Shown here piece after piece: positions 1 to 64,000 of a DNA stretch of 64,000 nt. This DNA comes from Octopus sinensis (Eukaryota). Numbering within the stretch: the stretch's first letter is position 1; the number at the start of each line of letters is the position of its first letter. The notes beneath the pieces are model-generated. The model saw only the letters and a list, made by a program, of their open reading frames with translations. It searched no databases and was not told the DNA's origin. The stretch is from contig NC_043007.1 of the NCBI RefSeq assembly GCF_006345805.1, positions 52,266,001-52,330,000 of the forward strand. Direction: 5' to 3'. The position numbers were made by a program, and so were the translations under genes.

Positions 1-278
1 CAGAAGAAGCCACCAGCTTCCAGTCCAGCCATGTGCTCCAAGAAGTTCTTTCTGATGCATCTGGAGCTGCTGAAATGTAAATCTTACTGCTAACAATATC
101 ATGTAACCCACCTTGATCAATAGCAGCCCAGTTTCCAGAAGCCATCTTGGGCTTCCTGTATCTCTTTATTCAGTTAACTGAGCCTGAATGAGCTAAGTTT
201 CTGTAAGAAACCTGCAAAACTAAGGTATATGGAGCTGATCCAAATTGTTTAAATAATAATAATAATAATTCTTTCGCC

Positions 279-421
279 TAGAGGCACAAGGCCTGAAATT
301 TTGGGGGAAGGGGCAAGTCGATTACATTGACCCTAGTACTCAACTGGTACTTAATTTATCAACTCTGAAAGGATAAAAGGCAAAGTCGACCTTGGCAGAA
401 TTTGAACTCAGAACGTAGCAG
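279..421 (-). mobile_element. tRNA-derived SINE (Meta-domain / octopus OR-type), partial
   Basis: Reverse complement of the recurrent motif TGAGTTCAAATTCCGCCGAGGTCGACTTTGCCTTTCATCCTTTCGGGGTCGATAAATTAAGTACCAGTT seen >10 times in the window; ends in (TAA)n-like tail. Confidence 0.8.
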
Positions 422-477
422 CTGTTTAAATAATAATAATGATGATGATGGTGATAATGATGATAATAATAATAATA

Positions 478-683
478 CTTTCTACTATAGGCACAAGGCC
501 TGAAATATTAGAGGAGGGTCTAAGCCAATTACATCAACACCAGTGTTTCACTAGTACTTAATTTATTGACCCCAAAAGGATGAAAGGCAAACTTCTCCTT
601 GGCAGAATTTGAACTCAGAACATAAAGACAGATAAAATGATGCTAAGCATTTTGCCCAAGATGCTAACGATCCTGCCAGCTTA

Positions 684-686
<3 letters not shown>
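478..686 (-). mobile_element. tRNA-derived SINE (Meta-domain type)
   Basis: Same family in reverse, includes head (GCTGGCAGGATCGTTAGCA) and GGCCTTGTGCCTATAGTAGAAAG tail. Confidence 0.8.
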
Positions 687-714
<28 letters not shown>

Positions 715-721
<7 letters not shown>

Positions 722-905
722 TAAAAATTCCCTTTACAACTACAGCTTTTGAGTTTATTGCACAGCACCTTGAGCAAGTATCTTCTGCTATAGCCCTAGC
801 CTGACCAAAGCCTCGTGAGTGAATTTGGTCTTACATGTGTAAGACCAATTTGTTTAAAGCAGTGTCCCAGCAAGGCCACAGTCAAATGAGAGAAACAAGT
901 AAAAG
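715..905 (+). mobile_element. CORE-type SINE, degenerate
   Basis: GCACCTTGAGCAAGTATCTTCTGCTATAGCC matches the reverse copy at 19795-19950 carrying a CORE-like ACTTGCCCAAGGTGCCA motif. Confidence 0.55.
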
Positions 906-2727
906 ATAAATTATATAAATATATATAACACCATAACATTGTTATATAACTATATAGATAGCATATGCTGTTACTTAGATATACATTTATTATTGGTGTG
1001 ATATCTTGGCAGGTTATCTTTATTGAACGAAGGATATCAAATAGGTTGGTGTGGAGTTATAGGACATAGACATGTGTGCCCAATAGAATACATTCCAATG
1101 GAGAAACAGTGCTTGTATTGTCATTGTAATAATTTCCTTGAACAAGGTACTGGAAAACTTCAATGCTGCATGAGAGAGAGAGAAAGAGAGAGAGGGGGGA
1201 GAGGAAGGAAGGAAGTCAAAGGGGAAGAACTGTGAGTACCAAACTGGTTGAACTTGACAACTAGTTTAGTTGATTGAGATGCCAACATTGAATCTTACAG
1301 AAGAAATAAATCAATCAAAAAGTTACATTGATTTGCTTTCATTGTAAATGAATTATTTACAAATGTCTGGAATAGATTCCCTGTTGTTTCTCTTCCAATT
1401 ACAACCTGTTATTTAAGCAAACCTTCCATTATACCAATTATAAATCAATATTGTTGTGATCAATGACCAATGTCAGCTGAAATGTCATAAATGAAAATGA
1501 GTCTCTATATGGCCACCTGATTTTCTAGAAATAGCAGGCAAAAATCTTTCAAACTACACCCTACAGTCTTGCAAAGAGAAGGATATAAGATAATTAAATC
1601 CAGGCCATACACTGCCCCAGACAAGGATGAGATAGTCATGGCTAGAATGTTTTTGATGTAAGGGCTACTCAGTTTGAGATGACCTGATGCCTAGCAACAA
1701 CTCTTCTAGTTTAGTTACTGAAATTATTTTAGAATACAGAGAATATTAAGTATGAAGTAGAATAATTAAAATTTCATTGTGTTGACAATGTAATTGACCA
1801 AGTGAAAGCAAACCAGTTCTGACAACAGTCAGAAGACAAGCTCCTCTACAATAGCCTCAGGATGTTTTAAGGCAAACACAGAAACTCACCTCTTAGAAGC
1901 TTACTTCTCACCCAAAAGAAGCTCACCTCTCATTCACTAAAACCTTACTCTTATTCAATAATTTCTGGAGCAAATGAGACTCTCAACTTGCTAGAAATAG
2001 CAGCCAGAGAGGGAGCACCTTCATCAGTAGTCTCCAACGTTTCTATAATCTCATCATCCTATGTCCCTATATGCACACAACAATACTGTGTTTAGAGCAG
2101 CTGCACTGAAGATGTTTCATTGGGATAAAGATTCAAGGTAGAGAAAGAAAATTAGAAAAGCTGTGCCTACTACACATGTAAGCCTATAAATTTAAGAGAA
2201 GTATAGGAAGATGAGTCGTAAATGATGGTAGGAAGAGGAGTTGGGTGTCGGTAGAAGCAGCTGCAATGAGAGTTGTAGTGGTGGTGCCCCACCTCAGTGT
2301 CAGGGTTACTGCCATAATAGAAGTCATATCAATGTAGTGGTAGTGATTGTAGTTATCATCATAGTTGTAATAACAATGATCCAAATAGAAATCAGCAAGG
2401 TGGAAGAAAAAGTGAAAGCATAAAAGATAGTAGAGATGGTAGTGGTAGAAAAGTGGTAATGGGGTGTGCTAGTGGTAGATCCTAATATGATTCCACATGT
2501 AAAGTAAGTTCATTCATAGTGGTGGTGGTGGTCATAGTCATCATCATAGTTGAGATGTAGACTAACATTAAATATTTCATCATAGTGGTGAAGGGTGACA
2601 GAGATAGGATGTTTAATTAATTAATAAAAAGTAAGTCACTTAAATGAACTACACAGATAATTAGAAAGATGGGGTAATGGAACAAATGAAAAATTCCACT
2701 TGTTAAAAGGTATTTCAGACTTTTCTA

Positions 2728-5700
2728 TGAGTTGGTTGGTTGGCATCCTTATTGTCTCGGGAGTTGCGCATAAAGTAGTCTAGTCCGGCTTTTATATTTC
2801 CTGTCCTGATACATTTCCTGCTGTGGCTGTGTAGTCCTATCCTGGACAAACACTCCCTCTGGCAGGTACCGCAAATGTAGCGAAGACTGTAATGCCATAG
2901 TTTCTGGTTGACGTCTTTTCTTGTCTTTTCATTTCTCCTCTCTCTCTCTGTCACTCCTTTGTATTCCCTCTTTTACGGTACGTCGCCAGTCTCCACGGTT
3001 GCCGGCAACTGCCTCCCAACCGCTAATATTGATGTTGCAAGCCTTCATGTCCCTTTTGCAAACATCCTTGTAACGTAAGAACGGTCTACCCACAGACCTA
3101 GTACCCCTAGCAAGCTCTCCGTAGAGTATGTCCTTGGGGATTCTGCCATCTTTCATACGGCTAACATGCCCAAGCCATCTCATAGGTCTTTGTGTGAGGA
3201 GTGCAAACATGCTTGGTATTCCTGCTTGCTTGAGGACATCTTTGTTGGGGATATGATTCTGCCATTTGATACGGAGGATTTTCCGGAGGCAGCGCAGGTG
3301 AAAGATGTTTAGGCAACGCTCTTGGCGTGTGTATAGCGTCCAAGTCTCACTTCCATACAGTAGAGTGCTAAGTACACATGCCTGGTAGATCTTCATTTTC
3401 GTGGTCTTGGTCAGCTTATTGTTGTCCCAAGCCCGTTTGGAGAGTTGGGCCATCACAGCAGCTGCCTTGCCAATGCGTATATTGAGCTCAGCATCAAGGG
3501 ATAGGTTGTAGGTGACGGTAGAGCCAAGATAGGTAAACTTCTCCACCTCTTGCAATCTGTGGTCTCCAATATGTATGTTTGGGATGTCCGATGTAGCCTG
3601 ACCCATGATGTTGGTCTTCTTAAGGCTGATAGCTAAGCCAAAGTCGTTACATGCTTGCTCAAAACAGTTAATGAGCCTTTGGAGGGCTTCTTCTGTGTGT
3701 GATACCAGAGCGACATCATCAGCAAATAGCATCTCCTTGATCAGGACGTTTCTGATTTTGGTCTTGGCACGCAGGTGTGAGAGATTGAACAGTTTCCCGT
3801 CACTTCTACTGTGCAGAAACACTCTATCATCTGATGTCTGAAAGGCATGTGAGAGTAAGAGCGAGAAGATGCCAAACAATGTAGGAGCGAGGACATAACC
3901 TTGCTTTACCCCATTTTTTATTTGGAAGGCGGCTGATGTTGAACCATTGTGCTGTATGGTGCCTTGCATATCATCATGGAAAGACTTGATGATCCTCAGC
4001 AGCTTTGGTGGACATCCGATTTTTTGGAGCAGGATGAAGAGGCCTGTTCTGCTTACCGAGTCAAAGGCCTTTGTTAGATCAATGAAGGCCATATATAATG
4101 GCATTTTCTGCTCTCTGGACTTCTCCTGAAGTTGGCGTATGGAGAATATCATATCGATAGTTGATCTGCTTCTTCTAAAGCCACACTGCGATTCCGGATA
4201 GATTTGAGAAGCAAGTAGTTATAGCCTGGCCAGGATAACGCGGGCAAAGGTCTTTCCAACAGTGCTTAGAAGAGATATTCCACGGTAATTGTTACAATCA
4301 CCATGGTCACCTTTGTTTTTGTAAAGCGTTATGATGTTAGCATCCCGCATATCCTGAGGGACTGTACTCTCTTCCCAGCACTGACACAGAAGCTTATGAA
4401 GGTGCCGAAGCAGGATGGTGTTTTTGCCGGCTTTGATGATCTCTGAGGGGATGCCGTCTTTTCCCGGAGCCTTGTTTCTTGCTAGGGAGTCAACAGCCTT
4501 GGTGAGCTCTGCTATAGATGGCGGACTGTCAAGTTCGCACATGACTGGCAAGATCTTGACACTCTCGACTGCAGCCTCAGCCACTGTAGTCTCCCGTGAG
4601 TAGAGATCCTGGTAGTGCTCCACCCATCTATCCATTTGCTTGCTTTGATCCCTGATGAGATCTCCAGTAGTTGATTTCAGAGGGGCTGACTTGGTTGCGG
4701 ATGGACCGAGGGCCTTCTTCAAACCGGCATACATCCCATGGGTGTTGCCCCTGTCAGCAGCTAACTGGATACTCTGACAGATTTCCTGCCAATACCTATT
4801 TGCACAGCGTCTGGCTGTCAGTTGGGTTTTATTTCGTGCCTTTGTAGAAGCGTCACACTCGTATTGCATCAGAGCTGCACGCTTTGCTTCGATAACTGGC
4901 TCCAGCTCTGAGAGCCCAGCATCGAACCAATCTGGGTTTTGCCTTTCTCTCGTGCCGAAAGTATCTATTGATGTCGTATACAAAGCTTCCCTGATATAGT
5001 TTCACCTACTTTCAGCAGAGGAGGTTGGGCAGCTACTGAGGGCAACCTTGATAGAAGCAGCAAAACATTTTCGCAGTGTAGGGTCCGAGGTTCTGGTAGT
5101 GTTAATGTGTGGTCGGCCCACTTTCTTGGAGCGATGGACTTTTTTAGGCAGAATCCTCACCCTACTTCTAATTAGTGAGTGGTCTGTGTCACAATCCGCG
5201 CTGTGGTAACTACGGGTCAATAGAATAGAATTCAGAAAGGATCTCCGTGTAATGATGAGATCCAGCTGATACCAGTGGTGAGATCTTGGATGTCTCCAAG
5301 ATGCCTTGTGGGATGGCTTGTTGGTAAAGAATGTGTTTGTGATGCACAGGTTATGGTATGTGCAGAATTTGAGTAGTCTCTGACCATTGTCATTCATGTT
5401 GCCAATACCAAAGTGTCCAACACAAATGGGCCACGAATCATGGTCAGATCCCACGCGAGCGTTAAAATCCTCTAGAAGGTAGATATTTTCAGTCGTTGGT
5501 ATATTTTCTATGACACAGTTGAGATCTTTGTAGAACTAGTCCTTGGTCTCCTCTGAGCTGTAGAGAGTGGGAGCATAGATGCTGAGTAGATGTACTGAGC
5601 CAGAAGAAGTCAAGAGGTGCAGTGAGAGGATACGCTCAGTGCCTCCTGATGGTGGTTCTATTGAGGAGAGTAATGAGTTTCTCACTGCAAAGCCAACGCC

Positions 5701-6240
5701 ATGTTGACGAGGTTCTTCTGGATCGCTTCCCTGCCAAAAGAAGGTGAAATCCTGCTCTTTGAGTTTGCCGTTTGAGGGAAGTCTTGTCTCCTGTAGCCCA
5801 GCAATGTCTATGTTGAGCCTCTTTAGTTCACGGTCAATGATGGCTGTTTTCCTTGTGTCTTCAACCCTGAGTAGATCATCAGATATTCCAGGGCACATGG
5901 TCCTGACATTCCAGCTTGCCAACCGCAGGACTGGTGGTTTCTTGACTTTTAGTTGTTTGCTTGGTGCAGAGGTTGCAGGCTGCTTTTCAAGTCATACTCT
6001 TAGCTCCAAGCACCCAATGAAGCAGGCGGCCTGTGGCGGGTCAGCACCTTATTAACTGGGGGCTGCCCAGCTTGAGGTGGGCAGTAGCCAACCAATAGGA
6101 CACGGAGGTCCCTCCCGCCGTCAGAGGTAACCGTAGCGCCCATATTTTACGCCAATCTGAATGGACTTATCACTTGTGACTCTTACCTCCCGTGTTGTTT
6201 CTGCAGCTTTTTACAGCAGCACTGAAGTGTCCTCTCCAGT
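2728..6240 (-). mobile_element. Near full-length RTE-clade LINE (APE endonuclease + reverse transcriptase), lightly pseudogenised
   Basis: Collinear ORF pieces: 5536-5922 (ASWNVRT, LQETR: APE N-term), 5002-5454 (HWYQLDLII, TDHSL: APE C-term), 4219-4983 (KAPGKDGIP, NYRGISLLS), 2929-4152 (DLTKAFDSV, GVKQG, LFADD, LLYGSETW, RWLGHV), C-terminal CxxC...HxxxC; ~300-nt 5' UTR; CCAACCAAC tail. Confidence 0.95.
2790..5950 (-). pseudogene. RTE single ORF (APE-RT-zinc finger) interrupted by a few stops/frameshifts
   Basis: ORF track segments are collinear and separated only by short breaks near 5535, 4990, 4219 and 2930. Confidence 0.9.
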
Positions 6241-6279
6241 TTTGTGTGTATGTATATATACACACACACAAATCCTTTC

Positions 6280-6440
6280 TACAGTAAGCACATGATCTGC
6301 AATTTGTGGGGAGGGAACTTATTTCATCAACCCTAAAGGAGAAAAGGCAAAGTCAACCTTGGTGGAATTGGAAACCGGAATATGAAGACAGACAAAATGC
6401 TGCTAACCACTTTGTCTGGCATGCTAACAATTCTGCCAGA
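6280..6440 (-). mobile_element. Meta-domain SINE, degenerate
   Basis: AGGCAAAGTCAACCTTGGTGGAATT...ATGCTAACAATTCTGCCAG is the reverse of the SINE head/body. Confidence 0.7.
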
Positions 6441-6582
6441 TCATCATCATCGTTTAACGTCCGCTTTCCTTGCTAGTATGGGTTGAACGATTCTGACTGA
6501 GGGCTGGCAAACCAGATGGCTGCACCAGATTCCAATCTTGATCTGGCAGAGTTTCTACAGCTGGATGCCCTTCCTAACAGCA
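6441..6582 (-). mobile_element. RTE-derived 3' UTR / SINE-like fragment with (GAT)n tail
   Basis: CATCATCATCGTTTAACGTCCGCTTTCC...CAGCTGGATGCCCTTCCTAAC is the reverse complement of the 3' end at 45830-45962. Confidence 0.75.
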
Positions 6583-6739
6583 TATATATATATATATATA
6601 TATCAATTAGAAAAAAACTACCTTTTATCAATTCAAAATGAAAAATTAAATTACACCATCTAGAAAATTGCATATAATAGAAATATTAAATATAAATTGA
6701 ATTTATCCCTGTAAGTTTGGAATAATATTCCCTCAAATT

Positions 6740-6834
<95 letters not shown>

Positions 6835-6849
6835 ATATATGCATGCATA

Positions 6850-7500
6850 CATAGGGTATTCAGGTTAATTTTCATGATTTTCTTTAATGTTTCCTTTCTT
6901 CAGGAACTGCTTCATGTATTGGAGGACAGTCAATGACATTGGAGGTCATAAAGATTAAAGGTGAAAATGAGAAAATGGAAGATTGGACACCATCTGAATA
7001 TTAGAAAAGAGTTGATGGCTGCTGCCCAATGCTCTATGAGTACTGTAAAGGCTGTATGACATAACATGGAAAGCTGCAATGGAGACTACAAAGCTGTGAC
7101 CAGCAAGAAAGACACAACAGGTGTTCTGAGAACATGCTGGAATTCATCCCCACATCCTTAGGCTCAATTCAGATGGTTGTGTGAAGGTTCTGAAGCCTGT
7201 AGTTAATCTATGACTGAAGAGGGCTGTTGCTGGAAGGCCATATGTATGTAGCAGGATTCAGCTCCTCACCAGCCCTCTGGAAAGTGGTTGAGCGAGAATG
7301 TCCAGAATTTCACCAGCCTTTATTTCTGGCCTTCTAACTCCCCCGATGGTAATCCCATGATTTATTGTGTATGAAGTGAAGTTGAGAAACCAGTTGTTCT
7401 GTCTGCAACATCAAGGCCGAGTTGGTGGCCAAAATCAAGGTGGTGTTTGAAAATCTTCAAGGGACACAGTGACAAATGCATATACCATGTTCCTGATCTG
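6850..7500 (+). mobile_element. Decayed Tc1/mariner-superfamily transposase remnant
   Basis: 7170-7490 translates across frameshifts to VLKP..AGRPY..QDSAPH..WLSEN..FWPSNSP..NPMDY, typical of the DD(x)D catalytic C-terminal half. Confidence 0.6.
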
Positions 7501-7603
7501 TTGTGAGGCTATGGTAGAAGGTGAGAGAGGCTACTTTGAGTAAAGTGTTATTTCCATGCTGTGATCTAATGGATATCATACATATATGTATATATATATA
7601 TAT

Positions 7604-9773
7604 ATCTTGTTCTCCTTGTCTTGTCTCTCACTGTTATATATTTATTTTTCCACTGTTTATATATATATTTTTTACTGTTTATATGTTTGTACTGTCGTTA
7701 CCGTCTTGCTTTTTTTTACCCCTCTGCGAAAAGATCTCAGAATTTTAATTGATTTGCTTTTCGCGGGAAGGAATTTTTCTTCGAAGTATACGTCTCGCTT
7801 TTATCCTTCGAAACGTTTAGTAGATGAAATCTTAGCGACTGAAGAAGGGGATTTTTCGTTGTGCTTATTGTCCTGTATCTCTCCCTTTTTTTTGCTTGTC
7901 TTGTTCCTTGGTTTGTGTCTATGTGTTTCGTCTCTCTATGTGTTCGACGTCTTTTTGGTGTCCTGTACACATATATGCGTGTATATGTACATGTAGAGGT
8001 AGGTACGTACATATATGTTTATATATATGCATATATTCTATTTTATTAACATATTATACGATTAAACGCACGCACCCTGCTAAGTAAGATTGTTCTGTTT
8101 ATCAAGTTAGCCTTGATATTAACTCTCACGCGACTCTGCATCTTTCTTTCTTTCTTTCTCTCCCATTCCCTTTTTCGTCTTTTTTCCCTCACTTAACTTG
8201 TCTCTTCCTCTCTCTCTCATCTTCATTCTCTCTCTCCCTTTCACCATTCTTCATGGTCTCCTCGCACCATTCCCCTTCTTCTCTCTCTTCCTCTTGCTCC
8301 TCCTCCCCCATTCCCGTCATCCATCTGCGACGATACTTCCGTCGCAACTGCTTCCTGTCCTTTCTCGCCCGCCTTGCAAGGCTTCTGGTTGACAAAATTC
8401 CCTCTCTGTCTTCCACTATAATCCAGCGTTTACAATACTTTTTTCGTCTGGCGTTAACAGCCCTTCTTATCTTGTTCTCCTTGTCTTGTCTCTCACTGTT
8501 ATATATTTATTTTTCCACTGTTTATATATATTTTTTACTGTTTATATGTTTGTACTGTCGTTACCGTCTTGCTTTTTTTTACCCCTCTGCGAAAAGATCT
8601 CAGAATTTTAATTGATTTGCTTTTCGCGGGAAGGAATTTTTCTTCGAAGTATACGTCTCGCTTTTATCCTTCGAAACGTTTAGTAGATGAAATCTTAGCG
8701 ACTGAAGAAGGGGATTTTTCGTTGTGCTTATTGTCCTGTATCTCTCCCTTTTTTTTGCTTGTCTTGTTCCTTGGTTTGTGTCTATGTGTTTCGTCTCTCT
8801 ATGTGTTCGACGTCTTTTTGGTGTCCTGTACACATATATGCGTGTATATGTACATGTAGAGGTAGGTACGTACATATATGTTTATATATATGCATATATT
8901 CTATTTTATTAACATATTATACGATTAAACGCACGCACCCTACTAAGTAAGATTGTTCTGTTTATCAAGTTAGCCTTGATATTAACTCTCACGCGACTCT
9001 GCATCTTTCTTTCTTTCTCTCCCATTCCCTTTTTCGTCTTTTTTCCCTCACTTAACTTGTCTCTTCCTCTCTCTCTCATTCTTCATTCTCTCTCTCCCTT
9101 TCACCATTCTTCATGGTCTCCTCGCACCATTCCCCTTCTTCTCTCTCTTCCTCTTGCTCCTCCTCCCCCATTCCCGTCATCCATCTGCGACGATACTTCC
9201 GTCGCAACTGCTTCCTGTCCTTTCTCGCCCGCCTTGCAAGGCTTCTGGTTGACAAAATTTCCCTCTCTGTCTTCCACTATAATCCAGCGTTTACAATACT
9301 TTTTTCGTCTGGCGTTAACAGCCCTTCTTATCTTGTTCTCCTTGTCTTGTCTCTCACTGTTATATATTTATTTTTCCACTGTTTATATATATATTTTTTA
9401 CTGTTTATATGTTTGTACTGTCGTTACCGTCTTGCTTTTTTTTACCCCTCTGCGAAAAGATCTCAGAATTTTAATTGATTTGCTTTTCGCGGGAAGGAAT
9501 TTTTCTTCGAAGTATACGTCTCGCTTTTATCCTTCGAAACGTTTAGTAGATGAAATCTTAGCGACTGAAGAAGGGGATTTTTCGTTGTGCTTATTGTCCT
9601 GTATCTCTCCCTTTTTTTTGCTTGTCTTGTTCCTTGGTTTGTGTCTATGTGTTTCGTCTCTCTATGTGTTCGACGTCTTTTTGGTGTCCTGTACACATAT
9701 ATGCGTGTATATGTACATGTAGAGGTAGGTACGTACATATATGTTTATATATATGCATATATTCTATTTTATT

Positions 9774-9779
<6 letters not shown>
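7604..9779 (+). repeat. Tandem array, ~2.5 copies of a ~863-bp unit between (TA)n tracts
   Basis: Identical spurious ORFs recur at 7737/8600/9463; the unit anchor ATCTTGTTCTCC occurs at 7604, 8469, 9330. Confidence 0.95.
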
Positions 9780-9818
<39 letters not shown>

Positions 9819-9837
9819 TATATATATACATATACAT

Positions 9838-9888
<51 letters not shown>

Positions 9889-11104
9889 AACACACACACA
9901 CACACACACACATACATACATATATACATACAGGTAAATATGTAATATTTTGGACTAATGAGTATACATCAGTTAGTGTGCTGATGTGTTGAGTAAAACA
10001 TTGCGACAGTTTGGGCTACCTGGCGTCATCCACTGCTACATTTTAGATAATAGTGCAGTATATTATTAGAAAATATGGTTGGTATATTGGTAGTGTAATA
10101 GTACCTAAGGTATATTATTAACTGTTCCAATACAATATTTCCAATGATTGTGTTTTAATCAGTTTTAAATAACCAACAAATTGAAGGGTTTTAACTTTTC
10201 CATTCTAAGTTGTTATTTTAAACATAATAAACAATACAAAGGCAGTTTTATGTCATGGCACCAGAAGTAGATTTGGTATTAAAAAGGTTAAAAATAAAAC
10301 CTGTTTTGAAATATAACAAAAACAAAATAATTTCTATCAGAATATAGAAACTATAGAACCTTTAGGTAATCACTAACCCAGTGATTCTCAACTGGAATCC
10401 ATATAAGATTTTGTTGTTAAAATTTGTCTGCAATAAATTGATTATATTCATACAATACACAAAATATTTTAACAATTTTGTTTATACAATTCCTAATAAT
10501 ATTTAATCATAAAAAAATTTAATGGCTAGGAGGGTACATCCAAATAAAATAGGAATCAAGGGATCCATAGGTGAAAAATGGCTGAGAAACTCGGATCTAA
10601 CCCGTTAGAAATAATAGTCAAATATCCTAAACAATACTATATATATTTTAATCACAGTCAACTACCTGCTTCCAAAAAATACACCATGTTAGTCATTATC
10701 TGGTATTGTATGTGTGGTTGATTTTAGCTAAGTTTCCAACCCACACTACAGACTTAGTTCAACAATCACAACATAACATTGTTGTGCTTACTGTTGTTTA
10801 GTCCCAAGTTAATTCCAGTGAAACAGATAATAGATTTTCCAGTTATGACCATCCCAACATTTCTCAAGCCTAGTTTATCAAGGACTACATCATCTAATGT
10901 GCTTTTTCCTCCTAAAGACAGCAAAGAAATTTGGCTGCTGTGTCTAGCACATTGAGGGACTATGTCTACTTTGTTTTGTTGTTGTTACATAGACCCATGT
11001 AAGCCATGATTAAAAAACAAAACCACAGCTATAAATAGCAGTATAGAAAAATTTTAAAAAGACATTAAGAAAACTTTTAAATGATATTCAAAGAACTTAT
11101 TATT

Positions 11105-11330
11105 AATGCAACAAACTGGCAGAATCATTAGCATACCAGGCAAAATGCTTAGCAGCCAACCATCCATCTTTACATTCTGAGTTCTAATTCCCCCCAAGGT
11201 CAACTTTGCCTTTCATCCTTCTGGGGTCAATAAAATAAGTACCAGTTGAGCACTGAGATTGATGTAGTCCACTTAGATGCTCCCCCAAAACTGCTGGCAT
11301 GGTACCAGAATTTGAAACAATCATTATCAT
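11105..11330 (+). mobile_element. Meta-domain SINE
   Basis: AACTGGCAGAATCATTAGCA head, GGTCAACTTTGCCTTTCATCCTTCTGGGGTCAATAAAATAAGTACCAG body. Confidence 0.75.
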
Positions 11331-11439
11331 TATTATAATCACACATCCACTGTAAATAGGTGCAGCTTCTTTTATTTTTAATCCTTTTCTTCAAACATTC
11401 CTACATCAAAATGAATGGGAGTGACCACCATCATCATGG

Positions 11440-11672
11440 ACAGAAAACGAGCAGAACCATTAGCATGCAGGACAAAATGCTTAGAGGCATTTTATCTGTC
11501 TTTACATTCTGAGTTCAAATTCTACTGAGTTCGACTTTGCCCTTTATTCTTTCAGAGTTGATGAAAGAAATACCAGTTAAGCACTGGAGTTGTTGATATC
11601 AACTAGCCCCCCCACACCAAAAAAAAAATTTCAGGCCTACGAGGCATATAGTAGAAGGGATTACTATTATTA
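11440..11672 (+). mobile_element. Meta-domain SINE
   Basis: TCTGAGTTCAAATTCTACTGAGTTCGACTTTGCC body; (TAT)n tail. Confidence 0.7.
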
Positions 11673-12949
11673 TAATAAATTAAAAATAAATACCATTAGG
11701 AGGCAATTCAGTCAACTCTTCCATACTGCCACTGTGTAAAGCCATCCTGCTATGAAAGTTACAGTAAAAGGTACTGGCAAGAGATAGTAGATGGCACCCT
11801 GCCTGTTACCAGTAAATGGGATCTTCTGCTTCATATGCACCAGTGAGCCAGGGTGTCATCATGTATCTATTTTTGAGTGACATGCCAGGAGGGGGAGGGG
11901 GTTATGTGGTGCACCAATGTAGCGAAAAGTAAACAAAGTAAAAGACTAACTATAAACACACACTTTACAGTCGTTTGTGTCAAATGATATGGGAATCAGC
12001 AGATTACAAGTCTCTTCTTTTCCTATTCCAGCTTCTAAATGTTTTCCATTGCTTTCTCTGTAACAACCTAACTCCACTCCCTTTTCTGAAATAAACTACA
12101 GGCACCAACATTCCAACCTTATGAAAGATCATTATTATTCAAATTACAACTTCACTCAAGATTTCATAACAAGGAGGGGGGTAGTTTTATAATCCCTTTT
12201 GTTATTATTATTTTTTCAAATGTTCATCTCACATCAGTTCAGAGATATATTTTTTAATTTAATACACTACAGTAAATAATATTCAATTTTCAACATGAAA
12301 TTATCCTTTTAAGAAAACAGTAGATAAAAAAAATGACAAGAGATAAAGAATAAAATGAAAGGAGAAATTGTTTTAAAAGAGAGAGAGCAAATAATGAGAA
12401 AAGATAATAATAACAAGGTGTAATGAAGAAAAACCTTCTCAGTTACTGCGTCTGAGATAGATATAATATGGTGAAATTGCAATATGGTGAGATTACAAAA
12501 TAGGTAAGATTGAACTAATTGGAAAATACATACAAAATACATGTTGACAACAGGAATTTATGACAGTGTGTGTGTTTCTGGGAGAACTGTTACTAGTGTA
12601 GGTAGAGGGTTAGTTCTGACATATTTCATGAATGGTGCATTAATTTAGGCTAACTAGAAAACATATCAGCTGAGAAAACAAAAATCAATGAAAAGTGATA
12701 TATATTTTTTTCTGGCAAGTATTGCAGACAACATAGGAGATATTTTAGCCTTATTCTGACTTCAGAATAAGGCTATTAAGTAAATGTGCAAGCTTATACA
12801 TTCTCGGTAAAAGTAACTCATATTAGTAAACAAATTATTACCCATATGAGAAATAATCAATAGGTGGCATAAATTTTTTGATTGTGCGGAGTCTACTAAA
12901 CTGTTTTAATTGATAGATTTCACAATAGCCTTCAACAATCTTACTGTAA

Positions 12950-13125
12950 ACAACGGCATACATATACACATAGATGTGTGTGTATATATATAATATGAAT
13001 AAAATATATATATATATAAACATATATATATATATACACATATATATATATATATAATACACACACACCACATATATATAATATATATATTCTATATATA
13101 TATATATTATATATATAAATAATAT

Positions 13126-13156
<31 letters not shown>

Positions 13157-13398
13157 TTTATATATATACATATTATTATATAATATATATATAATATATA
13201 TATTATACATATATAATATATATATATAATATATATATAAATAATATATATGATTGATTGATTGATTGATTCTAGTTTCACCTTATGAGCTGTGGCCATG
13301 CTGGGGCACCGCCATTTATATATATTATATATATTTTATTATATATATATATATTAATTATATTTAAACATTATATATATATACATATATATATATAC

Positions 13399-13452
<54 letters not shown>

Positions 13453-13735
13453 ATTATATATATATACATATATATATATACATATATATATATAAACCAT
13501 TATATTATATATAATATATATATATATCCATATATATATATATAAACATATATATATTATATATATTATATATAAACATTATATATACATATATATATTA
13601 TATATATATATATAAACATTATATATACAATATTATATATATATATATATTATATATATAAACATTATATACTATATATATATATACATATATAGATATA
13701 TATATATATATTATATATATATAACATTAATATTA
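12950..13735. repeat. (TA)n-rich microsatellite with an embedded inverted LINE 3' tail (13250-13313)
   Basis: Direct inspection; TGATTGATT...GAGCTGTGGCCATGCTGGGGCACCGCC is the reverse complement of 16217-16288. Confidence 0.85.
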
Positions 13736-13736
13736 C

Positions 13737-16258
13737 AGGAATGACAAGATGTGAACGAGGACAGGCGAGGTCCCTCCTGAACCTCATCAACACCCTGTAC
13801 ATGGAGCAGGTAATACTCCAACCAACCAGGGCAGGTAACACACACTGGATCTCTGCTTCACAATGACATGGATCTCATCCATAATGTGAAAGTGACACCG
13901 ACACTACTCTCGGATCACCAACATGATAGAGCTGACCATGTACGGGCCAAAAGAGAGCACAGACATGCAGCCTACAAGAAACCCCCAGATCTTTCCAGCT
14001 TGAACTACCATAAGGCAACTGAAACAAATTGAGAAAGAGATCCTCAAACAAAACTGGCCTAAATGTCTCTCCTCGCCAGACATCGACGTGAAACTTCAAC
14101 AATTCATGTCTGTAATGCAAGCCATATGCTACAAATATGTCCAGAGAGAAAGGCCACTGTACACAAGAACAAAATCCCCAGAGAGAGGAAAATTCTAATG
14201 AGACGGCGTACAAAATTTTCAAATCGCCTAAACAAACAGATTGAAAGCAGTGAAAAGTCCTGCCTAAAAATAAAACTGTTGGAAATCGAAAAATGTCTGA
14301 AACTCTCCCATGAAAAGGAAAGAGCAGACAAAGAAGCCTGGGCTATAGACAACATAAAATCTAACCCCAGAGCTTTCTACAGGTATGCCAAAGAAACAGC
14401 TACAGTGCACTGTAGAATAGGGCCACTCCTCGAAAAGGATGGCACACTTACAGGAAAACCAATGAGGGTAAGTGAAATACTGAATGAGCAATTCAAGAGT
14501 GTTTTCACTCCACCCCTTGGGCATCTCCAAATCACCAATCCAACTGACTTTTACCACTGCAGATATAAAATCAGAGCGGCGACGATAGATTACATCGATA
14601 TAAAGGAAGACGATGTAATCAGGCTATAGATGAAATGAAAACAGACTCAGCTACTGGCCCCGATGGATCCCGGCAATCCTCCTAAAAGCATGTAAGAGAG
14701 TCCTAGCAAGACCACTGCAGTTCCTCTTTCAGAGCTTCCTTGCAGCTGGCAAACTTCCAAGAAACTGAAGGAAGGTAAAATATGCCCCATTCATAAAGGA
14801 GGTAGCAGAGCGGAAGCCAAGAACTATAGACCTATCTCTCTGACCTCACACATCAGCAAGGTCATGGAACGAATAGTCAGAAGAAGCTGATCACCTTCCT
14901 TGAAGAAAATGACTTGCTGCCCGACACCCAACATGGTTTCCGACCAGGGAGAAGCTGTTTAACTCAGCTCCTACAACACTATGACTGGGTGCTGAAACGG
15001 CTGCTCAACCCTCAAATGTGAAGTGATATATCTCGACATTGCAAAGGCCTTTGATAAAGTCGATCATGGAATGATATGTCACAAACTGCGTGATCTCAAC
15101 ATAGTTGGAAAACTAGGAGAATGGCTTCATGACTTCTGAAAGATAGAAGTCAGGTGGTAGTGGCCAATGGGGCCACTTCCATTAACACGCAAATAGTGAG
15201 CGGTGTTCCGCAGGGCACTGTTCTGGACCACTACTGTTCATAATGGCCCTCTCAGACATGCCCTCAGCCACGCAGAGAGCCACGATCACAAGTTATGCAG
15301 ATGATACAAAAGTTTCACAGGCAATACAGAACCCTGAGGACACAAAACACCTGCAAGTGAGCTAGACAAAATATACACAGTGGGCCGAAAAGAATAGCAT
15401 GCAGTTCAATGCTGAAAAGTTTCAAGCTCTATACTATCAGCATGCAAAACTGAATGCAATACCCAATGAATACACTGGACCCGAGGAATAGCAATCCCAA
15501 GCACAATCAGTGCGTGACCTAGGTATTTACATGAGTGATGACGCGACCTTTCGTGTACATGTTGCTAAATTGGCAATGAAATGTAGATGACTGGCCGGAT
15601 GGATCCTCAGAACCTTTAGAACAAGAGAACAAGAAACCATGATGGCCTCTGGAGGACCCTGTCCTAAGCCACTTTGACTACTGCTCTCAGTTATGGTCAC
15701 CATCCAGTGTCAAGTTGATCACAGAGCTCGAGGCGATCCAACGTAGCTACACGAAGAAGATAGCCTCTATGCAGAATGTAGCTACTGGGAAAGACTCAAG
15801 AAATTAAAATTATATTCCCTGAGCGTAGGCGGGAAAGATATGCCATAAATACATCTGGGAAGATCCTGGAGGGAAGTGTCCTGAACTTTGGCATCGAGAG
15901 TTACGCAAATGCTAGAACTGGGCGCCACTGTGTGGTGCCTAGGACTCCAAACTTGCCATCAAGATGTAGGACAAATTCTGTGATAGCCTGGGCTTCCGAG
16001 GCCCACAGCTCTTCAATATCCTCCCGAAGAACCTGAGAGACCTGCATGGGTGGATACAGATGTCTTTAAAATGAAGCTGGATCTCTTCCTGTCAGGTGTC
16101 CCAGATGACCAACTTCACGGCAGAGGGGCAGACGAGGGAAGCTGCATCGAACTCTCTCATGCACCAAATAGCAGTTGCTAGAAAGCCTTCATGAAGTGAA
16201 ACCGTAAGCAACACCAATTGCGGTGCCCCAGCATGACCACAGCTCATACCTGAACTAG

Positions 16259-16288
<30 letters not shown>
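13737..16288 (+). mobile_element. 5'-truncated CR1/L2-group LINE (APE C-terminus + RT), heavily frameshifted
   Basis: Motifs across frames: QPTRAGN/TLDLCFT..SDH (APE), IKSNPRAFYRYAK, NYRPISLTSHISKVMER, QHGFRPGRSCLTQL, AKAFDKVDH, GVPQGTVL, YADDTK, DYCSQLWSP; 3' (TCAA)n tail. Confidence 0.9.
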
Positions 16289-16290
<2 letters not shown>

Positions 16291-16344
16291 ACATTATATA
16301 TAATATATATATAAATTATATATACATATATATATATATATATA

Positions 16345-17503
16345 TCTCTTATTATAAAAGGCAGATTTTATCTGCCTCCCTTTGGGAGTTATACAAATCT
16401 ACAATATAGGATTTCTTCAATTACAATTTACCTAGCAGTTTTAAGAGTACAATGCATCACGTCATGCCAGGTCCAGTTTTTAAAATTTAAACTCCAATTA
16501 AGCAAAATTTACAGAAAACTCACATTCTGGTGTGTGTGTCAAATGCTTTTCTTAGTCTGGTTTACACCACACGCAAACGCACACACACAGTGGGCAACGA
16601 ATAAAATGAAAGTAAATGTAATATTTGTTTCTCTCTATCACGCTGATAGATACATGAGTAAAATGTATGGGAAGCTAACAAATAACAGTGAGTGAAAATG
16701 TTCTTGGAAGAGAGTAAATTACGACAGTGATTTGAGGAAGACTAAACTGAAACTATGAAACAGTGTTTATGTATAAACAGACGACACTTATATAACCCTT
16801 TGTTACCAAACCGCCCGAATTTACCTATTCATATTTAAATGAGAATATCAGAGTAAATCTCTTTAGTACATTCGTGAAAACCGTTTATACTTCGTAAACA
16901 CTTCAAATACAGTTTTGTACAAAAATCGAAGTGTAATTTTAATTCCGTGAATCATGGGAGATTTTTTCCGAATTTGTTCCTATTGTGTTTAAAAATTTGT
17001 AATTCTGACAAAAAATGGATACAAATTTCATTATATCAAGCAGCGAGTCAGAATTCGAAGGATTTTTCTACTGAAGACCTGATAAATCTAACTCTATGAC
17101 TGAAAAAAAAAGCATCTTTATATAAGAGTGAAGTTGTGTGTCTGTCCCCTTCGATTTACATTCGTATTACTCCCCCATTTTGCGGTGCAGTTTAACCAAA
17201 AGCGGGTATCTTATAGTCGTGATTCATATCGAGCCCTTCTGGGTATTAGCGCGCGTCTACGATGAGTCTACGATTTAAAAAAAATTTACCATCATATTTT
17301 TCCATTTTAATGCATTTTTTCGCTTTTTATAAGGGAGTAACCCTCTAAAAATATCTACGATGTGTCAACGATTTAAAAAATGTACCTTAATTTTTTTTTC
17401 AATTTTAATATGCATTTTTTTTGCTATTTTTGGCTATAACTCTCTAAAAATGCTTATATAGTTATTTCCCTTACAACCCGAGCAACGCCGGCGATACTGC
17501 TAG
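16345..17503 (+). mobile_element. Non-autonomous Helitron
   Basis: Starts with TC, ends CTAG preceded by a short GC-rich hairpin-like CCCGAGCAACGCCGG; inserted between A (16344) and T (17504) with no TSD; no ORF. Confidence 0.7.
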
Positions 17504-18065
17504 TATATATAAAAAACATTATATATGTATAGATATATATATAAACATTATATATGTATATATATAGATATAAACATTATATATATATAATATATAATAA
17601 TATAATATAATAATATATTATATATATATATTATTATATATAGATATATATAATATATATATATTATACATATCTATAATATATATATTATATATATAAT
17701 ATATATTATATATTATAGATCTATATTATATTATATATATAGATAATAGTATATATTATATATATATAATATATATTATCTATATATATAATATATATAT
17801 TATACATATATATAATATATTATTATATATATATATATATTATATATTATTATATATTATATATATATACTATATATATAATACATATATTATATATATA
17901 TATATATATATATACATAATAATACATATTATACTATAATATATATATATTATATATATAATATATTAGAGATATATATCTTATATAATATATATATATA
18001 TATATTATTATACATATATATTAATATATTCTATATATATATAATATATCTCTTATTATATAATA

Positions 18066-18105
<40 letters not shown>

Positions 18106-18155
18106 ATCTATATATATATATATATAATATATATATATATAATACATATATATAT
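17504..18155. repeat. Degenerate (TA)n microsatellite
   Basis: Direct inspection. Confidence 0.95.
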
Positions 18156-19392
18156 ACTGTTTATATGTTTGTACTGTCGTTACGTCTTCCTTTTTTTTAC
18201 CCCTCTGCGAAAAGATCTCAGAATTTTAATTGATTTGCTTTTCGCGGGAAGGAATTTTTCTTCGAAGTATACGTCTCGCTTTTCCTTCGAAACGTTTAGT
18301 AGATGAAATCTTAGCGACTGAAGAAGGGGATTTTTCGTTGTGCTTATTGTCCTGTATCTCTCGCTTTTTTGCTCGTCTTGTTCCTTGTTTTGTGTCTATG
18401 TGTTTCGTCTCTCTATGTGTTCGACGTCTTTTTGGTGTCCTGTACACATATGCGTGTATATGTACATTTAGATGTAGGTACGTACATATATGTTTATATA
18501 TATGCATATATTCTATTTTATTACATATTATACGATTAAACGCACGCACCCTACTAAGTAAGATTGTTCTGTTTATCAAGTTAGCCTTGATATTAACTCT
18601 CACGCGACTCTGCATCTTTCTTTCTTTCTCTCCCATTCCCTTTTTCGTCTTTTTTTTTTTCCCTCACTTAACTTGTCTCTTCCTCTCTCTCTCATTCTTC
18701 ATTCTCTCTCTCCCTTTCACCATTCTTCATGGTCTCCTCGCACCATTCCCCTTCTTCTCTCTCTTCCTCTTGCTCCTCCTCCCCCATTCCCGTCATCCAT
18801 CTGCGACGATCTTCCGTCCGTAACTGCTCCTGTCCTTTCTCGCCCGCCTTGCAAGGCTTCTGGTTGACAAATTTTCCCTCTCTGTCTTCACGATAATCCA
18901 GCGTTACAATACTTTTTTCGTCTGGCGTTAACAGCCCTTCTTATCTTGTTTCTCCTTGTCTTGTCTCTCACTGTTATATATTTATTTTTCCACTGTTTAA
19001 TATATATATCTTTTTACTGTTTATATGTTTGTACTGTCGTTACCGTCCTTCTTTTTTTACCCCTCTGCGAAAAGATCTCAGAATTTTAATTGATTTGCTT
19101 TTCGCGGGAAGGATTTTTCTTCGAAGTATACGTCTCGCTTTTATCCTTCGAAACGTTAGTAGATGAAATCTTAGCGACTGAAGAAGGGTTATTTTTCGTG
19201 TGCTTATGTCCTGTATCTCTCCTCTTTTTGCTCGTCTTTTTCTTGGGTTGTGTCTATGTGTTTCGTCTCTCTATGTGTTCGACGTCTTTTTGGTGTCCTG
19301 TACACATATATGCGTGTATATGTACATGTAGAGGTAGGTACGTACATATATGTTTATATATATGCATATATTCTATTTTATTAACATATATT
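18156..19392 (+). repeat. Second locus of the ~863-bp unit (~1.4 copies)
   Basis: Same sequence as 7604-9779 with more indels; ends at the same TTATTAACATAT|(TA)n junction. Confidence 0.95.
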
Positions 19393-19402
19393 ATATATAT
19401 AT

Positions 19403-19437
<35 letters not shown>

Positions 19438-19444
19438 TATAGGA

Positions 19445-19775
19445 GGAGAGGAAACCCCCTTCGGTCATGAATGACCATGGAATTGCACCTAGAAAGTTAC
19501 CCTCCAAGGCACAAGTTTGGGCAAGGTTATTTATGGAAGGCTACCAGTCACCCATGCATACTAGCCTTTCCTCTCCCCACCACTGATGTTATCCAAGGAA
19601 AAGGCCGATACAGCTTGGCACCAGTGATGTCGCAACTCATTCCTACAGCTGAGTTAACTGGAGCAACGTGATATAAAATATCTTGCTAAAGAACACAACA
19701 CTCAACCCGGCTCAGAATTCGAGCTCACAACTTCACGTTCGTAAGCTCGATGCTCTAATCACTGAGCATGCGCCT
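19445..19775 (-). mobile_element. tRNA-derived CORE-like SINE
   Basis: ATCTTGCTAAAGAACACAAC (CORE-like) followed by a reversed tRNA-like head (TCGAGCTCACAAC...CTCTAATCACTGAGC). Confidence 0.55.
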
Positions 19776-19794
19776 ACATATTTACGACGAGCTT

Positions 19795-19950
19795 CTTTCA
19801 GTTTCCGTCTACCAAATCCACTCACAAGGTTTCGGTCGGCCCGAGGCTATAGTAGAAGACACTTGCCCAAGGTGCCAGGCAGCGGGACTGAAACCCAGAT
19901 CCACGTGGTTGGTAAGCAATGTACTTACCACACAACCACTCCTCTGCCTG
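19795..19950 (-). mobile_element. tRNA-derived CORE-type SINE
   Basis: GACACTTGCCCAAGGTGCCA CORE-like motif plus reversed tRNA head ending TACTTACCACACAACCAC. Confidence 0.65.
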
Positions 19951-20369
19951 TTAATTTATAAATGCAATTATGTAGATTCTCGCTGTAGCCTTTGCGTTGA
20001 TGAAATCTTTGTAAAAAAAAAAATTCTGCCATTCCATATTTGCTACTGACTGATCTTTCATCGAATTGCAGATGTATAGTCACGCAACAATGCTGAGCAG
20101 GCAGAGGGTATGTGGTTTATTACCTAATTAAATAAATGTTTTATTGTTGCGTTTTTAGTTAAAATAATAATTTTTTCTCTCACAAATATTTCAATGATTT
20201 TTATTCGTTTTCAACTGAATGTTTGCATAAATAAAATGAATAAATAGAATGAGCAAAGAAATGAATATAAATATAAAGAAATAAATTTTGCACTCTATGA
20301 ATGATACTTATGTAGACACTCTCCCTTCAACAGTGCGCAAACACTCAAATTCAAATGTAAGTGTATACA

Positions 20370-20459
20370 CTTACATGCTACATATTATATATATATTATA
20401 TATATATATATATAATATATATGTCTGTTGTGGTTATATATATATTACACACCTATATG

Positions 20460-20504
<45 letters not shown>

Positions 20505-20644
20505 TATAAATATGTATATATATGTCTGTTTGTGTATACATAAATATATTACACTATATATGTACATATATACATATATAAATTTGTATATATATATATG
20601 TGTATATCTGTGTGCACATATACGTATCTACCTATCTATATATA

Positions 20645-20691
<47 letters not shown>

Positions 20692-20880
20692 GTATATATA
20701 TGCATATATACATACCTTTATATATGTACACACACACATATATATATATACTTACATACACATAACTATATATATATATATATATATATTCACACAGGCA
20801 TACAGACATATGTCTGTGTGTATATATGTGCGTGTGTGTATATATATATATATATATAAATGTCTATGTATATGAAAGTA
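20370..20880. repeat. (TA)n/(TG)n/(CA)n microsatellite
   Basis: Direct inspection. Confidence 0.9.
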
Positions 20881-21359
20881 TATGTATTTGTCCTTGATAT
20901 ATACATCCTTTATATTTATTAATTTTATTATTAAAATCTATCATTGAATTGATTAAATATCTATTTCCTGTATGCTATTACACATATTTTGAAATCTTTA
21001 TTTTTCTTGTGACTGTGTTTGTCTATTTAAATATTGGCATATGATGACGAAGCCAACTCATATATGCGTGTTTTCGCCTAATAAGTAACGATGTTTAGCT
21101 GATTCCTTTTTAATCTCTAATTCTTGACATCATATCTCGTAGAGAAACCATTTTAACAGCTTACAAATGAACTTTCTAACGTTCTCGACAGCGTGTGTAT
21201 CTCGGGGATGAAGGAGTTTCACCAGCTGGAGTCGCTTCTTGTCCGCAGTAAGATGCCACAACTACGTTACTACGGGCTTGTGTAGTGGTTCCCAACCTTC
21301 TCACTACCAATGATCCCTTTTATTTGAATGAGCTTTCCCACGGTCGTCTTTTAATGTTT

Positions 21360-21565
21360 TCTACTCTAGGCTCAAGGCCCGAAATTTTGGGAGAGGGGAC
21401 CAGTCGATTACATTGACCCCAGAACGCAACTGGTACTTAATTTATCGATCCAGAAAGGATGAAAAGTTAACTTCGGCGGAATTTGAACTCAGAACATAAA
21501 GACAGATGAAATACCGCTAAGCATTTCGCCCGACGTGCTAACGTTTCTGCCAGCTTGCCGCCTTT
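21360..21565 (-). mobile_element. Meta-domain SINE, well preserved
   Basis: Reverse of GGCGGCAAGCTGGCAGAAACGTTAGCACGTCGGGCGAAATGCTTAGCGG...GGGCCTTGAGCCTAGAGTAG. Confidence 0.85.
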
Positions 21566-21632
21566 TAATAGACGGACCCCTTTTAATATGCCTATCCTTA
21601 TTTATGTATGTATGTATGTATGTATGTATGTA

Positions 21633-21671
<39 letters not shown>

Positions 21672-22504
21672 ATATATATATATATATATATAAACAGAAT
21701 GAGATAAAAATCCAAGGCTATAAATATTTCAGAACATTTATAAATAGAAGGTCTTACAGCTGTTTTCGGGATATTTTATATACCTCTTCATTGGAGACGG
21801 TGCGAGAAAATGGTTAAGCAATAGTTATTATTGAGAAGATATGAAATAGAAAGTGAAGTGGAGAAATGAAAACAGACGTAAGATATGCAGGGATATTGTA
21901 TCTTCAGTTTCCTTATTTAGGCAGAATGGTATACATATAAGTTTCCTGTACCTTGAGATTAAGTTCCAATAGTATTTAAAATTGGTCATTCCGATCCAAG
22001 CATAGAGTTTGCAAACGGCGTTATTGAATCCAGTGTTCTTTTTGTGACTTAAAAGTTGGGAAAGTGTTTGTAAGGTCACATCAAAAACAGGAAGAGGGGA
22101 AAAAGAAAGGAAAACAAAAGAAAGGAAAAAAGAAAGAAAGGCGGGGAGAGAGATAATAGAGAAAGGAAGAGAGGGAAAGAGTACTGGTGAGTGGTCAGTC
22201 AGGATAAATTGATAGAAGGAACGGTGAGGTGAGGGTGATAGAGAGAGAAAGATATGAGAGTGTAAAAAGACGAGAGGGTAAATAGTAAATGAGTGTCAAG
22301 TATGTAATGATAGAGCCTAAGTGAGGGGCAGAGAGAGGGGCGTATGGGGTCGTAAAATGGTGGAATGAAGAATTTGGGACTATAGGTTAGGTTACTTAGA
22401 GAGCAGGTCAGTGCTTAGTAGTAGAGAATATATATATTGAAGATATAATTATGCATATATTAAACATGTATAATATATATATACTTTATATATATATATT
22501 TAAT

Positions 22505-22574
<70 letters not shown>

Positions 22575-22581
22575 TATATAG

Positions 22582-23785
22582 ATAACGGGAAGCTTTATGA
22601 AAATAGACAAAAGACGACGGCAGGTGGGAAACAAACAAACAATTGCTTAGTATGGCGCTCAGGAAATATAAATAAACAAGTCTTTAACGTTTCGAGCCTA
22701 CGCTCAACAGAAGATACACAGAGAGAAAAAAACACACAAAGAAGGAGAAAAAAATGCGTGCAGTAACTAACGAATCAACATGGCGATCTGATTTCGGCCA
22801 GAGGTCAAAGATCAACATGAGACGCGAGAGCGAAATAAGGGGAGATAATAGGGTTGATAATAGGGTTGAATGACCAGCTATTAGTGCGTATGAGAGGTCT
22901 GGACGTGTGTATGTATAGGGTTGGTGTTGTATTAGTATGTATTAGTATGTATAAGGGTGTGTGTGTGTGTGTGTGTGTGTATGAGAGAGTATAGTGCGTA
23001 TGATAGGTCTGGACTGCGTATGTATGGGGTTGGTGTAATGTATTAGTATGTATTAGTATGTATTAGTACGTATTAGTATGTATAATGTGTGGTGTGTGTG
23101 TATGAGAGAGTATAAGTGCGTATGAGAGGTCTGGACGTGTGTATGTATAGGTGGTGTATGTATTAGTATGGCACATCATATATGTGATGTGTTAAGTCGT
23201 GTGGTGTAGTGTGGAGAGAGGAGAAGAGGGAGGGGGAGGAGATGGGGAGGAGAGGGGGAAGAGGAGAGGAGGGGGTGGGGAGCGGGAGGAGAGGAGGGGA
23301 GGGGGAAGGGGGAGAGAGGAGGGAGGAGGAGGGAGAGGAAGGGGAGGAGGAGGGGAGGAAGGAGGAAAGAGGGAGAGAGAAGGGGAGTGAGGGAGCAGAG
23401 GGAAGGGGAAGAGGGAAGGAGGGAGGGAGAAAGAGGGAAGAAGGGATGGGAGTAGGGGTGAAAGGATGGAGGACTGAAGAAGTAGGGGTCGGGGGGAAGG
23501 ATAGGTGAGGAGGGGGGAGAGGGGGTTAGATGAGGAGGGGGAGAGTTGAGACCAATGGCGTATAAGAGCGAAGAAAGAAGATTAATTCCTGTTCACGGCG
23601 CAAACGGAATCCGGATGGCCTCTGTGTAGGACAAACCGAACACAGATAGGTGTTGCAAGGAGTGACGGTGGAGCGGAAATGGCGTGAGACCGGTGTGTCG
23701 TTCGCAAGGTGGATGTCACGAAGGTGTTCCGGCGAACCGGTCAGCCAAGCGGCGTCCTGTTTGTCCGATGTACAAGGAATGGCAT
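22582..23785 (-). mobile_element. 5'-truncated Penelope-like element: GIY-YIG endonuclease C-terminal part + 3' region
   Basis: Minus strand 23778-23545 translates (with frameshifts) to SLYIGQTGRRLADRFA/EHLRDIHLANDTPVSRHFRST/GHSLQHLSVFGL../RLRREQELIFFLRSY../GLNSP; both ends abut (TA)n. Confidence 0.85.
22681..22714 (-). ncRNA. Degenerate minimal hammerhead-like motif at PLE 3' end
   Basis: Minus strand UCUU-CUGUUGA-GCGUAGGCUC-GAAACGUU-AAAGA: variant core (A6>U), palindromic ACGU stem III, imperfect stems I and II. Confidence 0.5.
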
Positions 23786-23991
23786 ATATATATGAAATTT
23801 TGAATTTAGTTCATGGATCCCTTGTATTACGTTTGCAAACCACCAGGGGTCCGTGGACCACTGGCCCGGTGATTAAAATGTTGTAGGAAAATAATCGCAA
23901 GACAGATTCTTTTTCCAGCTGATCCAACCGGCAGGAGACCTAGTGGTAGACTAAGAGCGAGCTGATTGGATAACATCCATCGTCTCAAGAC

Positions 23992-24572
23992 GGTGAGCTG
24001 GCAGAAACGTTAGCACGCCGGATGAAATGCTTAGCGGTGTTTCGTCTGTCGTTACGTTGTGAGTTCAAATTCCGCCGAGGTTGACTTTGCCTTTCATCCT
24101 TTCGGGGTCGATAAATTAAGTACCAGTTCCGCACTGGGGTCGATGTAATCGACTTAATACCTATGTCTGTCCTTGTTTGTCCCCTCTATGTTTAGCCCCT
24201 TGTGAGTAATAAAGAAATAGGTATTCGTCCGTCTTTACGTTCTGAGTTCAAATTCCGCAAAGGTCGACCTTGCATTTCATCCTTTCGGGGGTCGATAAAT
24301 TAAGTGCCAGTTACGCACTGGGGTCGTTGTAATCGACTCAATCCTTTTGTCTGTCCTTGTTTGTCCTCCCTGTGTTTAGCACCTTGTGGGTAGTAAAGAA
24401 ATAGGTATTTCGTCTGCCGTTACGTTCTAAGTTCAAATTCCGCCGAGGTCGACTTTGCCTTTCTTCCTTTCGAGGTCGATTAAATATGTACCAGTTGTGT
24501 ACTGGAGTCGATATAATCCACTGCACCTTCCCCCAAAATTTCGGGCCTTGTGCCTAGAGTAGAAAAGGATAA
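23992..24572 (+). mobile_element. Tandem trimer of the Meta-domain SINE
   Basis: One head followed by three body units (starts near 24050, 24235, 24420); the first two end in the GTCC(C/T)C..AAAGAAATAGG tail, the third in the GGGCCTTGTGCCTAGAGTAG tail. Confidence 0.85.
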
Positions 24573-24775
24573 ATGAACAGCAAAATCGGATTCAGCGTGG
24601 AAAATTACATCTATATGTAATAATAAATTCGAAAATTTTCACTTAAATTTAAAATTTCAAAATCTGTGACACCAACAGAAAAGATCTCTCTCTCTCTGCT
24701 GACCTATTTGGTTTTGTGCTTTTCTCATTGTAACTTCCCCCTCGCTATATATATTTACCACACACACACAACACA

Positions 24776-24821
<46 letters not shown>

Positions 24822-24823
24822 AC

Positions 24824-24923
24824 NNNNNNNNNNNNNNNNNNNNNNNNNNNNNNNNNNNNNNNNNNNNNNNNNNNNNNNNNNNNNNNNNNNNNNNNNNNNN
24901 NNNNNNNNNNNNNNNNNNNNNNN
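24824..24923. other. Assembly gap (100 N)
   Basis: Run of N. Confidence 1.
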
Positions 24924-27900
24924 ATGAACAAGCCCTTAAATAACGTTATATCATCTCAAGAACATTTATTCTCCAGTGTTATTTTATTTACATCTTTCAA
25001 ATTGAATTTTAGTCTACACTCCGACAAATGGTGGATTGGACTCAAGTAGTAGACTAATCTTTTTTATAATCCATTGATTATAATTATTAGATAATCTGAC
25101 TAATCAGATTTAAAACGTGACAAGTTTTTACAAAACCATTTCATTGATATTTTGTGATGGCTGTGTTAAGAGAATATGAAGGATGGTTTTAAATGTGTTT
25201 TTCTTTTTAAGTTAAAGGGTTAATTTATGTAGAAGAATCGAAGCTGTGCGACAGAAAATTTAAAAGGTATCCAACGTTATAATGATGATGATGATAATGA
25301 AAAAGATTATCAGAATGACGTAGGGTCAAACCTGAGCTATTTTTTTACAACAAATTGCTAGGTTACATTTTATTTGTTTGTTTTTAAGTGATTTTAGGGG
25401 AGATCAGAAGGAACCTGCTGTTGTAGCAGTCACACACGACTTCCTAGCTGGCTTCATTTGTTGAGAAAGATGCCATAAAATGTTTTACGTTTTATTTCAG
25501 AGAAGAAAGTATAAGAGATGAATAGAGAGAGTCAATGAATGAATGAGTGACGAAAAATTAAAAGAGGACAAGGTCCGGAGATAGTGAATAAGAGTATTAA
25601 ACCACAGAAGAAGAGAGCAGGGCAGACTTTATTTTCCGGGAAGGGAAAATTTGTGAATTCTTTAGCAATAAAAGACGTGAAACGGAATATGTATGAGAGG
25701 CTGATGTGACAACTTAATATCGAATGTTAATGTGTAAAAAGTACAATGATAGAATACCAGAAATATTGATAACTATCGAATTTTTTAGTCCATTGAATAC
25801 CTGCAATAATAATCTGTATCAAATATATTAGCTGACCACACCACGTAGAGTACTACTGAATGCACACACACACACACCAATACCTGTCTGTACATATGCA
25901 TTTGTGTTTGTATATTACAATTTGAATAGAAAATGTAATTGAAATATGCGTATATATTCATATAAAATACATTCATACATTTATCTGCTGCACCCTAACC
26001 TAGATATGTATATATTACACTACACAACGCGCGCGTGTATATACACATTTGCAAGTGCATATGTAATGTATGTGCGTGATGTATATAACTACTTCTTTGA
26101 CATGTTCACAAAGAATAATGTATGACATCTGTGGTAAAGAAAAGGATTTTAAAGTGGTTGAAGGCAGAGAAAATGCTGAAGTAGAAAAGAATAAGGAAGC
26201 AGCGAAGAAATTGTTGAATACTCTTAATGAAGCTACTCGTAACTTCCACTGAAAGAGGAATGACGGATAAAAGAAATTAGCGAAAGTATGTTTGGATTGA
26301 AAATGCTTTGTAGTGATAATAATATTGGCTTGTAATATTGGAAATGGAGAAAGAAGCGGGTTAGGAGGAGATTGGCTGGATACTACTTAATGTTTCAGAA
26401 ATATATGAGAGAAAGAGAAAGAACGTTCTGGTTATGTGTCAATAATTAGATCAAGAAATATGTTAAGAAATACAAAACAAAAAGTATGGAATAACCACAG
26501 ACTTAACATATGACAAATTAACAAGATATTGGTAAATAAAACATGACATAAACACATATAGATTGACCATAGATGTCACAACACATTTATTAGGACAAAC
26601 ATACTTAAATAGACATATATACATACACACACACATATATATATACACAAACATATATAAATAAATATATATATATATATATATATATACCACACACATG
26701 TATATATACACACAATATATCTATATATATATATGTTATATATATATACATATATATAAACACACACACACATATCTATATATACACACATATGTACATA
26801 TATATACATAAATATATATACACAGATATATATATGTATATATATATACACACACATATATATATACATATAAGCATACATACATGGATATGTATATATG
26901 TATACATACATAGATATGTATATATGTATACATACATATGCATGTATATATGTATACATACATATATATGCATGTATATATACATATATATCCATACATA
27001 TATGTATATATACATATATTGCATGTATATATGTATACATACATATATACACATGTATATACATACATATATGTATATATACATATATTGCATGTATATA
27101 TGTGTACATACATATATGTATATATATATATGTATACATATATATATATATGTATACATATATATATACACGTGTATATACATACATATATACACATATA
27201 CATATATATATATATGCACATACATATATACATATATACACATATATATATGCACATACATATATACACATACATATATATATATATATGCACATACATA
27301 TATACACATACATATATATACATACATACATATATTCATATATACACATATATATACGTACATATATATATATATATACATACATATATAAGTATATATA
27401 TATACATATATATATAAAAGTATATATATACATATATAAATAAAAATATATATATATACATATATATATATACACACATATATATAAATTTCGTATATAC
27501 ATATATATACATACACACATGTATATATATATATAAATAAACATATATATATATTCATGTATACATATATATATATATATATAAACATATATATATATTC
27601 ATATATAAATATATACACATATATACATACATATGTATATACATACACATATATATACATAGATATATATATATATACACATATATACATATATATACAC
27701 ATATAGACGACATATATATACATATAGATATACACACATAGACATATATATATACATATAGATATACACACATAGACATATATATATACATATAGATATA
27801 CACACATAGACATATATATACATATAGATATACACACATAGACATATATATACATATATAGTATACACACATAGACATATATATTACATATAGATATACA

Positions 27901-28195
27901 CACACATATATACATATATATACATAATATATATACATATATATATATATATACATATATAACATATATATATATATATATATACATATAATACATATAT
28001 ATATATACATATACATATATATACATATACATATATATACATATATATACACTATATATACATATATACATATATATACGTATATATACATATATATACA
28101 TATATATACATATACATATATATACATATATATACATATATATCACAATACATATATATACATAATATACATATATAATATATACATAAGATACA

Positions 28196-28228
<33 letters not shown>

Positions 28229-28536
28229 ATATACATATATATACATATATATACATATATATATATACATATATATACATATATATATATACATATATAG
28301 ACATATATATATATATACATATATATACATAATACATATATATATATACATAATATACATATATCTATATATCCTATAGACAATATATACATATATATAT
28401 ATAGACATAATACATATATATATATACATATATGTATACATATATATATATATATATAAGATACATATATACATATATTATACATATATATATATGAATA
28501 TACATATATATATATACCTATATATACTAATATACA

Positions 28537-28569
<33 letters not shown>

Positions 28570-30037
28570 CTATATATATATACTATATTATATCTACATA
28601 TATATATATATACATTATATATATATATACATATATATAATATATACATATAATATATATATACATATATACATATACATATCTATACATATATATATAA
28701 TAAATATATATATATATACATATATATATTATAAATATATATATATATACATATATATATATACATATATAATATATATTTATATATAATATACATATAT
28801 ATATATACATATATATATACATATATATATCTATACGTATATATTTACATACATATAATATTACATATATATATACATATACATATATATAACTAATACA
28901 TATATATCACGTATACATATAATATATACATATATATATACATATATATTACATATACATAATAATCATATACTATATATATATACATATATATATACAT
29001 ATATATATACATATACATATATAATATATACATGATGATGATGATGAGATATACTATATATATATACATACATACATATATATATACATATATATATACA
29101 TATACATATATATATACATGATGATGATGATGATATATACATATATATATATATACTATATATATATATAATACATAATATATACATATATATACATATA
29201 TATATCCTATATATATAATATACTATATAATATTATTAGAGACAAAACCACTATTTTGCAAAACAAACAAGGAAAGACTTAATCAATACATAAAATTAAT
29301 AAAGGTATACATATATATATATACAAATATATTATATATACATATATCTATATATATATATAATATATATATACATAATATATACTATATATACATATAT
29401 ATACAATATATATATTATACATACATATATATACATATATATATATTTATATACATATTATACATACATATATATACAGATATTATATACATACATAATA
29501 TACATACATATATATATATGCAATATATACCTATATATACATATATTATACATATATATATACATATATACATATATATATACATATATATATTACATAT
29601 ATATATATACATATATATATACATATATATATACATATATACATATATATATACATATATATACATTATATATATACATATATATATACATATTATATAT
29701 ACATATATATATATACATATTCTATACATATATATATCTACATATATATATATATACATATATATATAATATATATATCATATACATATATATACATATA
29801 TATATATATACATATAATACATATATATATATATACATATCTATATACATATTATACACATATATATATACATATATATATATATTACATATATGTATTA
29901 TACATATACATATATATATATCATATATACATATATATACATACACATATATATATAACATATACATATATACATACATATATATATATACATATACTAT
30001 ATTATATATACATATACATATATATATATACATATAC

Positions 30038-30071
<34 letters not shown>

Positions 30072-30177
30072 ATATATAGATACATATATACATATACATA
30101 TATTATATATACCTATACATATACATATTATATACATATATATATACACATATATATATACACATATATATATATAC

Positions 30178-30220
<43 letters not shown>

Positions 30221-30500
30221 TAAACATATATGTATATACATATTATATATACATATATATATATACATATATATATACATATACATATATATATATACAT
30301 ATATATATATACATATATATATACACATACATATATATATACATATATATATATACATATATATATACCATATATATATATACACATATATATATACATA
30401 TATTATACATATACATAATATATATACATATATATTATACATATATATATACACATATATATATATATACATATATATATATACACATATATATACACAC

Positions 30501-30533
<33 letters not shown>

Positions 30534-31234
30534 ATACCATATATATATACATATAATATACATATACATAATATACTATAATATATACATATACATTATA
30601 TACATATATATATATACATATACATATATTATACATATATATACATATATATATACATATACCTACATATATATACATATACATATATGTACATATATGT
30701 ATATGTATATATATATGGTATGTATATGTATATATATGTATATATATGTTATATATATGTATAGTATATATATATGTATATATAGTATATATATGTATAT
30801 ATATGTATATATATTATGTATATGTATATATATATTAAGTATATAGTATGTATAATATATGTTATATATATAACATATACATATATTATATACATGATAT
30901 ATACACATATATATATACATATATATATATACATATATATACACAATATATATATATATACACATAGATATATATATAACACATATATATATACATATAT
31001 ATATATACATATATATATATACATTACATATATATATACATCAGATATATACATATATATACATAATTATATAACATATATATATATACTATATATATAC
31101 ATATAAATATATATATATACATATATATATACACATATATATATACATATTATATATACAGATATATATCTATATATACACATATATATACACATATATA
31201 TATACACCTATATATATACATATATATATACTAT

Positions 31235-31437
31235 ATAAAATATTATTAGAGACAAACCACTATTTTGCAAACAAACAAGGAAGACTTAATCAATACAAAA
31301 ATTTTAATAATAGTCAAAAAACCGCCACTACAATTGTAGTGGCGGTTTTTTTGACTATTTATTAAAATTTATGTATTGATTAAGTCTTTCCTTGTTTGTT
31401 TTGCAAATAGTGGTTTTGGTCTCTAATAATATTTTAT
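31235..31437. repeat. ~200-bp spacer-less palindrome (two ~100-bp arms)
   Basis: TATTATTAGAGACAAACCACTATTTTGC...ACCGCCACTACAA|TTGTAGTGGCGGT...GTCTCTAATAATA; a single-arm copy lies at 29229-29305. Confidence 0.9.
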
Positions 31438-31631
31438 AATATTTTACTATAGATTGGATTTAATCCTAAATCTGATTTTTTCCCTGTAAATTTGGATTTA
31501 TTCCCTATATTATTATATATACATAGATATATACATATACATATATATACATATATTATACATATACATACATATATATATACATATATATATATATATC
31601 ATATATACATATATAATATATACATATATAC

Positions 31632-31682
<51 letters not shown>

Positions 31683-31993
31683 CATATATATATTATATAC
31701 ATATATATATATATAACTATATATATATACTATATATACATTATATATATACATTATATATATACATATAATACATATATACATATATATAATATATAAT
31801 ATATACATTATATATATATATACATATATATACATATATATATATATACATATATATAATATACATATAATATACATATATATATATATATAATTATATA
31901 TATACATATATATATATACATATATATACATACTATATATATATCATATATATACATATACATATATACATATATATATACATATTATATACA

Positions 31994-32218
31994 AGGCGGC
32001 GAACTGGCAGAAACATTAGCACGCCGGGCGAAATGCGTAGCCGTATTTCGTCTGCTGTTACGTCAGAGTTCAAATTCCGCCGAGGTCGACTTTGCCTTTC
32101 ATCCTTTCGGGGTCGATTAATAAGTCCAGTTTCGCACTGGGGTCGATGTATCGACTTAATCCGTTTGTCTCCTTGTTTGTCCCTCTATGTTTAAGCCCTT
32201 GTGGGCAATAAAGAAATA
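31994..32218 (+). mobile_element. Meta-domain SINE, full length, inserted in (TA)n
   Basis: AAGGCGGCGAACTGGCAGAAACATTAGCACG head to GGGCAATAAAGAAATA tail. Confidence 0.9.
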
Positions 32219-32537
32219 TATATACATATATATACATATATATATATATACATATATATATTATCACATATATATATATACATATATATATATCACATAT
32301 ATATTATATACATATATATATTACACATATTATATATATACATATATATATACATTACATATATATTATACATATAATAATATATATATATATATATAGC
32401 ATATATACATATATACCTATATACATATATATATATATACATATATATATAATATACATATAATATATATATACATATATACATATATACATATATATTA
32501 TTATTACAATATACATATAATACCTATATATATACAG

Positions 32538-32576
<39 letters not shown>

Positions 32577-32589
32577 CTATATATAATAC

Positions 32590-32639
<50 letters not shown>

Positions 32640-33218
32640 CATATATATATATATCCATATAATATATAGTATATAATATATATACATATATATACTATTA
32701 CATATATATATCTATACATAGATATATAATACATATATATATATACATATATTTACATATGTATATATATATATACAATATATATATATAATATACATAT
32801 ATACATATATATATATCATATATATACTTATATAGATACATATATTATATATACTCTATACATATATATATACATATATACATATATACAATATTATATA
32901 ATATATATATACATATATATACATATATATACATATATACATAAATATATATACATCTATACATACATATAATATAACATATATACAATATATACATATA
33001 TACATATCTATACATATATACATATATATACATATACATATATAAACATATTATACATATATATACATATATACATATATATACATATATTACATATATA
33101 TCATATATACATATATATACATATATATTACATATATACTACATATATATATCATATATACATATATAAACATATATACATATATACAAAAATATATATA
33201 CATATATACTATATATAT

Positions 33219-33251
<33 letters not shown>

Positions 33252-33561
33252 TATATATATACCAATATATACATATATATATATACATATAATATATATA
33301 TACAATATATATACATATAATATATATACATATTACAATATATATACATATAATATATATACATATATACATTATATATATATATACATATATATATTAC
33401 ATATATATATAATTACATATATACATATATATATATATAATATATATAATATACATGTATATATACATATATATAATATCTATATACATATATATATACA
33501 TATATATTATACATATATATATACATATATATATACTAATATATATATACATATAATATAC

Positions 33562-33592
<31 letters not shown>

Positions 33593-33602
33593 CATAATAT
33601 AC

Positions 33603-33633
<31 letters not shown>

Positions 33634-34840
33634 CATATATATAATATATACATATATACATAGATATATATATATACATATATACATAATATATATACAT
33701 ATTATATATATACATATATATATACTATACAATATAATATACATATACATATATATATATACATATATATATATATCTATACATATATATACTATACATA
33801 TATATAACATATATATATACATATATATACATAATATATATACATATATATACATATATATATACATATATATACATATATACATATATATCATATATAA
33901 CATATATATATACATATATACATACTATATATACATATAATACATACATATATACATACTATATACATATACATATATATACAGATATACATTATATATA
34001 CATATATATACATATATATATACACATATATACTATACATATATCTATACACCTATACATATACACATATATATATATACATATATACATATATACATAT
34101 ATACATATATATATATACATATACATACATCATATATATATACAATACATACATATATAATATATATATACAATATACATATATACATATATAATATACA
34201 TATACTACATATATATATCTATACATATATACATAATATATATATATACTATATACATATATACATATATATATATATACATATCATATATACATATATA
34301 TATATACATATATATACATATATACATATATATACATAGACATATATATAATATATACATATATATATACATATTATATACATATATATATATATATTAT
34401 ACCTATATATATATACATATATATATACATACATATAATATATATAATACATATATATAAGATACATATTAATATACATAATATATACATATATAATACA
34501 TACATATTATATATACATATATATATATAATATATATACATACTATATTATATATATACATATATATACTAATATATACATATATATATATAATATTATA
34601 CATATACATATATATATATACATATATATATATATATCTATACATACATATACATATATATATATATACATATGATATACATATATACTAATACATATAT
34701 AATATACATATATATATACATATATATATACATATATATATCATATATATATACATATATATATACTATATACATATATCATAATATATATACATACATA
34801 TATACATCTATATATATACATATATATATATATAGATTAT

Positions 34841-34872
<32 letters not shown>

Positions 34873-35185
34873 CATACATATATATATATAATATACATAC
34901 ATATTATTTATATATATATACATATATATATATCTATATAATGATCATATACTATATATATTACCTATATATATCCATATACATATACATATATATACAT
35001 ATACATACATATATCTACATATACATATACTATATATATATATACATATACAATAATATATATCATATACATATATAATATATATACATATATTACATTA
35101 CATATACATATAATACATATACATATATATACATATACATATACATACATATACATATACATATATATATTATATATACACATAC

Positions 35186-35216
<31 letters not shown>

Positions 35217-35500
35217 AATATATACATATACATATATATATATATATACATTATATATATATATATATTATATATATATATACATATATATGATACATAA
35301 TATATATATATATATATATATATACATTATATATATATCTATATATATACATATACATATATATATATATACATATATATAATATATATATAAACATATA
35401 TATATACATATACATATACATATATACATATACATATATACATATACATATACATATATATATACATATATATATACATATATATATAATATACATATAT

Positions 35501-35552
<52 letters not shown>

Positions 35553-35945
35553 CATACATATCATATATACATATATATATAATATATAATTAGATATATA
35601 CTCTATTATATATACATATTATATATATATATCATATATATATATATATACATATAATATATATATACATTATATATATATATATACCTATATATATACA
35701 TATATATATATATATATACATAATATATAGATAATATACATAATATATATATATATAATATATACATATATATATCTATATATATACATATATCTATATA
35801 TAATATATACAATATATATATACTATATATATATATATTACAATATTATATATATACATTATACATATAATATATATATATATAACATATATATATACAT
35901 AGATATATACATATATATATATATATATATATTACATAAATATAG

Positions 35946-35976
<31 letters not shown>

Positions 35977-36475
35977 CATATATATATACATATAGATATA
36001 CATATATATATACATATAGATATATATATATACATATATATTCATATATACATATATATATATATACATATAATATATACATATATATATATACATATAT
36101 ATATTACACATATATATACACATATATATAATATACACATATATAGATACAACTATATATAGACACATATATATATACACATACATCTATATACACACAT
36201 ATATATATACACATATATATATACGTATATATATATACATATATATATATATGTATATATATCTACATATATATATATCATATATAATATATACATATAA
36301 TATATATATAGATACATATATATATAATATATATATATACATATATACATATATATAACATATATACATATATAGATATAATATATTACATATATACATA
36401 ATATATATATCTATATACCTATATAACTTATATATTATACATATATATATAATATATACATTATATAGATATACA

Positions 36476-36510
<35 letters not shown>

Positions 36511-36789
36511 CTATATATATATATATACATATAATATATATATATACATATATACATATATATTATATATAATAATACCGAATGATATGATATATATGTA
36601 AAAATGTAATATATAAGCAATATTTACAAATATGAACCATCTGATCTGATTTACCTACCTCAATTTTTCTAATATATAATACCTGTACATCATCTCCAAA
36701 CAACCTTCCGATATATATATATAACATATATACATATATATTATATATACATATACATATATATAGATACATATATACATTATATATAT

Positions 36790-36820
<31 letters not shown>

Positions 36821-37020
36821 TAGATATATAGATATATACATATCTAATATATATAATATATATTACATATATATACATATATACATATATATATATAATA
36901 TATATACATATATATACATATATACATATATACATATATACATATATATATATATAATATACTCTATATATATTATATATATATATATATACATACATTA
37001 TATATATATATATTATATAT

Positions 37021-37112
37021 ACGGCAAACGACTTAGAGAGGGTAGCAACAAGGGCGGTGCCCCAGCATGGCCTCAGCCGATTGCTGAAACAAGTAAAGAG
37101 TAAAAGAGTAAA
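37021..37112 (+). mobile_element. LINE 3'-tail-only insertion
   Basis: GCGGTGCCCCAGCATGGCC shared with the CR1-type 3' end at 16219 and with 39517. Confidence 0.6.
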
Positions 37113-37194
37113 AAGTAATACTATATACATATCTATATATATATATATACATTATATACATATATATACTATATATATATACATATATATATAC

Positions 37195-37240
<46 letters not shown>

Positions 37241-37305
37241 TACATAGATATATATATATATACATATAATATATATATATATACATATATATATATACAT
37301 ACATA

Positions 37306-37337
<32 letters not shown>

Positions 37338-37348
37338 AATAATACATA

Positions 37349-37379
<31 letters not shown>

Positions 37380-37459
37380 TATTCATATACATATATATAT
37401 ATATACATATTATATATATTACAGCTATATATCTAATATACACTATATATATATATAAG

Positions 37460-37516
<57 letters not shown>

Positions 37517-37749
37517 CATATATATTATATATATACATATATAACATATATATATATATATACACATATATATATATATATATATATATATCTATATATA
37601 TATATATATATATACAGATATATATTATAACTATATATATATACAATATATAATATATATACAGATATATATATATATACTATATATATATACATATATA
37701 TATATAGATATATATATATATTACATATATATATATATATATATATTAC

Positions 37750-37780
<31 letters not shown>

Positions 37781-37796
37781 TATAAATATATAGATA

Positions 37797-37828
<32 letters not shown>

Positions 37829-37925
37829 TATAATATCTATACATCATATCTATATCTATATATATATACATATATATTATATACATATACATCCTATATA
37901 CCTATATATATATATATATATATCC

Positions 37926-37974
<49 letters not shown>

Positions 37975-38046
37975 CCTATATATATAGATCTATATACATA
38001 TATAGATATATATACATATATATACATATATATATATATATATAAC

Positions 38047-38087
<41 letters not shown>

Positions 38088-38109
38088 CATAATATATATA
38101 TATATCTAT

Positions 38110-38143
<34 letters not shown>

Positions 38144-38184
38144 ACATATAATACATATATATATATATATATACATATATATAC

Positions 38185-38236
<52 letters not shown>

Positions 38237-38478
38237 CATATATATATATATATCTAATATACATATACCTAATATATATAATATATACATATATATAAAT
38301 ATAACATATATATATATCATATAATTACACATATATATATATATATATATACATATAATATATATATATATAATATACATACATATATATATATATGTAT
38401 ATATATAGATACATATATATATATATACATATAATATATATACATTATATATATATGTATATATATATATATATATAT

Positions 38479-38532
38479 ATAACGGGAGGCTTTAGGAAAA
38501 TAGACAAAAGACGAAGGCAGGTGGAAAACAAA
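38479..38532 (-). mobile_element. PLE terminal fragment (same family as 22582)
   Basis: ATAACGGGAGGCTTTAGGAAAATAGACAAAAGACGAAGGCAGGTGGAAAACAAA matches 22582-22635. Confidence 0.75.
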
Positions 38533-38923
38533 TATACATATATATATACATATATATATATACGTTTAAATATTTGTCGTGCAAGATTTTTTATATATAC
38601 ATATATATATACGTTTAATAGGTGTTGTGCAAGATTTTTTATATATACATATATATATATATACATATATATACTATACATATATATACATTAATATACA
38701 TATACATACATATACATATATATACAATACATATACATATTATACATAACATATATATATATACATATATATTACATATACATATAGATATTACATATAT
38801 ATACATAACATATATATATACATATATATACATATATATACATATATACATAGAATATACATATATATATACATATATACTATAATATACATATATATAA
38901 ATATATATATATACCTATATAAC

Positions 38924-38955
<32 letters not shown>

Positions 38956-38974
38956 ACATATCTAATATATATAC

Positions 38975-39011
<37 letters not shown>

Positions 39012-39430
39012 CATATATATACAATACATATATATATATATACATATACATATATATCAACATATACATATATATATCATATACATTATATATATACATA
39101 TATACAGATATACCATATATAATATATAATATATACATATATTATATATATATATACATATATATACATATATATATACATATATACATATATATCATAT
39201 ATATATTACATATACATACATATATATATACATTATATACATATATATATACATATATATATACATATATAGACTATACATCTATCTACATATATATACA
39301 TAATATATACATATATAATAAGACATATACATTATAGACATATATACATATACATATATATACATATATATACATATATATATATACATATATATATATA
39401 CATAGATATATACATATATTATATATATAC

Positions 39431-39483
<53 letters not shown>

Positions 39484-39515
39484 ACATATATATACATATA
39501 TACATATATAATATG

Positions 39516-39580
39516 ATGCGGTGCCCCAGCATGGCCTCAGCCGGATGGCTGAAACAAGTAAAAGAATAGTAAAAGAAAAT
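39516..39580 (+). mobile_element. LINE 3'-tail-only insertion
   Basis: GCGGTGCCCCAGCATGGCCTCAGCC..CTGAAACAAGTAAAAG as at 37055. Confidence 0.6.
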
Positions 39581-39949
39581 ACATATATATACATATATAT
39601 ACATACATATACATATATATACATACATATATATACATATATATACATACATATATATACATATATATATATACATATATATACATATATATACATACAT
39701 ATATATACATATATATAGATCATTATATACATACATATAATATATATACATATATATATATATACATATAATATATATACATATATATATATATATACAT
39801 ATATATATCTAATATATATATATATATATATATCATATATACATATATATTACATATATATATATATAGACATATATATACTTATATATACAAAATATAC
39901 ATATATATACAAAATACATATAATACAAAATATACATATATATAACAAA

Positions 39950-39994
<45 letters not shown>

Positions 39995-40446
39995 CAATAT
40001 ATACATTATATATAATATATATTTATGTATATACATACAGATAATAAATGATAAATTATATATATTAAAATCATGCAGGGGTATAAAGCACACTTTCCAG
40101 ATTACAACAAGAAGAAGTTGAGATAAATATATGCAAAGTGAATTAATTAAATAAACATTTTAGAAAATCACAAAAGCGCAAAAAAAAACGTTAGAACAGC
40201 TGCTTGTGAGAGGCTGATGTGTTAATTTAGATCAAGAAAGGAAGAAGAAGAAGGGAGATATTCTCTCATATCTAAGAAGCTTAAACTAGATTTTTTGTTA
40301 ATGTAATATTGAAAAATAACCTCGGTGAGATGCATTCCTATAATTGTTTTAATATGTGAAAATGGCATTGAGTGACTGATACTGAAATATAATTTAGTAC
40401 TGGACACTTAATACATCGCAATTATATGGAAATGCAGATTCCTCGG

Positions 40447-40497
<51 letters not shown>

Positions 40498-40590
40498 TAC
40501 ATTAAATTATTAGTTAATCGAAGTAGTGGATAGATTGTTAGCTGGATTAATGGTAGAGGTGTACAGTCTAATGAGTCAGCCATGTCCTAC

Positions 40591-42079
40591 CTTCTAACGT
40601 CGACTGTGGTTGTGCTTCTTTAGGTTCTGTAAAGTTAGGACCTGTTTGTACTGTGGGTTCTGACGAGGAATCGGGTTCTGAGGAAAAGCGGTTCTCGTTG
40701 ATGCTTTGAGTGTTATAGAAAGTAGATGGTTGTTGGTGTTTAATAGTGGTGCAATACGGATCGGAGTCGAGCACGGATAACTGAGGGTCGGAAATCGGAG
40801 GGGATGGTGATTTGGGTTGACTAAAAGAGGGGTCAGCAGATGCTACGACAGGTGTCGACATTGACAGCGATGAATACGCAGGAATTTCACATCGCTGTTC
40901 GTCAAAGCTGTCATCATCATTTTCACTACCAGCAACTTCTACACCATCATTGCCACCTATTACTTCGGGTGCTAGATCGTTCACAAACTGACCACTAGGA
41001 GCTGCAGTCTCAACAGAAGAAGCAACACCAGACAATTTCAGTGGGTCATCATAGCCAAAACTAGTGACAGGAACAGGTGATGGTGTACCTGCATCGCTGG
41101 TGCTAGTAATGAAAGGATCTGAGGGCATAAATGAGGGCGAATCCACCACTTTGCCTTCGTCGGACTGAGAAATTGTCGCAACATCATTTGCTTCAGAAGA
41201 ACCAAAGGGGGGAATTTCGGAATGGAAGGGTGCCTGGAGGGTTGGTGATGTTTGAGGTGACAATGAAGAATCTAAAGGGGAAAGTTGTGGTGCTTGGACA
41301 TTATCTGGAAATTTATCAACCGCGTTGGCTGAATCAGCCACAGCAGAAGTCGAGTAAACAAAATCGTTATCTTTAACCACATCTACTTCATCATCTTCAA
41401 TATCATTATATTCGATGAGGGAACTTTCTCCATCGTCATCTTCATCATCGTACTCGTCTTGACTGTGTTGTTGGTCCTCACTGTGTTTCGATGTAAGCAC
41501 AGTCTGACCTCTAACAAGACTATCATGGTCATATTTCTCATAATCGTCGCTGTCAGAATCTCCACTGTCAACCTCATCGTCTTTAGACGATGGTTCATTT
41601 AGATGGTGCTGCTGGTGTTGCGATAAAGGTGGTGGTGGTGAAGAATCAGACATTCCATAATTACTATTGTCAAGATTAAAATTTTCTCCAGTGTCATGGG
41701 TAGCGATTTGAACACGACTAGCATTATAGTTACTGTCATGATCAACAGGGTTATAAGTATTAGAAATTAGCTCACCCGGGGTATAGGATGAAGATGACTG
41801 AGCCGAATTGTTGCTGCCGCTGCTGGTGGTATTCGAACTTGGGTTAACCGTGTTACTTGAGGTGATGTGCGAATCAAAACCGAAGTCATCATCCAGAGGA
41901 TTAGACGAAGAAATCGATCCAGAAGACATCATCTGATGAGGTGCTGACGGTTGAGGCTGCAGAGGTTCCGACTGGAAAGCACTAGAACTGTAATTATCCA
42001 AATTGCCTAAATGGCTATCTCCGAGGAGGTTGCCAACTGAATCCGGCTGGGTCATGTTATTAATGCCTTCGTCAGCCAT
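40591..42079 (-). CDS. Probable first coding exon (~496 codons) of a host gene: acidic, Ser/Pro/Asp-rich disordered N-terminus; family not identifiable (long reticulon-type N-termini look similar, unproven)
   Basis: 1.6-kb open frame in otherwise ORF-poor DNA, higher GC, ATG at 42079 in strong context (GCCATGG), reads MADEGINNMTQPDSVG...QPQSTLEG, then donor G|GTAGGA at 40591/40590. Confidence 0.75.
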
Positions 42080-44329
42080 GGCTCGTTTCTTTATATTTGT
42101 ATGTGCTGCACTAATGAAATTAGATCGTAAATCAGATCGTTTTTTGTCTGAAGGCCAAATTAGTAGCACTTTCAGCAATCCTTCTCAGTAACAATTTTTT
42201 TTTTCAAGATAGAATGAATGAGAGAAGACAGATTAGTCTTGAATCTCTCAATTTTGGGATATATATATATATGTAAGTATCATATACATATATGTATATT
42301 GGGTGGGATTTTTAAAAATATATATTTGTGAATTTATATTGTATGGGCGTATGTATGCGTGCAAGTATTTAATTTAAAATCTACACTGTATATATCCAAA
42401 TATCCTGGTTTAGATTAGGTTGTTTTTTTTTTAATTTCACAACACGCGAAAATGAACGGTTTGTCCGTTGGTGGTTGACCCAGCGGGGTTTGCAGAGTAT
42501 GTAGAGAACAGTTGTCTATAATCGAGTTAACAACAAGACGACTACTAAAGATAACAGCAACTGACTGACTGGCAATTAACACAGAAACTGGTGGTCGGTG
42601 ACGACTACCGCAGTGAGAGGAACAGGAGGAGTTAGTAGGGATACTGTAAGTACAACTACAGAGTAATGGTGTTGGTATGAGTAGGGAAGAACTGATGTAG
42701 TAGGAGGCACTCGACTTAACAACAACAGCAGCAGCTGAGTGTTGACCTCTCAGTGATTCAATTGGTTGCGAAGAGGTTTGGCGCTAAACGTAGACCTGGA
42801 TATACTATGGAATCCGGGCTGCTGCATAATGTACACTCCAACAGACTCGACTACATAATTTATTAATTTCCCCACTACCACCACTTTCATTGGTTATGTT
42901 TTTACTATTACGTAACACTTTCTTCCTTTATTTTTTTATTTACTCTAAAATATAATATTTTATATAAAATCTGTGGAAATTGGATGAATGTGTAAAAGTC
43001 AATTGCGATTCATATACTTAAAATTTTAATTCGTCATTTTTACTCTTTTATTTCAGTTGCCCTTTTATAATTTTTACTTTTCTTTTTCAATTTCATCAAA
43101 AATATTTTTTCTAAGTTATAAATAAAGTTGTTTTTTTTTATGTACGTTTAGATGAAATATGTATGATGGCAGATAATTACTAAAAAGTGCGAGTTTATCG
43201 ATCGTTTGGAAGGCTATGATAGATGATTAGTATATATTATTTCTTGTTACTACTACTATATTTAGGTGACCGTCTTTCTGTCACACCTGACTGATATCCA
43301 GTTACTAACTACGGACGTTTTAACCATTCCATCTTTCTAATCGAAGCTGAAGTATTGGTGGTGTCTGGGTTAAACTATTGTGCAAGCCTTATTCACCTTG
43401 ATGACCAGATTTATAGAGTTATAGGATGAAACTACAATGGAAGAGCAGCAAGAACATATACGCATATTGCGCTGTCTATGTAACAAATAAATTATATTTT
43501 CTTCGTTAATTTTTTTTTTATCAAGAATTTAGTAAATAAATTGATGTCAATTCTGTCCAGTCCTTCCTTACCTATACACATATACACACTGACGCACAAC
43601 TCTAAGGTTTTATATAAATTTCCTTTATGCTATTTCTATTCATAAAGGTTAATGTGTGCCCCTCTCAGGTCAGTCCTGTTCCAGTTCACGTACAATAAAA
43701 GGAGATCTAACTGGGATCACCCAGTCATTTTTGTATATGTCCATTTTTAAAATGGACAAAATTTGTCCATTTTTAAAACTGTAGAGTGTGACAGAAAGGA
43801 GATTTGCTTGCTACTTAAGCAAGTTGTACAACCATGCAAAAGCTCAATTGATCATTCTCTGTGCTAAAATAGTAGTAGTAGTATAGCCTGTTTCAACTGT
43901 ATCAATTTGGTACTGACATCGATATATTTTTATTTTGAATGACAAATATTTGTGAGTGTACATAATCAAAATACTTTACTGTACGTAGTTCCCTCCCTTT
44001 AAGTTCTGAGTTCAAATCCCACCATGGTTGACTTTGCTGTTATCCTTCCAGAGTTGATAGAAAATACAAGTTAGGTCCTCAGTTTGATTGAATCCGCTGT
44101 TTGATCTCCTCTGTATTTCCTGATCATGTGTTCATTTAACCAAAAGAAGCATGATCTAAATTGGTGAGGTTTAGTTTTATGTCAGCCTGATCCAAATGTT
44201 CCAATAATGATCATTCTTGTTTGGTCCTCTTCCTTCGTAGGTTCTTTCAGCTAGGGTCACTTGGCACCCCTTTATCCAACTCATCACATGTTTCAATCAG
44301 TTCAGTTTTGCACACTACAAAAGTATTAA

Positions 44330-45050
44330 TTGATAGGAAAGGATCCAGGACTCTACTGCTTTCTGGGCACTATGTGGAAAATAAATAGCTAGGAATTCCA
44401 TATAATGGACCCAATGTGAAGTATGCAGGTACAAGAGACGGAATGGAAACAGAAGTAGGCTGATAGTGGAAAACTTAAAATGTAGTAGATAGACAAAAGT
44501 AGTCAGCAATAACAACACCCGAAATAAAATCTTTTTAAACCTTAGAGGGTGCCCTAAAAGTAGTTGATAGTTTAAATTACAAAGGTGACTTAAGTGGCAG
44601 TAGCAGAAAGCTTGGCAGTAGAAAAGGTATCGGGGAAATTTATCTCCACTGTAAACACAAAATTCTCTCTCTAAGTAAACAACAGATAGTATGATGCATA
44701 TGCATGAAGTGTAATGTTGCATAGTGGTGACTGAAACACGGGGATGATGTTAGAAGAAGGAAATAAATGAGAACTGCATGCTTCATTGAGTGTGTTATGT
44801 AGGTTTGAATGACTGATCACAAATGAACTAAGAGATAACTGGATATAAAAGAAATTAGATGTTGTATGCAAGGAAGAAGACTGCTGGTACAGATGTGTGA
44901 TGTGTATGAATGATGGTAATTGGGCAAATAGGGGACAAGATCCATATGGAAAGAACTTGTGAAAAAAGACCCAGAAAGATGTGAGAAGTTATGAAAGTTG
45001 AATTTAGGACAGTGGGTCTCACAGAGGAGATAAGAAGGGACCACAACAGA
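44330..45050 (-). mobile_element. Old CR1/L2-group LINE fragment
   Basis: Remnant LLISSVRPT...SHI resembles the RT C-terminal VRPxxEYxSHIW region; heavily decayed. Confidence 0.4.
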
Positions 45051-45174
45051 TAGTAAGACCCTCTGCTAGAGATTTGTCATACCCATGCAAGCATGGAAAA
45101 CAGACTTAAATAATTATGATATATAAAACTCACAGGCATACACATACATGCACATATATAAAACACACACATGC

Positions 45175-45962
45175 ATCACATCACATTTATACATAGCATC
45201 CTGAAAAAGTGCCACACCCTAGCGGTTGAGGGAACCTGTGGAAGAGGTAGACCCAGGAAAACCTGGGACGAGGTGGTGAAGCACGACCTTCGAACTTTAG
45301 GTTTCACCGAGGAAATGACTAGAGACCGAGACCTTTGGAAGTATGCTGTGCGTGAGAAGACCTGGCAGGACAAGTGGGGCCATAATCCCATGGCCTCTAC
45401 CTGGGATGTAGCCAGCCCACTTATGCATTCCATTCCTTCTTGAGACACAAAACTCTGCTTGTGAAGACCTGTTGAGGCAAGTGAAAATCAAAATCGTAAT
45501 TGATCAACATCAATAGAATTTGTAGCTGTAATACCAGTGCCAGTGGCACGTAAGAGAACCATCCGAACGTGGCCGTAGCCAGTGCTGGCCTCCGTGCCAG
45601 TGGCACGTAAAAAGCACCATCCGATTGTGGCTGTTGCCAGCTTCGTCTGGTCTCCGTGCCAGTGGCACGTAAATAGCACCATCCGATTGTGGCCATTGCC
45701 AGCTTCGTCTGGTCTCCGTGCCGGTGGCATGTAAATAGCACCATCCAATCGTGACCGTTGCCAGCTTCATCTGGTCTCTGTGCCGGTGGCACGTAAAAAG
45801 CACTCACTACACTCACGGAGTGGTTGGCGTTAGGAAGGGCATCCAGCTGTAGAAACACTGCTTTTATCAGACTGGGCCTGGTGCAGCCTTCTGGCTTCCC
45901 AGACCCCAGTTGAACCGTCCAACCCATGCTAGCATGGAAAGCAGACGTTAAACGATGATGAT
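45175..45962 (+). mobile_element. RTE LINE 3' end (ORF C-terminus + 3' UTR with internal ~60-bp tandem repeats, (GAT)n tail)
   Basis: GRGRPRKTWDEVVKHDLRTLGFTEEMTRDRDLWK is a typical RTE C-terminus; five TGGCA(C/T)GTAA units at ~45544, 45601, 45663, 45725, 45786. Confidence 0.85.
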
Positions 45963-48624
45963 CCAGGGTAAATATCTTTTACTACAGCTTTTGGTCAGTC
46001 CATATCTTGTGAAGGAGACTGAATAAATAGAAACTGTATGAAAACATATTGCACCTGGGTAAAGAGATTGGACATTTAATTGAATCCCTTCAAGAAAGAT
46101 GTAACCTTCATTTTATAAAAACAAAAAACCCTGATGAGATAGTGCCCAATACAGCTCAAAATAATAACCAATTCTTGGCATTGGATTTGACCCAATGAGT
46201 TTGCGCTGTTTTCTCTCACCATAACATTTTTCTTGAGGCAATGTTTTCTCTATGGCACTTAAACTTTGCATCCATGTTTAATCTGACACCTTGTCATGAC
46301 AGCTATCACTACTGCCACTTTTGGGGGTCTTCGTTTGTCATCTTCACCCAGCACTGCATCCATTCACGCCATTTCAAACTTGACAAATGCTTATCCATGG
46401 TCATCTTGGATCTCAGCATTCTCTTCACCATCGATTTCATCAGATTTTTTTTCTTCTGCTTACAATGCTTTTTATTTCAACTAATTAACCCATGGGAGCT
46501 TCACGTTACATTTGTGTTGCCATTCAACATCCTTTTTCACAGCAGCTACGGCAATCAACGGATTTCAATATCCTTCTTTATCAGAGTTTATTGTTTACCA
46601 CCATTTCCACCACTGCAAGTCCAGCTTACTCATAATCATTCCTTTGTACCAGCTCATTACTTACAGCATTTCATGGACTATCTACAGATCATAAACTTTT
46701 CTCATTTTCACATCACTGGACTCGCTTCTTCAGACCCTTCTAAAGACTTGCACCTTAAACTGTCAGAACATTTTTTGCAATGGTTTGCATCTGTTTTTAC
46801 AAACTTCTGGCTATTTTTTCATAACAATTGATGTATTGTACATGCTTATTTACACTGTTTTGCTCATGCTTTTTTCTCCTTTTTTTATTGTATTTCCCTT
46901 TTGTACATTTTTGTTCTTATGATTTGTTGTACATTTTTCCTTCATGCTACAGTTTTTTTTTTCTTTTTCATATCTTTTCCTCATGGTCATTCTTCTTTTC
47001 AGGGGGTAGTTGTAGCAAGCATGTTCATAGTTTGGCTCTTTACCTTTAAGTACCCACATTTTGCTCATCATGTGATGGCCATGTCCATCTAACTTTATGC
47101 AGGCTGTCTGCCCCATCCCATGACAGCCCAGCCAAGCACACTGCTCTCAGCTATATAAGGGGAGTCTTCCTGTTATTTTCTTCAGTGAGGTGGGTTGACA
47201 TAGCAGAGTTCAGATCTTCAGCAGAAAGCAGTTATTCTACAGGCAGCCTCAGTTAACCTTTCATGCATACGTTTGTTCCTGTCCTCCAACAGAATGTATG
47301 TCTCATATGTGTTTTTCCTGTTCTATCCAGCCTACATCATCATTATCTATCATCTACTTGTTAAACCATTGTGTATATATTCTGACCATTTCTTCAAGAT
47401 GTATCTCTACAGCTTTGCAATTTTAACACTTTTTATTGGGTTGAATAAATTGTTGCACTTAATTCTGGTTTCCTCATTCTTCCTTTATCTGTACACATAG
47501 CCTTACTCAAACCAACATTATTTATCCATCTCAACCTTCAGTCATTAAAAGTGTAAGAAATGTGAATTGTTAGATATAACATGTTTTATGGATTACTTTG
47601 AAGGATAGACTGTCATGGTGATCTTTGCAGCCCCTCCAAGATTGGTTGATGTGGTTTCTATTTGAATGTTTGGCAGGAAAATGTGGGTGGAAAGGGTATT
47701 CCAGAGAACTGATGTTAAGGGCAAAAGGATTAGGTGTTCTGGAGAAAGACATCTTCAGTGTAGTGAAAGGATGTATGAGGTGAGTTTTGATGGATGTGGC
47801 GTGCAGCAGAAAATCTGAAACCATTGTAGTAGTGGTAGAATAGATAGAAAGAGGGCACATTATGTCTGGACCAGATATTGTAATATGTTCATCAGTGTAT
47901 CTTTGACAATCAATTGGGTGGCTTTCTTTTGGATGTAGCCTAAGATTTTTATGTATAGCAGTAACAGCAGCAGCACCACCACCACCATCCTAGATGCTTA
48001 TGTGTGGCAGCAACAGCAACCACACCAGATGTTTATAAGTAGCAACAGCAGTAGCATTGCAGATGTTTAAATACAGCAAAAGCAACAGCAGCAACATCCA
48101 AAAGGTTTACATGTTGGAGTTACAAGTGCAACAGCAACAACATCCCAGATGTGGATCTTGAATTATCTTATGGGTCAGCATTGTCTGGAAGTGAAATAAT
48201 TTTATGAAGAGGAAATTTCATCATTGAGCTATAGTTTTCACAATGTTACATATTTTTGGGTACCAGGAGAGATCCTCAGATATTGAATATTGTGACACTA
48301 TTTACATTTTTATCTAATACCTAGTATGAAGGAAAATATAATTTTAAGCCAACTAGATTAAAACTTTCTTTTGCAAATTTAGGAAAGAATATTTTATACT
48401 CCAAAAATTAAATTGATAATAACAAGAACACTCTGAGAGTGCAAACCTCCACCAAGGCAACACCAATGTCCTCTCAACGATTAGCTGGAGATGATTTTTA
48501 AAATGCAAATATTTGAAATAAACTCGACTGCTCTGACAAACGAGATTACTAAAAATGAACCTGACCACTCTCCAGAAAAATAATCCAGAATCCTTATCCA
48601 CTATCTGATCAATCCCAATGGCAA

Positions 48625-48895
48625 TCATGGATGTGAAGGTGGGTATGCAGGCCATGTTTGTAATGCTGTGTGTGTGTCATCTGCAGTGGGAACAGGGGCA
48701 GTTTTCTCTATGATGGCCTTTTTTAGTCTGTCCACTGATATAGTGTCTTTACGACCATTAAGATCTATAGTGAAAAATGTATCCGTGTCTGAAAGAAAAT
48801 GGAAAGGACCAGCATACGGTGCTGTTAACAAAGGTTTAGCAACATCATTGCACACAAAAATGTGAGTCCAAGAAGTAAAACTTCCTTCAAGGCAG
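48625..48895 (-). mobile_element. Ty3/Gypsy integrase C-terminal fragment
   Basis: DVAKPLLTAPYAGPFHFLSDTDTFFTIDLNGRKDTISVDRLK matches the GPY/F-domain pattern. Confidence 0.8.
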
Positions 48896-49229
48896 AGCTA
48901 GAAATGCAATTGTCAAGTAGGTAAAAGGTTTTAAACAGGAGCAATATATTCAAAATTAGTAAAACTAAAAATTGTCATGGACAAATTAAATTTATTAGTG
49001 TTATTCAATTTCTGAACAGCTTTGCTGCCATTTGTTTATGTTGTTTGATTTCTTTATCTATCAATTTCTACTAAGATAGAGATGCGAGTAAAATTAATAA
49101 TAGAGAAACGAAAATAAAACTTTGGAAACAGCAATGCTGCCGTAACTTACATGGAAACTATGAGCATGCTTTCAAGGGAGAAAATCAGAGAAAGACTTGA
49201 AAGTGAATGTAAGATTGCAATACTTCATA

Positions 49230-49445
49230 TAAAGTAAAGTAGATATAACAAATAATCCAGAATCCTTGTCTGGAACCAAATCAATCCCCAAATCTCATCA
49301 GTTCATACCAGTTATGAGGCCAAACATCCCTGAAAGTTTCATCCAAATCCATCCTGTAGTTATTGGGATATCTTGTCCATAGACAAACAAACAAACAAAC
49401 ATGACTGAAAACAATACCTCTGCCTTCGCTAAGGCAGAGGTAAAA
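49230..49445 (+). mobile_element. Helentron/DINE-like non-autonomous element 3' end
   Basis: (CAAA)n followed by AAAACAATACCTCTGCCTTCGCTAAGGCAGAGGTAA terminal hairpin; a related AATAATCCAGAATCCTT segment at ~48580. Confidence 0.5.
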
Positions 49446-49949
49446 ATGTTTTTTTCCAAATCATCCTAAATTCTTCATTTACCTGTCAGAGATTGGTAGT
49501 GATATTCATATAAAAAAAATATGGCCAGACAAGAGTTAAACATTTTTTGATGATAAATATAATTATAACTTCAGTCCTACACAATTAATATGTGAATGTT
49601 TGGGTGTGGCTGTAAGTTTATAAGAAGAATATTTCATAACTTCGTAAATCATATAGCCCCTCTTTGAGACACAAATATTTCTCTGAAAAGGATGGCATTT
49701 TATCATAAGTAACATTCCCTTAGATCTACTTAACTTATTTTCTGACAGCAAACTGAGCATCAAGACAAAAGTGGAGCTGTGCCTAGCAAAATATCTGAAG
49801 AAGACAAACTGAAGGTTATAGGATTTGTAATCCAATATCTTATCAACTCAGCTATGTTGACTACACACACACTCACATTTATTCACATAGAGATGAATAT
49901 GTGAGTTTACATATATATATATATATTATATATAGCAGCCTTAAATAAA

Positions 49950-51240
49950 TCTAATCCTTGTACCCCTATTAATTCATACTCAGCTTATATAAGGTAATAC
50001 TGGTATCTCCACAACTTAAAATTGGTTCAATTTTTAATTAAATCAGTATATAGTTGACATGGTCTTTAACCTCAGTTGCCCCCCTCCCTTATTAAATACC
50101 AATTAAATCTATTTGATCAATCTCCATAGAAACCATATAATAAGTTAATATTTTAGATAAGTAATAAGTATATAAATAGTAATCTAGTTCTTTGCAATTT
50201 CTTTTTCCTCCCTCTATTGTGGTAAAAATTTGGTATATACTCAAAATATTCAAAGAAGTGGTATCCTTTTGTTAAGATTTTCATTCTTAATAATCTTCTT
50301 GATTACCCTAAAATTTTAACCTTATGACAATATTGTTTGAAATGATCTTAAGAAATTACTTGATTTTTTTTCTTTCTTAAATGGCTCTACCCTCCTGATC
50401 TTAGTATTTATAAGGACCTTTATATAAATAACCTTTCTAAACAAGTACCACTAGGAAACTATAAATATCATGTAGGGAGTAACAATAATAACTTCTGAAA
50501 CCAATAATATAACCCTTAATTTAAAAAAAAAAAGATTAGTGTAAAATAGAATTGTTCCATAACCTAAATATTCCTTTAGCCGATACCAAATATCAGTCTT
50601 TTATAGATATTAGCTAAATAAGTAAATATAGTTTTTAGTCTAATATATTTTGAATTATTATATTTTTCTAAAAAATCTTCTCTATTGGTGAACAAGCTAC
50701 ATATACTTTACCATAGTATTAGTAATTAAGCCATTTTATTCCTTTCTATGATGTTTTACCCTTGATTATTTTATTTTATTTTATAATTAGCCTTTATTTA
50801 TTTATAAAATTATTCCAAGTTTTTGTATCTCTATAAATTCATACTTAGCTTATATTAAACTATACCGATATATTCACTACTTATAAAAAAAACTGCTTAG
50901 ATTAAAATTTAATAATATATAATTAGCATGTTCTTTTACCTCAATACTCCTTTATTACCAGTAAATATCATTTAATCAATATTCCCAGACACCATCTGAT
51001 GAGTTAGTATTTAAGTATACAATATGTATAAATATTAAACTATTTCTATATAATTTCTTTTCCTCCCTCTATTGTGTTAAAAGTTTGATATATACTCATA
51101 AGTATTCATAAATTTCTATTCTTTTGTTACAATATTCTTCTTAATAATCTCTTGAATAACCCTAAACTTCAACTGTATACAATATAGCAACATTGTTTCA
51201 AAGTATTTAACTATAATACTACATGATAATACTTACCCTG
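49950..51240 (-). mobile_element. Very AT-rich, highly decayed Penelope-like relic (tentative)
   Basis: Minus-strand scraps VVEIPVLPYIS, SEYIG and a ~150-bp diverged direct repeat (~50190-50340 / ~51050-51190). Confidence 0.35.
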
Positions 51241-51559
51241 TTTCATTTTCAATAGTCTGCTAATGGGCAACCCCTTAATTATCAGCTAACATCTTGTTTT
51301 AAGTTTTCCCTTACTAAACCTCATTACATTGCTTCTAATAAATCTTGATTTTTATGACTATACCATCTAGAATGTCTGTCTACTCCCTCAACTCTACTCC
51401 AAACATCTGTTCTAATTTGATTAAATTCTATGTCTTTCTGCAGCTGAAGATTGCTCTACATTTTAAATTGATGTAATGATTGCATTGTTCAGTTAAATGG
51501 AGTCGCATGAAACGATCGTACTGCATTACCTATGGATATCCGTGTTGCTTATTTTGATT

Positions 51560-52370
51560 TATATATTATATATATAACCACAAAATAGAGAAGTATACAT
51601 TCTTTAATAAGCTTACACATATTTGGGATAAACTAGCATTTTTGGATAAATGGTGATTGAACTTCAAATTTACAAATTAGACCAGCAGCAGAAAGTAAAT
51701 TTATTGTAATGGCTTTTACTGACCAGTTTAGAGCATAATCAGTGGTTAACCAAGGGCCAACAACTTTCAGAACTTGTCGCCAAACATGGGTCTTTTGACC
51801 ACAAGGTGATGTTCTGCATCTGGTGGAATTATGAGGGGATAATTCATTACAAATTTGTTCTGGGCAGTCAAACCATCGACACTAACCTGAACTCTGAACA
51901 CCTGGAGTGGATATATGCCATTGCATGGCAAAAATACCCAGCATTGGTTAGCAGAAAGCAAGCTCTTCTGCATCAAGACAACACAAGACCTCATACAGCT
52001 TGAATGATCCGGAATAAACTCCTGGAACTTGGGGGAATCAAACTGGTGCCATACCCAGTATATAGTCTAGACCTAGCTACCTTGGATTATTACTTGTTTC
52101 GATCCATGGTTTGCTTCCTGTGTTTGTGATGCTTCATTAACTAAGAGGAGGTGGAAGCCTCAGTGAAGGAGTTGCTTGCCTCAAAGGACAAGAACTGATA
52201 TCAAAGTAGGACAAAAGAAATGGTAGAAAGGTGACTTCAGAAGGTGCAACACAATGGCCTCTACTTTGAACACCATGCTGCTTTTGTTGTAACTTGACAA
52301 ATAAAGCAAATAAATTACTGTTTTGTTCTCACTGTCCTGTTCTTGTTACCACTTTCACCCTCCGCAAAAA
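51560..52370 (+). mobile_element. Internally deleted mariner (Mos1-like, DD34D) element
   Basis: KVMFCIWWNYEGIIHYKF...LLHQDNTRPHTA...PYPVYSLDLATLDYYLFRSM. Confidence 0.85.
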
Positions 52371-52538
52371 ATCCCAAATTGGTTTGCAATGTTTGCTGTC
52401 ATGTATGCTTGTCAAGAGCAGGCCTCAGTAGCCACCTACAGAGTCACAAATGCAAAATATAAGTTATTCCTAGAGTGCACAATATTCCTGAAGGTCAACA
52501 ATGGTCTTCCTCAATCACGAATGGATGGCCACCGTCAC

Positions 52539-52584
<46 letters not shown>

Positions 52585-52588
<4 letters not shown>

Positions 52589-52832
52589 TGTGATCACGTG
52601 ACTGTCCAGACTGTCAGATGTTGTTACACATCACTGATCAAAATGTGCTTTGCATCATTTTAATCATCAAATGATAACACCCTGCTGGCTAGGTATGCAG
52701 GCCAACATTCTCTCCTGATTGAAAGGGGGACTGGAACATTATGAACTGGAGTGTTTTGCTCACAATGCACTGCCCAGTCTGGGAATCAAACCCACGATCT
52801 AGCGATCATGAGTGCAACAGCCTAACCACTAG
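52585..52832 (-). mobile_element. tRNA-derived SINE
   Basis: Reversed tRNA-like head GGGAATCAAACCCACGATCT...CCTAACCACTAGG plus CORE-like GTTTTGCTCA. Confidence 0.5.
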
Positions 52833-52917
52833 GTCTAGAGTCTAATGTATGTATCAATATATAAAAGTAAGAATTAGAAAAGCCTACCAAAGAGGTTCAT
52901 GGAACTAGTCCTGTTTC

Positions 52918-52948
<31 letters not shown>

Positions 52949-52951
<3 letters not shown>

Positions 52952-53784
52952 GGTGCGATGAATACATTGTCCTCTAAATTACGCAAAAATGAAAATAACA
53001 CTGACATCTCATTTTAACAGATATATTTACCAAAATTTCATTAAAATATCTTGAAATACTAAAGAGTAAATTTATTCAATGAAATCACCATTGGCTTCAA
53101 CCATGGCCTCCAAACAACTTCAGAATCTCCTGCAACTCTTCTGGGTGGTCTCCTTGTTTAAGTTGGTGAAGGCTGCTATAATACTTGTCTTCAGTCCATC
53201 TTTGGTGTTACAAAGAGTTTTGTTAGTCTCTTGCTCAACTACGCCCCACACATAATAATCAAGGGGGTTGTATCTGGTGGCCAGATATTAGGGGTGATGT
53301 GGTCGCAGAATTGTCCTGCTTGTGTGGCATGGTGCAGAGACTTGTTGCCAGACATAGAGTCTTCCAGCAGCCATTATCTTGACATAGGACAGCACTACCT
53401 CCTCCACTTAATGTAGGCCTCCGTGTTGAGTCTGAGGTTGTGTGGGAAGATGAATGGAGGCATAACGTCGACATCACTAGTGATCACTCTAAACACCATG
53501 ATGTTGACTGGATGTTTGATTTTTATCACTCTCGGTACATGCCTCAGATTGACACCCAAACACTCTGAAATCTTCTTATTGAAGCTTCTAGCACAAATGC
53601 CAAGCAGTACAGCATGTCATTTCCAAATTTCTGGCAGAGTCAATTGTGTCATGGTGCTGTTTTTTCTCACAGACAGAACCCAACTAACCCTACTATACTG
53701 TGTAGTCAACAAAATCAAAAATGAACAATGCACATGCACGAAATTAAAAATATAAAATGTCGACAATATACCCATCACACCCTG
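52949..53784 (-). mobile_element. Non-autonomous Tc1/mariner-superfamily element with ~23-bp imperfect TIRs
   Basis: CAGGGTGCGATGAATACATTGTC vs reverse-complement CAGGGTGTGATGGGTATATTGTC; internal WPPDTTPLDYYVWGVVEQETNK transposase C-terminus. Confidence 0.85.
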
Positions 53785-53893
53785 AATATATATATAAATA
53801 TTCTTTTATTCTTTTACTTGTTTCAATCAATTGACTATGGCCATGCTGGAGCTCTGCCTTTTATATATATATATATAGATAGATAGATAGATA

Positions 53894-54054
53894 GATGGCA
53901 AATATACCTCACATTGTTGTGCAGTTACTGCCTATACCTCGTTCAGAGATTTATTATTGCTTGTATACATTTTTTCAAGATCAGTGACATAAAGTTACTG
54001 GAAAAAGGATATAAATATTTGCATTGGGACTCCTTTCATCGAAAACCAGTGATT
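53894..54054 (+). repeat. 5' partial copy of hammerhead-bearing monomer A (~351 nt)
   Basis: 53894-53975 repeats at 56097-56175; ends in AAAACCAGTGATT, duplicated at 55894-55906. Confidence 0.75.
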
Positions 54055-55893
54055 TTTTTCGAGTTGTTGAAGTCGGAGCATTAATGTGAGTAATTAATTG
54101 TTGATTTTTGCTGGTCGTCGTTATCGGTGTTAATATTGTTTAATTTTTGTGTTGTTATATTTTCCCATCGAGGAAAATGGAGAAGTCACCAGCAGGCGGC
54201 CACAGCAATGCAGCCGCAACTGGGAGAGGAGCAGAGGAAAGAACTTATGGAATATTAGTCGACGACAAGAAAATAAAAGATTGCGAGAAGCTGATAAAGA
54301 AGGAGGGTGAAACGATAAAATTAATGCCAACCGAAGAGCTGACGAACAGCATACTAAAGAAAACGGTGACCTACAAGACCATGAAGGTCGCCACAAAGAA
54401 AATAGAAATAGCAGCAGTACAAGAAATTGAAAAAGTGTTGGAAGGCATTAAAAAGTTTATAACCTTCAGAACGAGAAGCAGAAGGTATGCCACTGTGGAT
54501 GTGCGATTCAGATCGGAGGAGGAAGCATTAAAATATGCGAGGCAATTCGTTCGGAAGAATGGATTCTTTTGCCATCATATTGCGGAAAACTTGTGGTGAA
54601 AGTTCAGGTCGGCCAAGTGCCCCCCGAGCTGGAGGAGGAATGGCTAATGACAGCCATTATGTATAACATGAAAGACGGGGCCAGAATACTAAAGGCCACC
54701 AGAACATATATGCAGGACTACTGGGGCTATGGATTGGAATTAACAATCCAGGCAACAGTAGAAGACCTCAATAGAATAACTGAGGAGATAGTGTTGCCTG
54801 GCGGTTTCTCACTGAGAATGAAGGTGGAGGGCAGTCTGCCGGTGTGTTTTGAATGTGGCGAAAAGGGACACATGAAGGCGAGATGCCCACAGAAACAGAG
54901 AGAAAATCAAGAAAATATCGAACAGGCAGAGACGGTCAAGAGTAGTGAAAAAGCAGCGGAAGAGGGTTTCACAACAGTGGAAAGAAAAAGAAGGAGGAGC
55001 GTTAGGGCAAGCCCGCCACCGACTGACCAGAAAAAGAAGAAAGAAGAGGTGGAAAAGGAAGACGTAACGAGAAAGAAAGATAACAAAAGTAAGGCGAAGA
55101 AGGGAAGTGAAAAAATAATTAAGAAGTTGTGTGACAATGAGCCAGAGAAGGAGGAAACAAGGTTGAGGATGACATGTGATTTGGCAGAAGTTTCAGAGAC
55201 TCAGCTACAAGAGGGTAAGATGGAGAAACTGTTAATAGTGGAGATAGAGAAGAAGATTGTTCCAGCCTCAGGAAGAGTACAGAGGAGCATATATTGGGAG
55301 AGGAAGAAAGGAGAAAGCCTAGAGGATGGAAGAAACAATGGAGTTTTTTTACCTATTCAAAAAACAAGGAAGTGGAAAAGGAAATTGTGAAGTTTAAAAA
55401 CATCGTAAGGGTGAAAATGCCCAGAGACATGTACTCTGAGAGAGTGAAAGGTTTGGTCGCCGATAAGGTGGTTTATGAAAGACTTAGAGACAGATGCGGT
55501 GATGGAATCGACCCTGGCGGAACGATAGTGGAGTTCAATGAGCTGCCACCAGTAATCGAACTGAGAGAGCTGGAGCAGTATATGAAGCGTTAAAAGGAAA
55601 AAAAAAAAGTTTTAAAAAAAAAGAGAAAGGAAGAGTATTTTTGAAGAAAAAATGACATTTAATGAACGGAAAAAAAGAGGAAAAATCAGATAAAATAAGA
55701 CTGTAATAACAGAGTGTAAAAACACTCCAATGGTACTGCATGTGGAGTGGGGCCCATGCAGCCATTTCATTTTCCATTATTATATAATATTCATTTTCAT
55801 CTGTTTTATATTTATTGTCCCCACTGTAGTGTTGTGTCTGTCCTTGTAGTGTCCCCTCTGTGTTGTGGCCTTAGTGCCAAATAAAGAAATACA
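54055..55893 (+). mobile_element. Insert A: ORF1/Gag-only retroelement (no RT/EN) with AATAAA tail
   Basis: Bounded by a 13-bp duplication (54042-54054 / 55894-55906, 1 mismatch); AATAAA at 55880; 3' tail similar to the SINE tail. Confidence 0.8.
54177..55593 (+). pseudogene. L1/Tx1-ORF1p-like protein (~470 aa): RRM-like region, CCHC knuckle CFECGEKGHMKARC, K/E-rich linker, conserved C-terminal domain; two frameshifts
   Basis: ORF pieces 54147-54599, 54569-55390 and 55294-55593 are collinear with insert B ORFs (YATVDVRF vs YATVDARF; LPPVIELREL vs LPGVIEQEEL). Confidence 0.8.
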
Positions 55894-56175
55894 AAAACCG
55901 GTGATTGTCGTGCGCTGATGATGGGTCAATACCCAGAAACTGCAGTCCATGTGTATCACTTAGGCTGATGAGGGAAGGATGACCTCCCTTTGCAAATACC
56001 GATAGGGCACAGAAAGTGTGCCTATAGCCAGCTGGAGATGTTCTCCTGGGGCTACAAGCTACAGTAACATCCACCCTTAGTGGTTAGCCATATTGAGATG
56101 GCAAATATACCTCACATTGTCATGCAGTTACTGTCTATACCTTGTTCAGAGATTTATTATTGCTTATATATATTT
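55894..56175 (+). repeat. 3' copy of hammerhead-bearing monomer A
   Basis: Contains the HHR and the ~80-bp segment repeated at 53894. Confidence 0.75.
55901..55959 (+). ncRNA. Type I hammerhead ribozyme (minimal, palindromic stem III)
   Basis: CUGAUGA 55915-21; stem II UGGGU-CAAU-ACCCA; GAAA 55936-39; palindromic ACUGCAGU; cleavage triplet GUC ending 55947; extended stem I GUGAU/AUCAC with internal loop, proximal pairs weak. Confidence 0.85.
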
Positions 56176-56224
56176 ACATTATTTACATTGGATGGATATG
56201 TGTCCTCATTTTGTTTGTTGTTAC

Positions 56225-56266
56225 CACAACGTTTCCGCTGATTTACTCTCCAGCTTTCATCAGGTG
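56225..56266 (-). ncRNA. Minimal hammerhead motif of a PLE terminal fragment (56176-56315)
   Basis: Minus strand CAC-CUGAUGA-AA-GCUGG..CAGC-G-GAAACGUU-GUG; stem I CAC/GUG. Confidence 0.65.
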
Positions 56267-56574
56267 ACCTTCTGGAATTTTGAACCCAACCCTGGGTTCT
56301 CATTTCTAGGGTGTTTTTTTTTTAAGGAAGGATACAAAAATATTAGGTTTATAAGCCCTAAAATACACACTATAATTGCCTACAGGCTACTAACCCCAAG
56401 ATTCCAAGTTCAATTCCAGGCATTGACTTGAATAAATAACATCAGCAACAAAATTTCTGTTGTCAGTGTGTCACACTTTACCCTCCCCACCTCTCTCGCT
56501 ATTCAATAACACTTCCTCATGTTGGGATGAGAGTTATAGGAGGCATAAAGAAAGTTAGGACGGTGGTGAAGACA

Positions 56575-56627
<53 letters not shown>

Positions 56628-56719
56628 AAGAAAAATAGAGGGAGAGAGAGACAAAGAAATTTAGGAAGAATTGATGACATTTTATTAAAAGTATTAGTGT
56701 TGATGGTGGAAATGGGAGT

Positions 56720-56757
<38 letters not shown>

Positions 56758-57789
56758 TGTGTGTGTGTGGATATATAAGAGAAAGAAAGTGATGATGTAC
56801 AACTTTCCTGGACAGAAATTCCTGTGCCCAGCTTACTGAACCAACTACTGAACACTATCATTTTTGCTTTATTATTTGCTTTCTTTAATACAGCATGTGT
56901 ATGTGTGTGTGTGTGTGTGTTTGTGTGTACATATATACATATACACACACACACACACACACATAAAATACACTTTAATTGAATACAGTTTCCCCAAAAT
57001 TCAGCATCAATTTAAGAGAGTTGATGATGTTTTTATTAAAAGTAGTAGTGTTGATAGTAGCAGTAGGAGTAATAATAAGAGTGACAGAAAGAGAGACCGA
57101 ACACTGAACCAACATACTGAACTAATATACTGAACGATGGTAATGGGGTGATAGTAATAGTATAAGCTGTAGTTATGATAGAGGCAGAGGTGGCGGTGAT
57201 AATGGTGGTGGTGGTGGTGGTGATAGCTGAGACAGTCAGGGATGACAGTGAGAGTAAGTGATGTGAAAGACAGTGGTGATGGTGGTAGAGGGGGAAGGCG
57301 GTGAAGTCAAAGGTATTGATGGTGGTGGCATCAGAAGTCTGAATGATATGTGTATGGCAGATGTAGTGGCGATGGTGGTAGTACTGTTGTTTATCATACA
57401 GTTTTGCAATAAGTTCCAAGTGGACAAGTTATATCAAATTGTTTTGATGAAAATTGTTCATTGCTTGAAAAATATTGTTCAAGTTTAATAAAATTTATTA
57501 TGTACCCAATGCATGAAGTGTCATTGTTGGGCGCAAAGCCTAATGAAGAGCTCTCCACAGGAGCTAGCTTAAAAGTCACCTGATAAGCAGCTTTTAAGCT
57601 AGTATTATATATATCGACATGATTTATTATTCAGTATTATTACAATTGTCTGATGGAAACTCTGAGTAACAATTTGTGAAGACTTTCTCAGCTTTGAGAA
57701 AATAGTACATATGCATTTTTAGCAAAACACCAAAATTTACAGTACCAAAATTAAATTATATCATCTTCATTATCATAATCATTATCATC

Positions 57790-59000
57790 CTCATCATTTT
57801 ACGTCTGTTTTCCATGCTGGCATGGGTTGGATGGTTTGAATGAAGCTTGTCAAGCCAGTAGGCTGCACCAGGTTCCAATCTGATCTGGCAAGGTTTCTAC
57901 AGCTGGATGTCTTTCCTAACGCCAACCACTCCAAGAGTGTAGTGGGCGCTTTTTACATGTCACCGATACGGGAGCCAGTCAGGTGACACTAGCATTGAAC
58001 ATGTTCAGATGGTGCCTTTTACATGCCACCGGCACAGGAGCCAGTCAGGTGGAACTGGCATTGGCCATGACTATGATTTCACTTGACACAACAGGTTTTC
58101 TCAAGCACAGTGTATCACCTGATGATTCAAGGGTACTTTTAAATGGGTTGGTTATGCGACACTGGCATTGGCCATGGCTGTGATCTTACTTTACTTGCCA
58201 GGTCTTCTCAATCACAGCATATCTCCAAAGGTCTCTGTCTCTTGTCAATGCTTCTGTGAGACCTAACGTTCGAAGGTCATACTTCACCACCTATATCATC
58301 TTGGGTCTGCCTCTTCCACAAGTTCCTTCCACTGTTAGGGTGTGACACTTCTTTACACAGATGTCTTCCTCCATACACAGCACATGGCCATACCAGCACA
58401 GTCATCTCTCTTGGACACCACATTTGATGCTTCTTACATCCAACTTTTCTCTCAGGGCGCTTACACTCTGTCATGGGCGCACAGTGACATTACACATCCA
58501 GCAGACCATACTAGCTTCATTTCTTTCAAGCCTACGCATGTTCTCAACAGTCATGGTCCATGTTTCACTGCTGTGTAGCATGGCTGTTCGCACACATGCA
58601 CCATACAGTCTACCTTCTACTCTGAGTGAGAGGCCTTTTGTTACCAGCAGAGATAGGAGCTTTCTGAACTTCACCCAGGCTATTCTTATTCTAGCAGCTA
58701 CACTCTCAGAGCATCCACCCCCACCATAGACTTGATCACCTAGGTAGTGGAAGCTAACAATTACTTCTAGCTTCTCCCCCTGGCATGTAATGGAATCTGT
58801 TTTCTGTATATCTTCGGTGTTTGTTGCCCCTGTGCATCTGCCACACACAAAAGCTATCTTCTCGATTAACCTTATTTTAATATTGCTACACCTCTTATGT
58901 GCCATAGCTTACACTGGGTACATATGGAATTTCTATCTACACCTTTTCTACAAATTGAGCAGGCCATCTACCTGAAGGGGTTTGTGATTTGTCTACCTTC
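57790..59000 (-). mobile_element. RTE LINE 3' fragment (RT C-terminus + 3' UTR)
   Basis: LEVIVSFHYLGD..VAARIRIAWVKFRKL..MLHSSETW; 3' UTR matches 45830-45962. Confidence 0.85.
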
Positions 59001-59649
59001 CTTCTTACTAGGACTTTGGTTTTTGCTAGATTGACTTGTAGCAAAAGTAATTTACGCTGTCGTTATCTGTGAGATGTTTTCATCGTGGTTGTTTAGGCGT
59101 AAATACCTGGATGTTGGCCCCACAAGCATTTTGTTGTTTGTATTGATTGGTTTCCAGCCATCCAGTCATGTTGGTGTAATAGTTTGTTTTTCCTTACACG
59201 GGGAAATTAATCACCAGCTCTAGGAGCCCACTGATCACTATAAGAATGGCAGTTCGTGACTGCTCTAGGTCATGCCACTCATATCTGACACCAGCTAGTC
59301 TCCGCTTTCACCTTCACCAGACACCTGCCTACATCGTTGCCATATGATCACTACACAACCAGCAGACCAACTGCTGCTTCTACACAGCACCAATCAGTAC
59401 ATCAACTTTGTCTACAAGATCAATAATCCAGCCTAAACACGAAGTCTCTTATACATCTTTGTTGTAACCTGTTATATTAATTTATTTCATGTATGGCAAT
59501 CATTTTATTTTATAATGGAGAACACTTCAGTTTCATCTCACGTTGTATATCCATTTTCACATTTTCGATTTTTTTATTTACCCAACTTCATTGCCATCTT
59601 CATTATAGACTCTAAGGCCCTTTGATTCTAGATCTTGCTTTTACATCTA

Positions 59650-60850
59650 AAACTTCATCTCTAGTTCTGGTAGTGACTCAGCTTTTAGAGCAAGGTCATC
59701 AACATAGAGACCCCAGGGGCAAGCCTATCTTGAATTCCTCTGTTATTGCCTGGAGGACTATGATGAATAAGAGGGGGCTTAGGACTGATCCTTGGTGAAA
59801 CTCTACTTTTACCTGGAATTCTTCACTATACTTGTTGCCAACCCTCATCTTACTGACACCATCCCTGTACAGGGCTTGTACAGCTCTCACCAACTATTTG
59901 TCTATCCCTAGTTTTCACATTGACCACCAGATAAAGTATTGGGAGATCCTGTCAAAGGCTTTCTCCAAGTCAACAAAAGCCAGGTACAGACATTTATCTT
60001 TGGCTAGGTATTTCTCTTGCAGTTGCCTTACCAAAAATATAGTATCAGTGGTGCTTCTACTTGGCACAAAACCAAACTGCATCTCATCTAGGCTAACTCT
60101 CTCCCTAATTAGTAGAGCTATGATGCTCTCCATGACTTTCATCATCTGATCCAGAAATTTGATACCCCTGTAGTTATTTCTCTCTAAAGCATCACCTTTA
60201 CCTTTGTAGCAGTTGACTATGGTGCTGCTACATCAGTCAAGGCAGCAAACTGGCAGAAACGTTAGCACGCCGGCCGAAATGCGTAGCCGTATTTCTTCTG
60301 CCGTTATGTTCTGGGTTCAAATTCCGCCGAGGTCGACTTTGCCTTTCATCCTTTCAGGGTCGATAAATTAAATACCAGTTACGCACTGGGGTCGATGTAA
60401 TTGACTTAATCCGTCTGTCTGTTCTTGTTTATCCCCTCTGTGTTTAGCCCCTTGTGGGTAGTAAAGAAATAGGTATGACTCTTTTGTGAACTATCTGATT
60501 TCCAATACCACTGACTAGATCATCTCCTCCACCATCAGATATTTTAAGTATCTCAGTGGTGATTCCTGATGGGCTGGGGGTTTTCCTTGCCTTCATATCC
60601 TTAATTGCTTTATCTACCAGGGTACTGTCAATTCGGGTAGCTGGCCAACATTTGGCAGGCTCTCTTCTTCCCATTCATTTTCCATGTTCAGCAGTCTTTC
60701 ATAATGGCATCTCCAAGCCTCTTTCTTTGCAGAATCATTAAACGCAATTGCACCATTATCCATGCGGACACAATTTTCTCTCACACACTGTCTTTAAATC
60801 TGAAATACTTCAGTTCTTTGGTCCTCACATCACTGAACATTGGCAAACTT
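59650..60850 (-). mobile_element. RTE LINE RT fragment interrupted by a SINE
   Basis: QFGFVPSRSTTDTIFLVRQLQEKYLAK..FVDLEKAFDR; HQGSVLSPLLFIIVL; KTPSPSGITTEILK. Confidence 0.85.
60239..60472 (+). mobile_element. Meta-domain SINE, full length, nested in RTE
   Basis: AAGGCAGCAAACTGGCAGAAACGTTAGCACG to GTAAAGAAATA; the RTE reading resumes on either side. Confidence 0.9.
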
Positions 60851-61213
60851 CTTTTCTGCTTCTCCCTTGGCTATATATACCTGTCCCTTGACTATCAGTC
60901 TATACCTGTCTTGGTTATATATACTTGTCTTGGCTATATATACCTGTCTCCTAGCTTCCCTTCATAAACTTTCCTCTCATAAACTTGCCTGCACAGTTCA
61001 TGCTTTCAATCATCACCAATATTATTATTATTAGTAATCTTTATATATATATAAAACTGAGAATGTGTGTCTGTCTGTGTGTTTCCCTAGCAATATCATA
61101 TCTTCTCCACTATTCTCCACGTGTTAAAAGTGAAACAAAAATATTTCTCTATTTTATGTCAGATACTTTCACCTTAACAATAAAATAATAACAATTGAAT
61201 TAAATGTAGTAAA

Positions 61214-61639
61214 AGAATGGTTGTATACTGTCAATTTAACATGACAGTAGGGGATTACACTGCCCCTGTTTAGGAAGCATCGATGCCTCCTGATGGCTTC
61301 GACACATTTTTTTCCTGTGTCCTTATATATTTACGAAGGGGTGACAAATACCCCCAGCAGCCAGGCCTGCATCTAGAGACACGCATGTTTCAGGATCTTT
61401 GTCCATCATCGGTCTAGAGTAGCAGAAGCCTGGCAGCTGCAGATATCTGTCCCGACTTCGTAAATATATATATCTAATTTTCGGTGAAGTTTATTCACTG
61501 ATTACCAAAATCAGAAATATTAAGTTTCTAAATATCTCATAGAGTTATGTATGGTGGTGGGGCGATAGAATGGTTGTATACTGTCAATTTAACATGACAG
61601 TAGGGGATTACACCGCTGCTGTTTAGCCCTAGGAAGCAT
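61214..61639 (-). repeat. Inverted, uninterrupted ~1.2 copies of hammerhead-bearing monomer B (~360 nt period)
   Basis: GGAAGCAT anchor at 61273 and 61632; reverse-complement match to 63452-63709 and 61651-61862. Confidence 0.9.
61372..61418 (-). ncRNA. Type I hammerhead ribozyme (monomer B, empty-site copy)
   Basis: Minus strand UCUAGA-CCGAUGA-UGGA-CAAAGA-UCCU-GAAACAUGCGUGUC-UCUAGA: 6-bp stem I, near-palindromic stem III, GUC triplet; U4>C and 10.1/11.1 U-U variants. Confidence 0.75.
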
Positions 61640-61862
61640 AGGAGGCATCGATGCTTCCTAGGGTTAAACAGCGGCGGTGTAATCCCCTACTGTCACGTTA
61701 AATTGACAGTATACAACCATTCTATCACCCCACCACCGTACATAACTCTATGAGATATTTAGAAACTTAATATTTCTGATTTTGGTAATCAGTGAATAAA
61801 CTTCACCAAAAATTAGATATATATATTTACGAAGTCAGGACAGATATCTGCAGCTGGCGGGC

Positions 61863-63451
61863 AGTGTTTGTGTCGGTTATTTTGTATTACGGTTATTGTG
61901 TATTGCGGTTGTGAGTTGGATTTTGTTGTTGGAAGGTGTTACGGCGTGGTGAATTGTTGAAGTTTTTGTTGGGTATACAAGCCCAAACTTATGCGGGAGC
62001 AGCAGGCAAAGGCCTGGCTGCGAGCGAACTACAGTTGGAAGAAATAGTTATCGAGAAGTAGAGTTTGAGGAAGTACTACGACAGCTTCAAGAAGGAAGGT
62101 GATTGTCTGAGGGACACACCGCCTGAAGACGAAGTGAAAGAAGCTGAGAAGAGAATTATAACGTACAGAACGTGGAGTGTGGTTTCGAAGAGAATAGAAA
62201 TAGCAGAGGTGGAAGAAATCGAGAAGTGTCTACAGGAAATTAAAGGAAAAACTACCTTCTACAATAGAGGTAGAAAATACGCGACAGTAGACGCTCGTTT
62301 TGAAAACGAAGACGAAGCGAAGAGAAACGCCACAACAATATTGAAATCCGAAAAATGGGTGTTACTACCTAGCCATTGTGGAAAAAGAGCAGTGAGAATA
62401 CGGATTAGTAAAATTTCACCGGAACTAGACACGGAAAGAATTGTAGCGGCAATAATATTCAACTGCAAAGAGAGCGTCGACATACTGAAGGTAGAAAAGT
62501 TGAAAGAAATAAAGTGGTGGGGTTATGCGGTGCAGGCTTTGCTTCACATAACCATGCCAGACCTGTATAACATCCCTGAGGAGTTGGTGTTCCCCGACGA
62601 GACACGTCTCAGAGTCGTGGTGGAAGGGAGACCCCCAGTGTCTTACAAATGTAAAATTAGAGGCCACATGAAGGATATGTGTCCGCTAAGAGAAGTACAA
62701 GAGAAGACGATAACACTGGAGGCTTTGACAGAGGAGTTACAAAAGGCGAATGTGGAATTGCAAGTGGAAGAGGAAATTGTAACTACAGATAATGTAGAAA
62801 GTGGTGACGAGTTGGTGAAGGAGAAAGAAAAGGAAAAAACAGAAGTAAAAGAGGATAGAAAGAGAACGCAAGCACAAAAAAGAAAAAAGCTAAAAAGAAG
62901 TCTACCGACGAGATAGAGGATCAAACGCACGATGAGAGAGATACAGAAACGAAAGTGAGTGAAGTTTCAATGTGGGAGGAAGAGAAAGAATGGGAAAGAA
63001 AAATGGAAGAACAACTGAAAATATGTAAGGAAGGACGAAGGCCAAAAGGAAGAAATCTCAAAGCTATAATGTTGTACAAAAAGGACAAAGAAATTGAGAA
63101 GAAATTAGCGAATATGAAAAATCTAACTAGAGTAAAACTGAACCCGAAGAAATTCGATGACCAAATAAAGGCGGCAATTGTAGAAAGAGAGACAGTAATG
63201 AAATTAATAAATGTGTATTCAAATATAGCTGTAGGCGTAATGCAATACATTCGATATGACAGTTTGCCAGGTGTTATAGAACAGGAGGAGTTACTCGATT
63301 ATATTACGGATGAACGCCCCGGATAGCACAATTGTAATTGTAAATATTTCATTGTCATACCATCCTTTTTGTATTTTTGTTATATGTACCCCATGTCCTG
63401 TATTGTAATGTCCCCTCTCCATTCGGGCCATTGTGCCTATAATAAAGATTC
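61863..63451 (+). mobile_element. Insert B: ORF1/Gag-only retroelement with AATAAA tail
   Basis: Bounded by a 17-bp duplication ATCTGCAG(C/T)TGGCGGGC at 61846-61862 and 63452-63468; AATAAA at 63441. Confidence 0.85.
62065..63326 (+). pseudogene. L1/Tx1-ORF1p-like protein homologous to insert A; degenerate knuckle SYKCKIRGHMKDMC; one frameshift in an A-run near 62890; upstream stop
   Basis: ORFs 62065-62916 and 62955-63326; visible alignment with the insert A translation over N-terminal, knuckle and C-terminal blocks. Confidence 0.8.
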
Positions 63452-63709
63452 ATCTGCAGTTGGCGGGCTTCTGCTACTCTAGACCAATGATGGACAAAGA
63501 TCCTGAAACATGCGTGTCTCCTCTTCATAAATATATAAGGACACAGGAAAACAAAATGTGTCGAAGCCATCAGGAGGCGTCGATGCTTCCTAGGGCTAAA
63601 CAGCGGCGGTATAATCCCCTACTGTCACATTAAATTGATAGTATACAACCATTCTATCGCCCCACCACCGTACATATCTCTATGAGATATTTAGAAATTT
63701 AATATTTCT
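63452..63709 (+). repeat. 3' copy of monomer B with a damaged hammerhead (63478-63520)
   Basis: CCAAUGA core (G5>A) and a deletion right after GUC-UC relative to the copy at 61372. Confidence 0.85.
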
Positions 63710-64000
63710 AATATATGTAGTAAGTAATAATTAAAATCAAACTAAAGTAATATAATCGTAACATAACAAAAGTAAAAATAGCAATTGGTATAAAATCGCA
63801 TCAATGACTTGAACTTGAATAAGTGGTTTCACATGAATGGGAATAAATTAAAAATAAAATTAGCGTGCAGAAATGGAATAGTCCAGATGGATAATAAAAA
63901 ATTAAATTAAAGAAAAGACTATTGTCTATAAAGTATACAATGTAGAGAAAAAACAAGATTTGAACACATTGAGGAAAACACCTTCGAAAAGAGTCTTGGT

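What the first reader, a model, noticed from the sequence alone, without database searches (positions are those of the whole stretch)
53894..63709. Candidate new system: ORF1/Gag-only retroelements that target, or travel with, hammerhead-ribozyme repeats
Seen: two inserts (54055-55893; 61863-63451) encode clearly homologous but divergent CCHC-knuckle proteins with no RT or endonuclease. Each ends in AATAAA without a poly(A) tract and is flanked by a short duplication (13 bp and 17 bp). Each lies just 5' of a type I hammerhead: the duplications end 8 nt and 15 nt before the core. The two host monomers (~351 and ~360 nt) share no obvious sequence beyond the hammerhead core. Established: metazoan retrozymes and PLE pLTRs are small tandem HHR-bearing repeats; Tx1-clade LINEs often insert site-specifically into other repeats; HAL1 elements are ORF1-only L1 derivatives. 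Inference: either (i) a non-autonomous Tx1/L1-ORF1 family recognises the region upstream of hammerheads and uses the array's transcription and self-cleavage to define its RNA ends, or (ii) monomer + ORF form a ~2-kb ribozyme-processed, possibly circular, protein-coding retrozyme. I do not know of a described element with this architecture.
Basis: partly seen in the sequence, partly recalled or inferred. Interest (0 to 1): 0.92.

Follow-up and report, generated by a model that had tools for sequence, protein, structure and literature searches.

The report
Gag-only LINEs homing to hammerhead repeats
Two dead copies of an octopus jumping gene that kept only its RNA-binding "Gag" gene sit just upstream of hammerhead ribozymes, and relatives in three Octopus genomes repeatedly occupy the same spot, so this is an apparently undescribed target preference of a known kind of element rather than a new kind of element.

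Summary
ins1 (54055-55893) and ins2 (61863-63451) encode homologous, frameshifted proteins with no RT or endonuclease. They have 13- and 17-bp target-site duplications (TSDs) that end 8 and 15 nt before a type I hammerhead (HHR) core. The HHR beside ins2 is a dead copy, and Rfam recognises none of these HHRs.

The inserts are ORF2-less relatives of an octopus L1/Tx1-group LINE. A full-length relative in O. vulgaris (L003) has a homologous ORF1, an APE+RT+zf-RVT ORF2, and the same ~50-nt 3' tail. A tRNA-like SINE also carries that tail. ORF1 folds as two RRMs followed by a CCHC knuckle. It is under purifying selection between Gag-only subfamilies (dN/dS 0.09-0.27).

The HHR association is not chance. 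Of six informative independent insertions in three Octopus genomes, four lie 15 nt or less 5' of an HHR core in the same two repeat families. The inserted elements are far more diverged than their host repeats, so these are separate insertions. Eight SINE copies with the same tail are never beside an HHR.

The "coding retrozyme" reading is not supported, and use of HHR cleavage is untested. One 67-nt copy carries 13 nt of HHR-side flank, which hints at homing guided by read-through RNA. Verdict: a new variant of a known kind.

The parts
53894..54041 (+). Host repeat mon1, 5' part (A). It starts right after a (TA)n(GATA)n microsatellite.
   Evidence: The first 80 nt recur at 56096-56175 (92.5% identity).
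54042..54054 (+). Target-site duplication of ins1, copy 1 (AAAACCAGTGATT).
54055..55893 (+). ins1, a 1839-bp ORF2-less (Gag-only) LINE derivative. G/T-rich 5' UTR 54055-54176. ORF1 in three frames: 54177-54596, 54569-55387 and 55294-55593. A-rich 3' UTR. Conserved 3' tail about 55834-55893.
   Evidence: No ORF2 homology.
55894..55906 (+). Target-site duplication of ins1, copy 2 (AAAACCGGTGATT).
55908..55954 (+). Type I hammerhead of mon1. Helix I 5' strand 55908-55914. Core CTGATGA 55915-55921. Helix II 55922-55935. GAAA 55936-55939. Helix III AC/GU with loop UGCA 55939-55946. C17 at 55947, the predicted cleavage site. Helix I 3' strand 55948-55954.
   Evidence: The same motif in O. sinensis (L002 7734) has helix I changes that keep pairing. 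No Rfam hit.
55907..56175 (+). Host repeat mon1, 3' part (B), plus the first ~80 nt of a second monomer.
   Evidence: 82% identical over 226 nt to L002 7715-7939.
61214..61639 (-). Host repeat mon2, uninterrupted (empty-site) copy in inverted orientation. Its hammerhead lies at about 61365-61425 (core CCGATGA, starts at 61412 on the minus strand, 6-bp helix I UCUAGA/UCUAGA).
   Evidence: arms 61428-61639 and 61651-61862 are 96% complementary.
61651..61845 (+). Host repeat mon2, direct copy, the part 5' of the insertion.
61846..61862 (+). Target-site duplication of ins2, copy 1 (ATCTGCAGCTGGCGGGC).
   Evidence: The empty site reads ...atctgcagctgccaggcttctgctactc... on the minus copy.
61863..63451 (+). 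ins2, a 1589-bp ORF2-less LINE derivative of a second subfamily. ORF1 pieces 62065-62916 and 62955-63326. 3' tail about 63392-63451.
63452..63468 (+). Target-site duplication of ins2, copy 2 (ATCTGCAGTTGGCGGGC).
63469..63730 (+). Host repeat mon2, the part 3' of the insertion, with a degenerate hammerhead. Core CCAATGA 63484-63490. GAAAC 63505-63509. GTC 63516-63518. The 3' strand of helix I has been lost by deletion.
60230..60475 (+). tRNA-like SINE copy that carries the same ~50-nt 3' tail as ins1 and ins2. Further copies end at 24221, 24405 and 32220. This marks a shared RT partner. The SINE is not part of the inserts.

Best explanation
ins1 and ins2 are dead copies of two subfamilies of a diversified octopod clade of non-autonomous LINE derivatives, each about 1.6-1.9 kb. 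They keep only ORF1 (two RRMs, a CCHC knuckle and a C-terminal domain) and the 3' tail of an L1/Tx1-group LINE.

Shown:
- They insert by target-primed reverse transcription with 13-20-bp duplications.
- Their ORF1 is kept by purifying selection.
- An autonomous relative with APE+RT carries the same 3' tail, and so does a tRNA-like SINE.
- At least five mutually very divergent subfamilies have independently landed 4-15 nt upstream of the hammerhead core, in the sense orientation. The host repeats belong to two families of ~350-nt hammerhead-bearing repeats. These repeats look like Penelope-type or retrozyme insertions: they sit in (TA)n and occur as inverted or partial-tandem copies.

Inferred:
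- ORF2p is borrowed in trans from the autonomous relatives.
- The site preference comes from the Gag-only elements themselves, not from the shared RT/EN. SINEs with the same tail go elsewhere, and the nick-site sequences differ between the two repeat families.
- My preferred mechanism (about 0.35) is read-through homing. Transcripts read through the tail into the adjacent hammerhead region, and that flank anneals to nicked DNA of other monomers, so the site is inherited. This resembles the 3'-flank-assisted initiation I recall for R1 (my own knowledge, not checked here).
- Whether hammerhead self-cleavage trims this RNA is not known.

The confidence given (0.75) is for the core claim: ORF1-only LINE derivatives with a real, heritable preference for the site 5' of hammerheads. 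It does not cover the targeting mechanism.
For: LINE derivation:
- L003 (O. vulgaris) has an ORF1 36% identical to ins2, a 1132-aa ORF2 with Exo_endo_phos, RVT_1 and zf-RVT, and the tail TTGTCCCCTCTTTGTTGGCCCCTTGTGGGTAAATAAA.
- L009 shows the same element in O. sinensis.
- The tail is shared by ins1, ins2 and SINE copies: 5 matches in the window against 0 expected.

ORF1:
- The AlphaFold model has pLDDT 86.8, and its best PDB matches are tandem-RRM proteins.
- CCHC knuckle.
- 661 homologues in the representative library. All 27 that I looked up and that carry a source name come from O. bimaculoides, O. vulgaris or O. sinensis.
- dN/dS is 0.27, 0.09 and 0.11 between pairs of Gag-only subfamilies.

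Targeting, test set outside the window:
- L002: the tail is followed by AACCAGTGATTGTCACACA-CTGATGA, the same site as ins1 in the same repeat (82% identity). The Gag protein is only 36-47% identical.
- L005: the 5' junction lies 4 nt before the core position of a mon2-like repeat. Its empty sister copy has CTGAAGA.
- L008: an imperfect TSD of about 20 bp ends 4 nt before TTGATAA...GAAACTAGTC.
- L010: the tail is followed by 13 nt and then CTGATGA...GAAACTAGTC.
- Elements show no blastn hit to one another, or 67% identity at best. Host repeats are 72-83% identical.
- Eight SINE tails have no HHR next to them.
- Rough chance estimate, my arithmetic: about 10 cores per 200 kb, a 30-nt window and one orientation give about 7.5e-4 per insertion. 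Four of six then has a probability of about 5e-12.

Read-through:
- L010 7970-8036 is a 67-nt insertion with a perfect 16-bp TSD. It carries about the last 37 nt of the element (its 3' tail) plus the 13-nt flank AAGCTAGCAAAGA, and it ends where the HHR core would begin.

HHR structure:
- GAAAC...GUC is invariant, and there are compensatory changes in helices I and II.
Against: - The sample is small, with 11 junctions in all. Loci were picked through annotated gene models, and several O. bimaculoides 3' ends fall in assembly gaps (L001, L007).
- Two clean insertions are not at an HHR: L006 inside a SINE, and the L010 mini-insertion. Two are tail-to-head pairs (L004, L007). The preference is therefore not absolute, or differs by subfamily.
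- The trans-acting partner was not shown. A dedicated HHR-specific autonomous LINE could exist unsampled, which would put the specificity in ORF2p.
- The read-through model rests on a single transduction event and on imperfect duplications that age alone could explain.
- Rfam does not recognise the hammerheads, and no cleavage data exist.
Confidence: 0.75

Rival explanations
1. The site preference is a property of a sequence-specific endonuclease or DNA-binding domain in the ORF2p of a dedicated autonomous partner, as in Tx1-clade and R1-type site-specific LINEs. The Gag-only elements simply inherit their partner's target.
For: From my own knowledge, Tx1-clade LINEs are well known for targeting other repeats. 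An autonomous relative with the same tail exists. Different LINE subfamilies could serve the SINE and the Gag-only elements.
Against: The inferred first-nick sites lie 19-32 nt from the core and share no motif between mon1 and mon2. The only autonomous copies seen (L003, L009) sit in head-to-tail arrays, not at HHRs. SINEs with the same tail are dispersed.
Confidence: 0.3
2. ORF1p does the targeting. The two-RRM plus knuckle protein binds hammerhead or retrozyme RNA (nascent transcripts or R-loops at the repeats) and tethers the RNP there, much as HeT-A Gag guides elements to Drosophila telomeres.
For: ORF1 is the only protein the elements encode, and it is under strong purifying selection. 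It is an RNA-binding fold. From my own knowledge, there is a precedent of Gag-directed localisation in HeT-A and TART.
Against: The autonomous LINE has the same ORF1 architecture. There is no evidence for HHR binding. A tether would not by itself give nucleotide-level site reuse.
Confidence: 0.15
3. Repeat plus ORF is one mobile unit, a protein-coding retrozyme excised by hammerheads and copied by a Penelope-type RT.
For: Composite units lie inside (TA)n, the preferred Penelope target according to PMC8557442 (window 53861-56185; L002; L008). L002 has a 5'-truncated element plus the downstream repeat, with (TA)n on both sides.
Against: The duplications flank the ORF part only, and empty monomers exist. 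Elements occur without any repeat (L006, L004, L007, L010-mini). The elements share their tail with an APE/RT LINE and a SINE. ORF parts are far more diverged than the repeats they sit in. Repeats alone also sit in (TA)n.
Confidence: 0.05
4. Chance or regional coincidence: ordinary ORF2-deleted LINE fragments happen to lie in a repeat-rich neighbourhood.
For: Octopus DNA is dense in repeats. The first two cases came from one window.
Against: Four further independent cases in three genomes are at the same positions and in the same orientation. My rough chance estimate is about 5e-12.
Confidence: 0.02

Closest known systems
HAL1 (half-L1) elements of mammals
   Same: Non-autonomous LINE derivatives that keep a selected ORF1 and the LINE 3' end, lack ORF2, and persist as lineages of their own.
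   Different: HAL1 ends in poly(A) and has no known site preference. Here the elements have a specific non-poly(A) tail shared with a SINE, and they recurrently insert next to hammerheads. Sequence homology to HAL1 was not tested.
HeT-A of Drosophila telomeres
   Same: A Gag-only non-LTR element that depends on another element's RT and goes to one kind of genomic site. Gag is thought to do the guiding.
   Different: The HeT-A target is chromosome ends, with no endonuclease step and no TSD. The LINE clade is different (Jockey group). The resemblance is functional only.
Tx1-clade and other site-specific LINEs (Tx1L in Tx1D, Keno, Kibi, Mutsu, R1, R2)
   Same: APE or RT LINEs that insert at one position in multicopy sequences. 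Some use co-transcribed flank or ribozymes: R2 uses an HDV-like ribozyme at its 5' end (PMC3774820).
   Different: Those are autonomous elements that target RNA genes, microsatellites or DNA transposons. No hammerhead-bearing retroelement is reported as a target in the library I searched. Here the ribozyme belongs to the target and lies 3' of the insert.
Metazoan non-LTR retrozymes and Penelope pLTR hammerheads (PMC7229834, PMC4209133, PMC8557442)
   Same: The host repeats match the description. They are about 350 nt and carry a type I HHR with a 2-bp helix III capped by a palindromic loop. One family has a U-U at the base of helix II. They sit in (TA)n and form inverted or partial-tandem copies.
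   Different: Those elements are non-coding. The ORF-bearing inserts described here are passengers in them, not part of them.
Fish L1-group LINEs with ZCCHC3-type ORF1 (e.g. P0168)
   Same: Same ORF2 architecture (29% identity over 99% of ORF2). Same ORF1 plan of two RNA-binding domains followed by CCHC knuckles.
   Different: ORF1 similarity is weak (hhalign probability 74%, E 3e-5). The octopus proteins do not reach the Pfam RBD_ZCCHC3 models.

Membership tests
Hammerhead ribozyme, type I (host repeats) | Conserved core C3-U4-G5-A6-N7-G8-A9 ... G12-A13-A14 ... A15.1/U16.1, with cleavage after H17 | tested here: met
   Met for mon1 (window 55915, L002 7734) and for mon2 relatives (L005 CTGAAGA, L010 7118 CTGATGA). 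Not met in the window's own mon2 copies (CCGATGA, CCAATGA) or in L008 (TTGATAA), which I read as decayed.
Hammerhead ribozyme, type I (host repeats) | Three helices around the core, supported by covariation | tested here: met
   Helix I pair 4 is U-A, C-G or U-G. Helix II pairs 3 and 4 switch between G-C and A-U among copies. Helix III is 2 bp with loops UGCA, UA or AUGCGU. Only 8 copies were compared, and I aligned them by hand.
Hammerhead ribozyme, type I (host repeats) | Match to a curated covariance model (Rfam Hammerhead families) | tested here: not met
   No hit at gathering score in the window, and none at E<=10 on 10.5 kb or on 100-nt stretches. Single-motif folds are not better than shuffles.
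Hammerhead ribozyme, type I (host repeats) | Self-cleavage | not testable with these tools
   Needs in vitro transcription of monomer and dimer constructs.
Metazoan non-LTR retrozyme / Penelope pLTR repeat | Short (170-400 nt) HHR-bearing unit in tandem or inverted partial copies, inserted in (TA)n | tested here: met
   mon1 has 1.25 units after (TA)n(GATA)n. mon2 is a head-to-head pair (212-nt arms, 96% complementary). L008 has a single unit inside (TA)n. L010 has an inverted part plus two direct units. The features are as described in PMC8557442 and PMC7229834.
Metazoan non-LTR retrozyme / Penelope pLTR repeat | Expression as small circular RNA; mobilisation by a Penelope RT | not testable with these tools
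   No RNA data. No ORF scanned in the window showed a Penelope-type RT/GIY-YIG, and no dedicated search for one was made.
L1/Tx1-group LINE | ORF2 with APE endonuclease, RT and a C-terminal zinc-binding domain | tested here: not met
   Absent from ins1 and ins2 and from the L002, L005, L006, L008 and L010 elements. Present in relatives L003 and L009. The inserts are therefore derivatives, not members in the autonomous sense.
L1/Tx1-group LINE | ORF1 of the RRM plus CCHC type | tested here: met
   Tandem-RRM fold (pLDDT 86.8; top PDB hits IMP3 RRM12, HuR RRM1-2 and UP1) plus zf-CCHC.
L1/Tx1-group LINE | Placement of the RT inside the Tx1 clade by phylogeny | not tested
   No reference set of LINE clades was at hand. 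ORF2 relatives include fish, plant and fungal L1-group elements.
L1/Tx1-group LINE | Poly(A) or A-rich 3' end | tested here: not met
   Ends are ...AATAAAGAAATAC...ATAATAAAGATTC and ...AAATAAAATAAAACA. There is no poly(A), and a conserved ~50-nt tail precedes the end.
ORF1-only non-autonomous LINE (HAL1-like) | ORF1 retained under selection, ORF2 absent, and the 3' end of the autonomous partner retained | tested here: met
   dN/dS of 0.09-0.27 between Gag-only subfamilies. No ORF2. Shared tail.
   The TSDs bound the ORF part only. Elements occur without a repeat (L006, L004, L007, L010-mini). Elements are more diverged than the repeats.

The most novel reading that the evidence does not exclude
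The hammerhead is not just a landmark but a working part of the element's life cycle. Gag-only transcripts read into the adjacent ribozyme. Self-cleavage, or pairing with a second monomer, gives them a defined 3' extension made of target sequence. That extension guides priming at other hammerhead repeats. This would be an RNA-templated, heritable homing system in which a LINE derivative parasitises both a LINE's RT and a Penelope/retrozyme's ribozyme. A weaker version is that repeat plus ORF also circulates as a coding circular RNA.
Probability: 0.2. Interest if true: 0.85.

Novelty: new variant of a known kind. Interest (0 to 1): 0.62.

Why it matters
Site-specific LINEs are natural models for targeted insertion without double-strand breaks, and R2-type systems are being engineered for that purpose. 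A clade that keeps the same address, just 5' of a hammerhead, across very divergent subfamilies and two unrelated target sequences, while a SINE with the same tail goes elsewhere, points to a determinant other than the endonuclease. That determinant could be RNA flank homology or the Gag protein.

The finding also documents three layers of parasitism: a Gag-only element on a LINE's RT, sitting inside a ribozyme-bearing Penelope-type repeat. It also gives a long-lived invertebrate counterpart to mammalian HAL1 and Drosophila HeT-A.

It is ordinary in that every component (ORF1, TSD, 3' tail, HHR repeat) belongs to a known class.

Tried and rejected
- The search for homologous proteins with the ins2 ORF found nothing. 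With an 84-sequence alignment it found one protein, because low-complexity K/E/Q-rich linkers swamped the word index. The exhaustive representative search was what opened the family.
- Exact look-ups of P0003 and of the window's own ORF were not on record.
- L001 was uninformative because the element's 3' end falls in an assembly gap. Several L007 ends are lost in gaps in the same way.
- Rfam scans found only (GT)n/(AC)n look-alikes of mir-297 and mir-466 below threshold, and no ribozyme.
- A profile search of solved structures hit only the CCHC knuckle.
- Protein comparison failed on alignment versus sequence, so I ran hhalign in a script instead.
- Source names did not resolve Tx1 versus L1. 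The ZCCHC3 paper says nothing on a retroelement origin.
- I rejected a second CTGATGA at 55966 as an HHR. It has no GAAA partner and is not conserved in L002.
- I considered the 49-nt spacer between tandem LINE units in L003 as a possible HHR relic. It has no helix II and differs in L009, so I rejected it.
- I considered template switching in and out of retrozyme RNA as the source of the duplications. I judged it less parsimonious than staggered nicks.

Full report
**1. What is in the window**

I read 53500-64000 and listed the ORFs. ins1 (54055-55893) is flanked by AAAACCAGTGATT and AAAACCGGTGATT. ins2 (61863-63451) is flanked by ATCTGCAGCTGGCGGGC and ATCTGCAGTTGGCGGGC.

Both inserts carry a broken ORF. 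The pieces are homologous: 40% identity over 115 aa (E 3e-29) and 27% over 93 aa (E 4e-11). Pfam sees only a CCHC knuckle. There is no RT or endonuclease.

Both inserts end in an A-rich motif that contains AATAAA, with no poly(A).

**2. The hammerheads**

- Eight nucleotides after the ins1 duplication lies CUGAUGA-UGGGUCAAUACCCA-GAAA-C-UGCA-G-UC. This is a type I layout with a 2-bp helix III capped by a palindromic tetraloop, as described for metazoan HHRs (PMC4209133, PMC7229834).
- The motif 15 nt after the ins2 duplication is a dead copy. Its core reads CCAAUGA and the 3' strand of helix I is deleted.
- The uninterrupted sister copy on the minus strand has CCGAUGA and a perfect 6-bp helix I.
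- Homologous repeats in O. vulgaris and O. sinensis have CUGAAGA and CUGAUGA cores.
- Across eight copies GAAAC...GUC is invariant, and helices I and II show compensatory changes.
- Against this, no Rfam hammerhead model matches at any threshold I tried. Single motifs do not fold better than shuffles. I therefore treat the HHR assignment as good at family level. Activity is unproven.

**3. The host repeats**

mon1 is about 350 nt, present as 1.25 units starting right after (TA)n(GATA)n. mon2 is present as a head-to-head pair with 212-nt arms that are 96% complementary. Together with the (TA)n flanks seen in L002 and L008, this fits the insertion style of Penelope-like elements and their non-autonomous retrozymes: (TA)n targets, with inverted and partial-tandem copies (PMC8557442). 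The left mon2 copy is continuous across the ins2 site, so it serves as an empty site.

**4. What the inserts are**

- *Shared tail.* The last ~50-60 nt of ins1 and ins2 align with the 3' end of a tRNA-like SINE present several times in the window. A degenerate tail pattern matches 5 times against 0 expected.
- *Family size.* An exhaustive profile search found 661 homologues of the protein. All 27 looked-up proteins that carry a source name are from O. bimaculoides, O. vulgaris or O. sinensis.
- *Autonomous relative.* One locus, L003 in O. vulgaris, is a full-length LINE. It has an ORF1 homologous to the window protein, a 1132-aa ORF2 with Exo_endo_phos, RVT_1 and zf-RVT, and the same 3' tail. 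It lies in a 5.28-kb head-to-tail array. L009 shows the same element in O. sinensis.
- *ORF2 relatives.* These are L1-group elements of fish, plants and fungi. The fish ones have an ORF1 with two ZCCHC3-type RNA-binding domains plus CCHC knuckles. That ORF1 aligns weakly but collinearly with the octopus ORF1 (hhalign probability 74%, E 3e-5).
- *Fold.* An AlphaFold model of the first 215 residues (pLDDT 86.8) is a tandem RRM.
- *Selection.* dN/dS between pairs of Gag-only subfamilies is 0.27, 0.09 and 0.11, with dS near saturation. The protein has therefore been needed while ORF2 was absent.

The inserts are ORF1-only, HAL1-like derivatives of an L1/Tx1-group LINE. AATAAA is part of the conserved tail.

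**5. Is the hammerhead association real?**

I fetched ten loci through annotated homologues. They were chosen without reference to HHRs.

At an HHR repeat:
- L002: a 5'-truncated element of another subfamily (36-47% aa identity to ins1). Its tail abuts AACCAGTGATTGTCACACA-CTGATGA. This is the ins1 site in the same repeat family, which is 82% identical.
- L005: the 5' junction lies 4 nt before the core position of a mon2-like repeat. The element's 3' end has been deleted.
- L008: an element with an intact ORF and an imperfect duplication of about 20 bp, 4 nt before a decayed core.
- L010: the tail is followed by 13 nt and then a canonical core, within a tandem of mon2-like units.

Not at an HHR:
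- L006: a clean 18-bp duplication inside a SINE.
- A 67-nt insertion in L010.

Tail-to-head pairs ([5'-truncated copy][full copy]):
- L004 and L007.

Uninformative:
- L001, where the 3' end falls in a gap.

The HHR-site elements have no blastn similarity to one another, or 67% identity at best. Their host repeats are 72-83% identical. The insertions are therefore independent events and not copies of one composite.

Eight SINE copies with the same tail have no HHR beside them.

For a chance estimate I used the density in my own HHR-enriched sample, about one core per 20 kb. A random insertion then hits the 30-nt upstream window in the right orientation with p of about 7.5e-4. Four of six gives about 5e-12 (my arithmetic).

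**6. How it most likely works**

*Shown:*
- Insertion is TPRT-type, with 13-20-bp duplications.
- The tail is shared with an APE/RT LINE.
- ORF1 is under selection.
- The same address is reused repeatedly.

*Inferred:*
- ORF2p is supplied in trans.
- The inferred first-nick positions lie 19-32 nt from the core and share no motif between mon1 and mon2. The SINE is not targeted. This argues against a simple endonuclease consensus.
- The L010 mini-insertion is the one piece of direct evidence on the RNA. It has a perfect 16-bp duplication. It carries the end of the tail plus the 13-nt flank, and it stops where the core begins. So a read-through transcript of an HHR-site copy served as template, and priming occurred inside the flank.
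- I therefore favour flank-homology homing at about 0.35. The alternatives are a dedicated sequence-specific partner (0.3) and ORF1p tethering (0.15).

Nothing shows that ribozyme cleavage is used. L006 carries no HHR-derived nucleotides after its tail, so cleavage-defined ends are at least not obligatory.

**7.

This is disfavoured for the reasons in section 5, and because the duplications bound only the ORF part. Composite units do lie in (TA)n, but so do the repeats on their own.

**8. Comparison with known systems and novelty**

- In function, the elements resemble HAL1 (ORF1-only derivative), HeT-A (Gag-only, site-directed) and Tx1/R1/R2-type site-specific LINEs.
- The target class, a hammerhead-bearing Penelope-type repeat, and the combination with an ORF1-only lineage did not turn up in the library I searched.
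- I rate it a new variant of a known kind.

**9. Limits**

- There are eleven junctions in all.
- Loci were ascertained through gene models.
- Assembly gaps fall at several ends.
- There are no RNA or biochemical data.
- The clade of the RT is not resolved.
- The species of the window is not identified. It is an octopod, judged from 68-83% DNA identity to Octopus loci.

Noticed in passing
L003 1-13026 (O. vulgaris OX597840.1) and L009 (O. sinensis CM016867.1): Full-length copies of the autonomous LINE lie in head-to-tail arrays with a period of about 5.28 kb. At least three units are visible in each species, with the tail of one unit about 50 nt from the 5' UTR of the next. The cause is not established. 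It could be array-forming insertion, template jumping or unequal crossing-over.
   Followed up: partly
L004 4447-6395; L007 5965-8686: Gag-only elements form [5'-truncated copy][full-length copy] tail-to-head pairs with 0-11 nt between them. This is the same layout as the pseudo-LTRs of Penelope-like elements. It would be expected if the RT jumps from the 5' end of one RNA to the 3' end of another.
   Followed up: no
L010 7970-8036: A 67-nt insertion with a perfect 16-bp duplication (CTTGAACTTGCACCAA). It consists of 21 nt of unknown origin, about the last 37 nt of the L010-type element (its 3' tail), and 13 nt of that element's HHR-side flank. It lies 900 bp from the parent-like copy, inside an intron of a Wtap-domain gene.
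   Followed up: yes
window 24178, 24362, 55850, 60430, 63409: All five matches to the shared 3'-tail pattern in the 64-kb window are on the + strand. Two SINE copies sit back to back at about 23990-24405.
   Followed up: no
window 56894-56976: A (GT)n...(AC)n palindromic microsatellite gives sub-threshold Rfam matches to mir-297, mir-466 and similar families (67 bits against a gathering score of 90). These are low-complexity look-alikes, not miRNA genes.
   Followed up: partly
window 57770-60230 (minus strand), interrupted at 60230-60475: Remnant of a different LINE. It has weak RT similarity (27% to the L003 ORF2 at 59717-60223). Its 3' end carries a ...CATGCCAGCATGGAAAACAGACGTAAAATGATGAGGATGATAATGA-type tail. 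A tRNA-like SINE with the Gag-element tail is inserted in it.
   Followed up: no
window 2932-4152 (minus strand): A 407-aa ORF with an RVT_1 domain (E 3.5e-23), 28% identical to the L003 ORF2. This is another, unrelated LINE fragment.
   Followed up: no
L005 1943 (-) and 2038 (+): An inverted pair of a further hammerhead-like motif (CTGATGA-tttcatttgaat-GAAAC-agttcta-GTC) that is not occupied by any Gag element. It may be a third HHR repeat family.
   Followed up: no
L002 6440-6676 and 7106-7520: Two SINE insertions lie inside the Gag-only element. The first has the shared tail and the duplication GGTTATGATGTTTC. This shows the SINE was active after the Gag element and does not share its target.
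   Followed up: partly
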